From contig JBDRMB010000015.1 of assembly GCA_043812455.1 (NCBI GenBank), positions 1-56,162 on the forward strand: a stretch of DNA of 56,162 nt, written 5' to 3'. Positions 1 through 56,162 of the stretch are shown here, piece by piece (positions within the stretch are counted from its first letter, which is position 1; every line of letters starts with the position of its first letter). The position numbers and the translations under genes were made by a program. Below the pieces are notes generated by a model. The model was not told where the DNA came from. It was given only the letters and a program-made list of their open reading frames with translations, and made no database searches. The stretch is from an archaeon (lineage in GTDB: Archaea; Nanobdellota; Nanobdellia; Woesearchaeales; GW2011-AR9).

Positions 1-789
1 ATGTTTGATAAAATCTCCAAAAGAAGAAAATGAACCAGTAGCATATTCTTCTTTGTAAGTCCTGAAGAATCGTTCTACTTTACCATTTGTTTGTGGTCTA
101 TTTACTCTTGCCAAACAATGTTTTATTCCTAAAATATCCAATGTTGCTCTAAACATAGTATTTTCTTGTTTAGCATTCGGATGATTGGAGTAATACTGAG
201 ATCCATGATCAGTCATTACAGCTTTTGGTTTACCCCATTCAGCTATGCCTGAATGCAAGAGAATAAGACTATTTTCTGCCGTCTGTCTTTTGAACACGCC
301 ATGGCTTGTAATTAAGCGTGTTCTATCATCTATGTACACACTAACGTTTGTTCCAGAGAAGGGGTCATATGACCAATCAGTATGCCATAAATCATTTGGG
401 TTTGGGAGCTCATAACGAACCCATTTACGTGGTTTCTGTTTCTTTATATTTGGTTCAACCATTCCATTTCGCACAAGAATTTTGTCTATTTGTCTGTGCG
501 AAATAGCAAATCCTTTTCCCTTAAGGATTTGCTCAATATGGCATGCGCCATAACGATGTCTTCGTCTAATATCAAGTATAATCTCAACAGCATTTTGATT
601 AAGAATTGTTTCTGAACGACCAGTTTTATGGTCTTTTAGGCCGTCCCAACCAAATTCTTTGTATTTATCAAGAATTTGATAAATTGCGCTTCTGTGAATT
701 TTTTGGGCTTGAACAATTTTTTTTACTGAAAGCCCTTTGTTGTATTGCTTAACAATCCAAACACATTTCTTAAAAGTTAGTTTGTACAT
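1..789 (-). mobile_element. IS481-family DDE (rve/integrase-core) transposase, 3' end runs off the window
   Basis: Manual translation from ATG at 789 (SD GGTGAGG): MYKLTFKK... N-terminal HTH, then WHTDW, VYIDDRTR, VMTDHGSQY and RPQTNGKVERFFRTYKEE. Open for 263 codons to the edge, so absent from the ORF track. Confidence 0.9.
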
Positions 790-815
790 ATAACCTCACC
801 AGAGGTTATTTATAC

Positions 816-840
816 TGTCTAGTTAAAACGTGATACTACA
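816..840 (-). repeat. Probable left terminal inverted repeat of the IS481-like element
   Basis: Minus strand reads TGTAGTATCACGTTTTAACTAGACA, about 50 nt upstream of the transposase start. IS481 ends begin with TGT. The partner IR lies outside the window. Confidence 0.6.
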
Positions 841-969
841 GTGAGGAGGGGTTTACTCAGTTAAGAGCAGGTACTGGAAATAATAAATTTAATAAACTAA
901 TTGGGTAGTAAATAATAGTAAAAATAGTAAAGGTGATTATTTTGAATCTATTTTTGGAGCTGAGATACA

Positions 970-1554
970 ATGAAAAAGTCAATAAGGGATAAATTATTTG
1001 CGTTAATTGTTGCTGTTGTTATTAGCTTAATTGGTTTTGTATTGATTGCTAATTTTAATTTCAGTGAAATAAAAGGCAGTGAGGATAATGAAATGAATGG
1101 AATAGCTGTAATAAAAACTAATATTGGTACTATGAAAATTCAATTAGAACTTGAAAAAGCTCCTTTGACCAGTCAAAACTTTATAGATTTGGCAAATAAA
1201 GGGTTTTATGATGGGTTGATCTTTCATAGAGTTATTGAGAACTTTATGATTCAAGGTGGTGATCCTAACGGAGATGGTACTGGTGGTCCTGGTTATAAAA
1301 TTGATGATGAGTTTCATCCATACTTGAGTCATAGTAAAGCTGGTATTTTGTCAATGGCAAATTCCGGACCTAATACTGGTGGTAGTCAGTTTTTCATAAC
1401 TTTAGTACCTACTCCCTGGCTTGACGGAGCACATGCAGTTTTTGGGCATGTAATTGAAGGGGAAGATGTTTTGGCTGAGATTGGTGCAGTAGAAACCGGT
1501 GCTAGAGATAAGCCATTAGAAGATGTAGTGATTGAATCAATTACTATTGAATAA
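970..1554 (+). CDS. Cyclophilin-type peptidyl-prolyl cis-trans isomerase with N-terminal membrane anchor
   Basis: [51 protein letters not shown]; hydrophobic N-terminal helix. Confidence 0.95.
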
Positions 1555-1630
1555 TTTTTTTTTATTTTCTTTTAAGTTTGTTAGTTCTGAGATTTTTCTT
1601 ACCGTTTCTAAATAATAATCTAAAAAGGGC

Positions 1631-1744
1631 ATGTCCGAAATAGAAAACATTTGTATACTGGGGCACGGCGCGATTATAAATTTCCTTTGTAAATTTATGC
1701 GCCTCATTTGGCGCCAGTATACAAAATCAAGTTATTCCGGACAT
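1631..1744 (+). repeat. Long imperfect intergenic hairpin containing copy 1 of a conserved structured motif
   Basis: Nested arms ATGTCCG/CGGACAT, TTTGTATACTGG/CCAGTATACAAA, GGCGC/GCGCC, ATAAATTT/AAATTTAT; core nearly identical to 34164-34241 (minus strand). Confidence 0.8.
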
Positions 1745-1796
1745 ATACATCTAAAAAATAAAATATATAAAGGGTAGAATATTACTAGCTTAAATA

Positions 1797-4700
1797 ATGT
1801 TAAAAAAAGGTGTGGTGTTATTAGTAACGTTTATTCTTTTAGTAAGCACAGTCTCTGCAGTTGACCTTGACCAAGTTTCTGATTATGCTGAACAGTATGA
1901 AGATGGTACTTTAAGTTATTTGAAATTTAAGACTTATATGTATTCTATCGAAAAACAATTCTATGATGAACTGGATGATAGCAGACAAGAATTTTATCTA
2001 GAAGATGATAAGGTCAATGAAAAAGATTCTCGTTTAAATGATGAGATTAGAGAGTTAGGCAAAGATGCTGAACAAGCCTTCATGGAAGGCGACATGGAAG
2101 AATTACAATCCATTATTGAGCAGCTTATTGAAAAATTTGAAGAACAAGGTGATGATAAAGCAGTAGAACTCTTAAAAGAACTTAGTGAAGCTGCCGCGAA
2201 TGAAGATTATGATAAAATTGAAGATTTAGCTCAAAAGTTGCCTAAAGATAAGTTTGGTGGTGATGATAAAGATGGTTATCGCATGGATGGTTGGGACATT
2301 GAAGTTGTAGAAGAAATTTTTGGTGAACCTACTTGGTACGAATACCGTGTTTGGGTAGAGAATGAAAATCAAGACATTTTCCTTGACGAACCAGTTCCAA
2401 GGTTTGAAAAAAGATTGTTTGATGGTGAAGAAATTAAAATTACATTAAATGCCTGGCCGAACATGATCAAAGATGGTGAGGATTACATTTTATTTTACCA
2501 TATCGGTTTGGAAACTAGGATCAAACAAGGAGAAGAATTAGATGTCCAAGCAATAATAAGTTATATGGAAGAAAAAACTGAGGCATACCAGTCAGGAGAT
2601 TTATCATTACAAGAATTTGCTCAAGAAGCTGCTTTACAAGAACGAGCATTTCATCAATACTTATGGGATAATAAGGAAGATTGTGAAGATTTATTTTCTG
2701 GAGTTTTAGATGAAGAAGAAAATTCTGACGTTGTTATAATTGAAGGATTGTTAGCAGAAAATAAAAATTTCTTTGCCAGAATTAACCTTCAACACGAAAT
2801 TAATTCAGAATGGGACAATTTTAATTTCTGGGTGCATATTGAAAGCCGAGAACGTAACGATGATTGGGATTCTCCGGAAGATGATTATAATTCTGAAGAT
2901 ATGTTCGGCAAATCTGCAGATGATATTTGGGAAGAATTTTCTGAAGACTTTGTTGAAATGATGGAAGATGTTGTAGGTGCTGATTCTGCAAGTGAAGCTA
3001 ACAAAGCGTTCTTTTCTCAGGAACGTCGACTTAACCATCTTTTGGGAGAACTTAACTGGAGAGCAAACGAAGAGAAAGGTATTACTGTTGATGAACTGGA
3101 AGACGATTTGTACGATTTGATTAAAGAAGTTGCTACTGATGTTAATAAGGAACGAATGGAAAAAACTCGGTACAGAACTTATCTTATCAAAGAAACTGTC
3201 CAGCAAACTAATACTTGGTGTCGAAGTGAAGACAAGGAATGTGATTCTGATGAATATTGTAAAGATGCTGAATGTGTTTCTGCCAAAGGTGGTAATGAAG
3301 TTTGTGAGAATGGTAAAGATGATGACAATGATGGTTATTGGGATTGTGAAGATCCTGACTGTAATTGTAAAGGAGATGATGGCAGGAAAGGTTGGTTTGA
3401 TGATAATGATGATAATGATGATTGGGACCATGATAACGATGATGGCTCTTATGAAGAAAGTGAATGTAAAGATGGTTGTGAAGATGAATGTCCTGGAGCG
3501 GACGGGACTGATTGTATAAACGACCAATGTAAATGTTATTATGAAAATCATTCAGATGATGACGATGATGATTGGGATGATGATTCTGGTAGTGATGATA
3601 ATTCTGGTGATGATAGTTCCGGCGAAGATGATCAAAGTGATGATAGTGGCAGTGGAGAAGCTGATGATTCTGGACAAGATGATGACAGTTCAGGAGAAGA
3701 TTCTGGCAGTGACGATTCTGGTGGTGACGATAGTTCTGATAATAGTGGTGATGATGGAGGAAGTGATAACTCTGGTGGTGATAGCGGTTCAGATGATGGT
3801 GGTTCTTCAGATTCAATTAGCGGTTCTGCAGTTGACGTGTTCTCTGAACAGGATAAAAAAGGAATTAACATGTTCAAACTTTGGTGGAACGTAGCTAAGA
3901 TTTCTACTTATTCAATTACAGGTTCTGCTGTAAACGTTTTTGATGATGTTGGTGCATCAGAAGATGGAGAAGAAAGTAATGATGAACCTGCAGAAGAACC
4001 AGTAGAGGAACCTCAAGAAGATAATTCTAATGAAGAAGAAACAGTGGAAGAGCCTGTAGAAGAAACTCCTGAAGATAATCAAAAAGAAAGTGAAGGAACT
4101 GATGATTCAGAGCAAGAAGACGGTTCTGATAATGAAGAAAGTGATGACGAAGAAGTAAATGAAGATTGGGATGAAGACAAAGATAATAATGATAAAGATA
4201 ATGATTATAATTGGTTTGATGATGTAGATGATTGGAGCAATCCTTGTGAAGACCAATGTCAAGAATGTTGGAAATGTGATTGGGAAACTGAAGGTGATCA
4301 ATGTAATGAATATTGTATCCCATGTAATTTATGTCAGTATGAAGAAGGCGATTATGAATGTCATGATAACCAACAATTTAACGAAGAATTTGCGTATTGT
4401 GAATGTGATGAAGGTTATAGTGACTGTGACGGAGATTGGGAAAACGGTTGTGAATTAGAAGGATGGTGTGAAAGCTGTCAAGAAGATAGTGACTGTGCAC
4501 CAGCCAGGTGTGGAGAAGATCCAAGAAGAATAATTACTTTCACTTGTGAACAAGGCGAAGGCTGGGAAGAAGATAAAGAAGTTTTAGAATTGGGTGCAGA
4601 ATGTAACGTTTTAAGTGACGGAACTAAAGAAGCTGGTTTTTGGATTGGTGGCTGGGGCGAAGAATTACAAGATTTTGAAAAGTATAAACAAGAAGAACAT

Positions 4701-5618
4701 CAAAAGGGCGAGGAAGATTGGTGTAAAAAGGAACTGGAATGGTTAACTGAAGAGCGATTAATGATTCAGGAATCTTTTAATGATGAATTTATTGCCTGGT
4801 TCTTTAACGAGTTTGTTGATGATAATCCTACCGAGTTTGAAGATCATATGCGAATGGTACACAGTTTACACAGAATATTAATGGAAAATACTGACCGTAC
4901 CGCTTGGTCATTAGAATGTTTAGGAGAATCAGAATTTCCAGAAGAGTACCAACCAATCCAAGTAAGTTATGAAAGTGTTTATGGTGAAATTGAAATCTGG
5001 GAAGAGTTTAAAGTAACTGACCATTTTAGTGAAACTGAAATTAATGTTCTCAATCCGTACATGAAAATTTGGATTTTTCCACCAAAAGAATTTATTGTTG
5101 AAAAAATGAAAGAAGAGTTTGGCGGTCCGAAAGGTCCACCACCGCACGAGATTGCAGAAATCAAAGAGAACAAAGTTATCATGAAGAAAATTAACAAAAT
5201 CAGTAAACGCTTTGATGATGGTGCAGAAATTAAACTCCAAGTAGTTGACAATGGCGAAGTTCTGTTCCAGAATTTAATGAAGATTAATCCTGATATAATC
5301 CTGCGAATGCAAAGTATTGATGAAAGTTATTCAGGGTCGATTGATGCTACTGTAAGTGTAGAGATGGATTTCTTATACGAGATGATGAGTACTATTGCTA
5401 AAGAGGTTGAAGGTGGACATGTGGAGGGTCCATGGTGGGAAGAGCGCAGTGATTATGAACGTGGTGGTGTTGAAGAAGCATGGATTGCGATAAAAGTTTT
5501 AGGTAACATTATTGTAGCTGTAACCAATGGTGAGATTGATGTTGAGCCAGACAGTAGAACTGACGATATTGTATTCTCTTTGAAAGAAATAGTTACTATG
5601 ATGTCAATGGGTGGTTAG
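1797..5618 (+). CDS. Large secreted, highly acidic, Cys-rich surface protein
   Basis: Signal peptide MLKKGVVLLVTFILLVSTVSA; D/S/G and E/P low-complexity linkers; Ca-binding-like Cys motifs EVCENGKDDDNDGYWDCEDPDC and GYSDCDGDWENGCE. Confidence 0.8.
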   Translation: MLKKGVVLLVTFILLVSTVSAVDLDQVSDYAEQYEDGTLSYLKFKTYMYSIEKQFYDELDDSRQEFYLEDDKVNEKDSRLNDEIRELGKDAEQAFMEGDMEELQSIIEQLIEKFEEQGDDKAVELLKELSEAAANEDYDKIEDLAQKLPKDKFGGDDKDGYRMDGWDIEVVEEIFGEPTWYEYRVWVENENQDIFLDEPVPRFEKRLFDGEEIKITLNAWPNMIKDGEDYILFYHIGLETRIKQGEELDVQAIISYMEEKTEAYQSGDLSLQEFAQEAALQERAFHQYLWDNKEDCEDLFSGVLDEEENSDVVIIEGLLAENKNFFARINLQHEINSEWDNFNFWVHIESRERNDDWDSPEDDYNSEDMFGKSADDIWEEFSEDFVEMMEDVVGADSASEANKAFFSQERRLNHLLGELNWRANEEKGITVDELEDDLYDLIKEVATDVNKERMEKTRYRTYLIKETVQQTNTWCRSEDKECDSDEYCKDAECVSAKGGNEVCENGKDDDNDGYWDCEDPDCNCKGDDGRKGWFDDNDDNDDWDHDNDDGSYEESECKDGCEDECPGADGTDCINDQCKCYYENHSDDDDDDWDDDSGSDDNSGDDSSGEDDQSDDSGSGEADDSGQDDDSSGEDSGSDDSGGDDSSDNSGDDGGSDNSGGDSGSDDGGSSDSISGSAVDVFSEQDKKGINMFKLWWNVAKISTYSITGSAVNVFDDVGASEDGEESNDEPAEEPVEEPQEDNSNEEETVEEPVEETPEDNQKESEGTDDSEQEDGSDNEESDDEEVNEDWDEDKDNNDKDNDYNWFDDVDDWSNPCEDQCQECWKCDWETEGDQCNEYCIPCNLCQYEEGDYECHDNQQFNEEFAYCECDEGYSDCDGDWENGCELEGWCESCQEDSDCAPARCGEDPRRIITFTCEQGEGWEEDKEVLELGAECNVLSDGTKEAGFWIGGWGEELQDFEKYKQEEHQKGEEDWCKKELEWLTEERLMIQESFNDEFIAWFFNEFVDDNPTEFEDHMRMVHSLHRILMENTDRTAWSLECLGESEFPEEYQPIQVSYESVYGEIEIWEEFKVTDHFSETEINVLNPYMKIWIFPPKEFIVEKMKEEFGGPKGPPPHEIAEIKENKVIMKKINKISKRFDDGAEIKLQVVDNGEVLFQNLMKINPDIILRMQSIDESYSGSIDATVSVEMDFLYEMMSTIAKEVEGGHVEGPWWEERSDYERGGVEEAWIAIKVLGNIIVAVTNGEIDVEPDSRTDDIVFSLKEIVTMMSMGG

Positions 5619-5675
5619 GTTTACAGATAATTGTTTGACAAAAGTATTTTAAACATAAAAATAATTCTTAATTCT

Positions 5676-6833
5676 GTGAAAAAAGAGAAAAATGTTTTAT
5701 TGTTAGGTCTAGTAAGTTTCATCAATGACACTTCCAGTAAAATAATTGAACCGTTATTACCATTATTTATTGCTTCTCTTGGTGGTGGCGGGATTGCAAT
5801 TGGTTTGATTTCTGGTCTGAGTGAATCAGTTGCTGCTATTTTCAAGATGCTTTCTGGGTATTGGGGTGATAAATTACAGAAACGGAAAGGGTTTGTCTTT
5901 GGCGGTTACCTTACTTCAGCATTAGCCAAATTTGGGTTAGCATTTTCTACAGTTTGGGGTTTGGTCTTAGCTTTAAAATCTGTAGAACGGTTAGGTAAGG
6001 GATTACGTTCAGCTCCTCGAGATGCTATCTTGGCAAGTTCTGTGGATAAAGAAAAAAGAGGTAAATATTTTGGCATCCATCGCGCGTTTGATAGTGGTGG
6101 TTCAGTACTTGGTTCATTATTGGCTTTGTTATTATTTTGGTATTTAGGGATGAGTTTCAAGATGCTGTTCATCATTGCTGGGATTTTGGGAATATTTTCT
6201 GTCCTGCCAGTGTTGTTTGTTAAGGAGAAAAAAGTTGTGCCTGAGCAGAAATTCAGTTTCAAAGTCGGCTGGAAAGAGATGAACAAAGAGTTGAAATGGT
6301 TCTTTATCATTTCAGCTATGTTTGCGTTAGCAAATTTCAGTTACATGTTTTTTGTTTTGAGAGTGCAAGATTTTTTTACTGGTAGCTTATTAGTTGGTGG
6401 ACCATTATTGTTTTACATCATTTATCAAGTATCTTATACTGTGATGGCGGTGCCTGCTGGATTTTTAAGTGACAGAATTGGTCGCCGTAAAGTTTTGATG
6501 CTGGGATATGGCTCTTTTATCTTAGTATGTTTAGGGTTTATCTTTTTTGATAAGTTCTGGCATTTTATTATCATGTTTTTGTTGTACGGGTTAATGTACG
6601 CATTAGTTAATTCTACGGAACGTGCCTATGTTTCAGATCTGGCACCACGAAACATCCGCGGGACTGCGTTAGGAACATATTACTTGTTCACTTCATTAGC
6701 TGTACTGCCAGGCGGGTTGATTGCAGGATTGCTTTGGGACTTGAGCAAGATTTATACGTTCAGTTATGGTATTGCGCTAGGTGTAATTGTGCTGTTCTTG
6801 TTTTGGGTTGCTGTCAGAGAGAATGAACATTAG
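5676..6833 (+). CDS. MFS transporter
   Basis: About 12 TM helices; SGYWGDKLQKRK and AGFLSDRIGRRK loop motifs; GKGLRSAPRDA. GTG at 5676 chosen as start because it lies downstream of a TATA-like TTTTAAA. Confidence 0.9.
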   Translation: MKKEKNVLLLGLVSFINDTSSKIIEPLLPLFIASLGGGGIAIGLISGLSESVAAIFKMLSGYWGDKLQKRKGFVFGGYLTSALAKFGLAFSTVWGLVLALKSVERLGKGLRSAPRDAILASSVDKEKRGKYFGIHRAFDSGGSVLGSLLALLLFWYLGMSFKMLFIIAGILGIFSVLPVLFVKEKKVVPEQKFSFKVGWKEMNKELKWFFIISAMFALANFSYMFFVLRVQDFFTGSLLVGGPLLFYIIYQVSYTVMAVPAGFLSDRIGRRKVLMLGYGSFILVCLGFIFFDKFWHFIIMFLLYGLMYALVNSTERAYVSDLAPRNIRGTALGTYYLFTSLAVLPGGLIAGLLWDLSKIYTFSYGIALGVIVLFLFWVAVRENEH

Positions 6834-6867
6834 AAAGAACTAATGCTAAAAAGAATTAATATTATTT

Positions 6868-7992
6868 TCACCCAAACACTTTTTTGAAGAAACTTTTGTG
6901 TGGCTGATCTTCTTTCAGTTCCTTAATCAACTCTTTCTGTTTTTTAGATAGTTTCTTTGGCACAACTATTTGCACCTTAACTAACTGATCACCACTACCT
7001 GAATAACGGATGTGCGGCATACCTTTCCCACGCATTCTCAATACAGTTTCAGAGTCTGTACCTGCTGGAATTTTTAGTTTAGCTTTTCCGTCAATGGTAG
7101 GAACTTCGATCTCTCCACCAAGTGATGCTAATGTGAACGAGATTGGAAGAGTAATATGTAAATCCGCACCGTCACGTTCAAAATATTTATGTTCTTTAAC
7201 GTGAACCATTACGTAAAGGTCACCTGAAGGACCGTTGTTACTACCAACTTCTCCTTCACCAGTAACCCGCAATCTCATTCCATCTTCAATACCTGCTGGA
7301 ATGTTAACTTCGATCTTTTTCCTATTACGCACCAGGCCTTCTCCACCACAGTTACTGCATGAATCTTGAGGAAGTTCACCTTTGCCGTGACAGTAAGGAC
7401 AAGGACCGGTCTGTTGAAAGATTCCGAACGGTGTTCTTTGCGTTCTTTTCATATAACCTGAACCATTACAATGATGGCAAGCTTCAAAGTTCTTAGCACC
7501 TCTACCATTACATTCTGGACAATATTCAAGTTTGTTAAGTTGGATAGTATGTTTAGTATCTTCAGAAGCGTCTTCTAATGTGATTTCAGTTTCGTAAAGT
7601 AAGTCTGAACCTCTTCTAGATCTGGAACCGCGTCTGCTTCCTCCACCACCAAACAATTGGTCAAAGACGTCATCAAAGTTACCGAAAGCCCCTGATCTAA
7701 ACTGTGACATGATGTCAGAGAAGTCAAACCCTTGATAATTACCAGCTCCTCCTGCTCCACCTTGGAATGCAGCACTGCCAAATTGGTCGTATTGTTGACG
7801 TTTGGTGTCATCACCCAACACTGAAACTGCTTCATTGATTTCTTTAAATTTTTCTTCATATTCTTTCTTTTTTTCTTCTGGAGCGCGGTCTGGATGGTAT
7901 TTTAATGCTAACTTTTTGAACGCTTTTTTAATCTCTTCTTTAGTTGCGCCTTTTTCTATTCCAAGAGTTTTGTAATAATCTTTATCTGCCAT
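6868..7992 (-). CDS. dnaJ: Chaperone DnaJ
   Basis: J-domain with HPD, G/F region, four CxxCxGxG repeats, C-terminal domain. Confidence 0.97.
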   Translation of the reverse strand: MADKDYYKTLGIEKGATKEEIKKAFKKLALKYHPDRAPEEKKKEYEEKFKEINEAVSVLGDDTKRQQYDQFGSAAFQGGAGGAGNYQGFDFSDIMSQFRSGAFGNFDDVFDQLFGGGGSRRGSRSRRGSDLLYETEITLEDASEDTKHTIQLNKLEYCPECNGRGAKNFEACHHCNGSGYMKRTQRTPFGIFQQTGPCPYCHGKGELPQDSCSNCGGEGLVRNRKKIEVNIPAGIEDGMRLRVTGEGEVGSNNGPSGDLYVMVHVKEHKYFERDGADLHITLPISFTLASLGGEIEVPTIDGKAKLKIPAGTDSETVLRMRGKGMPHIRYSGSGDQLVKVQIVVPKKLSKKQKELIKELKEDQPHKSFFKKVFG

Positions 7993-8001
7993 TTGTTAAT
8001 T

Positions 8002-8538
8002 CTATTTGATGGTATAAATCCAACCTGGTTTCCATGCCTTAACTTTTCTCCAATCTTCATTAATTGCTTGTTCCCAAGTTTTTCCTTTCAACAAAACTTC
8101 TATTGCTAATTGTGGTGCTTGGTGTGCAACAATAGCAACGTGTTTATCATCATAATTTTCTTTTAAAAATTTTATAAAGTCTGCAATTCTGTTTTCAACA
8201 TCCTTGTAACTCTCACCGTTAGGATATTTTTTGTCAATATAATTTAAAATTTTCCAATCCTTCTTTTTACTGTTCCAATCACCATAATTACATTCTCTAA
8301 TTCTTTTATCTTGAATAATCTTATACTTATCACCAAACGCTAAATTTGCAGAGTCTATTGCTCTTTTCAAATCTGAACAAAATACGATGTCAAAATTTTG
8401 GTCAGCAACCATTGGTCCTAGTCTTTTTGCCTGTTCAATACCTAATTCTGATAATTCTCCTTGGTCCCATCCTGTGGCTTTATGGGTTTCATTGTCTGTA
8501 GTTGTACCATGTACAAAATAAGTTATTTTAACTGCCAT
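8002..8538 (-). CDS. Histidine phosphatase (phosphoglycerate mutase-like) family protein
   Basis: VHGTT (RHG variant), SDLKRAIDSA, IRECNYGDW, GES, IVAH. Confidence 0.85.
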   Translation of the reverse strand: MAVKITYFVHGTTTDNETHKATGWDQGELSELGIEQAKRLGPMVADQNFDIVFCSDLKRAIDSANLAFGDKYKIIQDKRIRECNYGDWNSKKKDWKILNYIDKKYPNGESYKDVENRIADFIKFLKENYDDKHVAIVAHQAPQLAIEVLLKGKTWEQAINEDWRKVKAWKPGWIYTIK

Positions 8539-9139
8539 TTTCAACCTCTTTTGCCAAATCTTCAGGGTTCATGTTAAGTATTTGCATAATATTATGCTCA
8601 ATTTCTAACCTGTGCTCTTGACTAACTTCCCATTCTCCTTCTGGTTTTGGATACATTTCTTTAAGATATTCTAATCTTTCTGCAAGTGATACAATTTTGT
8701 TTTGGAAAACTCTATAATCAGCATAATGAACAAGAGTTTCTTCCCAAGTGAGATTCTTATTTCTTGGAATACTTACATTTTTTAATGCTAATGCAAATTC
8801 AGGAAACCCACCTTTGAAAATCTCGTACGCAACATCACCTTCATACATATCTGGATACTTTTCTATCAACTCTTTGCGCATAGCCAGTTCTTCTTCAGAA
8901 AAATCATGTTTATGAAATTTGTTTGGTTCAACAGATTTGATTGCTACCACTTTGAACAAATCATGTAGTAATGATAATCTGTCAACAAGTTCAACATTAA
9001 CATCAATACCAGCTTCCTTTACTTTCTTTGCAAGAAATACTGCAACTTTCCTGACGTTAAGACAATGTTGAAAAATATTTTCAGGTACTTTGTACTGCTT
9101 GAAGTAGTCCAAAGCTTGTTGTTCTGTTGGTAGGTTCAT
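8528..9139 (-). CDS. HD-domain phosphohydrolase
   Basis: QHCLNV, LLHDLFK, LVHYADYRV. Confidence 0.85.
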   Translation of the reverse strand: MNLPTEQQALDYFKQYKVPENIFQHCLNVRKVAVFLAKKVKEAGIDVNVELVDRLSLLHDLFKVVAIKSVEPNKFHKHDFSEEELAMRKELIEKYPDMYEGDVAYEIFKGGFPEFALALKNVSIPRNKNLTWEETLVHYADYRVFQNKIVSLAERLEYLKEMYPKPEGEWEVSQEHRLEIEHNIMQILNMNPEDLAKEVENGS

Positions 9140-9175
9140 GGTTTTGAAAGGAAAAATAAAAGGTTAAAAACCTTT

Positions 9176-9481
9176 CTAATCTTTCTTCTCTGTATTGTTG
9201 CTAAAATAACTAGGCGCTTTACCTTTACAGTACTCTAGCATGGTGTTTGCTATATCTCCTGTCTTCCTGTCTTCTTTTAGTTTATCTCCTCCACGGTCAA
9301 TACTTTGTGCTATTCCAGCAGCAATTCCCGCATACAGAGCTTCTATGTTTTCACCATCTAAATTATCAACAAGATAAAGTGCAGTTACAAAATTGTCTTC
9401 TCCTAACAATCCATTAACTATTTTACCTATGTCAAGATGCTTTTTTTCTTGATCTCCGGGTCCTTTGTATTCATCACTCAT
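9176..9481 (-). CDS. Hypothetical protein in the dnaK cluster
   Basis: 101-aa ORF starting 2 nt after the dnaK stop; no recognised motif. Confidence 0.65.
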   Translation of the reverse strand: MSDEYKGPGDQEKKHLDIGKIVNGLLGEDNFVTALYLVDNLDGENIEALYAGIAAGIAQSIDRGGDKLKEDRKTGDIANTMLEYCKGKAPSYFSNNTEKKD

Positions 9482-9483
9482 TT

Positions 9484-11361
9484 TTATTCCTCCTTCTTCT
9501 CTTCGAATTCAGCATCTACTACTTTTTCACCTTTCTCTTTCTTTTCCTTTTTTGGTTGTTCTTTTCCTTCAGCTTTTGCAGCCTCGGCTTGTTGAGCAGC
9601 AGCAGCTTCTTGATAGATCTTAGTTCCGATCTCTTGAACTTTCTTGTTCAACTCTTCAATCTTTTTCTCAATCTCTTCAGCTTCACTTTTCTCTTTAGCT
9701 TCTTCCAAAGCTTTCAGCTTCTCTTCAATTTCTTTTTTAGTTTTATCGTCAACCTTATCTTTATGCTCTTCAAGAACTTTTTTAGTCTGGTAGATTAAAG
9801 ATTCTGCTTTGTTATCTGCTTCGATCTTAGCTTTCTTTTTAGTATCTTCAGCTTCGTTCTTTTTAGCTTCTTCTTTCATCTTATCAATCTCCGCTGAGCT
9901 AAGAGTGGTAGAACCAGTGATCTGGATTTTCTGTTCTTTACCAGTACCTAAATCTTTAGCACTAACATTTACGATACCATTAGCGTCAATATCAAAAGTA
10001 ACTTCAATCTGTGGAACTCCTCGTGGTGCTGGAGGGATTCCTACTAAATCAAATTGACCTAAGACTTTATTATCAGCAAACATTGACCTTTCTCCTTGAC
10101 CAATCCTGATTGTTACTGCTGGTTGATTATCTGCAGCAGTACTGAACACTTGAGATTTTTTGGTAGGGATGGTAGTGTTTCTGTCAATAAGTTTAGTAAA
10201 TACTCCACCTAAAGTTTCAATACCTAAACTTAATGGTGTAACGTCAAGCAACAGAACATCTTTCACGTCACCCACAATAACTCCTGCTTGGATTGCAGCT
10301 CCGATTGCTACTGCTTCGTCAGGGTTAACAGATTTGTCACCTTCTTTACCAACTAGGCCTTTTACCATCTCTTCAACGGCAGGGATTCTGGTGGAACCGC
10401 CAACAAAAATGATCTTATCAATTTTGTTAGCGTCCAGACCAGCATCTTTTAGGGCATTTTTGGTAGGAATTTTTAGTCTTTTAATTATGTCAGCAATCAA
10501 TTCTTCAAACTTAGCTCTAGTAAGTTCTTCTTTGATATGTTTCGGACCGTTCTGGTCAGCAGTTATGAACGGAATACTAATTTCTACTTTGGTTTTGCTA
10601 GACAATTCAATCTTAGCTTTCTCAGCAGCTTCTTTTAATCTTTGAATTGCAGTAGGGTCGCTGTTTAAGTTAATCCCCGTAGATTTTTTGAAATTGTCAG
10701 TTAAATGGTCCATAACTATCTGATCAACATCATCACCACCTAACATGTTATCTCCGTTAGTAGATTTAACTTGGAAAACTCCATCACCAAGTTCTAAGAT
10801 AGAAACGTCAAAAGTACCGCCACCAAAGTCAAATACTAAAATGGTATGTTCTTTTTCTTGTTTGTCCAAACCGTATGCTAAACTTGCAGCTGTCGGTTCG
10901 TTAACTATTCTTAATACGTTAAGACCGGCAATATCTCCGGCATTTTTAGTAGCTTGTCTTTGAGAATCGTTAAAATAAGCGGGTACAGTAATAACTGCAT
11001 TGTTAACTGGTCGGCCAAGGTAAGCTTCAGCGTCTCTCTTTAATTTCTGTAAAATCATTGCAGAAATCTCTTCAGGAGTATAATCTTTACCGTCTAGTTC
11101 AATCTTTTCGTTAGTACCCATCTTTCTTTTGATAGATCTGATAGTGTGTGATGGATCAACTATTGCTTGGTTTCGTGCTATTTGTCCGACAGTAACTTCA
11201 CCGTCTCTGATGTGTACTACACTTGGGGTTGTTCTGGTACCTTCAGCGTTAGTAATAATGTTAGCTTTTCCACCTTCTAATACTGCCATTGCAGAAAAAG
11301 TGGTACCTAAATCAATACCGATAGTTGCACCGGTTACATTTTTTTTATTTTCGTCTGTCAT
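9484..11361 (-). CDS. dnaK: Chaperone DnaK (Hsp70)
   Basis: [64 protein letters not shown]. Confidence 0.98.
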
Positions 11362-11418
11362 TTTGGATATTCCTCCCTGATTGTTATTTTGTTTTTACTT
11401 TTGTTAATTTTTTAGAGC

Positions 11419-11976
11419 TTATTTTTTTGTTTTATTATCATTAGGACATTTACATCCTTTACCAGAACTTAATTTTACTTTGGCATGTCTGATAACTTTC
11501 TCATTTAACATGAAACCTTTCTGAAACTCTTCTATGATTGCGTTTTCAGGTAGTTCTGAATTTTCTTTCATAAGCGCTTCATGAATGTAAGGGTCAAATT
11601 GTTGTTCTTTCTTTGCTTCGATGGTTTTGATACCATTATCTTTTAACATTGTAAACAATTGAGAATAAATCAATTCAATGCCTTTGATGAATTCTTCTTT
11701 GTTCTCAGTATTCTTTAGTGCTAATTCAAAATTGTCTAGCACTGGCAAGATCTGTAAAATCAGATCTTTGTTAGCTAACTCTTGAAATTCTTCTACACGC
11801 TTTTCTGTTTGTTTTCGATAATTTTCAAAATTGGCTTGAGTTCTTTGTAAAAGATCTCGCATTTCAGCTAAAGGGTTTTCTATCGGATCTTGGATTTGCT
11901 CAGGTTCTTGTTCAGAACTGGTTTGATCTTCTTTCTGTTCCTTTTCAACTGTTTTTTTGCTTTTTTCACTTCTCAT
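11419..11976 (-). CDS. grpE: Nucleotide exchange factor GrpE
   Basis: RTQANFENYRK, LPVLDNFELAL, FDPYIHEA, QKGFMLNEKVIRHAKV; upstream of dnaK. Confidence 0.96.
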   Translation of the reverse strand: MRSEKSKKTVEKEQKEDQTSSEQEPEQIQDPIENPLAEMRDLLQRTQANFENYRKQTEKRVEEFQELANKDLILQILPVLDNFELALKNTENKEEFIKGIELIYSQLFTMLKDNGIKTIEAKKEQQFDPYIHEALMKENSELPENAIIEEFQKGFMLNEKVIRHAKVKLSSGKGCKCPNDNKTKK

Positions 11977-12001
11977 CTTAATAACCTCAAATTATTGTTT
12001 G

Positions 12002-12054
12002 GTTGACCTTAAATCAACACAGAAGGTCTAAAATGCATCTAGTATATAAACTTT
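12002..12054 (-). promoter_or_regulatory. grpE-dnaK promoter (BRE/TATA) with overlapping inverted repeats
   Basis: Minus-strand AAAAGTTTATATA at about 12043-12054; GTTGA-N7-TCAAC (12002-12018) and GACCTT-N12-AAGGTC (12005-12028) near the expected TSS. Confidence 0.5.
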
Positions 12055-12165
12055 TTGGGAAATGTTTAAAAACTCAAACATACTACTATCCAAATACGCC
12101 AAATTTTAAGCAATATTTTACGATGCCTAAGATTGATTAGATTGCCAAAATTGGCTAATCACAAA

Positions 12166-12561
12166 ATGGTACACAAAGTTACAATTCTGAAAATCAGAAG
12201 AAGTCATGCAGAAAACATTAACCAAGAATTACAATGGTTAGGTAATTCATTAGGTTTGTTTAGTTTACGAGATCGGAATAGTAGTTGTTTCAGGGTGTTT
12301 ATTATTTTGGTACGTAAAGCTAAAAGGAATGAAGTTATTTCTTCAGATGATATTGCAGAACGGTTGAATTTGACTCGGGGTACTGTAGTACATCATTTGA
12401 ATACTTTAATGGGTGCTGGATTAGTGATTAAGGAACAAAGTGGTTATATTCTTAGAGAAAGAGATTTGGAACGTGTAATTGTTGCCATTAAACGCGAGTT
12501 GGATGCTTCCATGCAAGATTTGATTGACGTTGCTCGTGATGTTGATCAGAAGTTGGGTTAG
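12166..12561 (+). CDS. Winged-helix (ArsR/TrmB-like) transcriptional regulator
   Basis: SSDDIAERLNLTRGTVVHHLNTLMGAGLV HTH; divergent from grpE. Confidence 0.8.
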   Translation: MVHKVTILKIRRSHAENINQELQWLGNSLGLFSLRDRNSSCFRVFIILVRKAKRNEVISSDDIAERLNLTRGTVVHHLNTLMGAGLVIKEQSGYILRERDLERVIVAIKRELDASMQDLIDVARDVDQKLG

Positions 12562-12633
12562 AAATAGTTTTTCTAGTGTTTAATTTTTTTTAATAGACAA
12601 TATTTAAAAATAAGCTATTAAATTATCTCTTCT

Positions 12634-13578
12634 ATGGTAGTAAATAAACTAGGTGTAACTCAAAAATTAGAAGAATTAGCTTCAGAAAATTCTCTAAACA
12701 GTTCTATCTCAGTTCTAAATCTACCTGCGATGAGATATTGCGAAAGAAGCTGTCCTGGTTGCGTAACTGGCGAAATGTCTGCAGATCCTGATAAGCGTAT
12801 GAATTATGCTGAAATTTTGGACGTTATGGATTATTTTTCAGATCATTTAGGTACAAAAATAGTTACAATTAATGGAAGAGGAGATCCTTTTCATCCTCAA
12901 GTTAAGGATGAAACTTTGCTGAAAGTTAATCATGCAGCTCTTAAACGACAAATTCCTTACGTTTTTACTTCTGGTGATAATCTTGACCAAGAAACTTGTG
13001 ATGTTCTTGCAAGTTGTGGTGCAAATGTAATGGTTAGTTTATTTGGTAATAGGTTTATTGATGAGAATTTCTTTGATGAAAAACAGTATTCTGGAAGAAA
13101 TGGTGTGGTTGCAGATAATCTTAGAAAATTAATCAGTACTTATGCACAAGGAGAGTGGCAACCAGAAGCAGGTCTTACTCGTTTAGGTATGAATTATGTT
13201 ATTACTGAAATGGATCTTGCAGATAATGGTGAAAAAGTTGCAAGATTACGTGATGCTGCTAATGAAAATGGATTATTCTTTGTCTGTAACGTTGATTTTG
13301 GTAATGATGGGCCAGAGTTGAGAAGTTTGGCTAAAAGTCTGAGTAACTTTAGCTTAGACCATAGCACTTTTGTAGATGGAGTTTGTCATATGGGTGCTGG
13401 TTCTTCTGCAACAATAGATTATGATGGGGCAATTCTTAGATGTCCTTATTTAGCAAATGAAATGAATGATGGAAATTTTTTTCAAATGTCTGAGCAAGAG
13501 CGGAGTGCATTATTTATTGGTTACATGTATGATAAAAAATTTTCTTGTGTGTTAAGAGAAAGACCTAAATCCTCTTAA
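12634..13578 (+). CDS. Radical SAM protein with SPASM/twitch-like C-terminus
   Basis: CERSCPGC (CxxxCxxC), GRGDP, C-terminal CHMG...IDYDGAILRCP. Confidence 0.85.
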   Translation: MVVNKLGVTQKLEELASENSLNSSISVLNLPAMRYCERSCPGCVTGEMSADPDKRMNYAEILDVMDYFSDHLGTKIVTINGRGDPFHPQVKDETLLKVNHAALKRQIPYVFTSGDNLDQETCDVLASCGANVMVSLFGNRFIDENFFDEKQYSGRNGVVADNLRKLISTYAQGEWQPEAGLTRLGMNYVITEMDLADNGEKVARLRDAANENGLFFVCNVDFGNDGPELRSLAKSLSNFSLDHSTFVDGVCHMGAGSSATIDYDGAILRCPYLANEMNDGNFFQMSEQERSALFIGYMYDKKFSCVLRERPKSS

Positions 13579-14044
13579 TCATAAACGAGAACGCTTCACT
13601 GCCAGTAACGGAAATTATTAAAACAACAAGTCCAGCAATTAATACACCAATAATTGCGGCAATCAAATAATCTCTGAACTTAAATCCGAGTAAATATGCA
13701 CCTAAAGCTCCAGAATATACTCCACTGCCTGGGAGGGGAATTCCTATTGCAATTGCCATTCCTAAAATCCCATATTTTTCAACATAAGGGTGGATTTTTT
13801 TTTGAGTTCGTTCTACAACCTTATAATAGATTTTTTCAACAAATTTAATTCGTAAAAAGAAATGCATAACGTGATTAACAAAAAGGTACAAAATTGGTGC
13901 TAAAGCAATGTTTACCATGGTGCAAATGATAAATACCTGGGCAATAGTAAAATCAGTATTAAAAATTCCGTAAGGAATAGATGCCCTTAGTTCAAGAAAA
14001 GGTAATATTGTTAGAACAATTAGGATTAGGAAATCTTTTAACAT
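13565..14044 (-). CDS. Putative small multidrug export family membrane protein
   Basis: LPFLELRASIPYG and IGIPLPGSGVYSGAL motifs. Confidence 0.85.
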   Translation of the reverse strand: MLKDFLILIVLTILPFLELRASIPYGIFNTDFTIAQVFIICTMVNIALAPILYLFVNHVMHFFLRIKFVEKIYYKVVERTQKKIHPYVEKYGILGMAIAIGIPLPGSGVYSGALGAYLLGFKFRDYLIAAIIGVLIAGLVVLIISVTGSEAFSFMIKRI

Positions 14045-15272
14045 TTTTTATATTTTCTAATTTATTACATAAATCTGTTTGATTTTTTCTTTTTAGAAGT
14101 CTTTTAATTTGATGTTGGTTTAAAATCTTTGTGTTTTTTGTTTCTAAGTTCCTATGCTTAAACATACACCAAAATTCTAGTTTATTACAGTGTGGCTTAT
14201 AATTTTTAATATCTTGATCAATACTTTTACAAAAAGCATTAAGTTTAGCATCTATTATTTTGTCAATGATCAATGAATTATCTTTCAGAACAACTATATC
14301 AGGTATTTTTCTATTGTTCAGTGTTGGTTTTATCAATACATTTTTGTATAATCTTTTACAAGTCTCTATCACTAAATTTTCCCATTCTTCCCATCGCTCA
14401 TCGTTATAACCATAGTGTGGTTCATGACCTAATTTTTTCAGAAACGAGTTATATCCATCAAAGTGTCGATATATTGCAGCCAAAAGTCTTGGATTCTTGT
14501 AGCTAAGCTCTCTAATTGTTGGTGGTTCATGTCTTCCTCTCATGAATTCATTAAATTTGTTAACACATTTTTCTGGTCCCCAATTGAGGGTATTTAAGGG
14601 AAGATTTAGTTCCTTTAGAAATTTATTATATTTACCGTAGTTAAGAAGAATTCCTCCAAGAAGTCCATAATTAATTTTTCTAAGTTCTTCAGAAGTTGGA
14701 ACTTTATTGATAGTACTAGTAATTTTTAAAAATTCATTCTTACATGATTTTTTATTCCATTTGATCTCGAAATTTGGTTTTAATCCTTGTTCATTTAGAA
14801 AATTGGAGTATGTTCCCCATTTTCTTCTGATAGCTTTGTGTAAACCAGTGCAAACATTGAGATCTTTTTGTGTAGGAACTTTATCTATCTTAATCTCATT
14901 AAATCTATTAATACAATCCCTTTTAGTCCATCTTTTGATGTTTTGTTTGATGTTTAAGTTGCTAAGAAAATTATTGTAAGTCTGCCATTCTCTGCTTATG
15001 GCATCTAACATTCCAGAATGATTTTTCTTTAAATCATTATATCTTGGAGTTCTGCATAAATCTAATTTAATTTTATAGAATGTTTTAATTATAGTTTCTT
15101 TTTTCCATTTAGAAATTTTTTCTTTTTTAAGATTAAGTTTTCTAGATTGATTTTTGATAGATTCTTTTGTTCTTCCTAGCGTTTTAGCAATATTATTAGC
15201 AGTAAGTTGGGAATATTTATCAACAAGAAAATTAATTTCCTCTTTACTCCATTTTTTATGAGCATGGGGCAT
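13992..15272 (-). CDS. Protein with homing-endonuclease-associated repeats and a C-terminal PD-(D/E)xK nuclease-like domain
   Basis: Four ~55-aa repeats of form W..E/K.C...F...PT..EL...GL..AI.R.WG.YN.FL; C-terminal IPDIVV...IIDAKLN. Confidence 0.7.
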   Translation of the reverse strand: MPHAHKKWSKEEINFLVDKYSQLTANNIAKTLGRTKESIKNQSRKLNLKKEKISKWKKETIIKTFYKIKLDLCRTPRYNDLKKNHSGMLDAISREWQTYNNFLSNLNIKQNIKRWTKRDCINRFNEIKIDKVPTQKDLNVCTGLHKAIRRKWGTYSNFLNEQGLKPNFEIKWNKKSCKNEFLKITSTINKVPTSEELRKINYGLLGGILLNYGKYNKFLKELNLPLNTLNWGPEKCVNKFNEFMRGRHEPPTIRELSYKNPRLLAAIYRHFDGYNSFLKKLGHEPHYGYNDERWEEWENLVIETCKRLYKNVLIKPTLNNRKIPDIVVLKDNSLIIDKIIDAKLNAFCKSIDQDIKNYKPHCNKLEFWCMFKHRNLETKNTKILNQHQIKRLLKRKNQTDLCNKLENIKNVKRFPNPNCSNNITFS

Positions 15273-15364
15273 AATTGTATTATAAAAAAGGTCATTTAAA
15301 TAGTTTTTCGGAACTTGACCAGTGGGTGTGTGGTCATTTATTAAGAAAAACAGAAATTAAGGAA

Positions 15365-15487
15365 CTAAACTTTTATCCTTCCGTGGCAATATGGGCAATA
15401 AATCCCTTTTAACCCGGTAAAGATCAAACTCACGAATTTGTTCCTACAATGAGGACAATCCAGATGTTTTTGTGGAATTTTAATCAC
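15365..15487 (-). CDS. Small zinc-ribbon protein (40 aa), not in ORF track
   Basis: Manual translation (M)IKIPQKHLDCPHCRNKFVSLIFTGLKGIYCPYCHGRIKV with two CPxC knuckles; AGGTGA SD-like sequence overlaps the start; exact start uncertain. Confidence 0.7.
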   Translation of the reverse strand: MIKIPQKHLDCPHCRNKFVSLIFTGLKGIYCPYCHGRIKV

Positions 15488-15508
15488 CTATTTTTTTGTT
15501 TGAAATGT

Positions 15509-15766
15509 TTAACGTAAGTGGTCATACCTATCTGCTAAAGCCTTAAGATAGTTAGGATCTTCAGGAGCTAATCTTAACCTGTCTGGTGTATCTTTAATAG
15601 TATAACTACCACTTTCAAGATGTTGTCCTATTGGTTGACCTTCTATATTACAATCAATCATTCCTACATACATACTACCACTAGTAGTAGCATCACCAAA
15701 AACTTCAGCTGCAAGTTGTGCCGCAAAATCTTCTTTTTCTTCTTGTCTTAAATATCTGTTATTCAT
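15509..15766 (-). CDS. Hypothetical protein
   Basis: ORF from ATG 15766 (MNNRYLRQ...), preceded by a TATA-like sequence. Confidence 0.55.
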   Translation of the reverse strand: MNNRYLRQEEKEDFAAQLAAEVFGDATTSGSMYVGMIDCNIEGQPIGQHLESGSYTIKDTPDRLRLAPEDPNYLKALADRYDHLR

Positions 15767-15882
15767 TTTCGTTTTTATCTGCAGGTATATGTTATATATA
15801 AATATTTCCGTGATTTCTTTTATCATAACTGCAATATGTGTTTCAGAAACATTTAAATTGCTTAAATTTGTTCTTTTATGTT

Positions 15883-16710
15883 ATGGTAGTATTTGAAGGG
15901 GTGGAAAGTGAAGAGTTAGCTAATTTCTTGAGAAAAAGAAAATTCAGTCCTTTAGACATTAAAACTATTCATGAACAATTAAGATACAGTAAAGGTATCA
16001 AGAAGAAAGTTCTTTTGATTCTATATAATTCTGGCAAACTCTTGTTACAAGGCGATGCTGATGCTATTGAACTTACGGCAGAACAGTTGCGTGGTGCAGG
16101 TATCGGTAAAGAAGTCAAACAAATCAAGTTCAGGAAAGAATTAGGTTGGGTAATTGGTAGTGATGAATCTTTAAAAGGCGATACTTTCGGCGGTTTAGTT
16201 GTAGCTGCAGTGAAAGCTGATGATATGGTGCGAAAAGAATTGATTGCATTAGGGGTGGCAGATAGTAAAGTTCTCAATGATAAAGAGATTATTCAAATGG
16301 CAGAAAAAGTAAAAAGATTAGTACAGTGTGAGATAATTAACTTAACTCCAGAAGAATATAATCATAAAGACAATGAAGGAGTTACAAAATTAATGAACAA
16401 ATTGCATAAAAATGTTGCTAAGTATCTCAAACCGGGAACTCATGTTGTTGATAAATATCCTGGCTGCAGTGTTGGTGACATTATGGAAACAAAAGCTGAA
16501 AGTAAATTTGTGGAAGTGGCAGCAGCTTCCGTCTTGGCAAGAGCAACGGCATTACAACAGTTAAATTATTTGAGTAAGAAAGCTGGGTTTGCAATTCCGA
16601 AAGGTTCGACTCATGTGAAATGGGCACTTGAGGAGCTTAAAGAGAAAGGTTTGAACCCACGCGAGTTTGTCAAGTTGCATTTCAAAAATGTTGAAGAGTT
16701 TTTTGGGTGA
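15883..16710 (+). CDS. rnhC: Ribonuclease HIII-like (type 2 RNase H with N-terminal TBP-like domain)
   Basis: N-terminal LYNSGKLLLQG; catalytic IGSDESLKGDTFGGLVVAAV, GVADSKVL, KAESKFVEVAAASVLAR, PKGS. Confidence 0.8.
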   Translation: MVVFEGVESEELANFLRKRKFSPLDIKTIHEQLRYSKGIKKKVLLILYNSGKLLLQGDADAIELTAEQLRGAGIGKEVKQIKFRKELGWVIGSDESLKGDTFGGLVVAAVKADDMVRKELIALGVADSKVLNDKEIIQMAEKVKRLVQCEIINLTPEEYNHKDNEGVTKLMNKLHKNVAKYLKPGTHVVDKYPGCSVGDIMETKAESKFVEVAAASVLARATALQQLNYLSKKAGFAIPKGSTHVKWALEELKEKGLNPREFVKLHFKNVEEFFG

Positions 16711-16749
16711 AGTTATTTTCTTCCCTGTTTGACTATTTTATGTGTCATT

Positions 16750-17349
16750 TTATCTTAATTCAACAATAGGAATGTTTCCAAATCCATGTTCTCCTAATAT
16801 CTGTCTTGCTCTTTCAAGATAAGGTCCATTAACTGCAACTTGCTGTAAGTATTCTAAACTAACTTCTTTCGGGACTTCTATTGTATTAAAAGAATCTATA
16901 CTAACCTGAACACTTGGCCTTATGATACTTTTAGGAATATTAACTTCTAATAAAGCACCAATTCTCCCTTCCTCACTAGTACCCACATAAGCAGCTGCAG
17001 TGGAACGCTCACATGCAAGATATATAAACAAGATTCTATTTAATTCTCTATAATCAGATCTTTCTTCGATACTAATTGAATGCATTCCATATAATTGGAC
17101 AATGTCAGCTAGGGCTTCATCGTTTGCTAATACTTCATCAAGTTGAATACCGATGTCTCCCCTTAGAGTTCCATGTTCATGACTGACTCTTGCAGCTTTA
17201 GCAAATTTTTCTGTAAGAGAATCATACCTTTTCTTTTCCATAAACCAAATTTTGTCATTACCTCTATTATAATAAGCAACTATAGCTCCTTGTCTAGCTA
17301 TTCCTTCTAGATTCCTTGTTCCATGATATGCTTTGATTAGTTCTGTCAT
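16750..17349 (-). CDS. Hypothetical protein, possible ADP-ribosyltransferase-like fold
   Basis: AYHGT ... IYLA.ERSTAAAY ... LLEVNIP pattern. Confidence 0.5.
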   Translation of the reverse strand: MTELIKAYHGTRNLEGIARQGAIVAYYNRGNDKIWFMEKKRYDSLTEKFAKAARVSHEHGTLRGDIGIQLDEVLANDEALADIVQLYGMHSISIEERSDYRELNRILFIYLACERSTAAAYVGTSEEGRIGALLEVNIPKSIIRPSVQVSIDSFNTIEVPKEVSLEYLQQVAVNGPYLERARQILGEHGFGNIPIVELR

Positions 17350-18323
17350 TTTCTACTTCTTCCCCTCACCAAATCAGCTTCCAAATAACAACCATTTCTT
17401 TCAGCAATCCCAGCTTTCAAAATAACTGGCTCATAATTACCTAAAAAACCCTTATGACCTTCAATATTCATCCCATGTTCACTAGGGTGTATAACTCTAA
17501 TCCTCCTATAATCATGTTCCCTACCCCATTGCATAACTTTATTCAATACAAATCTCCTTGGACTCATTCCTAATTCATTTCCTAAACGAGAGTACTTTCT
17601 TTCATTTTCTAATTTCATTTGTTTTCCCTGTTCAGAATTTGCTCTTATTGGATCATGATAACCAAATCTCTTTCCTTGGATTGTCATAACATAAATATCT
17701 TTTTTAGCCCCATCAAGAAAAAAACTTACTTTTGCAATATATCCATTAGCACTGCTTACATGTCTTTCATCTCTTTTTGCTAATAAACACGCAATACCAA
17801 AATAATCATCAGTAACACCCATTACCAGTTCTAATTTTGTATTTCCTTCAGTATCAACAGAGCCAAATTCTTTGATAATATTCCTCCATGAATCATTAGT
17901 CTCATGAATAATTCGGCTATTTGTGTCGAACCTTTGAACAACATCCTCTAATGAAGGTTGAATTAATCCATGAAGTAAAAAATGTGGGTAACATAATTCA
18001 TTTGCATCTTCAGGAAATGGTTCAGCAAACCTTTCCATAGCCTGAGCTGTTGCGTTTGCATATTCTTTTGGAGAAACAGATTCTTCTAAATGTTCATATG
18101 CTCTTCTGAATAATTGCATTACCAATAGGGTATTATAACCAAAACGGATACCTATTGACTCCCTATTTAAAATTCCAGTTCCTGATTTTAAACACAAAGT
18201 TCCACTAACTGAAGAATCGTTGGCTGTCCACTCATTTAGTTTAAACCATTCCTCTGGTTTATTTGAATCTATTAAATATTCTTCAACTTTATCTGCAAAT
18301 CTTTGAGTATTTATTTTTACCAT
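17346..18323 (-). CDS. VirK/YbjX (DUF535)-like protein
   Basis: IYVMTIQG and LGMSPRRFVL resemble the family's I..LQG and G.RP..LL motifs; ATGA overlap with the next ORF. Confidence 0.55.
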   Translation of the reverse strand: MVKINTQRFADKVEEYLIDSNKPEEWFKLNEWTANDSSVSGTLCLKSGTGILNRESIGIRFGYNTLLVMQLFRRAYEHLEESVSPKEYANATAQAMERFAEPFPEDANELCYPHFLLHGLIQPSLEDVVQRFDTNSRIIHETNDSWRNIIKEFGSVDTEGNTKLELVMGVTDDYFGIACLLAKRDERHVSSANGYIAKVSFFLDGAKKDIYVMTIQGKRFGYHDPIRANSEQGKQMKLENERKYSRLGNELGMSPRRFVLNKVMQWGREHDYRRIRVIHPSEHGMNIEGHKGFLGNYEPVILKAGIAERNGCYLEADLVRGRSRK

Positions 18324-18380
18324 ATTCTTAAACCAAATTCTCTTCTACTTTCAGTTCCTCTACTATTGGTTGTTGTTCTG

Positions 18381-18512
18381 TCATTCTTCCAAATACCTCA
18401 TCAACGCAATCTCAACTAAGTGTGATCTGTTTCTAAGCATTCTATCTTTTAGCCGATCATCTAACTTAGAAATTAATTCTTCATCTACTGATACACTTAG
18501 TTTCTTCTTCAT
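18381..18512 (-). CDS. Ribbon-helix-helix (CopG/NikR-like) protein, 43 aa, not in ORF track
   Basis: Manual translation MKKKLSVSVDEELISKLDDRLKDRMLRNRSHLVEIALMRYLEE: alternating beta strand, helix, NRS turn, helix. Confidence 0.8.
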   Translation of the reverse strand: MKKKLSVSVDEELISKLDDRLKDRMLRNRSHLVEIALMRYLEE

Positions 18513-18677
18513 TCTTACTACTTTGTGGGACAATTTCTTATTTTTTTATAAATCTTTTGAGGACTTTACTACGCAGGAGTAATAATTTAGGTGAAGTAAA
18601 TAAAATCCCCTGTCCATTCCAAAATAAGCTTTCTACCGACAAAGTATTTTTAAAATCTAGAAGCACTTAGCTCAGTA

Positions 18678-19400
18678 ATGGGGACAAAGAGTAGTATTAT
18701 GGGGAAAAGGGTGTTAAGTTCTAGTTCTTGGGCAACTGTTGATAAATTTGATTCTCAAACTGAAGAACAAATCAAGAAAGAACTGATTCTAGGCTTTACT
18801 GAAGAGGGTGATTTAGTCTTTGACCCCTTTTTGGGTAACGGAGAAACTTTGTATGCTTGTCATAACCTTAACAGAAATGGGATCTCTTTAACTGACAATA
18901 ATGAAAAGTTTCACAGTATTAGTGAAGAAATCAAACGTTTAGAAAGTCAGTTACAATTAGGAGAATTTGGTGCCAAACTGAAAAGTAAACAATTGTTGCT
19001 GAAGAGTAAGTTAAAAGATTTTGATTATCTCTGGCAACAGTATAAGTTGCCTGAATTAAGTGTGGTTGTTTCATTTTTGCCTAACTGGAAAGTTTTGACC
19101 AATTTATCTGAGCAGGTTTATCCAGGACAAGGTTTTACAGTAATGCAATTTCTGGAAAAAGTTTTTACTGGAGTTAAGGAAAAGTTACGCTCTGGTACTT
19201 ATCTTTTGATTTTGCTGGAAAACGAATATCAAGATGGTAAATATCTAAATTATTCTAGCGAATTTATTGCTATGATGCAACAGCATTACCAATTGAAGGG
19301 TGAAAAGGTTATTGGTGTAACTTCGAAAGCTAGTAATGTCTTGAAGAATATGTTAGTTACTCACAAGAATTTGTTGGTGTTTAGGAAGATTGAGATTTAA
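18678..19400 (+). CDS. Degenerate N4/N6 DNA methyltransferase-like protein
   Basis: FTEEGDLVFDPFLGNGETLYAC (motif I) present; where (D/N/S)PPY is expected the sequence is VVVSFLPNW. Confidence 0.7.
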   Translation: MGTKSSIMGKRVLSSSSWATVDKFDSQTEEQIKKELILGFTEEGDLVFDPFLGNGETLYACHNLNRNGISLTDNNEKFHSISEEIKRLESQLQLGEFGAKLKSKQLLLKSKLKDFDYLWQQYKLPELSVVVSFLPNWKVLTNLSEQVYPGQGFTVMQFLEKVFTGVKEKLRSGTYLLILLENEYQDGKYLNYSSEFIAMMQQHYQLKGEKVIGVTSKASNVLKNMLVTHKNLLVFRKIEI

Positions 19401-19408
19401 GTAATAGT

Positions 19409-20044
19409 TTAATACTCAATCCCTCGCCTAGCCATCACTCCTTTGTCGAAATAATGTTTCTCTGCTTTCATCTCTGTAACTAAGTCAGCATTCTCTAGAA
19501 CTTCTATTGGTGCACCTCGACCGGTAAGGATCAGTTCAACGTCATCGGGTTTGTTGGCCATAAGGTTCAACACAAGTTCTACATTCAGAAATCCTAAACT
19601 AACTGCAGTATTGATCTCGTCCAGTACCACAACTTGATAATTTCCAGACATAACTACCTCTAAAGTTTTCTTGAACGCTTCTTCAACATAATCTCTTTGA
19701 ATAGCGTCATTTAAGAAACAGTACCGGCAAGTGCCACATTCGATATCTTCCCGAATATAATCAAAAAGTTTTTTGTTTTTATCTTCTTCACTTAAACTAA
19801 AAAAACCTTGAATCTTGAGTTGTTTCTGCTGCTTGATGCATGGTCTGCCAAATTGCATGATCTCAAAGTTTGGTAAGAAGTTTTTGGAAGCTACATATTC
19901 ACCTGTGTAAGCGCCACCTTTCATGTATTGGATCATGAAAACATTAAATCCTTGGCCAACGGCACGTAAAGATAATCCTAGAGAAGCAGTAGTTTTACCT
20001 TTTCCATCTCCAGTGTATACATGCACTAGCCCCTTCTTTTTCAT
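19409..20044 (-). CDS. cobO: Cob(I)yrinic acid a,c-diamide adenosyltransferase (CobA/CobO/BtuR) with Cys-rich insertion
   Basis: VYTGDGKGKTTASLG, IQYMKG, VVLDEI, ELILTGRGAP, ADLVTEM...KHYFDKGVMARRGIEY. Confidence 0.95.
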   Translation of the reverse strand: MKKKGLVHVYTGDGKGKTTASLGLSLRAVGQGFNVFMIQYMKGGAYTGEYVASKNFLPNFEIMQFGRPCIKQQKQLKIQGFFSLSEEDKNKKLFDYIREDIECGTCRYCFLNDAIQRDYVEEAFKKTLEVVMSGNYQVVVLDEINTAVSLGFLNVELVLNLMANKPDDVELILTGRGAPIEVLENADLVTEMKAEKHYFDKGVMARRGIEY

Positions 20045-20053
20045 ACCTAAACC

Positions 20054-22087
20054 TCATAAATTTTTACTCAATACCTGCCCGTCTTTACTTCCGTCCCGAT
20101 ATATTGTAATCCCTTTACATCCTAACTGATAAGCTAACAAGAAAACTTCTCGGACATCTTCAACAGTAGCATAGTACGGAAAATTAACAGTCTTAGAAAC
20201 AGCATTGTCTACATGTTTCTGGAACGTAGCTTGCATCTTGACATGATCTTCAGGAGTTAAGTCCATTGCTGTTAAAAATATTTTTTTAACATGATCTGGA
20301 ACTTCGTCAATATTCTGTACTGAACCTTGCTGAGCAATTTTTCTCATCAGATCTTCATTGTAAAATCCTTCTTCTTTGGCAATCTGTTCGAATAACGGAT
20401 TGATCTCTAACATTTCAAATTGTGAAGTTTTACGTAAGAATGATAATGCAAACAAAGGTTCAATGCTAGGTGAGCAAGAAGCAATTATTGATACTGTTCC
20501 GGTTGGCGAAATTGTTGTTCGGCAAGCGTTACGCAATCTATAAACCTCTTGATTGTTATCATAAACTGAACCTTGGTAATTTGGAAATAATCCTCTGGTT
20601 TTTGCTAAATTACATGAAGCAGCCCGCGCTTCATCGTTAATCAAACGCATTACTTTGTCAGCAGTTTCAATTGCTTCTTCAGAATTGTATGGTACTTTCA
20701 TTTTAATTAACAGATCTGCCCAGCCCATCACTCCTAAACCCACTTTTCTGTTACCGTTAATTATCCTAGCGGTTTCAGCTAAAGGTACAACATTAAATTC
20801 AGTAGCATTATCTAAGAAATGAATTGCATTGTGGACAGTACGTTTAAGTTTGTGCCAATCAATCACCATAGCATTTTTTTCTAAATCTTTAATAACGTGG
20901 TTGGATAAATTAATTGAACCTAAAATTACTGATTCATAAGGCAACAGTGGTTGTTCTCCGCAAGGACTTGTAGTTTCAATTTCACCTAATTTAGGTGTGG
21001 GATTACTTCGAGGACTGTTAATTCTGTTTAAGAACACTATTCCCGGGTCACCATTTTTCCAGGCCATAGTTGCAATCAGGTCTAAAGTTCGTTTGGCGTT
21101 AAGTTTTCCTACTACTTGGCCATTACGTGGATTGATTAGTTCATAATTTTCTTCTTTCTCAAGAGCGTCCATGAACTGTTCAGTAATTCCCACTGAAAGA
21201 TTATAATTAGTAATGATGTCTTGGCTTTCTTTACAGGTTATAAAATCTAAAATGTCAGGATGGTCAACACACAAAATTGCCATGTTGGCTCCACTTCTTC
21301 TTCCACCTTGTTTAATCTCTCCTATAGCTTTGTCAAATATTTTTAAGAAAGCTAACGGTCCAGAAGCCACACCATGCATTTTGTTAACTACATCACCCCT
21401 AGGTCTGATTCTAGAGAATGAAAAGCCAGTACCGCCGCCACGGCGATGGATTATTGCAGCATGTTTTAGCGAAGTGAAAATTCCTTCAGTAGTATCATCT
21501 AATGGCAAAGAAAATACTGAAGATAATTGACCATTTTCTGTACCTGCATTCATTAACAAAGGTGAATTTGGTATAAATTCAAGAGAAGTCATCATCCTGA
21601 AGAATTTCTCTTTCGCATCTTCAACGTTGCCCCCAAAATGGATTTCAGCAGAAGCTATATGATTAGCTACCCGTTCAAACATTTCTTTTGGTGTTTCTAC
21701 AGTCCGGCCATTTTCGTCTTTCAATAAATATCTAGCTTCAATTACTTTGAAGGCGTTCAGTCCTAACTTACAATCGTCAATGATACCTGCTCGAGATTTA
21801 GCTTCTCGGACTTCTTTTCGTTTCTGTCGGTAAAGAATAAAACTTTTAGCAGTACTTGTTTGACCTTCTTCAATTAAAACTTTTTCAATGGTATCTTGAA
21901 CAGTTTCCATGTCAATGATTTCTTGATCAGCAATGTAAAGATAATCTTGTACTAAGCCAGAAAGGTCTTTAGCAAGCTCGTAATCATTACCACCCACTGA
22001 TTGAATAGCCTTAAAAATAGCAGAAGTAATCTTTTCTGGATCGAAATCTACCAATTCTCCGTTTCTAGTTCTTACTTTTGGTGGCAT
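20054..22087 (-). CDS. nrdJ: Class II (adenosylcobalamin) ribonucleotide reductase homolog with ATP cone and atypical active site
   Basis: ATP cone, RYLLKD, PNSPLLMNAG, GGGTG, KQGGRRSGANM, PCGEQPL, RKVGLGVMG, PTGT, KGITIYRDGS. Redox Cys positions are Val191 and Val387. Confidence 0.9.
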   Translation of the reverse strand: MPPKVRTRNGELVDFDPEKITSAIFKAIQSVGGNDYELAKDLSGLVQDYLYIADQEIIDMETVQDTIEKVLIEEGQTSTAKSFILYRQKRKEVREAKSRAGIIDDCKLGLNAFKVIEARYLLKDENGRTVETPKEMFERVANHIASAEIHFGGNVEDAKEKFFRMMTSLEFIPNSPLLMNAGTENGQLSSVFSLPLDDTTEGIFTSLKHAAIIHRRGGGTGFSFSRIRPRGDVVNKMHGVASGPLAFLKIFDKAIGEIKQGGRRSGANMAILCVDHPDILDFITCKESQDIITNYNLSVGITEQFMDALEKEENYELINPRNGQVVGKLNAKRTLDLIATMAWKNGDPGIVFLNRINSPRSNPTPKLGEIETTSPCGEQPLLPYESVILGSINLSNHVIKDLEKNAMVIDWHKLKRTVHNAIHFLDNATEFNVVPLAETARIINGNRKVGLGVMGWADLLIKMKVPYNSEEAIETADKVMRLINDEARAASCNLAKTRGLFPNYQGSVYDNNQEVYRLRNACRTTISPTGTVSIIASCSPSIEPLFALSFLRKTSQFEMLEINPLFEQIAKEEGFYNEDLMRKIAQQGSVQNIDEVPDHVKKIFLTAMDLTPEDHVKMQATFQKHVDNAVSKTVNFPYYATVEDVREVFLLAYQLGCKGITIYRDGSKDGQVLSKNL

Positions 22088-22206
22088 TTTACAATAGGTT
22101 TAGTGTTTTTATTATTAAGGGTTGTTTATATAGTTTTTAGTGTTAGAGAGTTTATATCCTAACAAAACCTGAAACCTTTAAAAACCCTAAGATTTTCTTT
22201 TCAAAC

Positions 22207-22725
22207 ATGGTTTCAATTATCCTGAAAGCATTGTACTTCTTTTTACCTGCTTATTTTGCTAACATGGCACCAGTCATTTTCAGGAAAATTCCACTGTTGG
22301 GAATTCCAATCTATGAAAAATGGTTTGGAAAGAACAAAACTTGGCGTGGGTTAATTGTTGGAGTACTGTTAGGAACTGGAATCTTCTTTATCCAGAGGTT
22401 GCTTTATACGAATAATCTCATGGCTGATTGGGTTTTGATAGATTATAGTGGATATACTTTCTTACTTGGATTATTGCTAGCTCTGGGAGCAATCTTAGGT
22501 GATATGGTGGAAAGTTATTTCAAACGTAAGAAAGGTCTTAAACCGGGCAAACCTTGGATTCCATGGGACCAGTTAGATTTTGTGCTAGGGGCTATTATCT
22601 TATCAGCATTTGTTTATGTGCCAGATATTCTAGTGATTGTAATCTTGTTATTGATCAGCCCTTTATTACACATTTTAGTGAACCATATCGCTTATTGGTT
22701 GAAAATTAGAAAGAGTAGGTATTAG
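22207..22725 (+). CDS. carS: CDP-archaeol synthase
   Basis: LPAYFANMAP, GKNKTWRG, GDMVESYFKR, WDQLDF. Confidence 0.9.
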   Translation: MVSIILKALYFFLPAYFANMAPVIFRKIPLLGIPIYEKWFGKNKTWRGLIVGVLLGTGIFFIQRLLYTNNLMADWVLIDYSGYTFLLGLLLALGAILGDMVESYFKRKKGLKPGKPWIPWDQLDFVLGAIILSAFVYVPDILVIVILLLISPLLHILVNHIAYWLKIRKSRY

Positions 22726-22787
22726 GATTTAAGTAGTAATTATGTTTGACTTGTTTTACTAAGTTTTTCTTTACTTTCTTTTTGAAC

Positions 22788-23369
22788 TCACTTCTCTTTA
22801 CTCATCCTAACCCGAGCAATCATATAATTAAATTGCATTATCAAAGAATATAGAGATAGTACTCCAACAGTCAAATAAGCAAGAGTGGCAATTATAACTG
22901 GACCCATCCAGTAACCTAATACTAAAATTAATACACAAGTTGTCCTTGAAAAAATTACCGGCAATTGTCTTCTGCTGCCAAAATACAATGCTTGTGTCAA
23001 CAGGAAGAAAGTAATTACTAATACTACATAATAATCCTGCAAGAAAAAGGCAATCTTGATTAACATTGCCAGATTAACAAGTCTGTCTGAGATTAAATCA
23101 TAATATTTACCGAATGTGGTTTCTTTACCAGCTGCCCGGGCCATGACGCCGTCTAACCCATCTGAAAATAAGTGTACCAAAACTAGAACTACGAAGGCAA
23201 TATAATTAGTAAACAGGAAATAAGCAGCTGCCAGACCAGTTAATAACGAAATGGTAGTCATTAAGTTTGGATGAATTTTTAGTTTCAAGAATAGTTTAGC
23301 TATCGGCATCATGTATTTATCTCTGATCTTCCTAGTGCCACGAACTAACCACTTTCTAAATTTATCCAT
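22788..23369 (-). CDS. CDP-alcohol phosphatidyltransferase family protein
   Basis: HPNLMT and DGLDGVMAR...GKYYDLISDR signature. Confidence 0.92.
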   Translation of the reverse strand: MDKFRKWLVRGTRKIRDKYMMPIAKLFLKLKIHPNLMTTISLLTGLAAAYFLFTNYIAFVVLVLVHLFSDGLDGVMARAAGKETTFGKYYDLISDRLVNLAMLIKIAFFLQDYYVVLVITFFLLTQALYFGSRRQLPVIFSRTTCVLILVLGYWMGPVIIATLAYLTVGVLSLYSLIMQFNYMIARVRMSKEK

Positions 23370-23408
23370 GAGTAAAGTATATAAAGAAACAGTATAAAAA
23401 AGTTACTG

Positions 23409-24134
23409 ATGAAAAGCTTGTTTATTGAGACTAAGTATGAAGGAAAATTAGATCTATCTGGAGATGTAGCCAAAGAGTTAGTTAGCAAACTTCCAGAGCA
23501 GTTAGTTCTAGCTGCTAGTTTACAGTATCTAGAACAATTAGACGAATTAAAATCTTATCTGGAACAAAATGGTAAGAAAGTTATCTTATTCCAGAGCTTG
23601 CACAGCAAGTATCCTGGCCAGAGTTTAGGGTGTGATATTCAAAAGTTCGAAATTAAACAACAGGATAATAATCTTGATACTAATCAGGATAAAATAAATT
23701 ATGATGCTTTCTTATACTTAGGTGATGGAATGTTCCATCCGACAGCTTTAGCATACGGTAATGAAAAACCAGTATTTATTTACAATCCATTTGCTCATGA
23801 AGGACAGGAAATTAAAGAACTAGACAAGAATTATTGGGAGAAGGCTAAAAAAAGAAAAAATGCACTCCTTGCAAAATTGATTAGTTCAGATAATATAGGT
23901 GTTCTTGTTACAAGAAAGCCGGGGCAGAACCAAAGCAAAATTGCAGAAGAGTTGAGAGTTAAGTTAGAAGAAAAAGGTAAAAAGGTATTTGTATTTATTG
24001 CAGACAATATTAATATTCTTGGATTGCAAGACTTCAATTTCATTGATGTCTGGGTTAATACTGCTTGTCCAAGAATGGTTGAAGATTTCCCCTGCTTGAA
24101 TTGGCAGGATTTGAAAGAGATTAATTATTTTTAG
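23409..24134 (+). CDS. dph2: Diphthamide biosynthesis protein Dph2-like, N-terminally short
   Basis: GQSLGC, DAFLYLGDGMFHP, IGVLVTRKPGQ, VNTACPR. Confidence 0.85.
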   Translation: MKSLFIETKYEGKLDLSGDVAKELVSKLPEQLVLAASLQYLEQLDELKSYLEQNGKKVILFQSLHSKYPGQSLGCDIQKFEIKQQDNNLDTNQDKINYDAFLYLGDGMFHPTALAYGNEKPVFIYNPFAHEGQEIKELDKNYWEKAKKRKNALLAKLISSDNIGVLVTRKPGQNQSKIAEELRVKLEEKGKKVFVFIADNINILGLQDFNFIDVWVNTACPRMVEDFPCLNWQDLKEINYF

Positions 24135-24372
24135 CGACTATAAAAACAATTTCTAAGAACTTAATTCTACTTGCTTTATTTTCTTTCTTTTTAATTAGTG
24201 AGAACTTCTGGTCATAAATATTTAACTGTTTCTAGACGTTAGCAAAAAATGTTATCGTCGGGCAACTTGTAGAAAGATTTAAATACTATAGAATTTTCTC
24301 TATTCGAGTAATAAGTCGATTTCTTCGACTGAAAAGATAAAAAAATAAAAAAAAAGGTGAGGTGGTGCAGCT

Positions 24373-24801
24373 ATGGCAAATGCCCAAGTTGTAGCAAAGA
24401 CAGGTATTAAGAAAGAATCTGGTTACCTGTACTTTATTGACAAAAACGGTAATGTTTCTCGAGCTAAAATGAGTAGAGCAGGGAGAAAAAAAGGAAAAAC
24501 CAAAAAGGAAGTAGTAGCAAAAGTTGGTGTAAAGAAAGAATCTGGTTACCTATATTTTATTGATAAGAACGGTAACGTCTGCCGAGCAAAAATGGCTCGT
24601 GGTAGAAAAGCTGGTAAAAAGAAAGTAATGAAAAAGAAAGTAGCTAAGAAGAAGGTTGCAAAAAGAAAAGTTGCTAAGAAGAAAGTAGCTAAAAAGAAAC
24701 CTGCTAAGAAGAAAGTAGCTAAGAAGAAAGTAGCTAAGAAAAAAGTAGCTAAAAAGAAACTAGCAAAGAAAAAAGCTGCAGCTAAAAAGAAGAAAAGATA
24801 A
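24373..24801 (+). CDS. Basic protein with duplicated N-terminal module and histone-H1-like KKVAK tail
   Basis: Two copies of VAK.G.KKESGYLYFIDKNGNV.RAKM, then about 11 K-rich pentapeptide units; strong SD (GGTGAGG). Confidence 0.85.
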   Translation: MANAQVVAKTGIKKESGYLYFIDKNGNVSRAKMSRAGRKKGKTKKEVVAKVGVKKESGYLYFIDKNGNVCRAKMARGRKAGKKKVMKKKVAKKKVAKRKVAKKKVAKKKPAKKKVAKKKVAKKKVAKKKLAKKKAAAKKKKR

Positions 24802-24870
24802 ACTTTCTTTATTTTTTTTTAATTTGCTTATTTTTTATTTCTTTATGTGATTCAAACTATCAAGTTTAGA

Positions 24871-25272
24871 ATGGCAATTAACAATTGGAAAATTTGGCGA
24901 AAGTTTGGGTTAGTTAAGGTTCCTGAACATGAAACAGTTAAACCTATTGAGGATTTAGGTGCAGTTGTCGATTTCTTGAAATTAGTTTCTCATGATGTTA
25001 AAGTATTAGTTCCAGAACTGGAAAAATTACAGGAGTTAGAGAAAGAAAAAGCTGTAGCAAAAGAAGGTCTTTTGCAAGTAAATCTGGAATCACAAGGAAT
25101 AATCTTTGAAAAAATATTATTACGTTATCAATCTTTAGAAGACGATGTTTCAGTGAATGCTATTAGGGTAAAAAAGGTTGCACGGGAGTTCTTAAACAAT
25201 TGTGAAAAAGCAGGACTGAAAGATTATGCTAAAGAAAAGAAAAAGGATTTGAAGTGGAAACTTCGTTGGTAG
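24871..25272 (+). CDS. Hypothetical coiled-coil protein
   Basis: ORF track; ATG 24871 preferred as start. Confidence 0.65.
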   Translation: MAINNWKIWRKFGLVKVPEHETVKPIEDLGAVVDFLKLVSHDVKVLVPELEKLQELEKEKAVAKEGLLQVNLESQGIIFEKILLRYQSLEDDVSVNAIRVKKVAREFLNNCEKAGLKDYAKEKKKDLKWKLRW

Positions 25273-25281
25273 AATAAAAAA

Positions 25282-25842
25282 TTAAGGTTTAGTAAAAATT
25301 CTGTACTTCTCTTTACCTTGTATTTCTGAAATTATCCGTTTTATAATAATTGACTTTGGATCAGGTAATAATTTTACTCTATTCTTTAGATCTTCAAAAC
25401 TCTCAAACGGTTTTTCGGTCCTTGCAGCAAGTACCATGTTCATATGTTTTTTACCAAGTCCTGGTAAAAGTTCTAACTGGTGCATTCTTAATGACAGTGG
25501 TTGTGCTTTGTTAAAGAATTCAATAAACTGTGCTTCTTTTTTACTTACAACCTTACTAATTGCGTGTTCCAGTTCACTTCTTGCAGTAGAACTAAGCTTT
25601 TCATAAGGAATTCTACCTTTTGTGTGGTGGATTTCTTCTCTTTTACCTTCACCAATGTAAACTTCTTGCATCGGTTGCAGAAAAACATCTTTCTTTGGAA
25701 CGAGTTCTAAGATTGTCAAATGTTCAGTACCAATTGCTTGAGCTACCGCTGCTTTTGAGAAACTACTGTTGCCACTCATCGCATAACCATTTTTCAGATA
25801 GTCTAGGATAATAGCATTCTCTTCTGCGTTAGATCTTTCCAT
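25282..25842 (-). CDS. DUF655 family putative nucleic-acid-binding protein (HhH)
   Basis: ILDYL, AQAIG, LRMHQLELLPGLGKK; conserved position after rpo4. Confidence 0.9.
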   Translation of the reverse strand: MERSNAEENAIILDYLKNGYAMSGNSSFSKAAVAQAIGTEHLTILELVPKKDVFLQPMQEVYIGEGKREEIHHTKGRIPYEKLSSTARSELEHAISKVVSKKEAQFIEFFNKAQPLSLRMHQLELLPGLGKKHMNMVLAARTEKPFESFEDLKNRVKLLPDPKSIIIKRIISEIQGKEKYRIFTKP

Positions 25843-25964
25843 TTTACAATTTCCACCCCTTGGAACTGTCTAGAAATACTTTTAAGTTAATAAAGCTTAT
25901 TGTTTTAGACTTTCTACACCTAAAAAACTTTAAGAAAATCATAAAAAATTAGATGAATCAAAAC

Positions 25965-26309
25965 CTAAACAATCTTCTTAACTTCATCAACAATTGCTTG
26001 CTGATCTTTTTTAGGTAGTGTTAAAGGATATGCTTGCAAAACAACTCTCAAATCTTCAACATCTTTTGGTAAGAAATCAGTAATTTTTGAAATGTGTTCG
26101 TCTTTTAATCGAGTTAAGTTCAAACCTTCTAGGCCTTTCCTTAAATTTTCGTAATCTTTGGCACTAATTTTCACGAAAGCGTCCATGTGCTCTTTAGTTT
26201 TCTGAGATAATAAACCTAATTCTTCATCTCTTTTTTCAATATCTTTCATGATATTTTTAACTTCTGCCAAAGCGATTGGCTTCTCTTCTAAAATTTCTGG
26301 ATTGGTCAT
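25965..26309 (-). CDS. rpoF: DNA-directed RNA polymerase subunit Rpo4 (F)
   Basis: EEKPIALAEVK, KITDFLPKDVEDLR; rpl21e-rpoF-DUF655 gene order. Confidence 0.88.
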   Translation of the reverse strand: MTNPEILEEKPIALAEVKNIMKDIEKRDEELGLLSQKTKEHMDAFVKISAKDYENLRKGLEGLNLTRLKDEHISKITDFLPKDVEDLRVVLQAYPLTLPKKDQQAIVDEVKKIV

Positions 26310-26332
26310 TTTATTTTTTTATTAACTCAATT

Positions 26333-26626
26333 TTACTTTAATCTAATCATATGAATTGGATGAACAACTAAAGTTTTAATTTTACCACCATCCTTAATTT
26401 CCACTTCGTAACATCGACCTTTTTTGCCAGTAATTTTTCCAGCTCTACCGTGAAATCTTGGAAAAAATTGTCCTTTAGCGATTGCAGAATTAATTTTTAA
26501 TCCTACTCGGTCACCGTTTTCGAACTGTTGGAAATATTTACTTAAAGGAATCTTACCTTTTTCAGCGGGCTTCCGTTTAAGTTTGCTCCTAGTTTTTCTT
26601 CGGCATGTACCTATTCTTGTAACCAT
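26333..26626 (-). CDS. rpl21e: 50S ribosomal protein L21e
   Basis: RRKTRSKL, FENGDRV, PRFHGRAG, DGGKIKTLVVHPIHM; ATG 26626. Confidence 0.95.
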   Translation of the reverse strand: MVTRIGTCRRKTRSKLKRKPAEKGKIPLSKYFQQFENGDRVGLKINSAIAKGQFFPRFHGRAGKITGKKGRCYEVEIKDGGKIKTLVVHPIHMIRLK

Positions 26627-26786
26627 ATCTGGTTTTATTTTAATGAAAGGTTTATAAAACTTATGGTTGATTTTTGATAAAGTAGGTATGTAGAGCAATA
26701 TTTGCACAGTATCTTTAAAATATCTTTAAGGATCTTTAAGGGAAAGTAAGTTTAAAGAAAGTTAGAAACCGGAATAAGTAACTGGG

Positions 26787-28583
26787 ATGCATAATAAAAA
26801 ACAAGAATTGAAAATGAGTAAGGAATTTTATCAAGAAATTATTAAGGAACTAAAAGAGAATGATTTTACAGAAAGACAGTTCGCTAAACTGAAACGAGAT
26901 CTGTGCCTGAAACATAGCATGAAAACTATTCCTACTAACATTCAAATTTTAATGCATTTGCCAGAAGAAGAAATTTCACAATTAAAACATAAATTAGTGA
27001 CCAAACCAGTAAGAAGTATTTCCGGTGTGGCACCAGTAGCAATAATGACTAAACCAATGCCTTGCCCGCACGCTAAAACTGTTGGACCGTGCATAATGTG
27101 TCCTGGTGGTGTTGACAGTTCTTTTGGTAATGTGCCCCAATCTTATACCGGTAAAGAACCAGCAACAATGCGCGGTATTAGAAACAAGTATGATCCTTAT
27201 TTTCAAGTGTTTAACCGCCTAGAACAGTATATTATTCTTGGACATAACTGTGAAAAAGTTGAACTGATTTTAATGGGCGGTACTTTTCCAAGCTTTCCTT
27301 TAGAATATCAAGAAGAATTTGTCAAATATGCATTCAAGGCAATGAATGACTTCTCTGAAATGTTTTATGTTGATAATGAATTTGATTATGTTAAATTCAA
27401 AGAATTTTTTGAATTGCCTGTTGAATTTGGTCAATTAGGAGATAAAGATCGAATTGCGCGGATTCAGTCAAAGTTAAGTGAACTGCATGGTAAATGTGAA
27501 TTAGTTGATATGCAGAAAAATAACGAAACTGCAAAAATTAAATGTGTGGCTTTGTGTATCGAAACTCGTCCAGATTATGGGATGCTTGAACATGGCAATC
27601 AAATGTTAAGATTGGGTTGCACTCGTGTGGAGTTAGGTGTGCAGTCTGTGTATGATGATGTTTTGGAAAAGATCAGGCGTGGACATACTGCAGCAGATAC
27701 AATTAAGTCTATCAAAGTTTTGAAAGATTTAGGATTTAAGATTGCAGCACATTACATGCCCGGATTAATGAGTCTAGTGGAGAAAGATGGAATTAAAGCA
27801 CGTGAAATGGACTTAGAAGGGATGAAACAGTTGTTCTATGATCCTAACTATAAACCAGACATGTTAAAATTATATCCTTGTATGGTAACTAAAGGAACTG
27901 AATTATACAATATTTGGAAAAAAGGTGATTACCGGCCATTGGATACAGAACAAGCAGCTAAACTTATTGCAGAGTTCAAACCGTTCATTCCAGAATATTG
28001 TAGGGTTCAAAGAGTGCAGCGTGACATTCCGAGTTATCAGATTGAAGCAGGAGTTGACATGACCAACCTTCGGCAGTACATGATGCAAAAGTATAATCCA
28101 AAATGTAAATGTATCCGGTGTCGCGAACCGAAAGGTAGGGATATTAATTGGGACAAAGTTGAACTTAACGTTGAAGAGTACGAAGCATCTGAAGGTAAAG
28201 AATTTTTCATATCTTTAGTTGATACTGGTGAGAATCATGATTATTTGCTCGGATTCTTACGATTACGTTTTCCTTCAGAATCTGCTTTTGGCAATGAGGA
28301 GTTTAAGAGTTCTAGACCGGAAATTACAAAAACTACTGCTTTAATAAGAGAACTGCATGTTTATGGTACTGCAACTGCACTTGGTGAAGAAGGTTCAGTA
28401 CAACATCGCGGACTAGGAAAACAGTTAATGGCAAAAGCTGAAGAGATTGCTAAAAAGCACGAAAAAAATAAAATTGTAGTTATTTCTGGAATTGGTGTTA
28501 GGGGCTATTATTACAAACTTGGTTACAGTTTAGAAGGACCTTACGCTGTGAAAAAGTTTAGGATAAGCGAAGAGTTTAAATAG
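26787..28583 (+). CDS. elp3: Elp3 tRNA U34 carboxymethyltransferase (radical SAM + GNAT)
   Basis: KPVRSISGV, CPH...CIMCPGG, QSYTGKEPA, ETRPD, RELHVYG, QHRGLGKQL. Confidence 0.96.
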   Translation: MHNKKQELKMSKEFYQEIIKELKENDFTERQFAKLKRDLCLKHSMKTIPTNIQILMHLPEEEISQLKHKLVTKPVRSISGVAPVAIMTKPMPCPHAKTVGPCIMCPGGVDSSFGNVPQSYTGKEPATMRGIRNKYDPYFQVFNRLEQYIILGHNCEKVELILMGGTFPSFPLEYQEEFVKYAFKAMNDFSEMFYVDNEFDYVKFKEFFELPVEFGQLGDKDRIARIQSKLSELHGKCELVDMQKNNETAKIKCVALCIETRPDYGMLEHGNQMLRLGCTRVELGVQSVYDDVLEKIRRGHTAADTIKSIKVLKDLGFKIAAHYMPGLMSLVEKDGIKAREMDLEGMKQLFYDPNYKPDMLKLYPCMVTKGTELYNIWKKGDYRPLDTEQAAKLIAEFKPFIPEYCRVQRVQRDIPSYQIEAGVDMTNLRQYMMQKYNPKCKCIRCREPKGRDINWDKVELNVEEYEASEGKEFFISLVDTGENHDYLLGFLRLRFPSESAFGNEEFKSSRPEITKTTALIRELHVYGTATALGEEGSVQHRGLGKQLMAKAEEIAKKHEKNKIVVISGIGVRGYYYKLGYSLEGPYAVKKFRISEEFK

Positions 28584-28651
28584 AATAAACTTTTATTTCT
28601 ATAGTAATTTAGACTAAATATTACATTCGAGGTTTTTGGAGAGGTGGATAA

Positions 28652-30118
28652 ATGAATATTGCAAAATCTTTTTCCCGATCAGTATTATCACTTATAATCA
28701 TTGGAATACTTGTTTCTTTGTTGAGCTCTTTAGCATTGGCAGATTCAGATATTACTTCACTAGTTATTGAAAACACAATATCTTTTGGTGAAAGTGCTGA
28801 ATTTAATTTAAGCATAACTAACAATGCCGGTGTCAGTCAAAGTTATACAATCTATTCCTTAACAAGCGGGCAAGGATGGTCAATTGATCCTTATCCATTA
28901 AGTGATAAAGTTGTTGAAAATGTTGCACCTGGAAAAACTTATACAACTTCTATTAGGGGTTGGCCGTTAGAAGATTTTGAACCTGGGATCTATTATCTTA
29001 ATGTACAAATTGACGGTGATTTAGGCGAATCTTATGAAATACCTTTGAAAGTTTACTTTTCATCCATGGATGAACCAAGTTATTTCCCCTCACTTGATGT
29101 CGAGATTGATATTGAAGATAAAATTGATCCTCAAGAAGTTCAGTCAGTATTGATTCATCTTGAAAATCGTAATCCCTTAAATCTGTCTGGTTTGGTAATC
29201 AAACTGCAAAGTGAAGCTGAAGGATTTAATGCCGAACGGGAAATTGATTTAGCTCCTTTAGAAAGTAAAACTTTAGAATTTACTATTGAAATGGATCCGT
29301 TCCAGCAACCTAAGGATTATTACTTGTTCGTAACTTTTGAAATGTATGGAGAAACAGTAAAGGTTGAAGATGTTAAATTTGAAGTGGTATCATTAGAAAC
29401 TCCTTTTACTTATGAATTGGAAGAAGAAACAATTTTCTTGAAAAAATTTCAGAGTATCGTCGTTGAAAATGACGGTAATTCAGAGAATACACAAAAGTTC
29501 AAATATCAAATTAACGGGTTCCAAGCATTATTTGTAAAATCTGAAGGGGACATTATCCGAGAAAATGGTAATACCTATTTAGCTTGGGATTTAGAATTAA
29601 AACCCGGTGAAGCTGCTATAGTTCAAGCAACTTACAATTATCGATTATTACTTTATTTAGCAATATTCTTTGTTGCCTTCTTGATTTTTTACTTCTTTGT
29701 ACGGTCACCAATCGTGATCCGTAAAGGCGTAATTACTACAGAAGGCAATGAAGGCGCATTAAATGAAATCAAGATTGCGTTAGAAATTAAGAATAAAAGC
29801 AAAAAACCAGTTAATGATTTGACTGTTACTGATACGATCCCGGGAATTGCTAACCTTGAGAAAAGTTTAGATTTAGGTACTTTGAAACCTCAACAAGTGT
29901 TAAACACTAAGCAAGGAACCAAAATTGTTTGGAATCTAGCAGAACTGGAAGCTAAAGAACATCGAATTATCACTTACAAAGTCCGAACCAAACTTAACGT
30001 CTTAGGTACTTTTAAGTTACCACGAGCAGTTGTTGAATTTAACAAGAAGCGCGGTAATGGTAAAAAGGCGTACTCTAACGTTTTCCGTCTTGATGCTGGA
30101 AAGGTAGAAGATAATTGA
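28652..30118 (+). CDS. Membrane-anchored Ig-like / S-layer-associated protein
   Basis: Signal peptide, beta-rich Ig-like repeats, internal TM helix, C-terminal DUF11-like segment (VTDTIP...WNL..LE..E.R.ITY). Confidence 0.7.
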   Translation: MNIAKSFSRSVLSLIIIGILVSLLSSLALADSDITSLVIENTISFGESAEFNLSITNNAGVSQSYTIYSLTSGQGWSIDPYPLSDKVVENVAPGKTYTTSIRGWPLEDFEPGIYYLNVQIDGDLGESYEIPLKVYFSSMDEPSYFPSLDVEIDIEDKIDPQEVQSVLIHLENRNPLNLSGLVIKLQSEAEGFNAEREIDLAPLESKTLEFTIEMDPFQQPKDYYLFVTFEMYGETVKVEDVKFEVVSLETPFTYELEEETIFLKKFQSIVVENDGNSENTQKFKYQINGFQALFVKSEGDIIRENGNTYLAWDLELKPGEAAIVQATYNYRLLLYLAIFFVAFLIFYFFVRSPIVIRKGVITTEGNEGALNEIKIALEIKNKSKKPVNDLTVTDTIPGIANLEKSLDLGTLKPQQVLNTKQGTKIVWNLAELEAKEHRIITYKVRTKLNVLGTFKLPRAVVEFNKKRGNGKKAYSNVFRLDAGKVEDN

Positions 30119-30284
30119 TTTTTAGCCTTGTTAAGTTTTTTTTAGAACTTAATTGTTGGGTAATAGCTAGAATGTAATAGTTTTTCCACAATAAAAACAT
30201 TTAAATATCCTTGAAGTTTTCAATTTTGAAGGATTTATAATAATAATAATCAACTAACACAGTCTTAGTGAGGGTAGGTGCAAA

Positions 30285-30680
30285 ATGAAAGACTTTTTTT
30301 TACAGTTAAAAGAAAAATTTTCCCGGCCATCTAGCAACGATGAAGAAATGCTGGAGGATGGTGAAAGTTATGTAGAGGTGGGAGTACATAAAGCTCCTAC
30401 TGAGGATCGAAGCAAAGTTATCGTCCGTCCGTACGTGATGGAAGACTTTGAAGACATAAAAACTGTCTTAGATGCTTTGCGAGAAGGTAACACTGTAGCT
30501 TTAATTAATATTAAACCTTTAAAGGATAAAGATTTAATTGAGCTTAAGAGAGCTGTTAACAAACTTCGTAAGACTTGTGAAGCCATTGATGGTGACATTG
30601 CAGGTTTTGGAGAAGATTACATTGTGGCAGTACCTTACTTTGCTAGAATCCATAGAGAGAAAAGTATTCTTGTTGAATAG
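30285..30680 (+). CDS. sepF: Cell division protein SepF
   Basis: LDALREGNTVALINIKPL, LKRAVNKL...IDGDIAG..EDYIVAVP. Confidence 0.92.
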   Translation: MKDFFLQLKEKFSRPSSNDEEMLEDGESYVEVGVHKAPTEDRSKVIVRPYVMEDFEDIKTVLDALREGNTVALINIKPLKDKDLIELKRAVNKLRKTCEAIDGDIAGFGEDYIVAVPYFARIHREKSILVE

Positions 30681-30923
30681 GTTTATTTTTTTCTAATTTT
30701 TTTTTTACTTTAGTTTTTGTTATGTTCTTGTGATATTTATACTCTTTTTACTATAGTGGGGGACAAAGATTTTTGTCACGAACTATTTAGAAAAAGGTAA
30801 AAATAAAATTCATTATTTTTTTCTTTTTCTATAGTTTAGAACTGGGAAACATTTAAATAGGTTAATTATCTTCTTAAGCGTAACTTAAATTTATTTAATT
30901 ATCATAAAAGAGGTGTGTTGGAA

Positions 30924-32294
30924 ATGAAAAAAGGATATATTCTGTTAATGTTTCTAATTTTAGGTGTAGTTATGTCACAAGCAGTAATGGCTGCGCCGTT
31001 AGAATTTTTAGGTAATGCTTTTGAAACTGTTGTTGGTTGGGGTTCTTTAGATTTCTTGGGCAGTAGTGATGGTCAAGTAATTGGATTTATTAGAATTTTA
31101 TTAGCGGTCTTGATTTTTACAATTTTTTATGCTTTGTCAGGCACGTTGGGTCAATATATTTCAAAAAATATTGGAATTACCATTTCAGTAATTCTTGCCT
31201 TGATATCTGCCATTGCAATTCCTAGCGGAGTTATAGCAGCAATACTTGTTACTTACGGTACTTTAATGTCGTTTGTAATATTGGCAGCAGTACTCGCACC
31301 AGCAATTTGGTTTATAATCTTTACTTCGACAGAAACAAGAGCAATGGCTGCTTTTAAGTTGGCATGTTTAGGATTTATTACTTGGATAATTGGTCAAATC
31401 AATCTTCATCTAAGTAATATTGGAGTTGGGGTTCCTAGTGCTGCCGGTGGTTCTTGGGGTAATTTTGGAACTTGGGTTGATACTTTAACAAATTATGCGT
31501 ACTTGGTTCTTGTTGCTTTAGGAATTTACTTGGGTTACAAACTGATTGTTGGACCTGGTGGTCAGGAAGCTAAAGAGTGGGGACTTAAACAAGGTGGTAA
31601 GATTAAAGAGTGGGCTGGTAAGAAGTTAAAAAGTGAGTATAAGAGAACTAGAACTCGAACTTTGAACCAATTTGTTAGAGATGAAGCTGAGATGAAAGCT
31701 CTTGACAAAATACCAACTTCAGTTGATAATGCAATAATTTTGGTCAATAATACTATTGATGCTGGAGAAATTCAAAAGAATCATTGGGTTAGTGCTATGA
31801 CACCACATATGGATGCTGTGGCTGATGACTTTGATGATGCTTACAAACTGTTCAGGCAAGTTCAGAGAAGGACATACCGACAGCAAAGGGAAGCTAAACG
31901 ATTGATCAGTGAATTACAGAAAGAAAAAGCAATCGATGCTGCGGAAGTTAGAAGGTTGGAAGCTTTAGAAGCTAACATTCTGAAAAAACATGAAGAATCT
32001 TTAGATCATTTGAAGCATGGTATTGATAATGATCTTAAAGATGCTAATGTTGCGTTTACTAAGATTGATGGAAGAATGAAAACTAGAACTAGTCCTCTTA
32101 AGAATCTTGGTGCAGAACATGTACCAAAAACAACAAGTCCTGATATTGCACAAGCGCAATTGGAAGAAATGAGGGATAAGTTGGGAAGTTTGATACATAA
32201 AACCAATGGAGACGTTTCTAAAGCGATTAAAGCGGAAGATGAAGCAATTAAATTATTGAAAGGCTTCATGGCTGAAATAGAAAAGCTTTGGTAA
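30924..32294 (+). CDS. Multi-pass membrane protein with long C-terminal coiled coil
   Basis: Signal/TM helices followed by about 240 aa of charged helical sequence; SD GAGGTG. Confidence 0.75.
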   Translation: MKKGYILLMFLILGVVMSQAVMAAPLEFLGNAFETVVGWGSLDFLGSSDGQVIGFIRILLAVLIFTIFYALSGTLGQYISKNIGITISVILALISAIAIPSGVIAAILVTYGTLMSFVILAAVLAPAIWFIIFTSTETRAMAAFKLACLGFITWIIGQINLHLSNIGVGVPSAAGGSWGNFGTWVDTLTNYAYLVLVALGIYLGYKLIVGPGGQEAKEWGLKQGGKIKEWAGKKLKSEYKRTRTRTLNQFVRDEAEMKALDKIPTSVDNAIILVNNTIDAGEIQKNHWVSAMTPHMDAVADDFDDAYKLFRQVQRRTYRQQREAKRLISELQKEKAIDAAEVRRLEALEANILKKHEESLDHLKHGIDNDLKDANVAFTKIDGRMKTRTSPLKNLGAEHVPKTTSPDIAQAQLEEMRDKLGSLIHKTNGDVSKAIKAEDEAIKLLKGFMAEIEKLW

Positions 32295-32355
32295 ATTTTT
32301 TCTTTTACTTTTTTTTCTCTTTTTCTTTTAAATTTTTGATTTGATATTTTTCTTC

Positions 32356-32476
32356 AGGTTAGCATCGACTCGCTCTTTCAAAGTTATTTTTGAGTACGGC
32401 GCCTCCCCGTAAGGGGCGTCACCCTCCGTAATCTTTCTAGAAATATGACGTACCGCTCGTGAATTGATGCTAACCT
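32356..32476. repeat. GC-rich intergenic hairpin or MITE-like element
   Basis: Perfect 11-bp terminal IR AGGTTAGCATC/GATGCTAACCT; inner TACGG/CCGTA and CCCC-GTAA-GGGG stems. Confidence 0.65.
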
Positions 32477-32528
32477 TTGAATTGGCATTGCCAAAAACCT
32501 TATAAACAAAAAAGTTATTCTTAGCTGT

Positions 32529-33092
32529 ATGAAAAGAAGTAGATGGGTGTTAAGCTTAGTTCTATTCAGTTTACTTAGTTTAGTTAGTATACCATCAGTT
32601 CTGGCAGCACCATCTATCGGAAGTATCTGGGACACGATCTTAAGAGCAGGAGCATTAGAATTCTTAGGAGTATCTAGCGGTTATATGGTCGGTGCATTTA
32701 TCAGAATTTTAGTTTGGATATTAATTTTTACAGTCTTCTTTGCAGTCTTATCAGCAATGGGCGGAGATGGTAAAGGCGGAGGCTGGGGTTTCAAATGGTT
32801 AAAGAAAAACCAAGCAATTGTAGTTGCAGCAGTCTTAGCAACTATTTCGGCTGTTGCAATGCCAGTAAACGTCTTGTTAGCAATCAGTGCTGGTTGGGCA
32901 ACTGCAGTATCTTTAATTTTGTTAGGTCTTCCAGTAGTAGGTATTGGTTATTTCTTGATGAAATGGCCAGGTAAAGATGAAAAGGGAAATAATTTAGAAG
33001 ACCGAGGAACATTATTCATGAAAGTTGTTATTTGTGCATTATTGTTGTGGATCTTAGGTGCAATGCAATATCATATTGGGGTGATTGTCTAA
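32529..33092 (+). CDS. Membrane protein, paralog of the N-terminal half of 30924-32294
   Basis: GALEFLG...FIRILVWILIFTVFFAVL versus GSLDFLG...FIRILLAVLIFTIFYAL. Confidence 0.8.
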   Translation: MKRSRWVLSLVLFSLLSLVSIPSVLAAPSIGSIWDTILRAGALEFLGVSSGYMVGAFIRILVWILIFTVFFAVLSAMGGDGKGGGWGFKWLKKNQAIVVAAVLATISAVAMPVNVLLAISAGWATAVSLILLGLPVVGIGYFLMKWPGKDEKGNNLEDRGTLFMKVVICALLLWILGAMQYHIGVIV

Positions 33093-33093
33093 A

Positions 33094-33789
33094 ATGGCAG
33101 ATCCAACAGCTCCAGTTTACATTGCAGCAGCTCAGTTTATTGGATATGCTATGTTATTAGTTGGTATTTTACTTGCTTATTACTTAATCAGGTTTATTGC
33201 AACTTTCCTTGCTGAAGATAATGACAATTGGGCAGAGAAAGGTCAGAACATCAGAAAATTTGTTGAAAGTGAGATGGATGAGTCAAAAATCAGTGATACG
33301 ATTGGCAATGAACGAAAAGTATTAGATACTGCGTTAAGTTTTGTTTTACAAGCAGAACAAGCAGCTGACCAATTACATGATGATGAATTGAAAGAGAAAA
33401 CTAAAAGTGCCATTATTGATGCTGAAAGTGTAATACACAAAATTGAAAGTAATTTGAATAAAGCTAAACGTGCTTTACATGCATTTAAGTTACATGCTCG
33501 GCGTGAAGATCATACCTTTGCCAGAGATTTATATCGTCTTTGTGTCCATGATATTGAAGCGTTTGAAAAAGTTATTAAAGGTAATAAATTGGATGTTGCT
33601 GATCCAGACTGGGCGAGAAAAGTAGGATTGATTAAAACAGGTACTAACACACTTATTATTAATTGTGGTACATTGCATACTAAGATTCAAGATTACATTA
33701 ACAAAAGAGCTGATGACATCCGCAAAGCTGTTGAAGAAACTAGAAAGAGAAAATCTGCGGCGGCAACTGCAGGATCTAGAACTCCTTAA
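33094..33789 (+). CDS. Single-TM coiled-coil protein, likely counterpart of the C-terminal half of 30924-32294
   Basis: YAMLLVGILLAYYLIRFI versus YAYLVLVALGIYLGYKLI; own SD GGGGTGA inside the upstream gene. Confidence 0.7.
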   Translation: MADPTAPVYIAAAQFIGYAMLLVGILLAYYLIRFIATFLAEDNDNWAEKGQNIRKFVESEMDESKISDTIGNERKVLDTALSFVLQAEQAADQLHDDELKEKTKSAIIDAESVIHKIESNLNKAKRALHAFKLHARREDHTFARDLYRLCVHDIEAFEKVIKGNKLDVADPDWARKVGLIKTGTNTLIINCGTLHTKIQDYINKRADDIRKAVEETRKRKSAAATAGSRTP

Positions 33790-33859
33790 ATTAATTGATA
33801 AAATATTTAACTAACTGCTAAAATTTGTTTAAAAAATTCTAAGAAATTAATGGTTAAAA

Positions 33860-34114
33860 TTATTCAACCTTAATTTTTTGACCCAAAGATTGACCAGGAA
33901 GACCTTTCTCTGCAAAGATTGCTCTGACGTTACCATTTTTACCGTGCAAAGCAGAAATCTTACCTTTAATCTCTTTTCCAGCAGGTGATTTCCAAGTAAC
34001 GGTTTTACCGATAACTTTTTCTGCTTCTTCAGCAGTGTCAGCTACTTTTAGGATCATCTGATGAGGATTAACATGATGTCGTCCTTGTCTAAAATGCATT
34101 ACTGTTGCTTCCAT
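33860..34114 (-). CDS. rpl35ae: 50S ribosomal protein L35Ae
   Basis: FRQGRH, IGKTVTWKSP, GKISALHGKNGNVRAIF, GLPGQSLG; ATG 34114. Confidence 0.93.
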   Translation of the reverse strand: MEATVMHFRQGRHHVNPHQMILKVADTAEEAEKVIGKTVTWKSPAGKEIKGKISALHGKNGNVRAIFAEKGLPGQSLGQKIKVE

Positions 34115-34163
34115 GTTTAAGCTTAATTTTAGCTCTGGTTTATAAATGTTTTTGTTCCTAAGA

Positions 34164-34241
34164 GCAAGAGTACTGGCGCCAATGGAGGCGCACGAGTGAA
34201 CATAGTGAGCTCGTAATCGCGCCGTGCTCCAGTACTCTTGC
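34164..34241 (-). repeat. Copy 2 of the conserved structured non-coding motif
   Basis: Minus strand GCAAGAGTACTGGAGCACGGCGCGATTACGAG...CTCGTGCGCCTCCATTGGCGCCAGTACTCTTGC with a 13-bp outer stem. Confidence 0.8.
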
Positions 34242-34304
34242 GTTATGAAAAGTTGTGGAGTAGTACAATAATAGTTAAAAACAAACAAATTAACAATTTC
34301 TGCT

Positions 34305-37300
34305 ATGATTAAAGGTCAAGTGGTTTCTGGAGATTTCGGTAAGATTGCTATGCGTGTCAAGCAAGACCAAAATGTTGAATTGGGAGAATTGTTAGTTATT
34401 CAAAACAATCAAAGTGGACCGAATGAACTTTTTATTCTGCAAGTTTATGATCTTGTCTACGCTTCTCAAATTAGTCAGCAGAACCTTGAACTAGTCTCTG
34501 GGATGAACTTGGAAGAAGATTCTAATTTTCAGTTGATGGACAGAAATCTAAGAAACTATCAAATAGCATTACTCAAACCAGTACTTAACGTAACGCAGAA
34601 AGAAGGTCAGAACCAAACAAAACAAGTGAGTAACACTTGTAAAAAATTGCCTAATTTCTTTTCAACCGTTCGGGCTGTACACAAAGAAGATTTACAGTTT
34701 ATCACCAGACCAAAAAATCCTTTTTATCTCGGAAAATTGAGGAGTGGCAGCCAGGAACTTGACTTAGAGATCTTTTTGTCAGGCAAAGAAGTATTCTCAC
34801 ATCATGTTTTAATCCCAGCATCTACAGGAAAAGGTAAGAGTTTGGATGAAAATGAAGAAGTGCTGATTAAACAAAATGATAATTTTTCAATTAAAACCAT
34901 TGGGGAAATTGTTAATAACCATAATTTTTCGGATCCAGAAATGTGGGCCATGAGTATGAATCCAAAAAATTATTCCATTTGTTTTAAAAAAGTAACTAAT
35001 TTTGTTAAACATAAAGCCCCCTCTTTCATGTACTTAGTGACTACTGAAAGTGGTCGTGAGATTATGGTAACTAAAGATCATAATTTATACGTTTTAAGAA
35101 ATGGCCATCTAATGCTTTTGAAGACTCAAGATCTCTCAAATAATGACCATTTACCTTTACCTTTAAAGATTGATACAAATGGAGATTTAAAAGAATTAAA
35201 TTTATTTGAACTGTTAGAAAGACAGAAAAAAATTTATGTATTATATGATAAAAAAATTGTAAAGAAGCTTAAGTCTAAAAAGGAATGCATAAAGATTTTG
35301 TCAAAATATTTTAATCAACCATTACAAAAATACAATGATTTTGTAACCAAAAAAAATAAAATTAAAATTACTCTTATCAGAGAATTATTAGATAATGAAT
35401 TATCTTATGAAGAATTAAGAACTATTAAATTAACAGATCAACATTTTAGTTTTAAATTAAATGCGATTTTGCCATTAACAAAAGAATTTTTGCAATTAAT
35501 AGGATATTATATTGCAGAAGGTTACTGTTCAGATGAGAATAGCTTCAAAATAAGCTGTTCGGAAAAACCTGGACAAGAATTGTTAAATAACATATTTAAA
35601 AAACTTGGCTTAAAATATTTCTGGATTAAGAAAAAAGAGAAAAATATGGATGTTGGTGTTTCTTCTTCCATATTCACAAAGATATTAAAAGAGATCGGAG
35701 TCGGAAGGGTGTCTGGAGATAAAAGATTACCATTTTTTTTCATGAATCTGTCAAATGAAAATTTAGGAATTCTTCTTAAAACTTACTTTGAAGGAGATGG
35801 TGGAGTCAATAAGGAAATAATTATGAAAAAAAGAAATTTTAATATTTCAACAACCACAAAATCAAAGAAACTTGCAAGCGATATATGTTTTGCTTTATAC
35901 AGATATGGGATCTTCAGTAGATGTAAAAAACTTTGGAAAAGAGCCACTAATACAAATCACAAAGGCAATTGGTACTATTGTATTAAAATCTCTGGGAAAT
36001 CAGATATAGTAACATTTTTGTCTGAAATCGGCTTTCAATTTTCAAGGAAAAATGATGTTTTGAAAGATAAGTTAGATTATAAAGAAAATACGAATGTAGA
36101 TTTAATTCCGTGTGGTTCCGAAATTGTGAAAAAAATTAGATTATCTCTAAGATTAAGTCAAGGAGATTTAGCTAAATTGTCTAATTGTTCAAAAAGTATT
36201 ATTTCTTTAATAGAATTAGGAAAAAGAAAACCTAGTAGATATATGACTGCGATATTGGTTAAGGTATTTAGAAAGCAATTATTAAAATTAGATCAATCTT
36301 TGTTTGATAAATTAATTGTTTTTTCATATTCTCCAAGTTCCGAAAAGATAGTTGAGTTAATTAATAAAGCAAGAAAAAAACAAAAATTAACACTTTTTGA
36401 ACTTGGAAAAAAATCTGGTCTTTATAAAAACGCCTCAAAACATTACATTGAAAATGATCTAAGTAGAATCTTAGAAACAAAAAAAGTAAAAAACTCTCCA
36501 AAAATTTATGCCTTGGGACAATTTCTATCAATCAATTCAAAAGGAAAGAATTTGTCTAAATTTGTATCTCTTTTTGAGTTTAATTTTAATGGTTGGAGTG
36601 AAGTTGTTAGAAGTGCTCTTTTTATGTTAAATTTTCCTAATCAAGCTATGCAAAAGGAGAAACAAAATTTGGGTTATTATGCTAGAGAATTAAAGAAAGG
36701 TAAACAGATCCAACTTAAAAGCCTTAGAAAACTTGCAAAATTGTCATCAGAATATTATTTAAAAATAATAGAGGTTGAACTCCTAGTTTCTATTTTAGAA
36801 AATCAACTAAATTTTAGATGGGATAAAATAAAAGAAGTGAAGAAAATAAAGTATGATAAAAAATATGTTTATGATCTAACTATAAAAGATAATAAAACAT
36901 TTCTTGCCGGTCATGGAGGATTATTTGTCCATAATAGCAATTTAATGAGCACTATTCTGTGGGATTGTCATCCGCAAGATTTTGTAGGAATGCTTGTCCT
37001 CGATCCGCACGATGAATATTATGGTAGGGTTGGTCTAGGATTAAAAGATCATCCCTGTAAAGAAGATTTAGTGTATTACACACCAAGTACTCCACCGCCA
37101 GGTACAAAGACGTTAAAAATTAATCTTAGATCTCTGAAGCCTGAACATTTTCAAGGTGCAATTGCATTAACTGATCCTCAGCAGCAATGCTTGCATGCTT
37201 ATCATCGAATGTTTCAGCAACATTGGATAAAGGCAATCTTAGAAGAACGGAAGATTGAAGGAGTAAGTTTCCATCCAGATACTGTTGCTGTTGTGAAACG

Positions 37301-37982
37301 GAAATTAATTTCTTTATTACAGATAGAGTTAAGTAACGGACAGATGATCTGTCAGGGTATCTTTGATGAAGTTGCTGGAGAAAATACTGTCAGAGAAATC
37401 TGTAAAGAGCTTGAGCAAAGCAAAACAGTAATCATTGACACCAGTTACTTTTCTGGAGCGTTAGAGATTATGATTGGCAGCATTATCGCTAGTGAAGCTT
37501 TGAAATTGTACAAATACTATAAGCGACAAGGTCTTTTAGAACAGAAGCCAGTAATTAGCATTGTTTTAGAAGAAGCTCCTCGTGTGTTAGGCAAAAAAGT
37601 TTTGGAGCAAGGTACTAACATTTTCGATACTATTGCTCGTGAAGGCCGAAAATTTAAAGTTGGTTTAGTGGCAATTACACAATTGCCGAGCGAAATTCCT
37701 AAAAATATTTTAGCTAACATGAATACTAAAATTATTCTGGGGATAGAGATGGGTTCTGAACGGCAGGCAGTGATAGAATCTTCTGCTCAGGATTTAAGTC
37801 AAGATTCACGTAACATTGCTAGTTTGGACAAAGGTGAAGCTTTGATAACAAGTACATTTACTAGATTTGCAGTACCAATCAAGATCCCTTACTTTCCAGA
37901 GTTTGTTAAAGGTCAGAATGCAAAAAGAATTGCAGAAACAAATTCAGGAGTAGAAAACAGTTTTCCGGGTGTTGGAATATAG
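34305..37982 (+). CDS. herA: HerA-like ATPase (HAS barrel + FtsK/HerA ATPase) containing an intein
   Basis: [13 protein letters not shown]|[30 protein letters not shown]; spliced product about 526 aa. Confidence 0.88.
34839..36935 (+). mobile_element. Intein (699 aa) with LAGLIDADG homing endonuclease and inserted HTH-XRE segments
   Basis: Starts SLDENEEV; block B TKDH; LIGYYIAEG and [10 protein letters not shown]; block F VYDLTI; ends VHN followed by Ser. Confidence 0.93.
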
Positions 37983-38119
37983 AAATTATATTTTATTTCT
38001 TTTTAAAGCTTTAAATAACTCCTCTTCTGATACCCATAGTCCTTTATCATTAGTTATTTTTATTAGTTTTTTAATTAGCATTAATTTTTCTTTTGAAATA
38101 AGTATTTCATTTGCTATTT

Positions 38120-38587
38120 TTAATAAGTTTGAACTTGCGATCTGCGATTATAATTGACCATTTGTTGGACATAATTCTGTAGATCTACTTTCTTAGGAAT
38201 TCCTTCAACACTAAACTTTTTGCTTAACTTTAAAGTGTAAGTTCCAAACATTCTGTCCCATAAACATCGTTTAACTTGAATATTTTCAATATCGGCATAA
38301 TTGATATTACTTTTACCATTAGTAATTGTGGTTTGGTAAAATTGGTATGAAGTTTTAGCTTTCTTTAAGTTAAGAAGAATGCCTACTAAGACAATCAGGA
38401 TAACAACAAAGATTGATGAACTTTTCACGATAGTTTCTGTTTCAGCGTCGAGCGCTAGAAGACCAACGTTAAGCAGAATTCCCATGTAGAAGACAACTCC
38501 TAAGATAATTAAAGTTAGAGCGTTAGGAACAAGAATTCTTGACTTCTTGCTAGCTACTGAGTACAGTACTCTTTGTTGTGGTTCCAT
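38120..38587 (-). CDS. Two-TM membrane protein with PH-like C-terminal domain
   Basis: Two TM helices then INYADIENIQVKRCLWDRMFGT. Confidence 0.65.
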   Translation of the reverse strand: MEPQQRVLYSVASKKSRILVPNALTLIILGVVFYMGILLNVGLLALDAETETIVKSSSIFVVILIVLVGILLNLKKAKTSYQFYQTTITNGKSNINYADIENIQVKRCLWDRMFGTYTLKLSKKFSVEGIPKKVDLQNYVQQMVNYNRRSQVQTY

Positions 38588-38688
38588 ATGCTTTATTTAG
38601 TATTTTTTTCTAGTTTATATTGTTTTTGGGGTTTTTGGCTTCATAAATTACCGTTAATCTTTTATATTGTTTCTTAATTTGAGATATT

Positions 38689-38970
38689 ATGATTACCCTA
38701 CCTCGTGATGATTTAAAAAAGCAGAAATATCTAGAGCAAATAGCTGTAAAATTTGAAAAAAATAAGAAATATACTGAACAAGAAGTTAATGATATTATTA
38801 AATCTGTAACTTCAGATGATCATGTTTTATTTAGGAGAGAATTAATCAACTTTAATTATTTAGGCAGGGATCCTTACAAAGGAATTTATTGGCTCAAGAA
38901 AAACAAACTCTCTGAAGAAGAACTTGAAAAAATTGGATACAGGCAGAAGAAAATAAGTCAAATGGAATAA
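38689..38970 (+). CDS. DUF2087 family protein
   Basis: FE..KKYTEQEVN.II...DHVLFRRELI....L.RD...YW. Confidence 0.8.
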   Translation: MITLPRDDLKKQKYLEQIAVKFEKNKKYTEQEVNDIIKSVTSDDHVLFRRELINFNYLGRDPYKGIYWLKKNKLSEEELEKIGYRQKKISQME

Positions 38971-39047
38971 TTTTCAAATTTTCTCTACTTTGTTTTTTGC
39001 CAAATTTCCACAAATTCTCATTTTAGGTGGGTTTTTAATCTTTGAAT

Positions 39048-40031
39048 TCATGCTTTCACCTTCAACATTTCTTTATATGCTGGCATCCAACTCTCATAAA
39101 TCATGATTAGGTGTTCATAGTTTCTAATAACATGTGGAAACCTTTTCCGAAGATCATTAACAATACTATTAAATTGTTGATAACTTTCTACTGCAAATTC
39201 AATTTCAACTTCCCAAGGTGCTAAACTTCGAATATAATACATACAGTATGAATGAGTTCTTGTCCATTCAAAAAGAGCAGCCTCATCTTTTTTAGAAAGA
39301 GTTCTGAAATAAATAATTGCTTTGAAAAATTCTAAGCCTAATTTATTTAGATCTACTGCAATTCTATAACTTAATATTATTCCTCTTTCTTCAAGGTTTT
39401 TAATCCTCCTTCTCACAATTTCAATTGTAGAATTAACTTTTCTCGCTAACTCTGCTAAAGGAATTCGAGCATCATTGGCCAAGATGTTTAAAATTTTAGA
39501 GTCTAAATCTTCAATCTTGTTCTCGACAATATCTCCTCCAAAAACAACAAACTTACTATCTGTATCATTAGTAAAAAATTTTTTGTGGTACTGTCTAGTG
39601 TCAACCATAGTACCAAGAATCTTACTAACTATCAAATGTTCCCACTTAGAGAGAAGGGAATTTATTTTTTCATAATATTCAGTCATATCTTTAGAAAGAA
39701 TAGCAAAAACGCAGTCAAACGCTCCATCTGAAATACCAAACCAGTAAATATCTTTATTTTTCTTTAATTCACTGAAGAACTTTTCCCTTTCTTCAGGAAT
39801 ATTTTCTAACTTCAAATAAGCTTTAAACATATAATATCCTAATTTATTTGGATTTATTGAAGTAATAAATCCAGTAATGATACCTTTTTTTTCTAATTGT
39901 TGGATTCGATATTTTACTGTCTCGCGGGACTTATTTACTTTCTTTGCTAACAATGAATTTGGGATTCTACAATCTTTATCCAATTCTCTTAGTATTTTCC
40001 GGTCTGTCAAATCTAAGCTTATTTTAACCAT
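39048..40031 (-). CDS. Tandem-duplicated Lrp/AsnC family regulator
   Basis: Two HTH+RAM units (LDLTDRKIL...RI..LE..GII and IEDLDSKIL...RI.NLE..GII). Confidence 0.92.
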   Translation of the reverse strand: MVKISLDLTDRKILRELDKDCRIPNSLLAKKVNKSRETVKYRIQQLEKKGIITGFITSINPNKLGYYMFKAYLKLENIPEEREKFFSELKKNKDIYWFGISDGAFDCVFAILSKDMTEYYEKINSLLSKWEHLIVSKILGTMVDTRQYHKKFFTNDTDSKFVVFGGDIVENKIEDLDSKILNILANDARIPLAELARKVNSTIEIVRRRIKNLEERGIILSYRIAVDLNKLGLEFFKAIIYFRTLSKKDEAALFEWTRTHSYCMYYIRSLAPWEVEIEFAVESYQQFNSIVNDLRKRFPHVIRNYEHLIMIYESWMPAYKEMLKVKA

Positions 40032-40128
40032 ATTTTAACCATAATACGTTTATTATTTATAAAATGTACCTTTTTCGGTTAAAATCTAAAGACAAGTTTA
40101 ATATAATGCTCACCACTCTATAGTGACT

Positions 40129-41367
40129 ATGAAACTTAAACCAAACGTAAAAGAAGTGTTACCAAGGGCGGTTCCAACAGATTATCGTCTTGGTATAGAT
40201 GGCTGGTCATTTTCCAAAGAAAAGCTAGCAGAACGACAAGAGGACGGAACTAGAAAGCTGTTAACTCTAGATGTTAGTATCTCTCCAGATCAATTTGTTG
40301 AAAAAGTAAATCAAGGTGACAGAAAAGGACTAGTTCGAAGAGTAAACAAATTTTATGATTCTATTTGTCCACATAACTGTCCTGGATGTTTTGAAAAGGG
40401 AGATGTGACAAATTATTTACTGAGTTTTGAAGATATCCAGAATTATATTGAACAAGGTTTGGAACTTGGTCTTGAATCTATAAAATTTTTAGGACCCGGA
40501 GAGCTTATTGCTAATCCTGACTTGTTTAAGATATTAGATTATTTGGATGAAAAAGATATTAAAACTATAATCTTCACTAAAGGAGGAACCTTAGGTGACG
40601 ACGAACTTGCTAAGAGATACCAGGGTATGAGTTCTGAGGAATTAGTGAAAAAAGTTTGTAGTTATGATAATACAAGATTTGGAATAAATTTTAGAACCTT
40701 TGATGAGAAAAAGGCGAATAATAGTACTAACAGCCAAGCTAGTAATTATGCTAGAGCTAGGAATAGGGCTGTTGAGCTATTAGCAAAAGAGGGAATGAAT
40801 AGCGATCTCTATTCTCAAAGGTTGGGATTAATATTTACTCCAGTTACTGCTGATAGTATTGATGATACATTAGAAGTTTTCAAATGGGGAACAGAAAGAA
40901 ACATTCCTGTTACTGTAACACCAACCATGGTTAGCGGTAGAGGTAAGAAACTGATGAAAGAAGCTCAAACTCCAGAGTTTCAAGAAAAGTTAGTTCAGTT
41001 GTATACTGACATCAATACCTATTTAGTTGAAATAGGAGCTCTAACCATAGATCAGTTAAAAGAAGAAGGAGTTTCTTCATATGCCGGCACTACTCCGTGT
41101 ACTCAATTATCTTGTGGTATGTTCGTAAGGAAAGATGGAGTTGTTCAATTTTGTCCTGGGAATGATAGCGGTCAATTTAAAATTGCAGATGATGTCCGGG
41201 CAGAGCCTCTTAGAAATATTTGGGGGAAACATGCAGCAAAGATTGATGATAAATGGGGAACTGGGTCCGTTCTTAACAACGGCTGTGTTAAAGATGGCTA
41301 TTCTATTCCTGTTAAATTGTATGATGACGTTTTGAAGAGGTTGGATGTAGATGGGAAGAAAGATTGA
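40129..41367 (+). CDS. Radical SAM protein with SPASM/twitch-like C-terminus
   Basis: CPHNCPGC, GPGELI, CTQLSCGMFVRKDGVVQFCPG. Confidence 0.88.
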   Translation: MKLKPNVKEVLPRAVPTDYRLGIDGWSFSKEKLAERQEDGTRKLLTLDVSISPDQFVEKVNQGDRKGLVRRVNKFYDSICPHNCPGCFEKGDVTNYLLSFEDIQNYIEQGLELGLESIKFLGPGELIANPDLFKILDYLDEKDIKTIIFTKGGTLGDDELAKRYQGMSSEELVKKVCSYDNTRFGINFRTFDEKKANNSTNSQASNYARARNRAVELLAKEGMNSDLYSQRLGLIFTPVTADSIDDTLEVFKWGTERNIPVTVTPTMVSGRGKKLMKEAQTPEFQEKLVQLYTDINTYLVEIGALTIDQLKEEGVSSYAGTTPCTQLSCGMFVRKDGVVQFCPGNDSGQFKIADDVRAEPLRNIWGKHAAKIDDKWGTGSVLNNGCVKDGYSIPVKLYDDVLKRLDVDGKKD

Positions 41368-41524
41368 TTTTGAAAGAGAGTTTTTTAGTGTAGCTAAAGG
41401 TCTTGAAACCAAACTGGAAGTCAGGGAAGGGTTTGTTAAGAAGATTCAGGAACAGGCAGAGGAATGGATTGATAACAAATTAAGATTTGTGATACTTGGG
41501 TTGAAAGATAGAAGAACTAAATAA
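41351..41524 (+). CDS. Putative small protein (57 aa), not in ORF track
   Basis: MGRKIDFEREFFSVAKGLETKLEVREGFVKKIQEQAEEWIDNKLRFVILGLKDRRTK; overlaps the radical SAM 3' end. Confidence 0.5.
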   Translation: MGRKIDFEREFFSVAKGLETKLEVREGFVKKIQEQAEEWIDNKLRFVILGLKDRRTK

Positions 41525-41534
41525 AAATAAAAAA

Positions 41535-41744
41535 TGGGCCTACCCGGACTCGCAAAAAAGCTGCACTTTCTTTAAATTATTAAGCCGGCTTAATACTTGC
41601 ACCGGGGATCCTCGCCATTCTGAAAAAAAGCAAGCTTTTTTTTGAAAATTAAGTTTACTTAATTAGTCAAGGCGATATCATATGCAGCGCGTAGCTGCGA
41701 CCGAAAATGGTCACATTTTCGCGTAGCTACTAGACCACAGGCCC
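41535..41744 (-). tRNA. tRNA-Val(GAC) with three introns (about 20/21, 37/38 and 59/60)
   Basis: Acceptor GGGCCTG/TAGGCCC-A, anticodon stem TCGCC/GGCGA with TT-GAC, T-stem CCCGG/CCGGG. Removing 43 nt (41682-41724), 47 nt (41618-41664) and 47 nt (41549-41595) yields a 73-nt cloverleaf. Confidence 0.88.
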
Positions 41745-41810
41745 AAACTTTTAAGAAAAGTTTGATCAAAACACGTGTGGCGTTCGTTCACTTCGTGAAC
41801 TCAACCACAC
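41744..41810. repeat. Two hairpins in the probable pre-tRNA 5' leader
   Basis: CAAACTTTT-aag-AAAAGTTTG and GTGTGG..GTTCAC-ttc-GTGAAC..CCACAC. Confidence 0.6.
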
Positions 41811-41880
41811 CATTTTTTATCAGATGTTCCTAAAAGTGAAATCAAAAAGCTTATATTCTTATATAAATTTTCTTATCGTG

Positions 41881-43017
41881 ATGACACATAGTGAAGATCA
41901 CCATTATCACTGGTGGAGATATTTTCGTGGGAAAGAAATGAACCAAATTTATATCTCAGTAGCTTTACGGTCATTAGCAATTTCTTTGATTAGTATCTTC
42001 GTACCGATGTACCTTTACAATGAGTTAGGGTATACTTTAGCTGAAACGTTAGTGTTCTATATTTTTTATGCAGTAATCTTTGCCATTAGTACACCTTTCA
42101 CTGCAAAGTTTGCTTGCAAATATGGATTTAAACATAGTGTGTTGTTAAGCGCACCTATGTATGTTATGTACTTTTTTCTTTTATATCAATTAGATACATA
42201 TCAAATTCCCTTAGTTCTAATCGCTGGACTTTTAGGACTAGGAATGTCATTTTTCTGGATGGGAATGCATTTAGAATTCAAAAAGGTCAGTCATAAAAAT
42301 CATCGGGGTGAAGAGGTTGGGAAAAGGGAAGCTGTAGCAATCTTAGCAACTTTACTTGGGCCATTAGCAGGTGGAGCACTAATTAAATTTGTAAATTTTC
42401 ATATTGTATTCATTTTAGCTAGTGTTCTATTATTAATTTCAGCATTATTCTTGTTTGCAAGCAGTGAACGGCATGTACCATATCATTTTTCTGTCAAAAG
42501 TATTTTTGACAAACGTTATTGGAGAAGTTCATTATTCTTTGTTTATCGAGGAATGTTCGCTATGACTAACGGAGTCATTTGGCCGCTATTTATTTTTATG
42601 AGTTTAAGTGATTATTTTACAGTTGGAATATTAGGTTCAGTTGCAGCGATAGGCACTTCAATATTGATGGTATTTACTGGAAAATTGAGTGACCATAAAT
42701 TTAAGAAACGGACTATTATCAAATGGTTTGTTCCATTTGAATCTTTATCTTGGATAGTAAGAGGTTTCTTGACTACATTTTCTGGATTTTTAGGAGTTAC
42801 TATGTTTCATTCTATCACTTACGGAGCAATGTCTTCACCAATGTCTGCCAGAGAATATAATCATACTAGGGATAACGCTGTCGAATATTTTATTACTAGA
42901 GAAATATTTATTTGTTTAGGAAGAATTTTGGTATTATGTTTCTTATTGTTAACAGCAAGTTTTGTTTCCAGCTTTGTCTTAGTAGGAGCTGCTAGTTTCT
43001 TAGCAGTGTTGTTTTAA
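41881..43017 (+). CDS. MFS transporter
   Basis: Multi-TM; RGEEVG...LLGPLAGG; GKLSD. Confidence 0.85.
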   Translation: MTHSEDHHYHWWRYFRGKEMNQIYISVALRSLAISLISIFVPMYLYNELGYTLAETLVFYIFYAVIFAISTPFTAKFACKYGFKHSVLLSAPMYVMYFFLLYQLDTYQIPLVLIAGLLGLGMSFFWMGMHLEFKKVSHKNHRGEEVGKREAVAILATLLGPLAGGALIKFVNFHIVFILASVLLLISALFLFASSERHVPYHFSVKSIFDKRYWRSSLFFVYRGMFAMTNGVIWPLFIFMSLSDYFTVGILGSVAAIGTSILMVFTGKLSDHKFKKRTIIKWFVPFESLSWIVRGFLTTFSGFLGVTMFHSITYGAMSSPMSAREYNHTRDNAVEYFITREIFICLGRILVLCFLLLTASFVSSFVLVGAASFLAVLF

Positions 43018-43111
43018 GTTAAAGTGATATGTTCATTGAAAACATTGCATCTCAGAACTATTATTCTGTAATTCAGAACAATTTATATCTTCCAACACAT
43101 TACCTCTAAAC

Positions 43112-43759
43112 ATGAACCAAGCAACAGAACCAGAGGCTGAATTTCTTAACGGGATGATCGAATTGCAGTATGGTAACGATGTAGTGCCAAAGCTTAAAGA
43201 ATTAGCTAAACAAGTACCTTGGGCGCACGACTGGCCAGAAAATAAAGAATCGTTCTGGAACGCAGAAGCGTTCATGTGGCAGCACAAAATTGAACGGGAT
43301 GTCAGAGAACTTATCAAGAAAAAACTTTCTGAGAAGTTAACTTCTGCTGAAGACAGAAAAAATCTTGACCTTGGTTGTGGCGCGTTCAGTTATGTTGTAT
43401 CAACTGGATTTGATTGTTCACAAAAGATGCTCGACTTTAATGAATATGCTATCGAGAAAGTTAAGGGAGATTTAGAAACTAATCTTCCTTTCAAGAATTT
43501 TACTTTTGATTCTGCTACTGCAATTTTTGTTTTGAATTATGTGAAAAATGTAAAAAATTTGCTGAAAGAAGTCAGGCGTGTGATAAAATCTGGCGGAAGT
43601 TTTAATATTGTACTTTCTGGAAAAGAAGTTAATCTCTGGCAACGGCAGAAACAGGTTAATAATTTTAGTTCAAAGGAATGGATTGAAATGTTCAAAAGTG
43701 CTGGTTTTATTGTTAGCATGGAAATTGAAAATGATTTGTATTTCTTTAGTTTGTTTTGA
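43112..43759 (+). CDS. Class I SAM-dependent methyltransferase
   Basis: NLDLGCGA, LPFKNFTFD, LKEVRRVIKSGG. Confidence 0.88.
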   Translation: MNQATEPEAEFLNGMIELQYGNDVVPKLKELAKQVPWAHDWPENKESFWNAEAFMWQHKIERDVRELIKKKLSEKLTSAEDRKNLDLGCGAFSYVVSTGFDCSQKMLDFNEYAIEKVKGDLETNLPFKNFTFDSATAIFVLNYVKNVKNLLKEVRRVIKSGGSFNIVLSGKEVNLWQRQKQVNNFSSKEWIEMFKSAGFIVSMEIENDLYFFSLF

Positions 43760-43775
43760 ATAATTTTTCTTTATT

Positions 43776-43906
43776 AGAGCTTTGCCAGAGCGGAAGCGTA
43801 GTCCAAAAGGTGCCGGATTTTATCACTTTGTTCCAAAATGCACTTTTTATGTCACTTCATGCCTTCGCTTCTTACCACCAACCTTCCCTTAATTAGGCAA
43901 AGCTTT
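43776..43906. repeat. Long imperfect intergenic hairpin
   Basis: Arms AGCTTTGCC/GGCAAAGCT, GAAGCG/CGCTTC, AAAAGGTGC/GCACTTTT. Confidence 0.6.
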
Positions 43907-43988
43907 GGTGTTCCAATCCGAAATTAATTTAAACAATAAATATATCATTAGGTATAATAAAGCTAAAAAGGGTAAAAAAGGTAGATAG

Positions 43989-45476
43989 ATGGTCAGTTCA
44001 GAACTTTTGGTAAAGTACGGTTTCATTAAGAAAGATAAGCTTGCTAATTATACCTATGATGAAAAGTCTAAAACTTATCAACCAATGCCTGGATTTAAAA
44101 TAAGAGGGAAAGATGCTGATGAAGAAATAGCAGAGGTTGCTATTGATAAGTTTGGTAAAACTGGCTATCCAAAATCAATTAAAAGGTTTGAAATGTTCTG
44201 GGAAATGCAGGACATGAACTTAGAGGAGCCTTATTTCTGGTTTATTGATAATGTTCGGCAAACTGTGCCAATAATTGAAAAAGTTGAAGATTCTTTTTCT
44301 GCTTCAGAAAATTCTGCATTTTTTGGTGTTACACAGCAAAGGTTAGGTATCCAACAAGATAAAGTGGGACAATTCTTAGCAACTACTGGGAAAATGGTAA
44401 AAGAACTTTTCCAGATGGTAAGAGAGTTAAGAATCTTAGATGAAAGATTAACATATTATGAAGAAAGTTATTCTCAGCTTAGCAAACCCCCAAATGGCAG
44501 AAGTAAGTCTGCAGAAATCACTTTGAAAGGTATTTTCATTGACTTGGTACAAGGTGGTAGCAAGACTCCTGGTTCCATTTATGGAATGGCACGGGAATTA
44601 GAATTTATTACTTTACCAGACCTGTTTTTTGATGCTCCACCGTTTAATAATACTGAAGAGATGGAAAATCACGTGAGTAGTTTGAGAGCGAATTTTAATG
44701 AAGCGTTGTTAAGGGTATTAGTTAGACATTTAAGGCAATTCATGGAATGGAAAAAACGTACTCATAAGGAACATGCTAACCGGAAAGAATTTATGCTCAA
44801 ATATTTACGCCAACATTATAATATTATCCAAATGTATTTAGCGTGGTTAAAACCTTATTTGCGGACTATCAAAAAACTTAACATGAAAGAAGGTTCTGAT
44901 ATGTCCTATAATATGATATCAGCATTTGAAAGTTCTCTTACTGACATTGAAGTTCTTTGCCATTATCCTGACACCGATCATTGTTTAATGGTTACTTTCA
45001 ATTTTAGAACCCGGCCACACATGAAATTTGTCCAGGAAGGTTATCAGCGAGGTCCAGTGCATGTTGGTCAAATGAGAATGGTAGTAAGAGCACTCGACTG
45101 GAAAAAGAGTCATATTAGAAGATATAAAGCATTGAAAGAAGCTGAAAGTTTAGAATTGATGGGCGATCTTTCTGGTTCTGTACAACAATCCATGGAAGCT
45201 TTAGGTGGTGAACTTGAACGATATTTGAAAGAAGCTGAAGGCATTAAGGATGAAGATGAAAAGGAAAAAAAATCTGCAAAAAAGTCTGTTGCAGAAATGA
45301 TGTTTGGAGATTTCATTAATTTTGATAAGTTGAGAGAAAGGAAAGCTAGTAGTGGTAAGAAAGATAAAAGTAATGATGAAGATGCTGGTTTAGGAGATGG
45401 TAGAGGTGCAATTTTATTTTCTGCATGGGGAACTTACAAAAATTTTAAGAAAGCTCATCGGATGGTTACTTGGTAA
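43989..45476 (+). CDS. Hypothetical helical protein (495 aa)
   Basis: Long intact ORF with aromatic motif-like blocks (EEPYFW, SAFFG, LPDLFF, WLKPYL). Confidence 0.8.
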   Translation: MVSSELLVKYGFIKKDKLANYTYDEKSKTYQPMPGFKIRGKDADEEIAEVAIDKFGKTGYPKSIKRFEMFWEMQDMNLEEPYFWFIDNVRQTVPIIEKVEDSFSASENSAFFGVTQQRLGIQQDKVGQFLATTGKMVKELFQMVRELRILDERLTYYEESYSQLSKPPNGRSKSAEITLKGIFIDLVQGGSKTPGSIYGMARELEFITLPDLFFDAPPFNNTEEMENHVSSLRANFNEALLRVLVRHLRQFMEWKKRTHKEHANRKEFMLKYLRQHYNIIQMYLAWLKPYLRTIKKLNMKEGSDMSYNMISAFESSLTDIEVLCHYPDTDHCLMVTFNFRTRPHMKFVQEGYQRGPVHVGQMRMVVRALDWKKSHIRRYKALKEAESLELMGDLSGSVQQSMEALGGELERYLKEAEGIKDEDEKEKKSAKKSVAEMMFGDFINFDKLRERKASSGKKDKSNDEDAGLGDGRGAILFSAWGTYKNFKKAHRMVTW

Positions 45477-45514
45477 AAATCATTTATTTAAATTAAAAAA
45501 ATACGAGGTGAAAA

Positions 45515-45631
45515 ATGCCAGTTAAGAAAAAAGCAACTACAAAAAAAGCTGCACCTAAGAAAAAGGCTGTAGCTAAAAAGAAAGCTCCTGCTAAGAAAAA
45601 AACTTGTAAAAGTTGTTGTAGCAGTTGTTAA
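45515..45631 (+). CDS. Small Lys/Ala-rich peptide with Cys-rich tail (38 aa), not in ORF track
   Basis: MPVKKKATTKKAAPKKKAVAKKKAPAKKKTCKSCCSSC; SD GAGGTGA just upstream; T-rich tract downstream. Confidence 0.75.
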   Translation: MPVKKKATTKKAAPKKKAVAKKKAPAKKKTCKSCCSSC

Positions 45632-45790
45632 TTTTAATAAGTTTTAATTTTCTTTTTTTCTTTTAATTTTTTTATTATTATTTTTTAATTTTATTACAAA
45701 TTAATGTTTTCTATTTCAGACATGCAATTTTCTCAGTAAAATTTTATAAACTGCAATGGTCTTAGTATGTAGTATACATTAAACGCTAAA

Positions 45791-46501
45791 ATGGCTAAAG
45801 AAGATGATCTGAAAGAATTTGATGCTCCTGTAAGGTTAGAGAAACTCAAAAAAAGAAAAGAAGAACATGAAAAAGAGATAGCGGAAGCTCAAAAGTTAAT
45901 TTCTGAAGCTGAAAGTGAGATTACTTCACAACGAGAATGGGAAGAAAAAGTTCCTATTCCTCAAGTTGCTGCTGAAGATTTGGCTGGGTTAAGCGTTGAA
46001 GAAAAACAAATTCTTAAAGTTCAGAAAGGAAAAAACGATAATAAATGGACGGAAGAAGACGCTGGTTCTGAAGAAAGTCCTGAAACTATAGAAAAAAAAG
46101 TTGTTGATAAACAAGTTTCAGAACTAGAACAAACCTTAGGTGCAGAAGAGATCGGTCTGGAAGCAATGCAAGCTGTTGCTCAGCTCGGACCAGGAAGTAA
46201 TTTAGATTATGTTAATGAACTTAGTCAGAGACCGGTAAATGACCTTTATGGTGAAATAAAGAATCTCTATAGTGCGGTGCAGGAAAAAGGTTATTTGTCT
46301 GCTGAAGAGCACAATAGGGTGGTTTATTTAAGTTCTGCAATGGAACAGAAAGTTAGTGATTTCCAGTCAGGTGAATATAGTTTCACTAAGGAAACTGCTC
46401 GGGCAGCTAGTTTAAGTCAGGCACTAGCGCACAAGATGAGTTCTTTGTACAAAGGTAATGATGCTTCTGGTGGAATGTATCAGAACGCTAATGATTATTG
46501 A
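45791..46501 (+). CDS. Hypothetical acidic coiled-coil protein
   Basis: ORF track; no recognised motif. Confidence 0.7.
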   Translation: MAKEDDLKEFDAPVRLEKLKKRKEEHEKEIAEAQKLISEAESEITSQREWEEKVPIPQVAAEDLAGLSVEEKQILKVQKGKNDNKWTEEDAGSEESPETIEKKVVDKQVSELEQTLGAEEIGLEAMQAVAQLGPGSNLDYVNELSQRPVNDLYGEIKNLYSAVQEKGYLSAEEHNRVVYLSSAMEQKVSDFQSGEYSFTKETARAASLSQALAHKMSSLYKGNDASGGMYQNANDY

Positions 46502-46503
46502 AA

Positions 46504-46758
46504 ATGAGAGAAGAATATGAAGGACCTAAGTATGCTTCTTTTTGCTCTAGTCTTGCTCAGGATGAAGAATCTGCAGCAGAATATTTGGGCGGGCTTAGTT
46601 CTGGTGAATTACAAGAATTTCTTGAATATGGAGAATACATTCGAGAACTGTTAATTGAATGGGGAACTTCTGAAACAAGATTCCTTGTAGAACATTCAAA
46701 TGAACATTTAGATAATGTTGTAGGAATAGTTGAACTGGCAAAAACTTATGTTAACTAG
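46504..46758 (+). CDS. Hypothetical protein
   Basis: ATG 2 nt after the upstream stop. Confidence 0.55.
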   Translation: MREEYEGPKYASFCSSLAQDEESAAEYLGGLSSGELQEFLEYGEYIRELLIEWGTSETRFLVEHSNEHLDNVVGIVELAKTYVN

Positions 46759-46850
46759 CTCTGTGATTTTTTTAACTTTTCTATTTATTGTGACACTTTG
46801 GTTATATTCAAAAGAAAAATATTATATACTTCTAAATAATAATTCTAACC

Positions 46851-48971
46851 ATGGTAGAGTTTGGTACTGGTTATATGACCCCTATGGACAGAGAATATAG
46901 TGCTTCTTCTATCTCTTCTACTCCTGAACAAGGAACAAATGATGTTGGTGTAACTGCAGGAGATATCGGGATGAGTTTTGGTTTAGGTCCTGTCCCAAAC
47001 GTCCCAGCAATCCAAGCTAAAATGAGAGCAGGTTCTAAAAAACTTGAACTTGACTTTATGGGTATGGGAAAAGGTAATGCTCAAGGTCATACTCCTGGAA
47101 TGTACGGTAAAAAACAACGACAAGCATTAAGAGAATCGGCTACCGCTAACAGAGTTGATTTTACTACACACTCTTCAGTTGGAGTTTATGGTTTAGCTGG
47201 CCAGGACAGACAAGGTAACTTTTCTCGAGAAGCGAAAGAAAATTCTGTACAAGAAATCAAACGAGCAATCGAATTTGCAGCAGATGTTGCTAAAGGTGGA
47301 CCTATTGTTGTGCATACTGGTGAATTTCAACGGCCGATTACAGATGCTGAATGGAACCAGAAAGGTCAGTTTGAAGCATATCCTGGTGAGGAACAACGGG
47401 CCAGTTATCGAGTAGTGGATACCAGAACTGGCGGTCTAGTTGCAGAAGCTAGGAAAGGTAAAACTGTAGCAAAACCTGTTTGGAATCGTTATGAAGAAAA
47501 AAATTCTGAAATGTGGAATCAGCATGGTGGTAGTAATTATGTTGATGAAAATGGAAATAGAGTAATGCCAGGAGATTATGTTGATTATTATGGAAACAAA
47601 ATTGATCGGGCAAACCGTGTGCCAGTATATGATAAGGAAGAAGGAATGTTTAAAGTACGTCAGGTTGGATGGGACGGTTTTCAATCTGAAGCTAAAGAAA
47701 TGACCACTGAGGCTAAACAAACTTGGCAAAAATGGAAAAATGGTGAGTTGAGCAGTGATGAGGTCAATAAATCAATGTGGCGACGATTTTTGAATCCTGA
47801 AGTTGTGGAAAGTGATGTTAAAGTAAGACCAGAAGAAGCTTACATCTTAGCAACTTTAGAAACTAATGCTGCTCATTCTAAAGGTTGGGCTTATTCTTAT
47901 AGTCGTGGTTTTGAAGATGATGTTAAACACATTAAAAAGTTGATTAAAGCTAAAGAGTTCTATAAAAAACTTGAAGAAGAAACTGATCCTGAAGAACAAT
48001 GGAGATTAAAAAAACAGGCTGATAGTTTAGCATTGGGTTTAGTTCCTACAGATGCTAAATTTCCTTCTGAGATTGTTGACCGTGAACTTCGAATGAGAGA
48101 AGCTAGCATGAAACAGGCTAAAGAAGCTGCAGCTTCGCAGTGGGCACAAGCTATGGAAAACGAAGAAACTATGAGAAATGTTCAAAGTGCTGACTCTTAT
48201 GCTATGACTGAAAGTTATGATGCTTATGCTAGAGCAGGAATGGCAGCTTTAACGCAAACTCAACAATTGAAAAAGAAAGGAGAATTGAAAAGACCTTTAT
48301 TTGTTGCGATGGAAAATCTTTTTCCAGAAAGTTATGGTTCACACCCTGACGAGATTATGAAAATTGTTGACGGGTCCAGGCACAGAATGCAGCAAATTCT
48401 CAAACAGCAAGGTTACCAAGAGAAAGAAGCGCAAAGGTTAGCTGAAGAAAGTTTGAAAATCACGTTTGATATTGGTCATATGAACATGTGGCGAAAGTAT
48501 TGGAAAGGTAATCCTCACAAATCTCCTGAACAAAACAATAAAGAGTTTGATAAATGGTGTATTGGTACTGTAGAAAATTTAGCTAAGAAAAATATGATTG
48601 GTCATGCTCACTTAGTTGACAATTATGGTTATCAAGATGATCATTTAGCTCCAGGTGAAGGTAATGCACCAATTAAAGAGTTTGTAAAAGTTTTGAAAAA
48701 GCACGGGTTTAAAGGTGATTTGATTGTTGAACCTGGTGCAGATTATACTACTGATAGTTCAGGATTTCATAGTATTATGAAAACCTGGAAATTTTTTGGC
48801 AGTCCTGTTTACGGTGTTGGTTCTGGTGGTGGAGGAGCAGCTCCAACAGGCAGAACATGGGGTTCAGTGCATTATAACCATTTCGGACAGACAGCACCAC
48901 CATACTTCTCATTCCCGCCTTATTCTCCTTCAGAAGACTGGACTCTATGGAGCGGAACACAGTTGGAGTAG
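46851..48971 (+). CDS. Xylose-isomerase-like / AP-endonuclease-2 TIM-barrel protein with a large insertion
   Basis: FTTH, IKRAIEFAADV..G.IVVHTG, AMEN, TFDIGH, HAHLVDNYG..DDHLAPGEG, IVE. Confidence 0.85.
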   Translation: MVEFGTGYMTPMDREYSASSISSTPEQGTNDVGVTAGDIGMSFGLGPVPNVPAIQAKMRAGSKKLELDFMGMGKGNAQGHTPGMYGKKQRQALRESATANRVDFTTHSSVGVYGLAGQDRQGNFSREAKENSVQEIKRAIEFAADVAKGGPIVVHTGEFQRPITDAEWNQKGQFEAYPGEEQRASYRVVDTRTGGLVAEARKGKTVAKPVWNRYEEKNSEMWNQHGGSNYVDENGNRVMPGDYVDYYGNKIDRANRVPVYDKEEGMFKVRQVGWDGFQSEAKEMTTEAKQTWQKWKNGELSSDEVNKSMWRRFLNPEVVESDVKVRPEEAYILATLETNAAHSKGWAYSYSRGFEDDVKHIKKLIKAKEFYKKLEEETDPEEQWRLKKQADSLALGLVPTDAKFPSEIVDRELRMREASMKQAKEAAASQWAQAMENEETMRNVQSADSYAMTESYDAYARAGMAALTQTQQLKKKGELKRPLFVAMENLFPESYGSHPDEIMKIVDGSRHRMQQILKQQGYQEKEAQRLAEESLKITFDIGHMNMWRKYWKGNPHKSPEQNNKEFDKWCIGTVENLAKKNMIGHAHLVDNYGYQDDHLAPGEGNAPIKEFVKVLKKHGFKGDLIVEPGADYTTDSSGFHSIMKTWKFFGSPVYGVGSGGGGAAPTGRTWGSVHYNHFGQTAPPYFSFPPYSPSEDWTLWSGTQLE

Positions 48972-48975
48972 GAAA

Positions 48976-49287
48976 ATGTATCAAATTTTTACGACTGAAG
49001 AATTTGACAAGCGTTATAAAAAATTAGATAAAAGCATTAAAAATGAAGTTGCAAAAGAAATAGATCAACTCGAAGAAAATCCTTATTCTGGGAAACCATT
49101 AGGCTATAAATTTTTTAGAGAAAAGAAAGTTAGAAATTATCGTTTTTATTATCTGATTTATGATGGATATGTTGTTGTATTTGTTATTACAATTAGCACT
49201 AAAAAAGATCAACAAGATGCTATTGATAAAATAAAAAGGCTGATTCCCTATTACCAAAAAGAAATTATTAAAAAACTTAATTTGTAG
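48976..49287 (+). CDS. RelE/ParE family toxin
   Basis: MYQIFTTEEFDKRYKKL...ENPYSGKPL...REKKVRNYRFYY; true start ATG 48976. Confidence 0.85.
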   Translation: MYQIFTTEEFDKRYKKLDKSIKNEVAKEIDQLEENPYSGKPLGYKFFREKKVRNYRFYYLIYDGYVVVFVITISTKKDQQDAIDKIKRLIPYYQKEIIKKLNL

Positions 49288-49423
49288 ATTTTTTCCAAGG
49301 CTTAATTCTACCTGCTTTTATATCTTCAAGACCTTTAACCAAAGAAACTAAAAGATCTTCATCTATTTCAACTTTTTGTTTTAACAAGTCATATTCTTCT
49401 TTTGGAATTGTAACGGTTTCCAT
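49277..49423 (-). CDS. Putative antitoxin (48 aa), not in ORF track
   Basis: METVTIPKEEYDLLKQKVEIDEDLLVSLVKGLEDIKAGRIKPWKKSTN; GLEDIKAGR tail typical of RelE-associated antitoxins; own TATA upstream. Confidence 0.75.
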   Translation of the reverse strand: METVTIPKEEYDLLKQKVEIDEDLLVSLVKGLEDIKAGRIKPWKKSTN

Positions 49424-49503
49424 GTTTAATTTGAAGTGCTCTGAAGTTTATATATTTTACTGCTTGTTTTTGAAAAGATTAAAAATTGAAATAAAATAAA
49501 AAA

Positions 49504-49779
49504 TTATTTCATATCTAACTTGTCCACAGTACCCAACTTAGTAAATGGGAATGGTCGTTTGTTGGTTGCAAAAGTAATGTATTTCAAGAATAGATACACT
49601 TGCTGGTTCCAGTTATGTGCAAACCCAGAAAGAGTTTTATTTCTCTTACCTGTTAAAATTACAACAACCCAATGAACTATCGTTAAAACTTTTACTAGTA
49701 TAAACCAGAAATATAAGATTATTCCAGTTACCACACATACAACAATTCTCATTAATGCTTCTAATCGTTCAGATGCCAT
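49504..49779 (-). CDS. DUF4389 family membrane protein
   Basis: WVVVILTGKR...YITFATNKRPFPF. Confidence 0.8.
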   Translation of the reverse strand: MASERLEALMRIVVCVVTGIILYFWFILVKVLTIVHWVVVILTGKRNKTLSGFAHNWNQQVYLFLKYITFATNKRPFPFTKLGTVDKLDMK

Positions 49780-50076
49780 TGTTATCACCTCTTAGTTTGA
49801 TACTTGCTTGATATTATCAGAAATGTTTTAGCATTAATAAAGGTTTACATAGATTAGTTCAAGAATTTCTATAAAATAAAAAGAAAAAAAATAATAAAAA
49901 GAGGCTTGGGTTTGTTTTAAAGAGGTTAATGACAATCAATAGGAGGTAACTATAATCATCATCTTGTTATAATAAAATGGCTACTTCTTTATAAATAGGT
50001 TGAATACTATATAAAGAAGACTAATTAAGAAAAAAGACCCACAAACCTTTTAAATGGTTTTTGCAATTAAAGGTAA

Positions 50077-50099
50077 AGTATAACTCGCGAGTAGATACT
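50077..50099. promoter_or_regulatory. Palindromic candidate operator
   Basis: Perfect ACTCGCGAGT (50083-50092) flanked by AGTAT/ATACT, between TTTTAAAT and the 50130 start. Confidence 0.45.
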
Positions 50100-50129
50100 A
50101 ATTGTATAAAATATGGGTGGGAATAGGCA

Positions 50130-50840
50130 ATGTTTACTTTATTTGAGACACCAATTTGGTTTAGTGGTATAGATTTAGTGTTTGATGCTATTACTATTCT
50201 AATTGCTTTACTGATTGCTGGTTATAGCTGGAAAGTTGCAAAGTTGTGTAATGAAAATAAGTATAAATATTTTTCATTTGTGTTTATATTAGTAGCAATT
50301 GCTTTCATGTTCAAACTGGGAACTTCAGCGACATTATATTATTCTTCAATACGAGAAGTTGCAGACCATACTCTTAGACCATTAACACAAGGTATCGTAA
50401 CATATAATGACTTATTGTATAGGTTTGGATATTTCATGCAGATGGCTTCTTTACTTGGAGCTTGGCTGTTAGTATTTTTTGTTTCACAGAAATCTCGGGA
50501 CCGATTAAAGAAATATTATGAAGTTGCTCAAATGGGCTTATTTGTATACTTAGTAACTTTATTAGCAATTGTTGCTACTTTCAAACCATTTGTGTTCTAT
50601 CTGACAGCAACAGTAATATTGTCCATGGTTGTATTAAATTATTATAAAAATTACTTGAACAGCGGTAAGAAATGGAACAGTATGTTAGTTATGTTATCAT
50701 TTTTTTTTATTTTATTAGGACACGTGTTTTTTACATTTTTGTTTATCTGGAACGGGTTTTACATTCCAGGAGAATTATTTATGTTGGCGGGATTTTTGAT
50801 GATATTTTATGTTTATAGAAAAATTGTAGGTTCAAATTAA
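50130..50840 (+). CDS. Integral membrane protein (about 7 TM)
   Basis: Hydrophobic helices; 5 nt upstream of a wHTH gene. Confidence 0.75.
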   Translation: MFTLFETPIWFSGIDLVFDAITILIALLIAGYSWKVAKLCNENKYKYFSFVFILVAIAFMFKLGTSATLYYSSIREVADHTLRPLTQGIVTYNDLLYRFGYFMQMASLLGAWLLVFFVSQKSRDRLKKYYEVAQMGLFVYLVTLLAIVATFKPFVFYLTATVILSMVVLNYYKNYLNSGKKWNSMLVMLSFFFILLGHVFFTFLFIWNGFYIPGELFMLAGFLMIFYVYRKIVGSN

Positions 50841-50845
50841 TTTTT

Positions 50846-51130
50846 ATGGCAGGTAGAAGATCTAGATTGGAATTGGTATTTGACATCTTAGTATCTATCC
50901 AAAACAAAGGTGGTAAGATTAAACCTACTCATTTGATGTACAAGTCTAACTTATCTCATAAACTGCTTAATGCTTATTTGGAAGAACTTATCGGTAAAGA
51001 AATGGTAGAAATAAGAGAAGTAACAGCTAAGAAAAGTACTTCTAAGATGGTACATATTACTGATAAGGGTTTAGGTTTTCTAGCAGAGTTTAGGAGAATG
51101 CGTGAGTTCACTGACGCGTTTGGGTTGTAA
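50846..51130 (+). CDS. Archaeal winged-helix regulator (HTH_45-like)
   Basis: RRSRLELVFDIL, KPTHLMYKSNLS, ITDKG. Confidence 0.88.
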   Translation: MAGRRSRLELVFDILVSIQNKGGKIKPTHLMYKSNLSHKLLNAYLEELIGKEMVEIREVTAKKSTSKMVHITDKGLGFLAEFRRMREFTDAFGL

Positions 51131-51164
51131 ACTCTTATATAATTAATATCAATTTCATGCTCAA

Positions 51165-51833
51165 ATGAAGAAAATTATCTGCGGTGTGGATGAAGCCGGT
51201 AAAGGCTGTGTAATCGGTCCTTTAGTTATGGTAGCTCTTTCTGTTGATGAAGAAGGTGAAAAGAAATTAAAATGGATGGGCGTTAAAGATAGTAAGTTAC
51301 TTAGTAAGGAAGCTCGTGAAGAATTGTTTGAACGGATCCGTGAAGTTGTGGTTGATTTTCGAGTTGAAGTAATTGAACCTGACGCAATTGACCATTCTTT
51401 ACGTGACGTGAATTCTAATTTAAATTGGTTGGAAGCAGAAACTGCAGCACGGATGGTATCTGAATTAGGACCAGATAAAATAATTATTGATTGTCCGAGT
51501 ACTAACATTCCAGCGTATCAAGCATATTTTGAATCGCGGTTAAGTGAAGGTGTACGAACTAATTCTGAAATTCTGATGGAACATAAAGCAGATATGAACC
51601 ATGTTGTAGTTGCAGCAGCTTCAGTGATTGCAAAAGTTATCCGTGATTGGCAAGTTGATAAGATCCGTGATGATGTTGGTGTAGATTTTGGTTCTGGATA
51701 TATGTCAGATGAAAAGACCCAAAATTTCTTGCGTGATTATCATGACAAGTTTCCTGAAATCTTTAGACAAACTTGGAAATCTTTCAAACGTGTTGAGGAT
51801 GAAAAGAAGCAGAGTAAGTTGGGAGATTTTTGA
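51165..51833 (+). CDS. rnhB: Ribonuclease HII
   Basis: GVDEAGKGCVIGPLV, GVKDSKLL, HKAD...VAAASVIAKV.RD, FGSGY.SD. Confidence 0.96.
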   Translation: MKKIICGVDEAGKGCVIGPLVMVALSVDEEGEKKLKWMGVKDSKLLSKEAREELFERIREVVVDFRVEVIEPDAIDHSLRDVNSNLNWLEAETAARMVSELGPDKIIIDCPSTNIPAYQAYFESRLSEGVRTNSEILMEHKADMNHVVVAAASVIAKVIRDWQVDKIRDDVGVDFGSGYMSDEKTQNFLRDYHDKFPEIFRQTWKSFKRVEDEKKQSKLGDF

Positions 51834-51834
51834 A

Positions 51835-52899
51835 TTATTCTTTTGGAACTAAATATATCTCATTACTTTCTAACATGTTCCTTAAAGTAGCATTAAAGTC
51901 AACTCGTTGATTAGTCATGCCGGGAAAATGCTTGTTGAATAGTTCAAAAGCTTCTAATTCAAGTCGACTGTCGTTGAATAGACCTTCATCTCTCATTCTT
52001 TCGTAATGTTGATTGAAATGGACAGTGTCGGCAAAACCGGCTCCTAAAATAATAGCTCCTTGATCACTGACAATTATTCCTTCTCCAGGACTTAGTTTTT
52101 GGGCGATTGTCTGATCTCCTGAATCTTTCTTTTTCATTCCACTGAAATATCCTTCTTCATCAAAGAAAGCAGTCCATCTTACTTTATCATGTTTGAAATG
52201 TATTGTAAAATCTTTGCTTTTTTCGCCAAAGCGATTACTTGGTTGATACATCCAACTAAATTCTGCCCTACAAGATTCAACAGTTTCAAATCCTCCCGAA
52301 AAATATCTGATCTTTTCTTCAGTTGTAGAGACTCCCACTCTAAGACTACTAATATAACCCTCTAGATCTCCAAAAATTGAATATTTGATATCTGTTTTGG
52401 TTGCTCTTGACCTTTTTTCAGTATCTGTTCCTAAACTCACTTTTTCTTTACTTCTCAAAAATACTGGTGCTTGCCAATAATTCGGATCTGCGTAAGGGAT
52501 CACAAAGTTATGAGGTAAATCAACTTCTACACCTTTATTAACAAGTTCTCCGTCTTGATTAGTTTCAAATTTAAATGGTTTGATATCAACAATTTCACCT
52601 GTTTTTTCGTTAACTGGAACTCCATAAAAAACACCATTTTCATATTTTGCTAGTGCAAATAAATGATCTTCACCTTGAACTGAAATTTTTTCACAAGAGA
52701 CTTCTGTAATTTTTGTATCCATAATTTCTGCAAATATGTTTTGATACATTCCTATTTGTGCAAAGAGAGCTTGGAATTGGTCAGGAAACTTTTCTTGAAG
52801 AGATTCTATGGGTTTTTTAAAATCAATATCACTATTTGAATTAGTAATGTCTTCTAAAGTTACAGTATTTCCTTCTTGTAAATTTTCCAATTTATTCAT
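51835..52899 (-). CDS. Hypothetical protein
   Basis: ORF track; ATG 52899 preferred as start. Confidence 0.7.
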   Translation of the reverse strand: MNKLENLQEGNTVTLEDITNSNSDIDFKKPIESLQEKFPDQFQALFAQIGMYQNIFAEIMDTKITEVSCEKISVQGEDHLFALAKYENGVFYGVPVNEKTGEIVDIKPFKFETNQDGELVNKGVEVDLPHNFVIPYADPNYWQAPVFLRSKEKVSLGTDTEKRSRATKTDIKYSIFGDLEGYISSLRVGVSTTEEKIRYFSGGFETVESCRAEFSWMYQPSNRFGEKSKDFTIHFKHDKVRWTAFFDEEGYFSGMKKKDSGDQTIAQKLSPGEGIIVSDQGAIILGAGFADTVHFNQHYERMRDEGLFNDSRLELEAFELFNKHFPGMTNQRVDFNATLRNMLESNEIYLVPKE

Positions 52900-53015
52900 T
52901 TTCAATATAAAATAAATGATCTCTATATAAATCTTTCGATGATTAATCACTGGTGAGTAACAAATTCTCTTGAAACGAAACCCTTAAAAACCACTCCTTT
53001 TCCCATCTGACTGAA

Positions 53016-53297
53016 ATGAACAAAAAAGGTGCAGCGTTGATGTTGGGAGTGATACTTCTTTTAGGTGTGATTATTTTGGTAGTTGTAGCCTCAAACTTAG
53101 CGTTGAGAGAATGTAATAACAACAGCGAATGTCCTAGAGATCATTATTGTAGCAGTAATCATGAATGTCGGCCTTATCCAGAAGAAGTTGTAGTGAGAAA
53201 CAATACTAACCTCTTGGCAGCAATTATCTTAGGAGCTTCAATGATTACAGCAGCAATTATTTGGAAGAAGAAGGATAAGGAAAAAGTAAATCCATAA
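53016..53297 (+). CDS. Small membrane protein with class III signal-peptide-like start and Cys-rich loop
   Basis: MNKKG|AALMLGV, ECNNNSECPRDHYCSSNHEC, C-terminal TM helix. Confidence 0.7.
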   Translation: MNKKGAALMLGVILLLGVIILVVVASNLALRECNNNSECPRDHYCSSNHECRPYPEEVVVRNNTNLLAAIILGASMITAAIIWKKKDKEKVNP

Positions 53298-53352
53298 TTT
53301 AAAGAAATAAAATTGATATAATAAAAACGAAAAAAAATAATAAAAATTTAAT

Positions 53353-55089
53353 CTAATTCACCAATCCTAAAAAGAATGAAGAAATTCCAAACTTAATTTT
53401 CTTCATTGTGCCTACAGCTTTTATCACAATCCTGCCGTCGTCCAGTGCTTCAGTAATAATGCTTGGGTCTTTTTCAAGTTCTTCCAATACTGATTGGGAA
53501 GTGTAGATGTAAACTGTCGGTTCAAAACTGGAATCTCCTGAACAAGAGTCAAACTGTTCAACAATACCTTCATTAATTACGGTGCAGTAAACTAAATCAT
53601 CGTCATAATCTAAACTAATTCTGAAGATAATACGTTCATTTTTCATTACCATGCTTAAGGTATCTGGTAATTGTTGACCTAACATTGAATCTCGGAGTCC
53701 ATCAATCTTAGTTTCTGTGAAAGCATCATACTGTTGTAATTTTTGTTTGGTCTCCTGTTTCTTTTCTTTAACATTTTTAGGACCAAGGTCAACTACGGTA
53801 GAATCTTTATCAAATACTTCCATCGGTGGCAGTTCTTCTTCCTCTTCTTGTTGTTCAAAAGGGATGTCACCTAAATGCTGAACTACAAAACCTAAATTTC
53901 TGTTAAATCTAAATCCTTCCATTGAGGGTGGGGTTTGTGATCCTTGCTGTTGGTTCTGTCCAGATGTTGAAGGTCCTTGTTGCTGATTCTGCTGGCCAGC
54001 GCTAGGTAGTTGCGTAGGTTCAGGATTAGCGGCAATAAATTCAGCAACTTCACGGTCACCAACATATACAGTACTGCAAGAGTCGCGCAGTTCTGGCTTT
54101 AATGCATAGCTGCCTGTTGTAACTTCACAAGCGTATTCTCTTCGGTATTGAAAATTTTGGTTAATAACAACACCATAATTTATCGTGCCAATCCGGTTAG
54201 CATTATAATCACCATAAGCACCATAACCACATGAAGTATAATCTACAGCACAAACATCTCCAAGGTCATGTTTTGCAATTGGTTGCTGGCAAACTTGATC
54301 TCTTGTAGCAAGGAATTGATCTTTATCTTGCTGAGTCAAATATGTCGTAGGGCACTGTTCCCATTCGTATGTTCCGTCTTGTGAATTTGTAGGGAATTGT
54401 ACTAAAGTGTTCTCTCCTCGCCAAGTGTTTACCCAAGATACTTGACAGACTGCCTTATTCATCCCGTTAATTTTTTTCTTACCAACAATACCGTCAGCGT
54501 AACAGGAATAGTCCCAATAATATGCCCGATGCCTTGGTTGTGAATTTGTACTTTCATCAGGGCAGTTTGTGAAATCGATGATACATTCATCTCCCATATA
54601 CACTCCTTCTGGTAGCGGTGGTTCTTCAAGTACAATTTGTAAAGTTGCTGCAATTTCGTTTTCAGTTAAAGCTCCGCCAGGGCCTCCACCACCGCCAGGA
54701 TTATTATTTTGTAATGTGTCAATCCTTTCTTTAAATCTGTCAAATACGGCGTCAGGGTCATGGCCATACTCCACAGCTAAAACAATAATGCCTGCTGGTG
54801 TAGTTACAGAAGATGCTAAAGTTAATAAGTTATTAAATTCTATTACAATCTCTGCAACTGCTTCAACATCTTCAATAACTCTATTAAGTTCTCTACCAAT
54901 TCTGGTGTTATCAAGTTCATCTTGAATTTGATCACCTAAATCTTGAAAGAATTCACTGATCGGATCCAAAATTGGATCAAGAAAACCGGCCTCTGCTTGT
55001 TGTGGAACTAAAGAAAAAATCAGGACAAAAATGATTGGAAGAATCAAAAGTTTTTTAGAGTTAAATTTTATTTTTTGTTTGTCAAACAT
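53353..55089 (-). CDS. Secreted Cys-rich surface protein
   Basis: Signal peptide ending QAEA; two GDxC..D.T.C modules; Q-rich linker; SD GAGGTG before ATG 55089. Confidence 0.75.
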   Translation of the reverse strand: MFDKQKIKFNSKKLLILPIIFVLIFSLVPQQAEAGFLDPILDPISEFFQDLGDQIQDELDNTRIGRELNRVIEDVEAVAEIVIEFNNLLTLASSVTTPAGIIVLAVEYGHDPDAVFDRFKERIDTLQNNNPGGGGGPGGALTENEIAATLQIVLEEPPLPEGVYMGDECIIDFTNCPDESTNSQPRHRAYYWDYSCYADGIVGKKKINGMNKAVCQVSWVNTWRGENTLVQFPTNSQDGTYEWEQCPTTYLTQQDKDQFLATRDQVCQQPIAKHDLGDVCAVDYTSCGYGAYGDYNANRIGTINYGVVINQNFQYRREYACEVTTGSYALKPELRDSCSTVYVGDREVAEFIAANPEPTQLPSAGQQNQQQGPSTSGQNQQQGSQTPPSMEGFRFNRNLGFVVQHLGDIPFEQQEEEEELPPMEVFDKDSTVVDLGPKNVKEKKQETKQKLQQYDAFTETKIDGLRDSMLGQQLPDTLSMVMKNERIIFRISLDYDDDLVYCTVINEGIVEQFDSCSGDSSFEPTVYIYTSQSVLEELEKDPSIITEALDDGRIVIKAVGTMKKIKFGISSFFLGLVN

Positions 55090-55192
55090 ATCCTGCACCT
55101 CTTTATTATAAATTTATTATTTAAAATCTAGTTGTATTAAGAAAAGTTAGTTTAGTATAAAAAGGTTAGGTAAATTTATTTTTGTCTTTAAG

Positions 55193-55975
55193 TTAAGAAT
55201 CTAAGAGTCTAACTTGTCTGATTCTAATATAATCCATTGCTCTCACTCCATCAAAAAAATCTTTACATGCTCTGTCTCCTACAGTCTCAAGTTCTATACC
55301 TCCTGTTACTATTACAGTAGATCCTGTTTTATAAGCAGCTTCCAAATTTTCTAAGTCAGATCTTTCTGAGAGCAAGAAAGGGTTAGGACTTACTAAAATA
55401 TGGTGGCCATGTGGACGAGTATCCAATGCCCATTCTTCATGTTGTGATTCACCAGCAATTTTTCCCAAGATTGGAATCATTTGAATCCCGTTATGTAAAT
55501 ATGCTGCGTAAGTTGTTCCAGATTCTGGAGAAGATTCTTTAACAAGTCCGTGGATAATACCACAATGTTCTGTTCCAGAAAATTCAGTTGAATAAGGGTC
55601 ATTAAACTTAGCATCAAAAACTTCTAGAAATTTTTCTTCACACAATTCTCCTGGCCTAGTTAATAAAGTAACTTTAATTCCAAGCTCAGAAGCAGCAATA
55701 AGTAAAGCTTCCTCTAATAAACCTGGTTTCATATCTGGTAAAGGTCCTATATATTTAGTAGTTTTATTTCTTATTTGATAGTCTCTTTCAGAAGTACTTA
55801 ATGTCGCTACATAATTTCTATCACCAGTAAATATTGGTTCTTCAATGGTAAGATCTCTAGGAATGCCTACTATTTTTGTTGTATTTTGATATGCCTCTTG
55901 ATATCTTTTTGAGTGTCTTGCCGCCAATTCTGCAAAGGGATCTTGTACTACTGGAGAAGTTGTATGTCCAACCAT
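55193..55975 (-). CDS. Hypothetical protein
   Basis: ORF track; TATA-like sequence upstream. Confidence 0.7.
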   Translation of the reverse strand: MVGHTTSPVVQDPFAELAARHSKRYQEAYQNTTKIVGIPRDLTIEEPIFTGDRNYVATLSTSERDYQIRNKTTKYIGPLPDMKPGLLEEALLIAASELGIKVTLLTRPGELCEEKFLEVFDAKFNDPYSTEFSGTEHCGIIHGLVKESSPESGTTYAAYLHNGIQMIPILGKIAGESQHEEWALDTRPHGHHILVSPNPFLLSERSDLENLEAAYKTGSTVIVTGGIELETVGDRACKDFFDGVRAMDYIRIRQVRLLDS

Positions 55976-56024
55976 ATTTAAAGAGTGAAACTGTGTTGGT
56001 ATATAAAAATTACTTTATTAGAGG

Positions 56025-56162
56025 CTAATATGAAACCCTAATAATTCTGATGAATATCAAAATTATTTCATTTTCGATTCTTAGTATTCTGTCGATATTG
56101 TAAGCAATAACTCTTGTTAGAATCTCTACTTTTTGTATTTTATCGATTCTTGATTTGACGTT
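56025..56162 (-). mobile_element. C-terminal fragment of an IS5/IS4-like DDE transposase (5' part outside the window)
   Basis: Manual translation NVKSRIDKIQKVEILTRVIAYNIDRIL...SY*, matching the V.SR....Q..E......AYN tail that follows the catalytic Glu in such transposases. Confidence 0.65.

Follow-up and report, generated by a model that had tools for sequence, protein, structure and literature searches.

The conserved structured motif that occurs twice in the window (the whole archaeal contig of 56,162 nt analysed here) is very probably the core of a family of DDE-type non-autonomous transposons (MITEs) in DPANN archaea, and thus represents selfish DNA and not a stand-alone RNA gene. The original prediction, made from the sequence, had left three options for the motif: an ncRNA or ribozyme, a protein-binding element, or a REP-like single-stranded DNA mobile element. 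Among these, the mobile element came closest to our results, but the REP/RAYT-like kind was wrong, because copy 1 was enclosed by terminal inverted repeats (TIRs) and a target-site duplication (TSD), which are the signature of a DDE transposase. The window is contig C15 of the source genome, G000, which comprises 1.14 Mb in 44 contigs.

Direct reading of the window located both predicted copies, at 1650-1725 on the plus strand and at 34164-34241 on the minus strand. The 5' block TACTGG(G/A)GCACGGCGCGATTA was identical between the copies at 20/21 positions and the 3' block TGCGCCTC(AT/CA)TTGGCGCCAGTA at 20/22 positions, while the outer stems (TTTGTA.. and GCAAGAG..) and the apical stems were unlike in sequence and paired in both copies, as had been predicted. 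The 22-nt pattern of the 3' block, with one N and at most three mismatches allowed, was found twice in the window and had no match in the dinucleotide shuffles (0/100). The 14-mer GCACGGCGCGATTA had exactly two occurrences in the window, and its shuffle control, which also allowed up to three mismatches, was weaker (mean 0.47, with two or more matches in 9/100 shuffles). The RNA fold z-scores were -4.8 and -5.8 for copies 1 and 2, respectively, and those of their reverse strands were about equal (-4.9 and -6.6). The parts of the core hairpin of copy 1, together with the surrounding element, are listed in Table 1. A tRNA or tRNA-like gene was rejected, since ARAGORN reported 0 tRNA or tmRNA in the window and the continuous terminal stem of 13 bp is incompatible with a cloverleaf.

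Table 1. Coordinates in the 56,162-nt window of the two core copies, of the parts of copy 1 and of the element around it.
Feature	Position	Strand	Basis or remark
Complete MITE, long type (copy 1, L017), 122 bp	1627..1748	+	alignment of 8 long copies in the genome
Left target-site duplication ATCTAAAAA, 9 bp	1618..1626	.	read directly; script; exact 8-mer repeat confirmed
Right target-site duplication ATCTAAAAA, 9 bp	1749..1757	.	read directly; script; exact 8-mer repeat confirmed
Left terminal inverted repeat GGGCATGTCCGAAATAG	1627..1643	+	aligned with DDE_Tnp_1 IS ends
Right terminal inverted repeat, reverse complement GTATATGTCCGGAATAA	1732..1748	-	12/17 identical to left
Core hairpin, copy 1	1650..1725	+	RNA fold, family covariation, column conservation
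Copy 1 P1	1650-1661 with 1714-1725	+	
Copy 1 GC:GC pair step	1663-1664 with 1711-1712	+	
Copy 1 P2	1667-1671 with 1699-1703	+	
Copy 1 bulge GATT	1672-1675	+	
Copy 1 P3	1676-1683 with 1691-1698	+	
Copy 1 conserved 3' internal loop TCATTTG	1704-1710	+	
Predicted TATA-like box TATATAAA	1764..1771	+	15 nt past the MITE end, outside the element; promoter inferred from position
Copy 2, short-type core, P1 GCAAGAGTACTGG/CCAGTACTCTTGC	34164..34241	-	model score 97.1 bits

Copy 1 formed the centre of a 122-bp unit. The TSD on its two sides was perfect, with arms of 21 and 21 nt as measured by script, and the TIRs were imperfect (12/17 identities between GGGCATGTCCGAAATAG and GTATATGTCCGGAATAA). As single-stranded DNA, the unit folded into one long hairpin on either strand, with z = -5.9 and -6.1. 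In G000, eight long copies were aligned with a mean column identity of 88%, and about 21 extra conserved bases per side in these copies made up the outer inverted repeat GGCCATGTCCGGAATAG ... TATTCCGGACACAGCC. All of the long copies (8/8) were flanked by a 9-bp direct repeat, the sequence of which was different at each copy; seven of these duplications were detected by script and the eighth, at L016, was recognized by eye with one mismatch. IS903-type elements, which belong to the IS5/IS4 superfamily, make 9-bp duplications. The presence of TIRs and a TSD, the absence of a gene and the dispersal of the copies identified the unit around copy 1 as a MITE, and copy 1 is therefore the non-coding core of an element that was brought in by DDE-type cut-and-paste or copy-in transposition. 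A small protein encoded by a 48-aa frame across copy 1, with its ATG inside the left TIR, was rejected because of the indels and the loop insertions of variable length in the family.

No allele lacking the 122-bp unit was found in the DNA contigs of three metagenome runs (X1-X3), which showed the filled site or a break at the MITE. In G001, a core-negative genome of the same genus, the orthologous spacer of copy 1 was too diverged to be aligned upstream of the promoter. A derivative of the long MITE of 80 bp was present in G000 (C19:12056-12136), in which both arms and P1 were kept and P2, P3 and the loops were gone; this is consistent with slippage across the hairpin. Additionally, a contig in run X1 had, relative to copy 1, a 44-nt skip matching the deletion in this derivative. 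A solo TIR-like site at C21:3664 of G000 was rejected as an insertion sequence (IS), its neighbours being ordinary genes.

The family was widespread in related genomes. The 14-mer GCACGGCGCGATTA with at most one mismatch occurred at 10 places in G000. A covariance model, one of the checks proposed with the original prediction, was built from 10 G000 copies with only P1 and the apical stem set as paired, and it recovered 10 strong copies (95-107 bits, on 8 contigs) together with 3 weaker relatives in this genome. Model matches were found in 14/36 other genomes of the same family, with 1-12 per genome, and in 0/24 genomes that each represented another family of the order, these counts being lower bounds because 76 first-look candidates were scored per genome. 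An exhaustive pattern search gave 0 copies in G001, G002, G004 and G005 and 7 in G012. When prokaryotes were scanned with the pattern at one genome per species, at least 80 loci were obtained, and 36 passed the model among the matches listed. The model-passing loci among the matches listed came only from records titled Woesearchaeota or Nanoarchaeota, with some third-party assemblies under another archaeal label included in the 36. None of the non-archaeal loci among the matches listed, all bacterial pattern matches, passed the model (0/44), and the single pattern match in viral contigs failed it as well. In the literature searched on MITEs and archaeal IS, which included the MITE census (PMC11602168) and the archaeal IS census (PMC13343696), no description of the core hairpin was found; the supplements of the two censuses may list such elements, and the former mentions a MITE-dense Woesearchaea genome.

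Within one assembly, the core copies on different contigs lay nearly all on the same strand, with 7 forward and 0 reverse in G012 (from the exhaustive pattern search), 6/6 in G032, 5/5 in G019 and 11/12 in G034. Contig orientation is expected to be arbitrary, and the contigs of G000 showed no common orientation. Within contigs, neighbouring copies shared their orientation in 15 cases against 6 by hand count.

Marks of mobility were found well beyond the window. Across the genomes, 81 elements were collected with their flanks, and an exact 8-mer direct repeat at a symmetric distance from the core was present in 32/81, compared with 2.1 on average and 6 at most in 200 control trials that combined left and right flanks taken from different elements. 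The arms of the elements fell into several classes. Arms of ~21 nt began with GG..TGTCC(A/G)GAA; those of ~5-6 nt consisted of GTACGTATTTAGTT or GTAAGT..., with P1 itself forming part of the end; those of ~24-26 nt were of the type G(A/G)T..GTCAAGTT; a further class had GGCTAATATGAAAC; and arms of ~46-49 nt belonged to composites, in which one core was situated inside the apical loop of another. The composite MITEs were ~175 bp long (L033:1474-1609, L081, L082, L092 and L095) and were built of two related cores on opposite strands, one of which was enclosed in the apical loop of the other (CTGCGTGCCGGCG.. type), the whole unit being flanked by a single duplication. The composite form was shared by at least three genera and is thus propagated as a unit.

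To which transposases the arms correspond was indicated by the ends of IS in the same and related genomes. Four matches to DDE_Tnp_1 (PF01609) were present in G000. The IS on contig C9 encoded a transposase of 280 aa (Pfam E = 9e-19) and had the ends TGGGTATGTCCCAAG, which were identical to the window MITE arm GGGCATGTCCGAAA at only ~11/14 positions. An IS in G022 with the ends GGCTCTGTCCAGAA and an 8-bp duplication aligned with the MITE GGTCTGTCCAGAAT of G016. Taken over the DDE_Tnp_1 IS ends and the MITE arms, TGTCC was invariant and up to 12-13 contiguous positions were identical. The arms flanking copy 1 thus resemble the ends of IS, a finding that the original prediction had named as counting against an undescribed non-coding motif. 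From the resemblance of the copy 1 ends to those of DDE_Tnp_1 (IS4/IS5-superfamily) IS, such IS in the same or related genomes would supply the transposase in trans. The window itself contained a partial gene of an rve-family transposase (integrase core and HTH) at 1-789 on the minus strand, which ran off the contig end; no relation of this gene to the MITE arms was seen.

A second class of MITEs had the same core but different ends, GTACGTATTTAGTT, and 8-bp duplications. Elements of the IS66 family were located in G000 on the small contigs C4 (about 1705-3110) and C12 (Pfam E = 5e-36), and a long scan of this genome with mismatches for GTAAGT-type ends yielded the ends of the C4 element. This element carried 13-bp ends GTACGTAAATAGT on both sides and a single transposase ORF of 461 aa (DDE_Tnp_IS66), and its ends were 13/15 identical to the ends GTACGTATTTAGTTA of the short-armed MITEs. 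Copy 1 shares the core with the MITEs that have IS66-family ends but is without ends of the GTACGTATTTAGTT type. One and the same core is therefore combined with two kinds of MITE ends, which match the unrelated IS families DDE_Tnp_1 (IS4/IS5-like) and IS66-like, and its occurrence with both end types makes the core a module that is independent of transposase-specific ends. PF01609 was detected in 5/15 core-positive and 10/22 core-negative genomes and IS66 in 3/15 and 1/22, respectively, so that the presence of these IS did not follow that of the core; such co-occurrence counts are weak either way, since repeats are often lost from MAGs.

The link to an HUH or RAYT transposase that the original prediction had suggested was not borne out. 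An element of the REP/PATE kind, mobilised as single-stranded DNA by a Y1 (HUH) transposase (RAYT or IS200/IS605 type), with the DDE arms being secondary, would agree with a hairpin that has conserved bulged or unpaired bases, as in the ends of IS608, and with the two short copies without TSD or TIR that were both preceded by AAC (n = 2). Y1_Tnp genes were indeed present in G000 and in 13/40 relatives, but Y1 (PF01797) was found in 3/15 core-positive against 9/22 core-negative genomes, which showed no association, and in G019, where a Y1 gene lay 1.4 kb from a core copy, this copy was bounded by TIRs of its own and flanked by the duplication CTAAAATAG (9 bp). The GTAG/CGTC head, named among the tags of REPs in PMC3733652, was absent, and the copies numbered ~10 per genome and not hundreds. 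We regard this explanation as exceedingly improbable beside that of a DDE-type MITE family.

Compared with known systems, the window family was similar to IS4/IS5-superfamily-derived MITEs and to the archaeal MITEs treated in PMC11602168 in its length of ~120 bp, the lack of coding sequence, the TIRs resembling those of co-resident DDE_Tnp_1 IS, the 9-bp TSD, the dispersed intergenic copies and the folding into one long hairpin. It differed from the IS4/IS5-derived MITEs in its asymmetric, GC-rich and covarying hairpin centre with conserved unpaired bases, in a core common to MITEs with the ends of another IS family, and in a near-fixed distance to start codons. ERIC, Correia and REP/BIME elements are also short intergenic imperfect palindromes in many copies, which form DNA or RNA hairpins and often lie by promoters or terminators. 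REPs, however, are 20-40 bp long and linked to RAYT (Y1) transposases, whereas the window family had no Y1 association, and the ERIC and Correia elements, which are bacterial, were unrelated to it in sequence. Like the core, integron attC sites are folded single-strand DNA hairpins whose conservation lies in the structure and in a few extrahelical bases, not in the sequence, and whose terminal loop is variable. The attC sites contain R''/R' core sites (RYYYAAC/GTTRRRY) and lie in cassette arrays beside intI. An attC site was rejected for the window family because GTTRRRY/RYYYAAC was absent from the stem ends by reading and the copies were dispersed on many contigs, and the TIRs and TSD indicate DDE transposition.

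The structure of the core was analyzed in an alignment of 74 matches with E <= 1e-5, corresponding to 73 distinct rows. In the stacked model, four helices followed one another, namely P1, the two-pair GC:GC step, P2 and, after the 4-nt bulge, P3. Of 1729 cells, 95% were paired, and both sides changed in 22/25 pairs; none of the observed measures was reached in any shuffle (0/500), and slid controls were 32-51% paired. P1 and P3 lean towards the model because the alignment was fitted to them. P2, which like the GC step was unpaired in the search model, still covaried, with the variants GGCGC/GCGCC, GGCAC/GTGCC, GGCCC/GGGCC, GGGGC/GCCCC and GCCAC/GTGGC; its pair 26-142 was GC in 39 cases, AU in 25, CG in 3, GU in 1 and other in 1. 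Selection at the level of structure, as proposed originally, or concerted evolution thus keeps the helices paired. The proposal that GCGCC could switch between two partners found weak support: the 5' GGCGC partner covaried, and in the helix with the second GGCGC, a possible partner, two of the four pairs had 15 and 11 cells without pairing. A three-way junction given by RNAalifold was rejected, since its mini hairpin 20-26 was unpaired in 31/73 sequences, whereas P2 of the stacked model covaried.

The best conserved positions of the core were unpaired bases, including GCAC before P2 (72-74/74), CTC after P2 (68/74) and TTGGC. Conservation of the single-stranded parts (GCAC; CTC.(A/T)TTGGC) exceeded that of the stems, a difference for which a purely structural role does not account. 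Extra hairpins were confined to the apical loop and the 3' internal loop.

The pattern of mismatches bears on whether the constraint acts on DNA or on RNA. In the four helices (n = 1754), the mismatch cells consisted of 21 G.T, the wobble of the model strand, 31 A.C, the wobble of the other strand, and 56 others. Wobble pairs were neither enriched nor strand-biased, a comparison that is descriptive only because the copies are not independent. Structural RNAs usually show enriched and strand-biased wobble pairs. The rarity of wobble pairs on both strands suggests that DNA and not RNA is under constraint, and the DNA folds of both strands were equally good. Most likely, the constraint acts on DNA, and what it preserves would be an extruded hairpin or cruciform, or the symmetry of a palindrome.

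A functional RNA riding on the MITEs, which may be a small ncRNA or ribozyme family or a cis-acting hairpin such as a two-way terminator or stabiliser, appears highly unlikely, although several observations would agree with it. The strong covariation of the four helices and the limitation of hairpin insertions to defined loops are among them, but wobble pairs as rare as other mismatches, without strand asymmetry (21 against 31 against 56), do not fit. By eye, a TATA-like box was often seen at 15-25 nt before the left end of the MITE, from which transcription could enter the element, and the short copy on C37 of G000 was 15-16 nt from ORFs on both sides, so that it would be co-transcribed; the orientation relative to the genes, however, was not fixed. 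When RNA was folded freely to minimum energy, the reverse strand had more G.U pairs (139 against 71) and was slightly more stable, in 49/81 copies against 28, which makes an RNA read from that strand conceivable, but by z-score both strands folded alike. With Rfam, a check proposed with the original prediction, the whole window gave 0 matches at the gathering threshold; in E-value mode, the region 1550-1850 gave 4 matches, all far under gathering, and the best of these scores near copy 1 were those of RUF1 (22.1 against 70 bits) and GA-cis (20.1 against 34.7). All families, ribozymes included, were below threshold. In the one metatranscriptome with contigs from this locus (X8), these covered only 1284-1477, inside the neighbouring cyclophilin gene, which does not speak against transcription of the motif. 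Finally, the TIRs and TSD account for the multiplication of the element without an RNA function. The rare wobble pairs on both strands and the variable orientation relative to genes thus speak against the predicted ncRNA or ribozyme and leave a DNA element as the preferred reading.

Copy 2 differed from copy 1 in its surroundings. Neither a TIR nor a TSD was recognisable around it by script and by the direct-repeat test, and its sole inverted repeat was the P1 stem. It was located in the spacer between the divergent starts of a HerA-like ATPase gene (34305, +) and the gene for ribosomal protein L35Ae (ATG 34114-34112, -), at 63 and 49 nt from the two start codons. Its only close paralogue, at C37:32651-32730 of G000, was 89% identical with one compensated pair; a P1 of 13 bp was present in both, and arms and duplication were detected in neither. 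Without TIR and TSD, the two are assigned to the family by core homology. P1 sequences related to that of copy 2 lacked clear ends in G032, and in G019 they belonged to a MITE that had arms and was flanked by 9-bp duplications. The orthologous spacer of copy 2 in G001 was similar in length and unrelated in sequence, and an orthologue of the C37 locus was absent from this genome. Most likely, copy 2 is a family member that is old or has been truncated, at the usual promoter-edge position. The neighbouring HerA-like ATPase gene (DUF87; window 34305-37982, +) was interrupted by an intein that contains LAGLIDADG homing-endonuclease and HTH domains.

The position of the elements relative to genes was strongly biased. 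The end of the copy 1 MITE was 48 nt from the ATG (1797) of the downstream gene (1797-5618, +), which encodes a predicted secreted protein of 1273 aa with abundant acidic- and Cys-rich repeats and without a Pfam match. For copy 2, a TATA-like TTTATAAA was situated at 34146-34139, 17 nt past the stem end. A TATA-like box in the same orientation as the downstream gene, as predicted, was therefore found for the two window copies but did not extend to an orientation rule of the family. A census based on a crude ORF-based gene call (82 rows, with one composite counted twice) gave 34 divergent and 6 convergent spacers, 3 positions inside ORFs and 4 at contig edges, and in the tandem spacers 20 cores were co-oriented and 15 anti-oriented with the genes. 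The promoter-side bias is strong, and an orientation rule is not clear. The distance from the core end to the start codon pointing away from it had a median of 68 nt, and 45/106 values were within 50-70 nt, while the distances on the stop-codon side were broad (median 36.5 nt). When the ends were defined by the duplications, the distance from the MITE end to the start codon was 39-49 nt in 9/20 elements of the IS4/5-like class, 42-46 nt in 3/10 of the IS66-like class and 44-52 nt in 3/4 of a third class, so that MITEs with IS4/5-like and IS66-like ends had a common mode of ~45 nt. This placement at the promoter edge in either orientation suggests target choice or strong selection.

These positions also bear on the explanation that the core is a cis-regulatory DNA site used by the host and spread by the MITEs, to which a transcription factor, a chromatin protein or a promoter-associated factor would bind. 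The protein would then recognize the conserved unpaired bases, on the upstream border of core promoters. The conservation of loop and bulge sequences above the stems, the excess of divergent over convergent intergenic regions, the preferred distance to start codons with its mode shared by both end types, and the retention of the core across MITE classes with different ends would all agree with such a site. The neighbours of the window copies, however, were unrelated in kind (the secreted protein on the one hand, L35Ae and the HerA-like ATPase on the other), and the position at the promoter edge could stem from the target choice of the transposase or from purifying selection in compact genomes. 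Moreover, G001 and many other members of the archaeal family are without the core, which shows that it is not an essential regulator. A host-used site is therefore considered unlikely.

What the hairpin may do for the MITEs is suggested by their size and by the conserved bases. An element of ~100-180 bp would be too short to loop as duplex DNA, and the conserved unpaired bases speak for a sequence-specific partner. The GC-rich asymmetric hairpin could possibly join the ends of the element in one synaptic complex or bind a factor of transposition or targeting, a reading that we hold tentatively and as something less than an even chance. A more specific version appears doubtful at present: the hairpin may be a portable cis-acting DNA cassette that has been swapped among MITEs of IS4/IS5-like and IS66-like transposase families, with the cassette and not the transposase giving the shared function. 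Such a function might be the juxtaposition of the ends of elements that are too short to loop, or the tethering of the transposition complex to a host factor bound at the promoter. Tethering would explain why the edge of BRE/TATA, ~45 nt before the start codon, is occupied by elements with different ends.

Three features set the family apart from an ordinary MITE. The core, with its covarying helices and the conserved bases outside them, has been retained in different genera; it occurs with ends of two IS families that are unrelated to each other; and its position at the upstream promoter edge is near-fixed in either orientation. For annotation, masking of the family is advisable, so that its repeats are not called as novel ncRNA. 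Should the core indeed bring the element ends into synapsis or direct insertion to promoters, competence for transposition or the choice of target would be conferred in cis by a module that does not depend on the transposase. That would be a rare case, with a bearing on how the compact genomes of DPANN archaea tolerate mobile DNA.

What the first reader, a model, noticed from the sequence alone, without database searches (positions are those of the whole stretch)
20054..22087. Class II RNR homolog with both redox cysteines replaced by Val but the radical Cys retained: candidate new B12 radical enzyme
Seen: the motifs normally read QLSSC, TNPCGEQ and ESCNLGS; here they read GQLSSV(191)F, TTS(374)PC(376)GE(378)Q and YESV(387)ILGS. 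Both Val codons are GTA (21515-21517 and 20927-20929), which is not a single-base error from TGY. The protein ends QVLSKNL with no C-terminal Cys shuttle. The ORF, ATP cone and other core motifs are intact. Established: in class I/II RNRs the thiyl-radical Cys and Glu (E. coli C439/E441) start catalysis, while the C225/C462 pair supplies the reducing equivalents. Inference: this protein cannot perform canonical disulfide-coupled reduction. It may be a redox-neutral radical dehydratase (e.g. making 3'-keto-2'-deoxynucleotides or releasing bases), may use a different reductant, or may be a regulatory pseudo-enzyme subunit. Its position directly upstream of cobO suggests it still uses AdoCbl.
Basis: partly seen in the sequence, partly recalled or inferred. 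Interest (0 to 1): 0.88.

Follow-up and report, generated by a model that had tools for sequence, protein, structure and literature searches.

The report
B12 ribonucleotide reductase paralog without redox cysteines
A small groundwater archaeon carries, beside a normal B12-dependent ribonucleotide reductase, a well-conserved second copy that keeps the radical-starting cysteine but has lost every residue that normally delivers electrons, so it probably does something other than ordinary DNA-precursor synthesis.

Summary
ORF 20054-22087 (-) encodes a 677-aa class II RNR (NrdJ) homologue. Aligned to T. maritima NrdJ, C134->V191, N320->S374, C333->V387, with C322=C376 and E324=E378 kept. It has no C-terminal Cys tail.

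It is not a private mutation. 19 of 121 closest protein clusters and 7 of 80 species-genome loci share the pattern (Asn->Ser, betaF Cys->V/A/I, no Cys tail). They form one clade (SH-aLRT 100) inside canonical archaeal NrdJ. NG86 dN/dS is 0.07-0.13.

All 9 variant genomes checked also hold a canonical NrdJ with a P-A-G-R loop (8 of the 9 inspected), the motif of triphosphate reducers. Sister genomes with a canonical copy have only that RNR in 6 of 7 cases.

cobO follows the variant in 8 of 8 loci, but also follows canonical relatives, so this synteny is inherited.

Best reading (0.4): an AdoCbl thiyl-radical enzyme acting on NDPs without disulfide cycling, most simply a redox-neutral 2'-elimination. 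Rivals are a non-catalytic partner of the canonical NrdJ (0.3) and a reductase using another reductant (0.15). I found no report of it in six searches of the held library. Function is unproven.

The parts
20054..22087 (-). NrdJ-like paralog, 677 aa (ATP cone + all-alpha + 10-stranded barrel), lacking the redox Cys pair, the finger-loop Asn and the C-terminal Cys tail
21812..22078 (-). ATP-cone domain (residues 4-92)
   Evidence: Pfam PF03477, E 1e-17, profile 2-88 of 88
21560..21571 (-). Apical phosphate loop P-N-S-P (residues 173-176), the motif of diphosphate-reducing NrdJ
   Evidence: motif meaning taken from PMC8365446 Results
21515..21517 (-). GTA codon of V191, at the betaA redox Cys position (Tm C134; E. 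coli C225 by recall)
20954..20968 (-). Finger-loop S374-P-C376-G-E378: Asn replaced by Ser, thiyl Cys and Glu kept
20927..20929 (-). GTA codon of V387, at the betaF redox Cys position (Tm C333; E. coli C462 by recall); the next residue is I388 in place of Asn
19409..20044 (-). cobO/cobA-type ATP:corrinoid adenosyltransferase, 211 aa, 9 nt downstream on the same strand; the only copy found in the genome; carries a conserved 4-Cys insertion

Best explanation
Shown: this is a conserved, selectively maintained paralog of dimeric, diphosphate-type class II RNR. It has lost every residue of the electron-delivery path (betaA Cys, betaF Cys, finger-loop Asn, C-terminal Cys pair). It keeps the radical-initiating half (finger-loop Cys376 and Glu378), the NDP phosphate loop, the ATP cone and the fold. 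It always sits beside a canonical, predicted NTP-reducing NrdJ elsewhere in the genome. Inferred: it still binds AdoCbl (made by the adjacent CobO) and a nucleoside diphosphate. AdoCbl homolysis makes the Cys376 thiyl radical, which abstracts H3'. Glu378 takes the 3'-OH proton and the 2' substituent leaves. No hydrogen donor remains on the lower face (V191, V387, I388), so the only donor for the 2' radical is Cys376-SH itself. The net reaction would be a redox-neutral, diol-dehydratase-like 2'-elimination giving a 3'-keto-2'-deoxynucleotide (or its breakdown products), with the thiyl radical and AdoCbl regenerated. The exact substrate and the fate of the product are unknown.
For: 1) Clade: 19 of 121 closest 90%-identity clusters (query included) have Asn->Ser and betaF Cys->V/A/I, and none has a C-terminal Cys pair. 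C376 and E378 are kept in 19 of 19. A profile search finds the same 18 other clusters at 1181-1299 bits, then a gap to canonical hits at 1121 bits or less. 2) The clade is monophyletic (SH-aLRT 100, stem 0.22) and nested in canonical NrdJ, with internal branch lengths like its canonical sister. 3) Purifying selection: NG86 dN/dS is 0.07-0.13 (dS 1.5-1.9) for four pairs. Over 28 genome pairs the variant is 61.2% identical on average, against 66.1% for the canonical NrdJ of the same genomes. 4) The new residues are fixed, not drifting: S374 19/19, V/A/I387 19/19, I/V388 19/19, L248 19/19, S527 19/19, S541 18/19, A428 18/19. The finger loop, GGGTGFSFS, the phosphate loop and the betaJ motif stay well above the background conservation of the clade (0.88-0.95 against 0.74). 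5) The apical P-N-S-P loop that binds the beta-phosphate in NDP reducers is kept in 17 of 19 (PMC8365446 Results). 6) Not needed as RNR: 9 of 9 variant genomes have a second RNR gene; the 8 inspected are canonical, with the redox residues, a Cys tail and a P-A-G-R loop (G207's was only counted). Genomes with the canonical sister gene have that gene as their only RNR barrel hit in 6 of 7. 7) The betaA Cys survives in only one subclade (6 of 19), so it became dispensable after the betaF Cys and Asn were lost. 8) Chemistry: perturbing RNR by active-site mutations or substrate analogues commonly ends in base loss, and 2'-chloro substrates give the 3'-keto-2'-deoxynucleotide (passages of PMC9026282 and PMC7321198). 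9) AF2 model pLDDT 88.8; best PDB match Tm NrdJ, TM 0.76/0.82.
Against: No activity data exist. The general acid that normally protonates the leaving 2'-OH (the betaA Cys, by recall) is gone, so water loss may be slow. The expected product is unstable and yields an alkylating furanone, and no conserved neighbour gene that could process it was found: apart from cobO the flanks are housekeeping genes. Loop 2 and the betaA motif are relaxed in the clade; the third loop-2 Arg, 102/102 in canonical, is A/S/P/H here. 75 of 223 columns that are >=95% conserved in canonical sequences vary in the clade. Some other variant lineages have lost the Glu or the thiyl Cys as well (L112, P0178, P0198), which hints at non-catalytic roles for such paralogs. 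In this genome the canonical NrdJ has no ATP cone and the variant does, which fits a regulatory-partner role. cobO synteny is inherited. I had no model coordinates, so no distances were measured.
Confidence: 0.4

Rival explanations
1. Non-catalytic paralog (pseudo-subunit). It binds nucleotides through its ATP cone and specificity site, and perhaps AdoCbl. It would act as an allosteric or cofactor-handling partner of the canonical, ATP-cone-less NrdJ, in the way inactive paralogs serve other RNRs.
For: Three catalytic residues plus the tail are lost. By recall of the mutagenesis literature, each loss alone abolishes reduction in studied RNRs. The genome's canonical NrdJ lacks an ATP cone while the variant keeps one. 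The variant never occurs without the canonical gene (9 of 9), whereas type-2-like genes were the only hit in 4 family genomes with the P0001 query (G171, G180, G181, G201). Other Cys-deficient or tail-less NrdJ paralogs in the same order lie directly beside a second RNR gene: G109, G137, G147 and G101, G161, G174, G199, G210. Some of these have lost Glu or the thiyl Cys. Loop 2 and the betaA motif are relaxed. Precedents recalled, not checked here: yeast Rnr4 and beta-herpesvirus R1 homologues.
Against: C376 and E378 are invariant in 19 of 19. The finger loop, phosphate loops and P-N-S-P loop stay as conserved as in active enzymes, and the replaced active-site positions are fixed to new residues rather than drifting. 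Across the variant lineages seen, lower-face residues are lost repeatedly while the thiyl Cys is lost in 1 of 12 rows. In this clade the variant and the canonical gene are never adjacent (0 of 8). The two proteins are only about 36% identical over the part that aligns.
Confidence: 0.3
2. Still a ribonucleotide reductase, but one that takes its reducing equivalents from something other than an internal Cys pair: a small molecule such as formate (as in class III), a free thiol, or a partner protein reaching into the site.
For: Class III RNRs work with only the betaA Cys plus formate (Burnim preprint passages; abstract of PMC5704485). The subclade that keeps the betaA Cys (6 of 19) has that arrangement, and it also carries extra subclade-specific Cys at positions 370 and 628. 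The ATP cone and most of loop 2 (K259, Q260, R264) are kept, as expected for an enzyme tied to dNTP pools. Tail-less NrdJ paralogs with intact catalytic residues exist in relatives.
Against: In the window's protein and 12 other clade members no Cys, Met or other hydrogen donor replaces the betaA Cys (V/I/T), and no new conserved Cys appears anywhere. The Asn is replaced in 19 of 19. The betaA Cys was lost on at least two branches of the tree, so it is dispensable. Every variant genome keeps a canonical NrdJ, while sister genomes with a canonical copy manage with one RNR.
Confidence: 0.15
3. Decaying gene, assembly or sequencing artefact, or chimeric bin.
For: The genome is a 44-contig assembly with 2.43% estimated contamination.
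Against: The frame is open. Identical sequence occurs in contigs of other runs. Orthologues occur in 8 further genomes and 18 further protein clusters. dN/dS is about 0.1. Synteny is conserved.
Confidence: 0.02

Closest known systems
Dimeric, diphosphate-type class II RNR (NrdJ), e.g. Thermotoga maritima NrdJ (PDB 1xje, 3o0o)
   Same: Same fold (TM 0.76/0.82). The sequence passes TIGR02504 (646.7 bits against a cut-off of 399.95). Finger-loop Cys and Glu, the P-N-S-P apical loop, most of loop 2 and the cobO neighbour seen in archaeal relatives are shared.
   Different: betaA Cys->Val, betaF Cys->Val, finger-loop Asn->Ser, Asn after the betaF Cys->Ile, third loop-2 Arg lost, and no C-terminal Cys pair or zinc-finger domain.
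Laboratory mutants of the redox Cys and Asn of E. coli NrdA (C225S, C462S, N437 variants) and L. leichmannii RTPR (C119S, C419S)
   Same: Same set of positions removed while the thiyl Cys is kept. By recall these mutants still start the radical reaction and turn substrate into base plus reactive sugar fragments. PMC9026282 (passage) says that active-site mutations frequently cause base dissociation and cites the C225S study.
   Different: Those are crippled, self-inactivating laboratory proteins. Here the state is natural, fixed in a clade and under purifying selection, with further co-adapted changes. Details of the mutant phenotypes are recalled, not read here.
Formate-dependent class III RNR (NrdD)
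   Same: A natural RNR that works without the betaF Cys and without a C-terminal tail.
   Different: NrdD keeps the betaA Cys, uses a glycyl radical and lacks the Glu. The window's protein has no betaA Cys, keeps the Glu and belongs to the AdoCbl lineage. No NrdD was found in this genome (genome 93.6% complete).
AdoCbl-dependent diol and glycerol dehydratases
   Same: The proposed net chemistry is the same: a radical 1,2-diol is converted to a carbonyl plus water, redox-neutral, with AdoCbl regenerated.
   Different: There is no homology: only RNR domains are found. In those enzymes the 5'-deoxyadenosyl radical acts directly, not through a protein thiyl radical (recalled).
Inactive RNR paralogs (yeast Rnr4 beta' subunit; beta-herpesvirus R1 homologues)
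   Same: RNR-family proteins that lost catalytic residues yet are conserved and act through protein partners (recalled).
   Different: Those have lost the radical-generating or thiyl residues. Here the initiating Cys and Glu are invariant.
NCBIfam NF005401 (PRK06948) 'ribonucleotide reductase-like protein'
   Same: An annotated RNR-like subfamily of unknown role that matches the barrel.
   Different: The score is 250 bits against a cut-off of 906, so the protein is not a member.

Membership tests
Class II RNR (NrdJ) | Sequence profile above the curated threshold (TIGR02504 NrdJ_Z; Pfam PF02867 + PF00317) | tested here: met
   646.7 bits against a cut-off of 399.95; PF02867 E 2.4e-117
Class II RNR (NrdJ) | Ten-stranded alpha/beta barrel with finger loop, closest to solved NrdJ | tested here: met
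   AF2 pLDDT 88.8; best PDB match 1xje, TM 0.76/0.82
Class II RNR (NrdJ) | Finger-loop thiyl Cys and Glu (Tm C322, E324) | tested here: met
   C376 and E378; 19 of 19 in the clade
Class II RNR (NrdJ) | Finger-loop Asn (Tm N320) | tested here: not met
   S374; Ser in 19 of 19 clade members against Asn in 102 of 102 canonical
Class II RNR (NrdJ) | Redox-active Cys pair on betaA and betaF (Tm C134, C333) | tested here: not met
   V191 and V387. Canonical sequences have Cys at both in 102 of 102. No substitute conserved Cys.
Class II RNR (NrdJ) | C-terminal Cys pair or Cys-rich zinc-finger domain for re-reduction | tested here: not met
   The protein ends ...QVLSKNL. There is no terminal Cys pair in any of the 19 clade tails (the only Cys in the last 50 residues lie in conserved core motifs), whereas the canonical tails printed show a terminal Cys pair.
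Class II RNR (NrdJ) | Apical phosphate loop P-N-S-P (NDP) or P-A-G-R (NTP) | tested here: met
   P-N-S-P in this protein and in 17 of 19 clade members; motif meaning from PMC8365446
Class II RNR (NrdJ) | AdoCbl binding and homolysis | not testable with these tools
   Only indirect evidence: cobO adjacent in 8 of 8 loci. The AdoCbl-contact residues were not available to me.
Class II RNR (NrdJ) | Reduction of ribonucleotides to deoxyribonucleotides | not testable with these tools
   Needs an enzyme assay. The sequence argues against the disulfide route.
AdoCbl-dependent eliminases (diol dehydratase type) | Homology to the PduCDE/DhaB large subunit | tested here: not met
   Only RNR and ATP-cone domains were found. 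The resemblance is in proposed chemistry only.
RNR pseudo-subunits | Loss of the radical-initiating residues, and an obligate complex with an active paralog | tested here: inconclusive
   The initiating Cys and Glu are kept. It co-occurs with a canonical NrdJ in 9 of 9 genomes. Binding was not tested.

The most novel reading that the evidence does not exclude
A natural AdoCbl- and thiyl-radical-dependent ribonucleoside-diphosphate 2'-eliminase ('ribonucleotide diol dehydratase') that evolved from an RNR by deleting the reducing half-reaction. It would make 3'-keto-2'-deoxynucleotides, which lack a 3'-OH. These could serve nucleotide salvage or breakdown in a host-dependent archaeon, or act as chain-terminating antiviral nucleotides in the way viperin products do. 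It would be a new reaction class for the RNR fold and for B12 enzymes.
Probability: 0.25. Interest if true: 0.92.

Novelty: new variant of a known kind. Interest (0 to 1): 0.72.

Why it matters
In RNR enzymology the radical-initiating half and the reducing half of the active site have so far been separated only by mutagenesis. Here nature appears to have done it and kept the result for a long time. If the protein is active, it shows what the RNR scaffold does when reduction is impossible, and it adds a new B12 radical reaction. If it is inactive, it is a new kind of RNR accessory subunit in archaea with very small genomes. Either way, public records name these proteins 'adenosylcobalamin-dependent ribonucleoside-diphosphate reductase' (source names), and they pass the NCBI equivalog model. 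Automatic annotation and RNR censuses therefore overcount functional reductases in these lineages.

Tried and rejected
Substitute cysteines. I looked for clade-specific conserved Cys. Only C376, C538 and C657 are conserved, and positions 538 and 657 are also Cys in 72 and 102 of 102 canonical proteins. Rejected at sequence level. No model coordinates were available in the script box, so no distances were measured.

Private mutation or relaxed selection. Rejected.

Functionally linked neighbours other than cobO. Gene families in 8 loci were clustered and ten were scanned with Pfam. They are RimK-type ATP-grasp, a Zn protease, a Dph2 fragment, S10, EF-1alpha, an AP-endonuclease-2-fold protein and a methyltransferase. 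All are housekeeping synteny and none is informative. A PNPOx-like gene follows cobO in 2 of 8 loci.

Independent origins of all Cys-deficient NrdJ lineages. The free tree puts them in at least three places. A tree forcing 25 variant rows into one clade is 73.9 log-likelihood units worse, with p-AU 0.10, which is not rejected. The group was named after seeing the tree, and P0198, P0220, P0251 and P0231 were left out as long branches. I therefore do not claim convergence.

Representative library search. Many 'odd' patterns among the 150 best hits are artefacts of inteins split at the finger loop. Only rows under about 760 aa were read as real variants.

Expression. One RNA-library run (X7) holds two 151-nt contigs inside the gene and another (X10) holds none. 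The tool warns that DNA can be present in such libraries, so transcription is not shown.

RNA elements. There are no Rfam families at gathering score and no tRNAs in the window.

Literature. Searches found no description of a Cys-pair-less NrdJ. The passages read from the Burnim et al. preprint do not mention one. This covers only the held open-access library. Supplements are closed, and the supplementary alignments and trees of Burnim 2022, Schell 2021 and Loderer 2017 may contain these sequences.

Complex prediction was not used. Two full chains exceed its size limit, and any two NrdJ paralogs would probably dock by likeness to solved RNR dimers, so a pass would not discriminate.

Unpublished genomes. 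G139 and G119 (loci L117, L127) appear only as 2 of the canonical rows.
Full report
OBSERVATION. The ORF at 20054-22087 on the minus strand is open and encodes 677 aa. Pfam finds an ATP cone, the RNR all-alpha domain and the RNR barrel. NCBIfam's NrdJ equivalog model TIGR02504 is passed, at 646.7 bits against a cut-off of 399.95. The closest solved protein is T. maritima NrdJ (E 6.4e-107). In that alignment Tm C134, N320, C322, E324 and C333 face V191, S374, C376, E378 and V387, and the protein stops where the crystallised Tm core stops. Both Val codons are GTA. Contigs of two other groundwater metagenome runs cover both codons without a difference. An AlphaFold model built on a 109-sequence alignment is confident (pLDDT 88.8) and matches Tm NrdJ best (TM 0.76/0.82). 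The finger-loop Asn and the Asn following the betaF Cys (I388) are replaced as well.

A CONSERVED CLADE. Among the 121 closest 90%-identity clusters (query included), 19 carry non-canonical residues at the five key columns: VSCEV 8, CSCEV 5, ISCEV 3, TSCEA 2 and CSCEI 1. The other 102 read CNCEC. All 19 have Ser for Asn and V/A/I for the betaF Cys, and all lack the C-terminal Cys pair. Six keep the betaA Cys. A profile of the 19 recovers the same 18 other clusters at 1181-1299 bits, followed by a gap to canonical proteins at 1121 bits or less. Of the 80 best loci in one-genome-per-species contigs, 7 are of this type, 71 are canonical, 1 is partial and 1 could not be classed. In a quick maximum-likelihood tree of 61 rows the clade is monophyletic (SH-aLRT 100). 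It is nested inside canonical archaeal NrdJ, next to a canonical group with a GGCxxC tail, and its internal branch lengths resemble those of its neighbours. The betaA-Cys-keeping proteins form one inner subclade. The betaF Cys and the Asn therefore went first, and the betaA Cys was lost later on at least two branches.

SELECTION. NG86 dN/dS is 0.07-0.13 for window-L128, window-L129, window-L038 and L005-L016, with dS at 1.5-1.9, near saturation. Across 28 pairs of the same eight genomes the variant averages 61.2% identity, the canonical NrdJ 66.1% and CobO 70.6%. The variant is thus only slightly faster than an essential enzyme. Of 223 columns that are at least 95% conserved in the 102 canonical sequences, 148 are kept in at least 90% of the clade. 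Twenty columns show clean differences between the groups. They cluster at T177->M/L next to the apical phosphate loop, M248L, the third loop-2 Arg (->A/S/P/H), N374S, C387V, N388I, V428A/I429T/D430E, I439T and A527S/S540P/G541S in the distal phosphate loop. Most are fixed to a new residue. The loop-2 Arg and the betaA strand motif look relaxed instead. No new conserved Cys appears.

GENOMIC SETTING. The genome is 1.14 Mb in 44 contigs and 93.6% complete. It has two RNR barrel genes and no NrdD hit. The second gene lies on another contig and encodes 864 aa. It has the full CTNPCGE...VCNL set, a betaA Cys, a C-terminal Cys pair, no ATP cone, and a P-A-G-R apical loop. According to the Results of Schell et al. 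2021 (PMC8365446), P-A-G-R marks triphosphate reducers and P-N-S-P marks diphosphate reducers, and genomes with two nrdJ genes usually combine the two types. The variant keeps P-N-S-P (17 of 19). All nine variant-bearing genomes examined (G000-G007 and G207) have a second RNR barrel gene, and the eight inspected (all but G207's) are of this long canonical type. It is never adjacent to the variant in the eight loci where I compared positions. In contrast, seven genomes of the same family carry the canonical sister gene, and six of them have it as their only RNR barrel hit; G165, 77% complete, has a further fragment. This complementary pattern is what one expects if the variant cannot supply deoxynucleotides.

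cobO lies directly downstream in 8 of 8 variant loci. It also lies downstream of canonical NrdJ in L008, L011, L015 and L017 (a fifth hit, in L062, is ambiguous), and it is the only cobO found in this genome. The linkage is inherited, not a new association. Other neighbours are housekeeping genes. By the names that sources give to relatives, and by neighbours such as CDP-archaeol synthase and Dph2, the organism is a DPANN-type archaeon close to Woesearchaeota. Runs holding the sequence are groundwater and biofilm metagenomes. The taxonomic placement is an inference.

MECHANISTIC READING. It is established (recalled, and in part in the passages) that in class I and II RNRs the finger-loop thiyl radical abstracts H3', the Glu deprotonates the 3'-OH, and the betaA/betaF Cys pair protonates the leaving 2'-OH and supplies the two electrons. 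The pair is then re-reduced by the C-terminal Cys. Here the whole second half is missing and has been replaced by aliphatic side chains, while the first half and the nucleotide-binding loops are conserved. The simplest chemistry left is initiation followed by loss of the 2' substituent, with the hydrogen returned from Cys376 to C2'. That is a redox-neutral dehydration to a 3'-keto-2'-deoxynucleotide. It is the path that RNRs take with 2'-chloro substrates and, by recall, with redox-Cys mutants. I give this 0.4 as a class ('radical enzyme without disulfide cycling') and about 0.25 for the specific reaction.

The weak points are as follows. The general acid is missing. The product is reactive. 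No downstream-processing gene was found. Loop 2 is partly relaxed.

MAIN RIVAL. The protein may be a non-catalytic partner of the canonical NrdJ (0.3). The variant carries the only ATP cone among the two RNR homologues. In the same order many genomes hold two or three NrdJ paralogs. Other Cys-deficient or tail-less paralogs sit directly beside a tail-bearing RNR gene: G109, G137 and G147, and G101, G161, G174, G199 and G210. A few of these have also lost the Glu or the thiyl Cys. Against this rival, C376 and E378 are invariant in the clade, the substrate loops remain conserved, and the replaced positions are fixed, not drifting. A reductase using an external reductant (0.15) fits the betaA-Cys-keeping subclade better than it fits the window's protein.

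WIDER PICTURE, NOT SETTLED. Among 50%-identity representatives and relatives' genomes there are further tail-less NrdJ-like proteins with patterns such as CSCEC, SSCEA, SSCEG, SDCET, CDCEA, CDCDS, TDCSV, VSCEI and GITEC. The free tree places them in at least three positions, but a single origin is not rejected (p-AU 0.10).

NOVELTY. Six full-text searches and passages of the large RNR phylogeny preprint gave no description of class II RNR homologues lacking the redox Cys pair. Public records name them ordinary NrdJ. The library is open-access only and supplements were closed, so this is not proof of absence from print. I rate the finding a new variant of a known kind. It is of high interest to RNR and B12 enzymology, and the function is unproven.

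Noticed in passing
Relatives' genomes: L122 (G101), L146 (G161), L154 (G174), G199:C21, G210:C52: A third NrdJ lineage is common in the window's family. It is tail-less, bears an ATP cone, and has finger loop TTNQCGEA and loop 2 ending R-P-G-A. In 5 of 5 genomes checked it sits directly downstream of another RNR gene (zinc-finger-type Cys-rich tails were seen in G101, G161 and G174). Eleven of the 14 seen read CNCEC, 2 read CNCEI and 1 reads SNCEC. This suggests two-gene NrdJ systems with relaxed redox Cys in the tail-less member.
   Followed up: partly
L112 (G109), L120 (G137), L121 (G147); proteins P0154, P0169, P0178, P0198, P0206, P0214, P0220, P0239, P0251: Other NrdJ-like proteins without Cys tails and with altered active sites (TDCSV, CDCEA, CSCEC, SDCET, CDCDS, GITEC, SSCEG, SSCEA, VSCEI, CDCEC). 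L112, L120 and L121 lie next to a long canonical NrdJ gene. A single origin against several origins is not resolved.
   Followed up: partly
Clade members P0025, P0026, P0027, P0030, P0031, P0033 (loci L005, L016): The subclade that keeps the betaA Cys has six subclade-specific Cys columns. These include position 370 on the finger loop and position 628 in the betaJ D-N-A-V-S-K-T motif. They could form an alternative redox pair there.
   Followed up: no
P0007, P0010 (L004, L138) and P0008, P0009, P0014 (L003): Some clade members carry a 35-50 residue Cys-free C-terminal extension. It ends in conserved His-rich motifs (..HPH..R..HLY(D) or ..TIHKKLHTF(R/Q)). Its role is unknown.
   Followed up: no
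window 19409-20044 (-): CobO has an insertion of about 45 residues with four Cys (C..., then C-x2-C-x2-C). The insertion is conserved in all 8 variant-linked CobOs and in 3 of 4 CobOs next to canonical NrdJ. This may be a metal or Fe-S site for corrinoid reduction. It puts the protein just under the TIGR00708 cut-off (157.8 against 167.75).
   Followed up: partly
L005 8699-9133 (+), L006 8760-9218 (+): A PNPOx-like FMN-binding split-barrel gene follows cobO on the same strand in 2 of 8 variant loci. It is a possible corrinoid or flavin reductase.
   Followed up: no
window 1797-5618 (+): A 1273-aa ORF with no Pfam match, in a stretch with unusually strong GC skew (0.37-0.38 at 2001-6000).
   Followed up: no
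window 34305-37982 (+): A HerA-type helicase (DUF87) interrupted by an intein with a LAGLIDADG endonuclease and an HTH domain. Many NrdJ relatives also carry inteins, often at the finger loop.
   Followed up: no
window 18678-19400 (+), 17346-18323 (-), 16750-17349 (-): Downstream of cobO, the window has replaced the RimK/Zn-protease genes conserved in 6 other loci. In their place are a 240-aa ORF matching only the C-terminal part of an N6/N4 DNA methylase domain and two overlapping ORFs without Pfam matches, found only here.
   Followed up: no
window 20718-20868 and 21813-21958: Two 151-nt contigs from a groundwater metatranscriptome library match the gene at 99% or more. This is a weak hint of transcription only, because DNA carry-over is not excluded.
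   Followed up: partly

Follow-up and report, generated by a model that had tools for sequence, protein, structure and literature searches.

A tRNA-Val(GAC) gene with three predicted BHB introns in a woesearchaeal archaeon

The minus strand of positions 41744-41535 of the window, by which we mean the whole 56,162-nt stretch of DNA analysed, very probably carries a real tRNA-Val(GAC) gene. It is the only such gene detectable in the genome, and its three BHB introns would be removed by a predicted EndA/RtcB splicing pathway. The gene is 210 nt long. Its introns measure 43, 47 and 47 nt: the first interrupts the D-loop (20a/21), the second the anticodon loop at the canonical 37/38 position, and the third the T-loop (59/60), so that the two outside the anticodon loop are non-canonical. 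Three-intron tRNA genes are already known from the literature on Thermoproteales, as are disrupted tRNA genes from that on DPANN archaea, and the present gene is a well-supported further case. The strongest line for the gene structure is comparative, drawn from the sequences of orthologues in the same family, and is taken up after the gene itself has been described.

Gene structure and splice junctions

The structure of the gene and the boundaries of its introns are read directly from the DNA. In the list below, gene position 1 is window position 41744, and the numbering counts down the minus strand.

41725..41744, minus strand: exon 1, gene positions 1-20, 20 nt; acceptor 5' strand, U8-G9, D-stem 5' strand and D-loop to 20a
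41682..41724, minus strand: intron 1, gene positions 21-63, 43 nt; D-loop 20a/21; G+C 53%
41665..41681, minus strand: exon 2, gene positions 64-80, 17 nt; A21, D-stem 3' strand, position 26, anticodon-stem 5' strand and loop positions 32-37 with GAC
41618..41664, minus strand: intron 2, gene positions 81-127, 47 nt; canonical 37/38; G+C 19%
41596..41617, minus strand: exon 3, gene positions 128-149, 22 nt; position 38, anticodon-stem 3' strand, variable loop, T-stem 5' strand and T-loop 54-59
41549..41595, minus strand: intron 3, gene positions 150-196, 47 nt; T-loop 59/60; G+C 34%
41535..41548, minus strand: exon 4, gene positions 197-210, 14 nt; U60, T-stem 3' strand, acceptor 3' strand and discriminator A73
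41519..41534, minus strand: T-rich run, T6 A T5 A T3, directly 3' of A73

Joining the exons by their coordinates with a script gives a product of 73 nt and 60% G+C, which ARAGORN calls as tRNA-Val(gac). With the introns out, a canonical cloverleaf is restored with all stems intact: the acceptor stem has 7 bp, the anticodon and T stems have 5 bp each, and the G53-C61 pair is there. The initial annotation had described a 210-nt gene that reduces to a 73-nt tRNA-Val(GAC) cloverleaf with introns in the D-, anticodon and T-loops, and this description is borne out, the placement in the loops also by intron-free orthologues. It had further described introns of 43-47 nt, each with two hairpins, and a perfect palindrome. 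The lengths agree and the hairpins are seen, and the palindrome is 18 nt long, occupying gene positions 150-167 in intron 3. The gene as read from the sequence does not encode CCA. The T-rich run behind A73 has the look of an archaeal terminator and may act as one.

In the unspliced window neither ARAGORN nor Rfam detects a tRNA at this locus, whether Rfam is run at the gathering threshold or with permissive E values. The intron option of ARAGORN, which covers one canonical intron only, also misses the three-intron gene. Contigs from two other, distinct studies contain the intron-bearing DNA with 0 differences, one (X2) spanning 41564-41765 and the other (X3) 41457-41721. The gene is therefore not an assembly artefact. 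One of the studies whose DNA contains the locus also supplied two metatranscriptome runs, and these gave nothing on the stretch, which has no bearing on expression. On the opposite strand nearby, at window positions 41828-41952 (+), there are sub-threshold Rfam matches with E values in the range 0.02-1, among them a C/D-box snoRNA-like match (E ~0.9) and a U6-like match (E 0.024). They overlap the start of a 397-aa membrane-protein open reading frame (41824-43017) and, being below threshold, are probably chance matches.

In the archaeal BHB motif, each bulge sits 3' of its central-helix strand, and all three junctions of the gene show this arrangement. At each, the central helix has 4/4 pairs and there are two 3-nt bulges on opposite strands, which together make up the BHB core. 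At intron 1, D-loop GUAG pairs with intron CUGC, the bulges are CUA and AUA, and the inner helix is CGCG/CGCG. At intron 2, UUGA of anticodon-loop positions 32-35 pairs with UCAG, the bulges are CUA and AAU, and the anticodon stem itself is the exon-side helix. At intron 3, UGCA of T-loop positions 54-57 pairs with UGCG, both bulges are AGU, and the exon-side helix is the T-stem. Every helix and bulge of the BHB-like geometry first proposed for these junctions is thus present. Cutting after the second nucleotide of the bulge reproduces the exact sequence of uninterrupted orthologues.

The three motifs differ in their outer helices. Counting central pairs, exon-side helix and intron-side helix, introns 1, 2 and 3 score (4,2,4), (4,5,1) and (4,5,1). 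Intron 1 has the strict hBHBh' form, which calls for 2 bp or more in each outer helix (here 2 and 4 bp), and introns 2 and 3 do not. These two have the relaxed hBH form because their intron-side helix is only 1 bp, the exon-side helix being 5 bp. In both, the 5' bulge opens onto two hairpins and there is no continuous helix. A fold of the precursor constrained to the three BHBs comes to -59.6 kcal/mol compared with -67.6 for the unconstrained minimum, and the minimum-free-energy fold of the whole precursor lacks the BHB of the anticodon arm; both results carry little weight for a 210-nt AT-rich RNA.

Orthologues, covariation and the A18/G55 elbow

Orthologues were sought in 114 genomes of the same family with a 14-nt motif that runs across the D-arm of the tRNA. 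The motif was found in 22 of the 114, and all 22 genes parse as tRNAs, 21 of them Val(GAC) and one Ala(CGC). The orthologues from the 20 other genomes have from zero to three introns, always at the same three sites. Counting the present gene, the 21 Val(GAC) genes are distributed as follows.

No intron: 6 of 21 (G006, G013, G083, G084, G010, G018)
D-loop intron only: 3 of 21 (G016, G070, G032)
Anticodon-loop intron only: 3 of 21 (G031, G080, G085)
T-loop intron only: 2 of 21 (G012, with an intron of 13 nt, and G021)
D-loop and anticodon-loop introns: 2 of 21 (G062, G022)
D-loop and T-loop introns: 1 of 21 (G061)
Anticodon-loop and T-loop introns: 1 of 21 (G082)
Three introns: 3 of 21 (the present genome, G026, G076)

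The D-loop intron is therefore missing from 11 of the 21. In G082, exon 1 runs straight into exon 2, and both have the same sequence as in the present gene. Over the whole gene, the exons of G082 match at 70 of 73 positions, while the two introns it shares match at 31/47 (intron 2) and 38/47 (intron 3). The three-intron gene of G026 matches at 66/73 in the exons and at 32/43, 29/47 and 24/47 in introns 1, 2 and 3. In both comparisons the exons are more conserved than the shared introns. Valine tRNA genes with three introns at these same sites are frequent in the family (L129, L135, L139, L155, L032 and L044). A series of orthologues with zero to three introns at fixed sites is good material on intron gain and loss.

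The set was then widened by another 30 loci, in which the motif has G18. Of the 52 loci that entered the parser, 50 were parsed and 2 were not. Among 67 introns in 48 parsed Val/Ala genes, the central helix is paired 4/4 in 52 and 3/4 in 15; the parser demanded at least 3/4 pairs, so that these BHB counts are somewhat inflated, though the covariation described below is unaffected. Shuffling the same 67 introns leads to an expectation of 1.8 helices paired 4/4, compared with the 52 observed. Of the 19 T-loop introns in the family, only 5 have an intron-side helix of at least 2 bp.

The G18/U55 contact at the elbow is near-universal in tRNA. The present tRNA has the D-loop AGUAGCUA and the T-loop UGCAAGU, and relative to the paralogous Val(UAC), its G18 has gone to A together with U55 to G. 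The two changes move together through the family. In the 50 parsed Val/Ala genes, A18 occurs with G55 in 22/22 (loci L025-L046 of the family Val/Ala set) and G18 with U55 in 28/28. The same swap is seen in the tRNA-Thr(UGU) of the same genome (G000:C10:15368-15461) and in the tRNA-Ala(CGC) of G116. No description of an A18/G55 swap was found in the literature searched. Position 37 of the present tRNA is also unusual in being U; in the 21 A18-type Val(GAC) genes it is U, or C in one. With the gathering threshold and default filters, Rfam reported only one of four intronless A18/G55 Val(GAC) orthologues (L046, L027, L045 and L039), and the three it missed score 45.8-54.2 bits with laxer filters, above the 29-bit cut-off.

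These exon positions lie in the central helices, where exon and intron bases covary. Where the exon has A18, the opposing intron base is U (9/9), and where it has G18, the opposing base is C or U (12/12). In the T-loop, G55 is opposite an intron C or U (7/7) and U55 is opposite A (11/12).

These comparisons bear on whether the locus is instead a tRNA pseudogene, the remnant of an old Val(GAC) gene that three hairpin insertions have disrupted, with another tRNA doing the decoding. We regard that as very improbable. It could draw on the odd A18, G55 and U37, on the relaxed BHBs of introns 2 and 3, and on a genome that is only 93.6% complete. However, the same A18, G55 and U37 are common to intronless orthologues with the Rfam scores just given, and each insertion keeps a 4-bp central helix that covaries with the exon. 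The exons have stayed nearly identical to those of G082 while the shared introns diverged. A pseudogene would be expected to have broken stems or lost identity elements together with a functional copy elsewhere; here all stems of the spliced product are intact and the copy has not turned up. The initial annotation had proposed a check for another tRNA-Val(GAC), which was run, and no second gene was found in the 93.6%-complete assembly by any method (ARAGORN, Rfam, or the strict and relaxed scans described in the last section), even though GUU is the commonest valine codon. Of the 14486 valine codons in stop-free frames of at least 300 codons, 8695 are GUU or GUC. The only other valine gene found is a Val(UAC) on contig C20.

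Two other accounts concern the insertions themselves, and we give each of them only a minimal chance. One takes them as copies of a small mobile, MITE-like element with two hairpins, not as dedicated introns, to which the pair of hairpins in each insert and the 18-nt palindrome in intron 3 would lend some color. Against this, a blastn-short search of the three introns against the whole genome finds each intron itself and otherwise only matches of at most 18 nt with E of at least 0.1. The inserts also occupy precisely those BHB-competent sites that are in use in other tRNAs and genomes as well, and the homologous introns in G082 and G026 are inherited, not recent copies. A mobile origin of the introns in the distant past, for which there is still room, would not conflict with splicing. 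The other account accepts the gene and disputes its splice sites or the number of introns, for example through shifted boundaries or other loop sequences. Introns 1 and 3 can indeed slide by 1 nt, but the product is unchanged, and uninterrupted orthologues fix junction 1 (G082), junction 2 (G012, G006, G013) and junction 3 (G016, G062). A functional tRNA-Val(GAC) gene with three introns at the boundaries listed above is by far the most probable reading.

Splicing endonuclease, ligase and the proposed pathway

The genes for the two expected enzymes are present in the genome, both outside the window. The only EndA gene, at G000:C39:29591-30379 (+), encodes 263 aa with one N-terminal domain (PF02778, residues 92-158) and one catalytic domain (PF01974, residues 169-255), preceded by an acidic, poorly conserved N-terminus of ~90 residues. 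A search with the EndA protein itself found no paralogue or β subunit in the genome, and in 40 other genomes searched, there was exactly one match in 38 and none in 2. The closest relatives of this EndA are from Candidatus Woesearchaeota or Nanoarchaeota, mostly from groundwater, and the present genome is Woesearchaeota-like (DPANN). The RtcB ligase is encoded at C3:23724-25040 (568 bits).

The best match to a solved structure is the catalytic α subunit of the N. equitans enzyme (PDB 3IEY chain A, E = 1e-34), with the α4 enzyme of M. jannaschii next (2e-31). From residue 24 onward the EndA protein runs collinear with the M. jannaschii chain to its end, with a single 1-residue gap, and its catalytic Tyr, His and Lys align with those of both enzymes. 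The spacing between Tyr and His is 10 residues, as in M. jannaschii, where N. equitans has a 6-residue K/R-rich insertion. The same spacing holds in 77 of 80 related EndAs, the other 3 being unmatched by the search pattern. The basic L3 insertion (N. equitans residues 90-98) was not found in the present EndA, which appears to be without the L3 loop. With a single gene, one N-terminal and one catalytic domain, and the Tyr-His-Lys set, it would be of the α type, an assignment made by gene count only.

The initial annotation had inferred an endonuclease of relaxed specificity, to be typed as α2, α2β2 or ε2. The enzyme found is neither of the types taken as relaxed, α2β2 or ε2 with a CSL or ASL loop: there is one α-type gene per genome, with M. 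jannaschii spacing and no N. equitans basic insertion. Relaxed specificity is therefore read from the substrates and not from the type of enzyme. This leaves a mismatch, since the EndA resembles the strict M. jannaschii type, yet introns 2 and 3 are of the relaxed hBH form. According to a published rule, non-canonical or relaxed introns are handled by loop-bearing EndAs only, and the present genome puts that rule to a clean natural test.

Several known systems share parts of this picture. In Thermoproteales, multiple-intron tRNA genes have up to three introns (Sugahara et al. 2008, as cited by Fujishima and Kanai 2014, PMC4033280). As that account presents them, the resemblance extends to several short BHB introns per gene, some of them non-canonical, and to the large share of the tRNA set that is interrupted. 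The host here differs in being a mesophilic, AT-rich (~34% GC) DPANN archaeon with a 1.1-Mb genome, and in having a single α-type EndA where Thermoproteales have an α2β2 enzyme with a Crenarchaea-specific loop. Within DPANN, Kaneta et al. 2018 (PMC5829648) describe α4-type EndAs, with one Woesearchaeota and one Pacearchaeota genome among those analysed, and report disrupted tRNA genes and incomplete predicted tRNA sets. According to the same source, the N. equitans loop is renamed L3, and L3-bearing α4 enzymes of DPANN are linked to the disruption of tRNA genes. The phenomenon is the same here, disrupted tRNA genes with an α-type EndA. However, where that account ties broad specificity to L3, the present EndA and 77 of its 80 relatives keep the M. 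jannaschii length.

The N. equitans EndA is like the present one in the aligned catalytic Tyr, His and Lys of its α subunit (3IEY chain A), but it is an α2β2 enzyme whose structural β subunit is not found here. Its loop (residues 90-98), as described by Hirata et al. 2012 (PMC3488258), holds the catalytic His, and that K/R-rich loop is absent from the present protein. The ε2 EndA of ARMAN-2 (PDB 4FZ2; Fujishima 2011, Hirata 2012) is similar in being a DPANN endonuclease that handles non-canonical introns. Unlike the two-domain, 263-aa protein here, it is a three-unit protein with an ASL loop and a chain of 395 residues in 4FZ2.

Putting the gene and the enzymes together, we infer that the tRNA is cleaved, ligated and used in translation by the following route. 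A precursor of ~210 nt would be transcribed from the gene, and the D-, anticodon and T-loops would each pair with the 3' part of an intron, forming the BHBs. EndA, encoded on contig C39, would cut inside the six 3-nt bulges; RtcB, encoded on contig C3, would ligate the four exons; and CCA would be added last. The 73-nt product would be a normal cloverleaf with A18/G55 in place of G18/U55 and with U at position 37.

A broader idea is offered tentatively, as one that may well turn out to be wrong. Woesearchaeota would splice relaxed BHB introns out of three loops in most of their tRNAs, using a single α-type EndA that has none of the published specificity loops L1, L2 and L3, and its broad specificity would depend on a fourth basis not yet described. 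As part of this scheme, Val-GAC, Thr-UGU and Ala-CGC would have swapped G18/U55 for A18/G55 and could not carry pseudouridine 55, and the introns that pair with these positions would have coevolved with the swap.

Other tRNA genes and tRNA-like pieces

The genome is 1.14 Mb with ~34% GC and is estimated to be 93.6% complete. Standard tools find few tRNAs in it, 9 with ARAGORN and 16 with the Rfam tRNA model. Our intron-aware scan required all 7 bp of the acceptor stem to pair, U8 and A14 to be present, the T-stem to include G53-C61, the T-loop to fit the consensus (U or G at 55), and D and anticodon stems to form; each of the three loops could hold one BHB intron or none. In this strict form it finds 19 loci, the tRNA-Val(GAC) among them, and 0 in the reversed, non-complemented genome. 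Introns interrupt twelve of the 19: 8 genes have one, 2 have two and 2 have three. Besides the tRNA-Val(GAC), the gene with three is a tRNA-Arg.

G000:C17:42230-42378, plus strand: tRNA-Arg(UCU), with introns of 28, 17 and 29 nt in the D-, anticodon and T-loops (strict scan)

With the reversed genome as control, a relaxed scan, allowing one acceptor mismatch and one anticodon-stem mismatch, still returned 3 loci that parse fully along with 9 anchors. Since this control is noisy, extra loci were accepted only after each sequence had been inspected. Manual reading of the anchors added 9 further tRNA-like loci, 8 of them longer than a mature tRNA. Seven other anchors were dropped as coding sequence or noise (C18, C27:49962, C30, C37, C39:37278, C6:28022 and C9:92). 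The 19 strict loci and the 9 read manually bring the total to ~28 tRNA loci, ~20 of them interrupted.

It had been suggested from the first that this lineage may hide many more tRNAs, and the count of at least 19 by the intron-aware scan, compared with 9-16 by standard tools, agrees with that. Standard tools recover only 9-16 of the ~28 tRNA genes in the genome. Interrupted tRNA genes are common in this archaeal group, and standard finders therefore miss most of its tRNAs. It follows that metabolic and "missing tRNA" inferences for Woesearchaeota are unreliable without intron-aware searches.

Partial tRNA-like pieces also occur near valine tRNA genes. In the present genome, a second T-arm 3' part and acceptor 3' strand follow directly after the tRNA-Val(UAC) gene, at G000:C20:4916-5057 (+). 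The piece has an insert resembling a T-loop intron and ends in the same 14 nt as tRNA-Val(UAC). No 5' half matching it was found in the assembly. In G013 (contig C23, locus L007, 513-870), an intact Val(GAC) gene has a half-tRNA-like 5' piece upstream and a 3' piece downstream. The scan grammar, with long introns allowed, did not parse an outer tRNA from these two halves. An intact Val(GAC) gene in G032 (contig C7, L015/L031) is flanked by a half-tRNA-like 3' piece. The pieces in G013 and G032 could be parts of a split, nested or permuted tRNA. The flanks of the G013 gene are complementary to each other over 9 + 6 bp.
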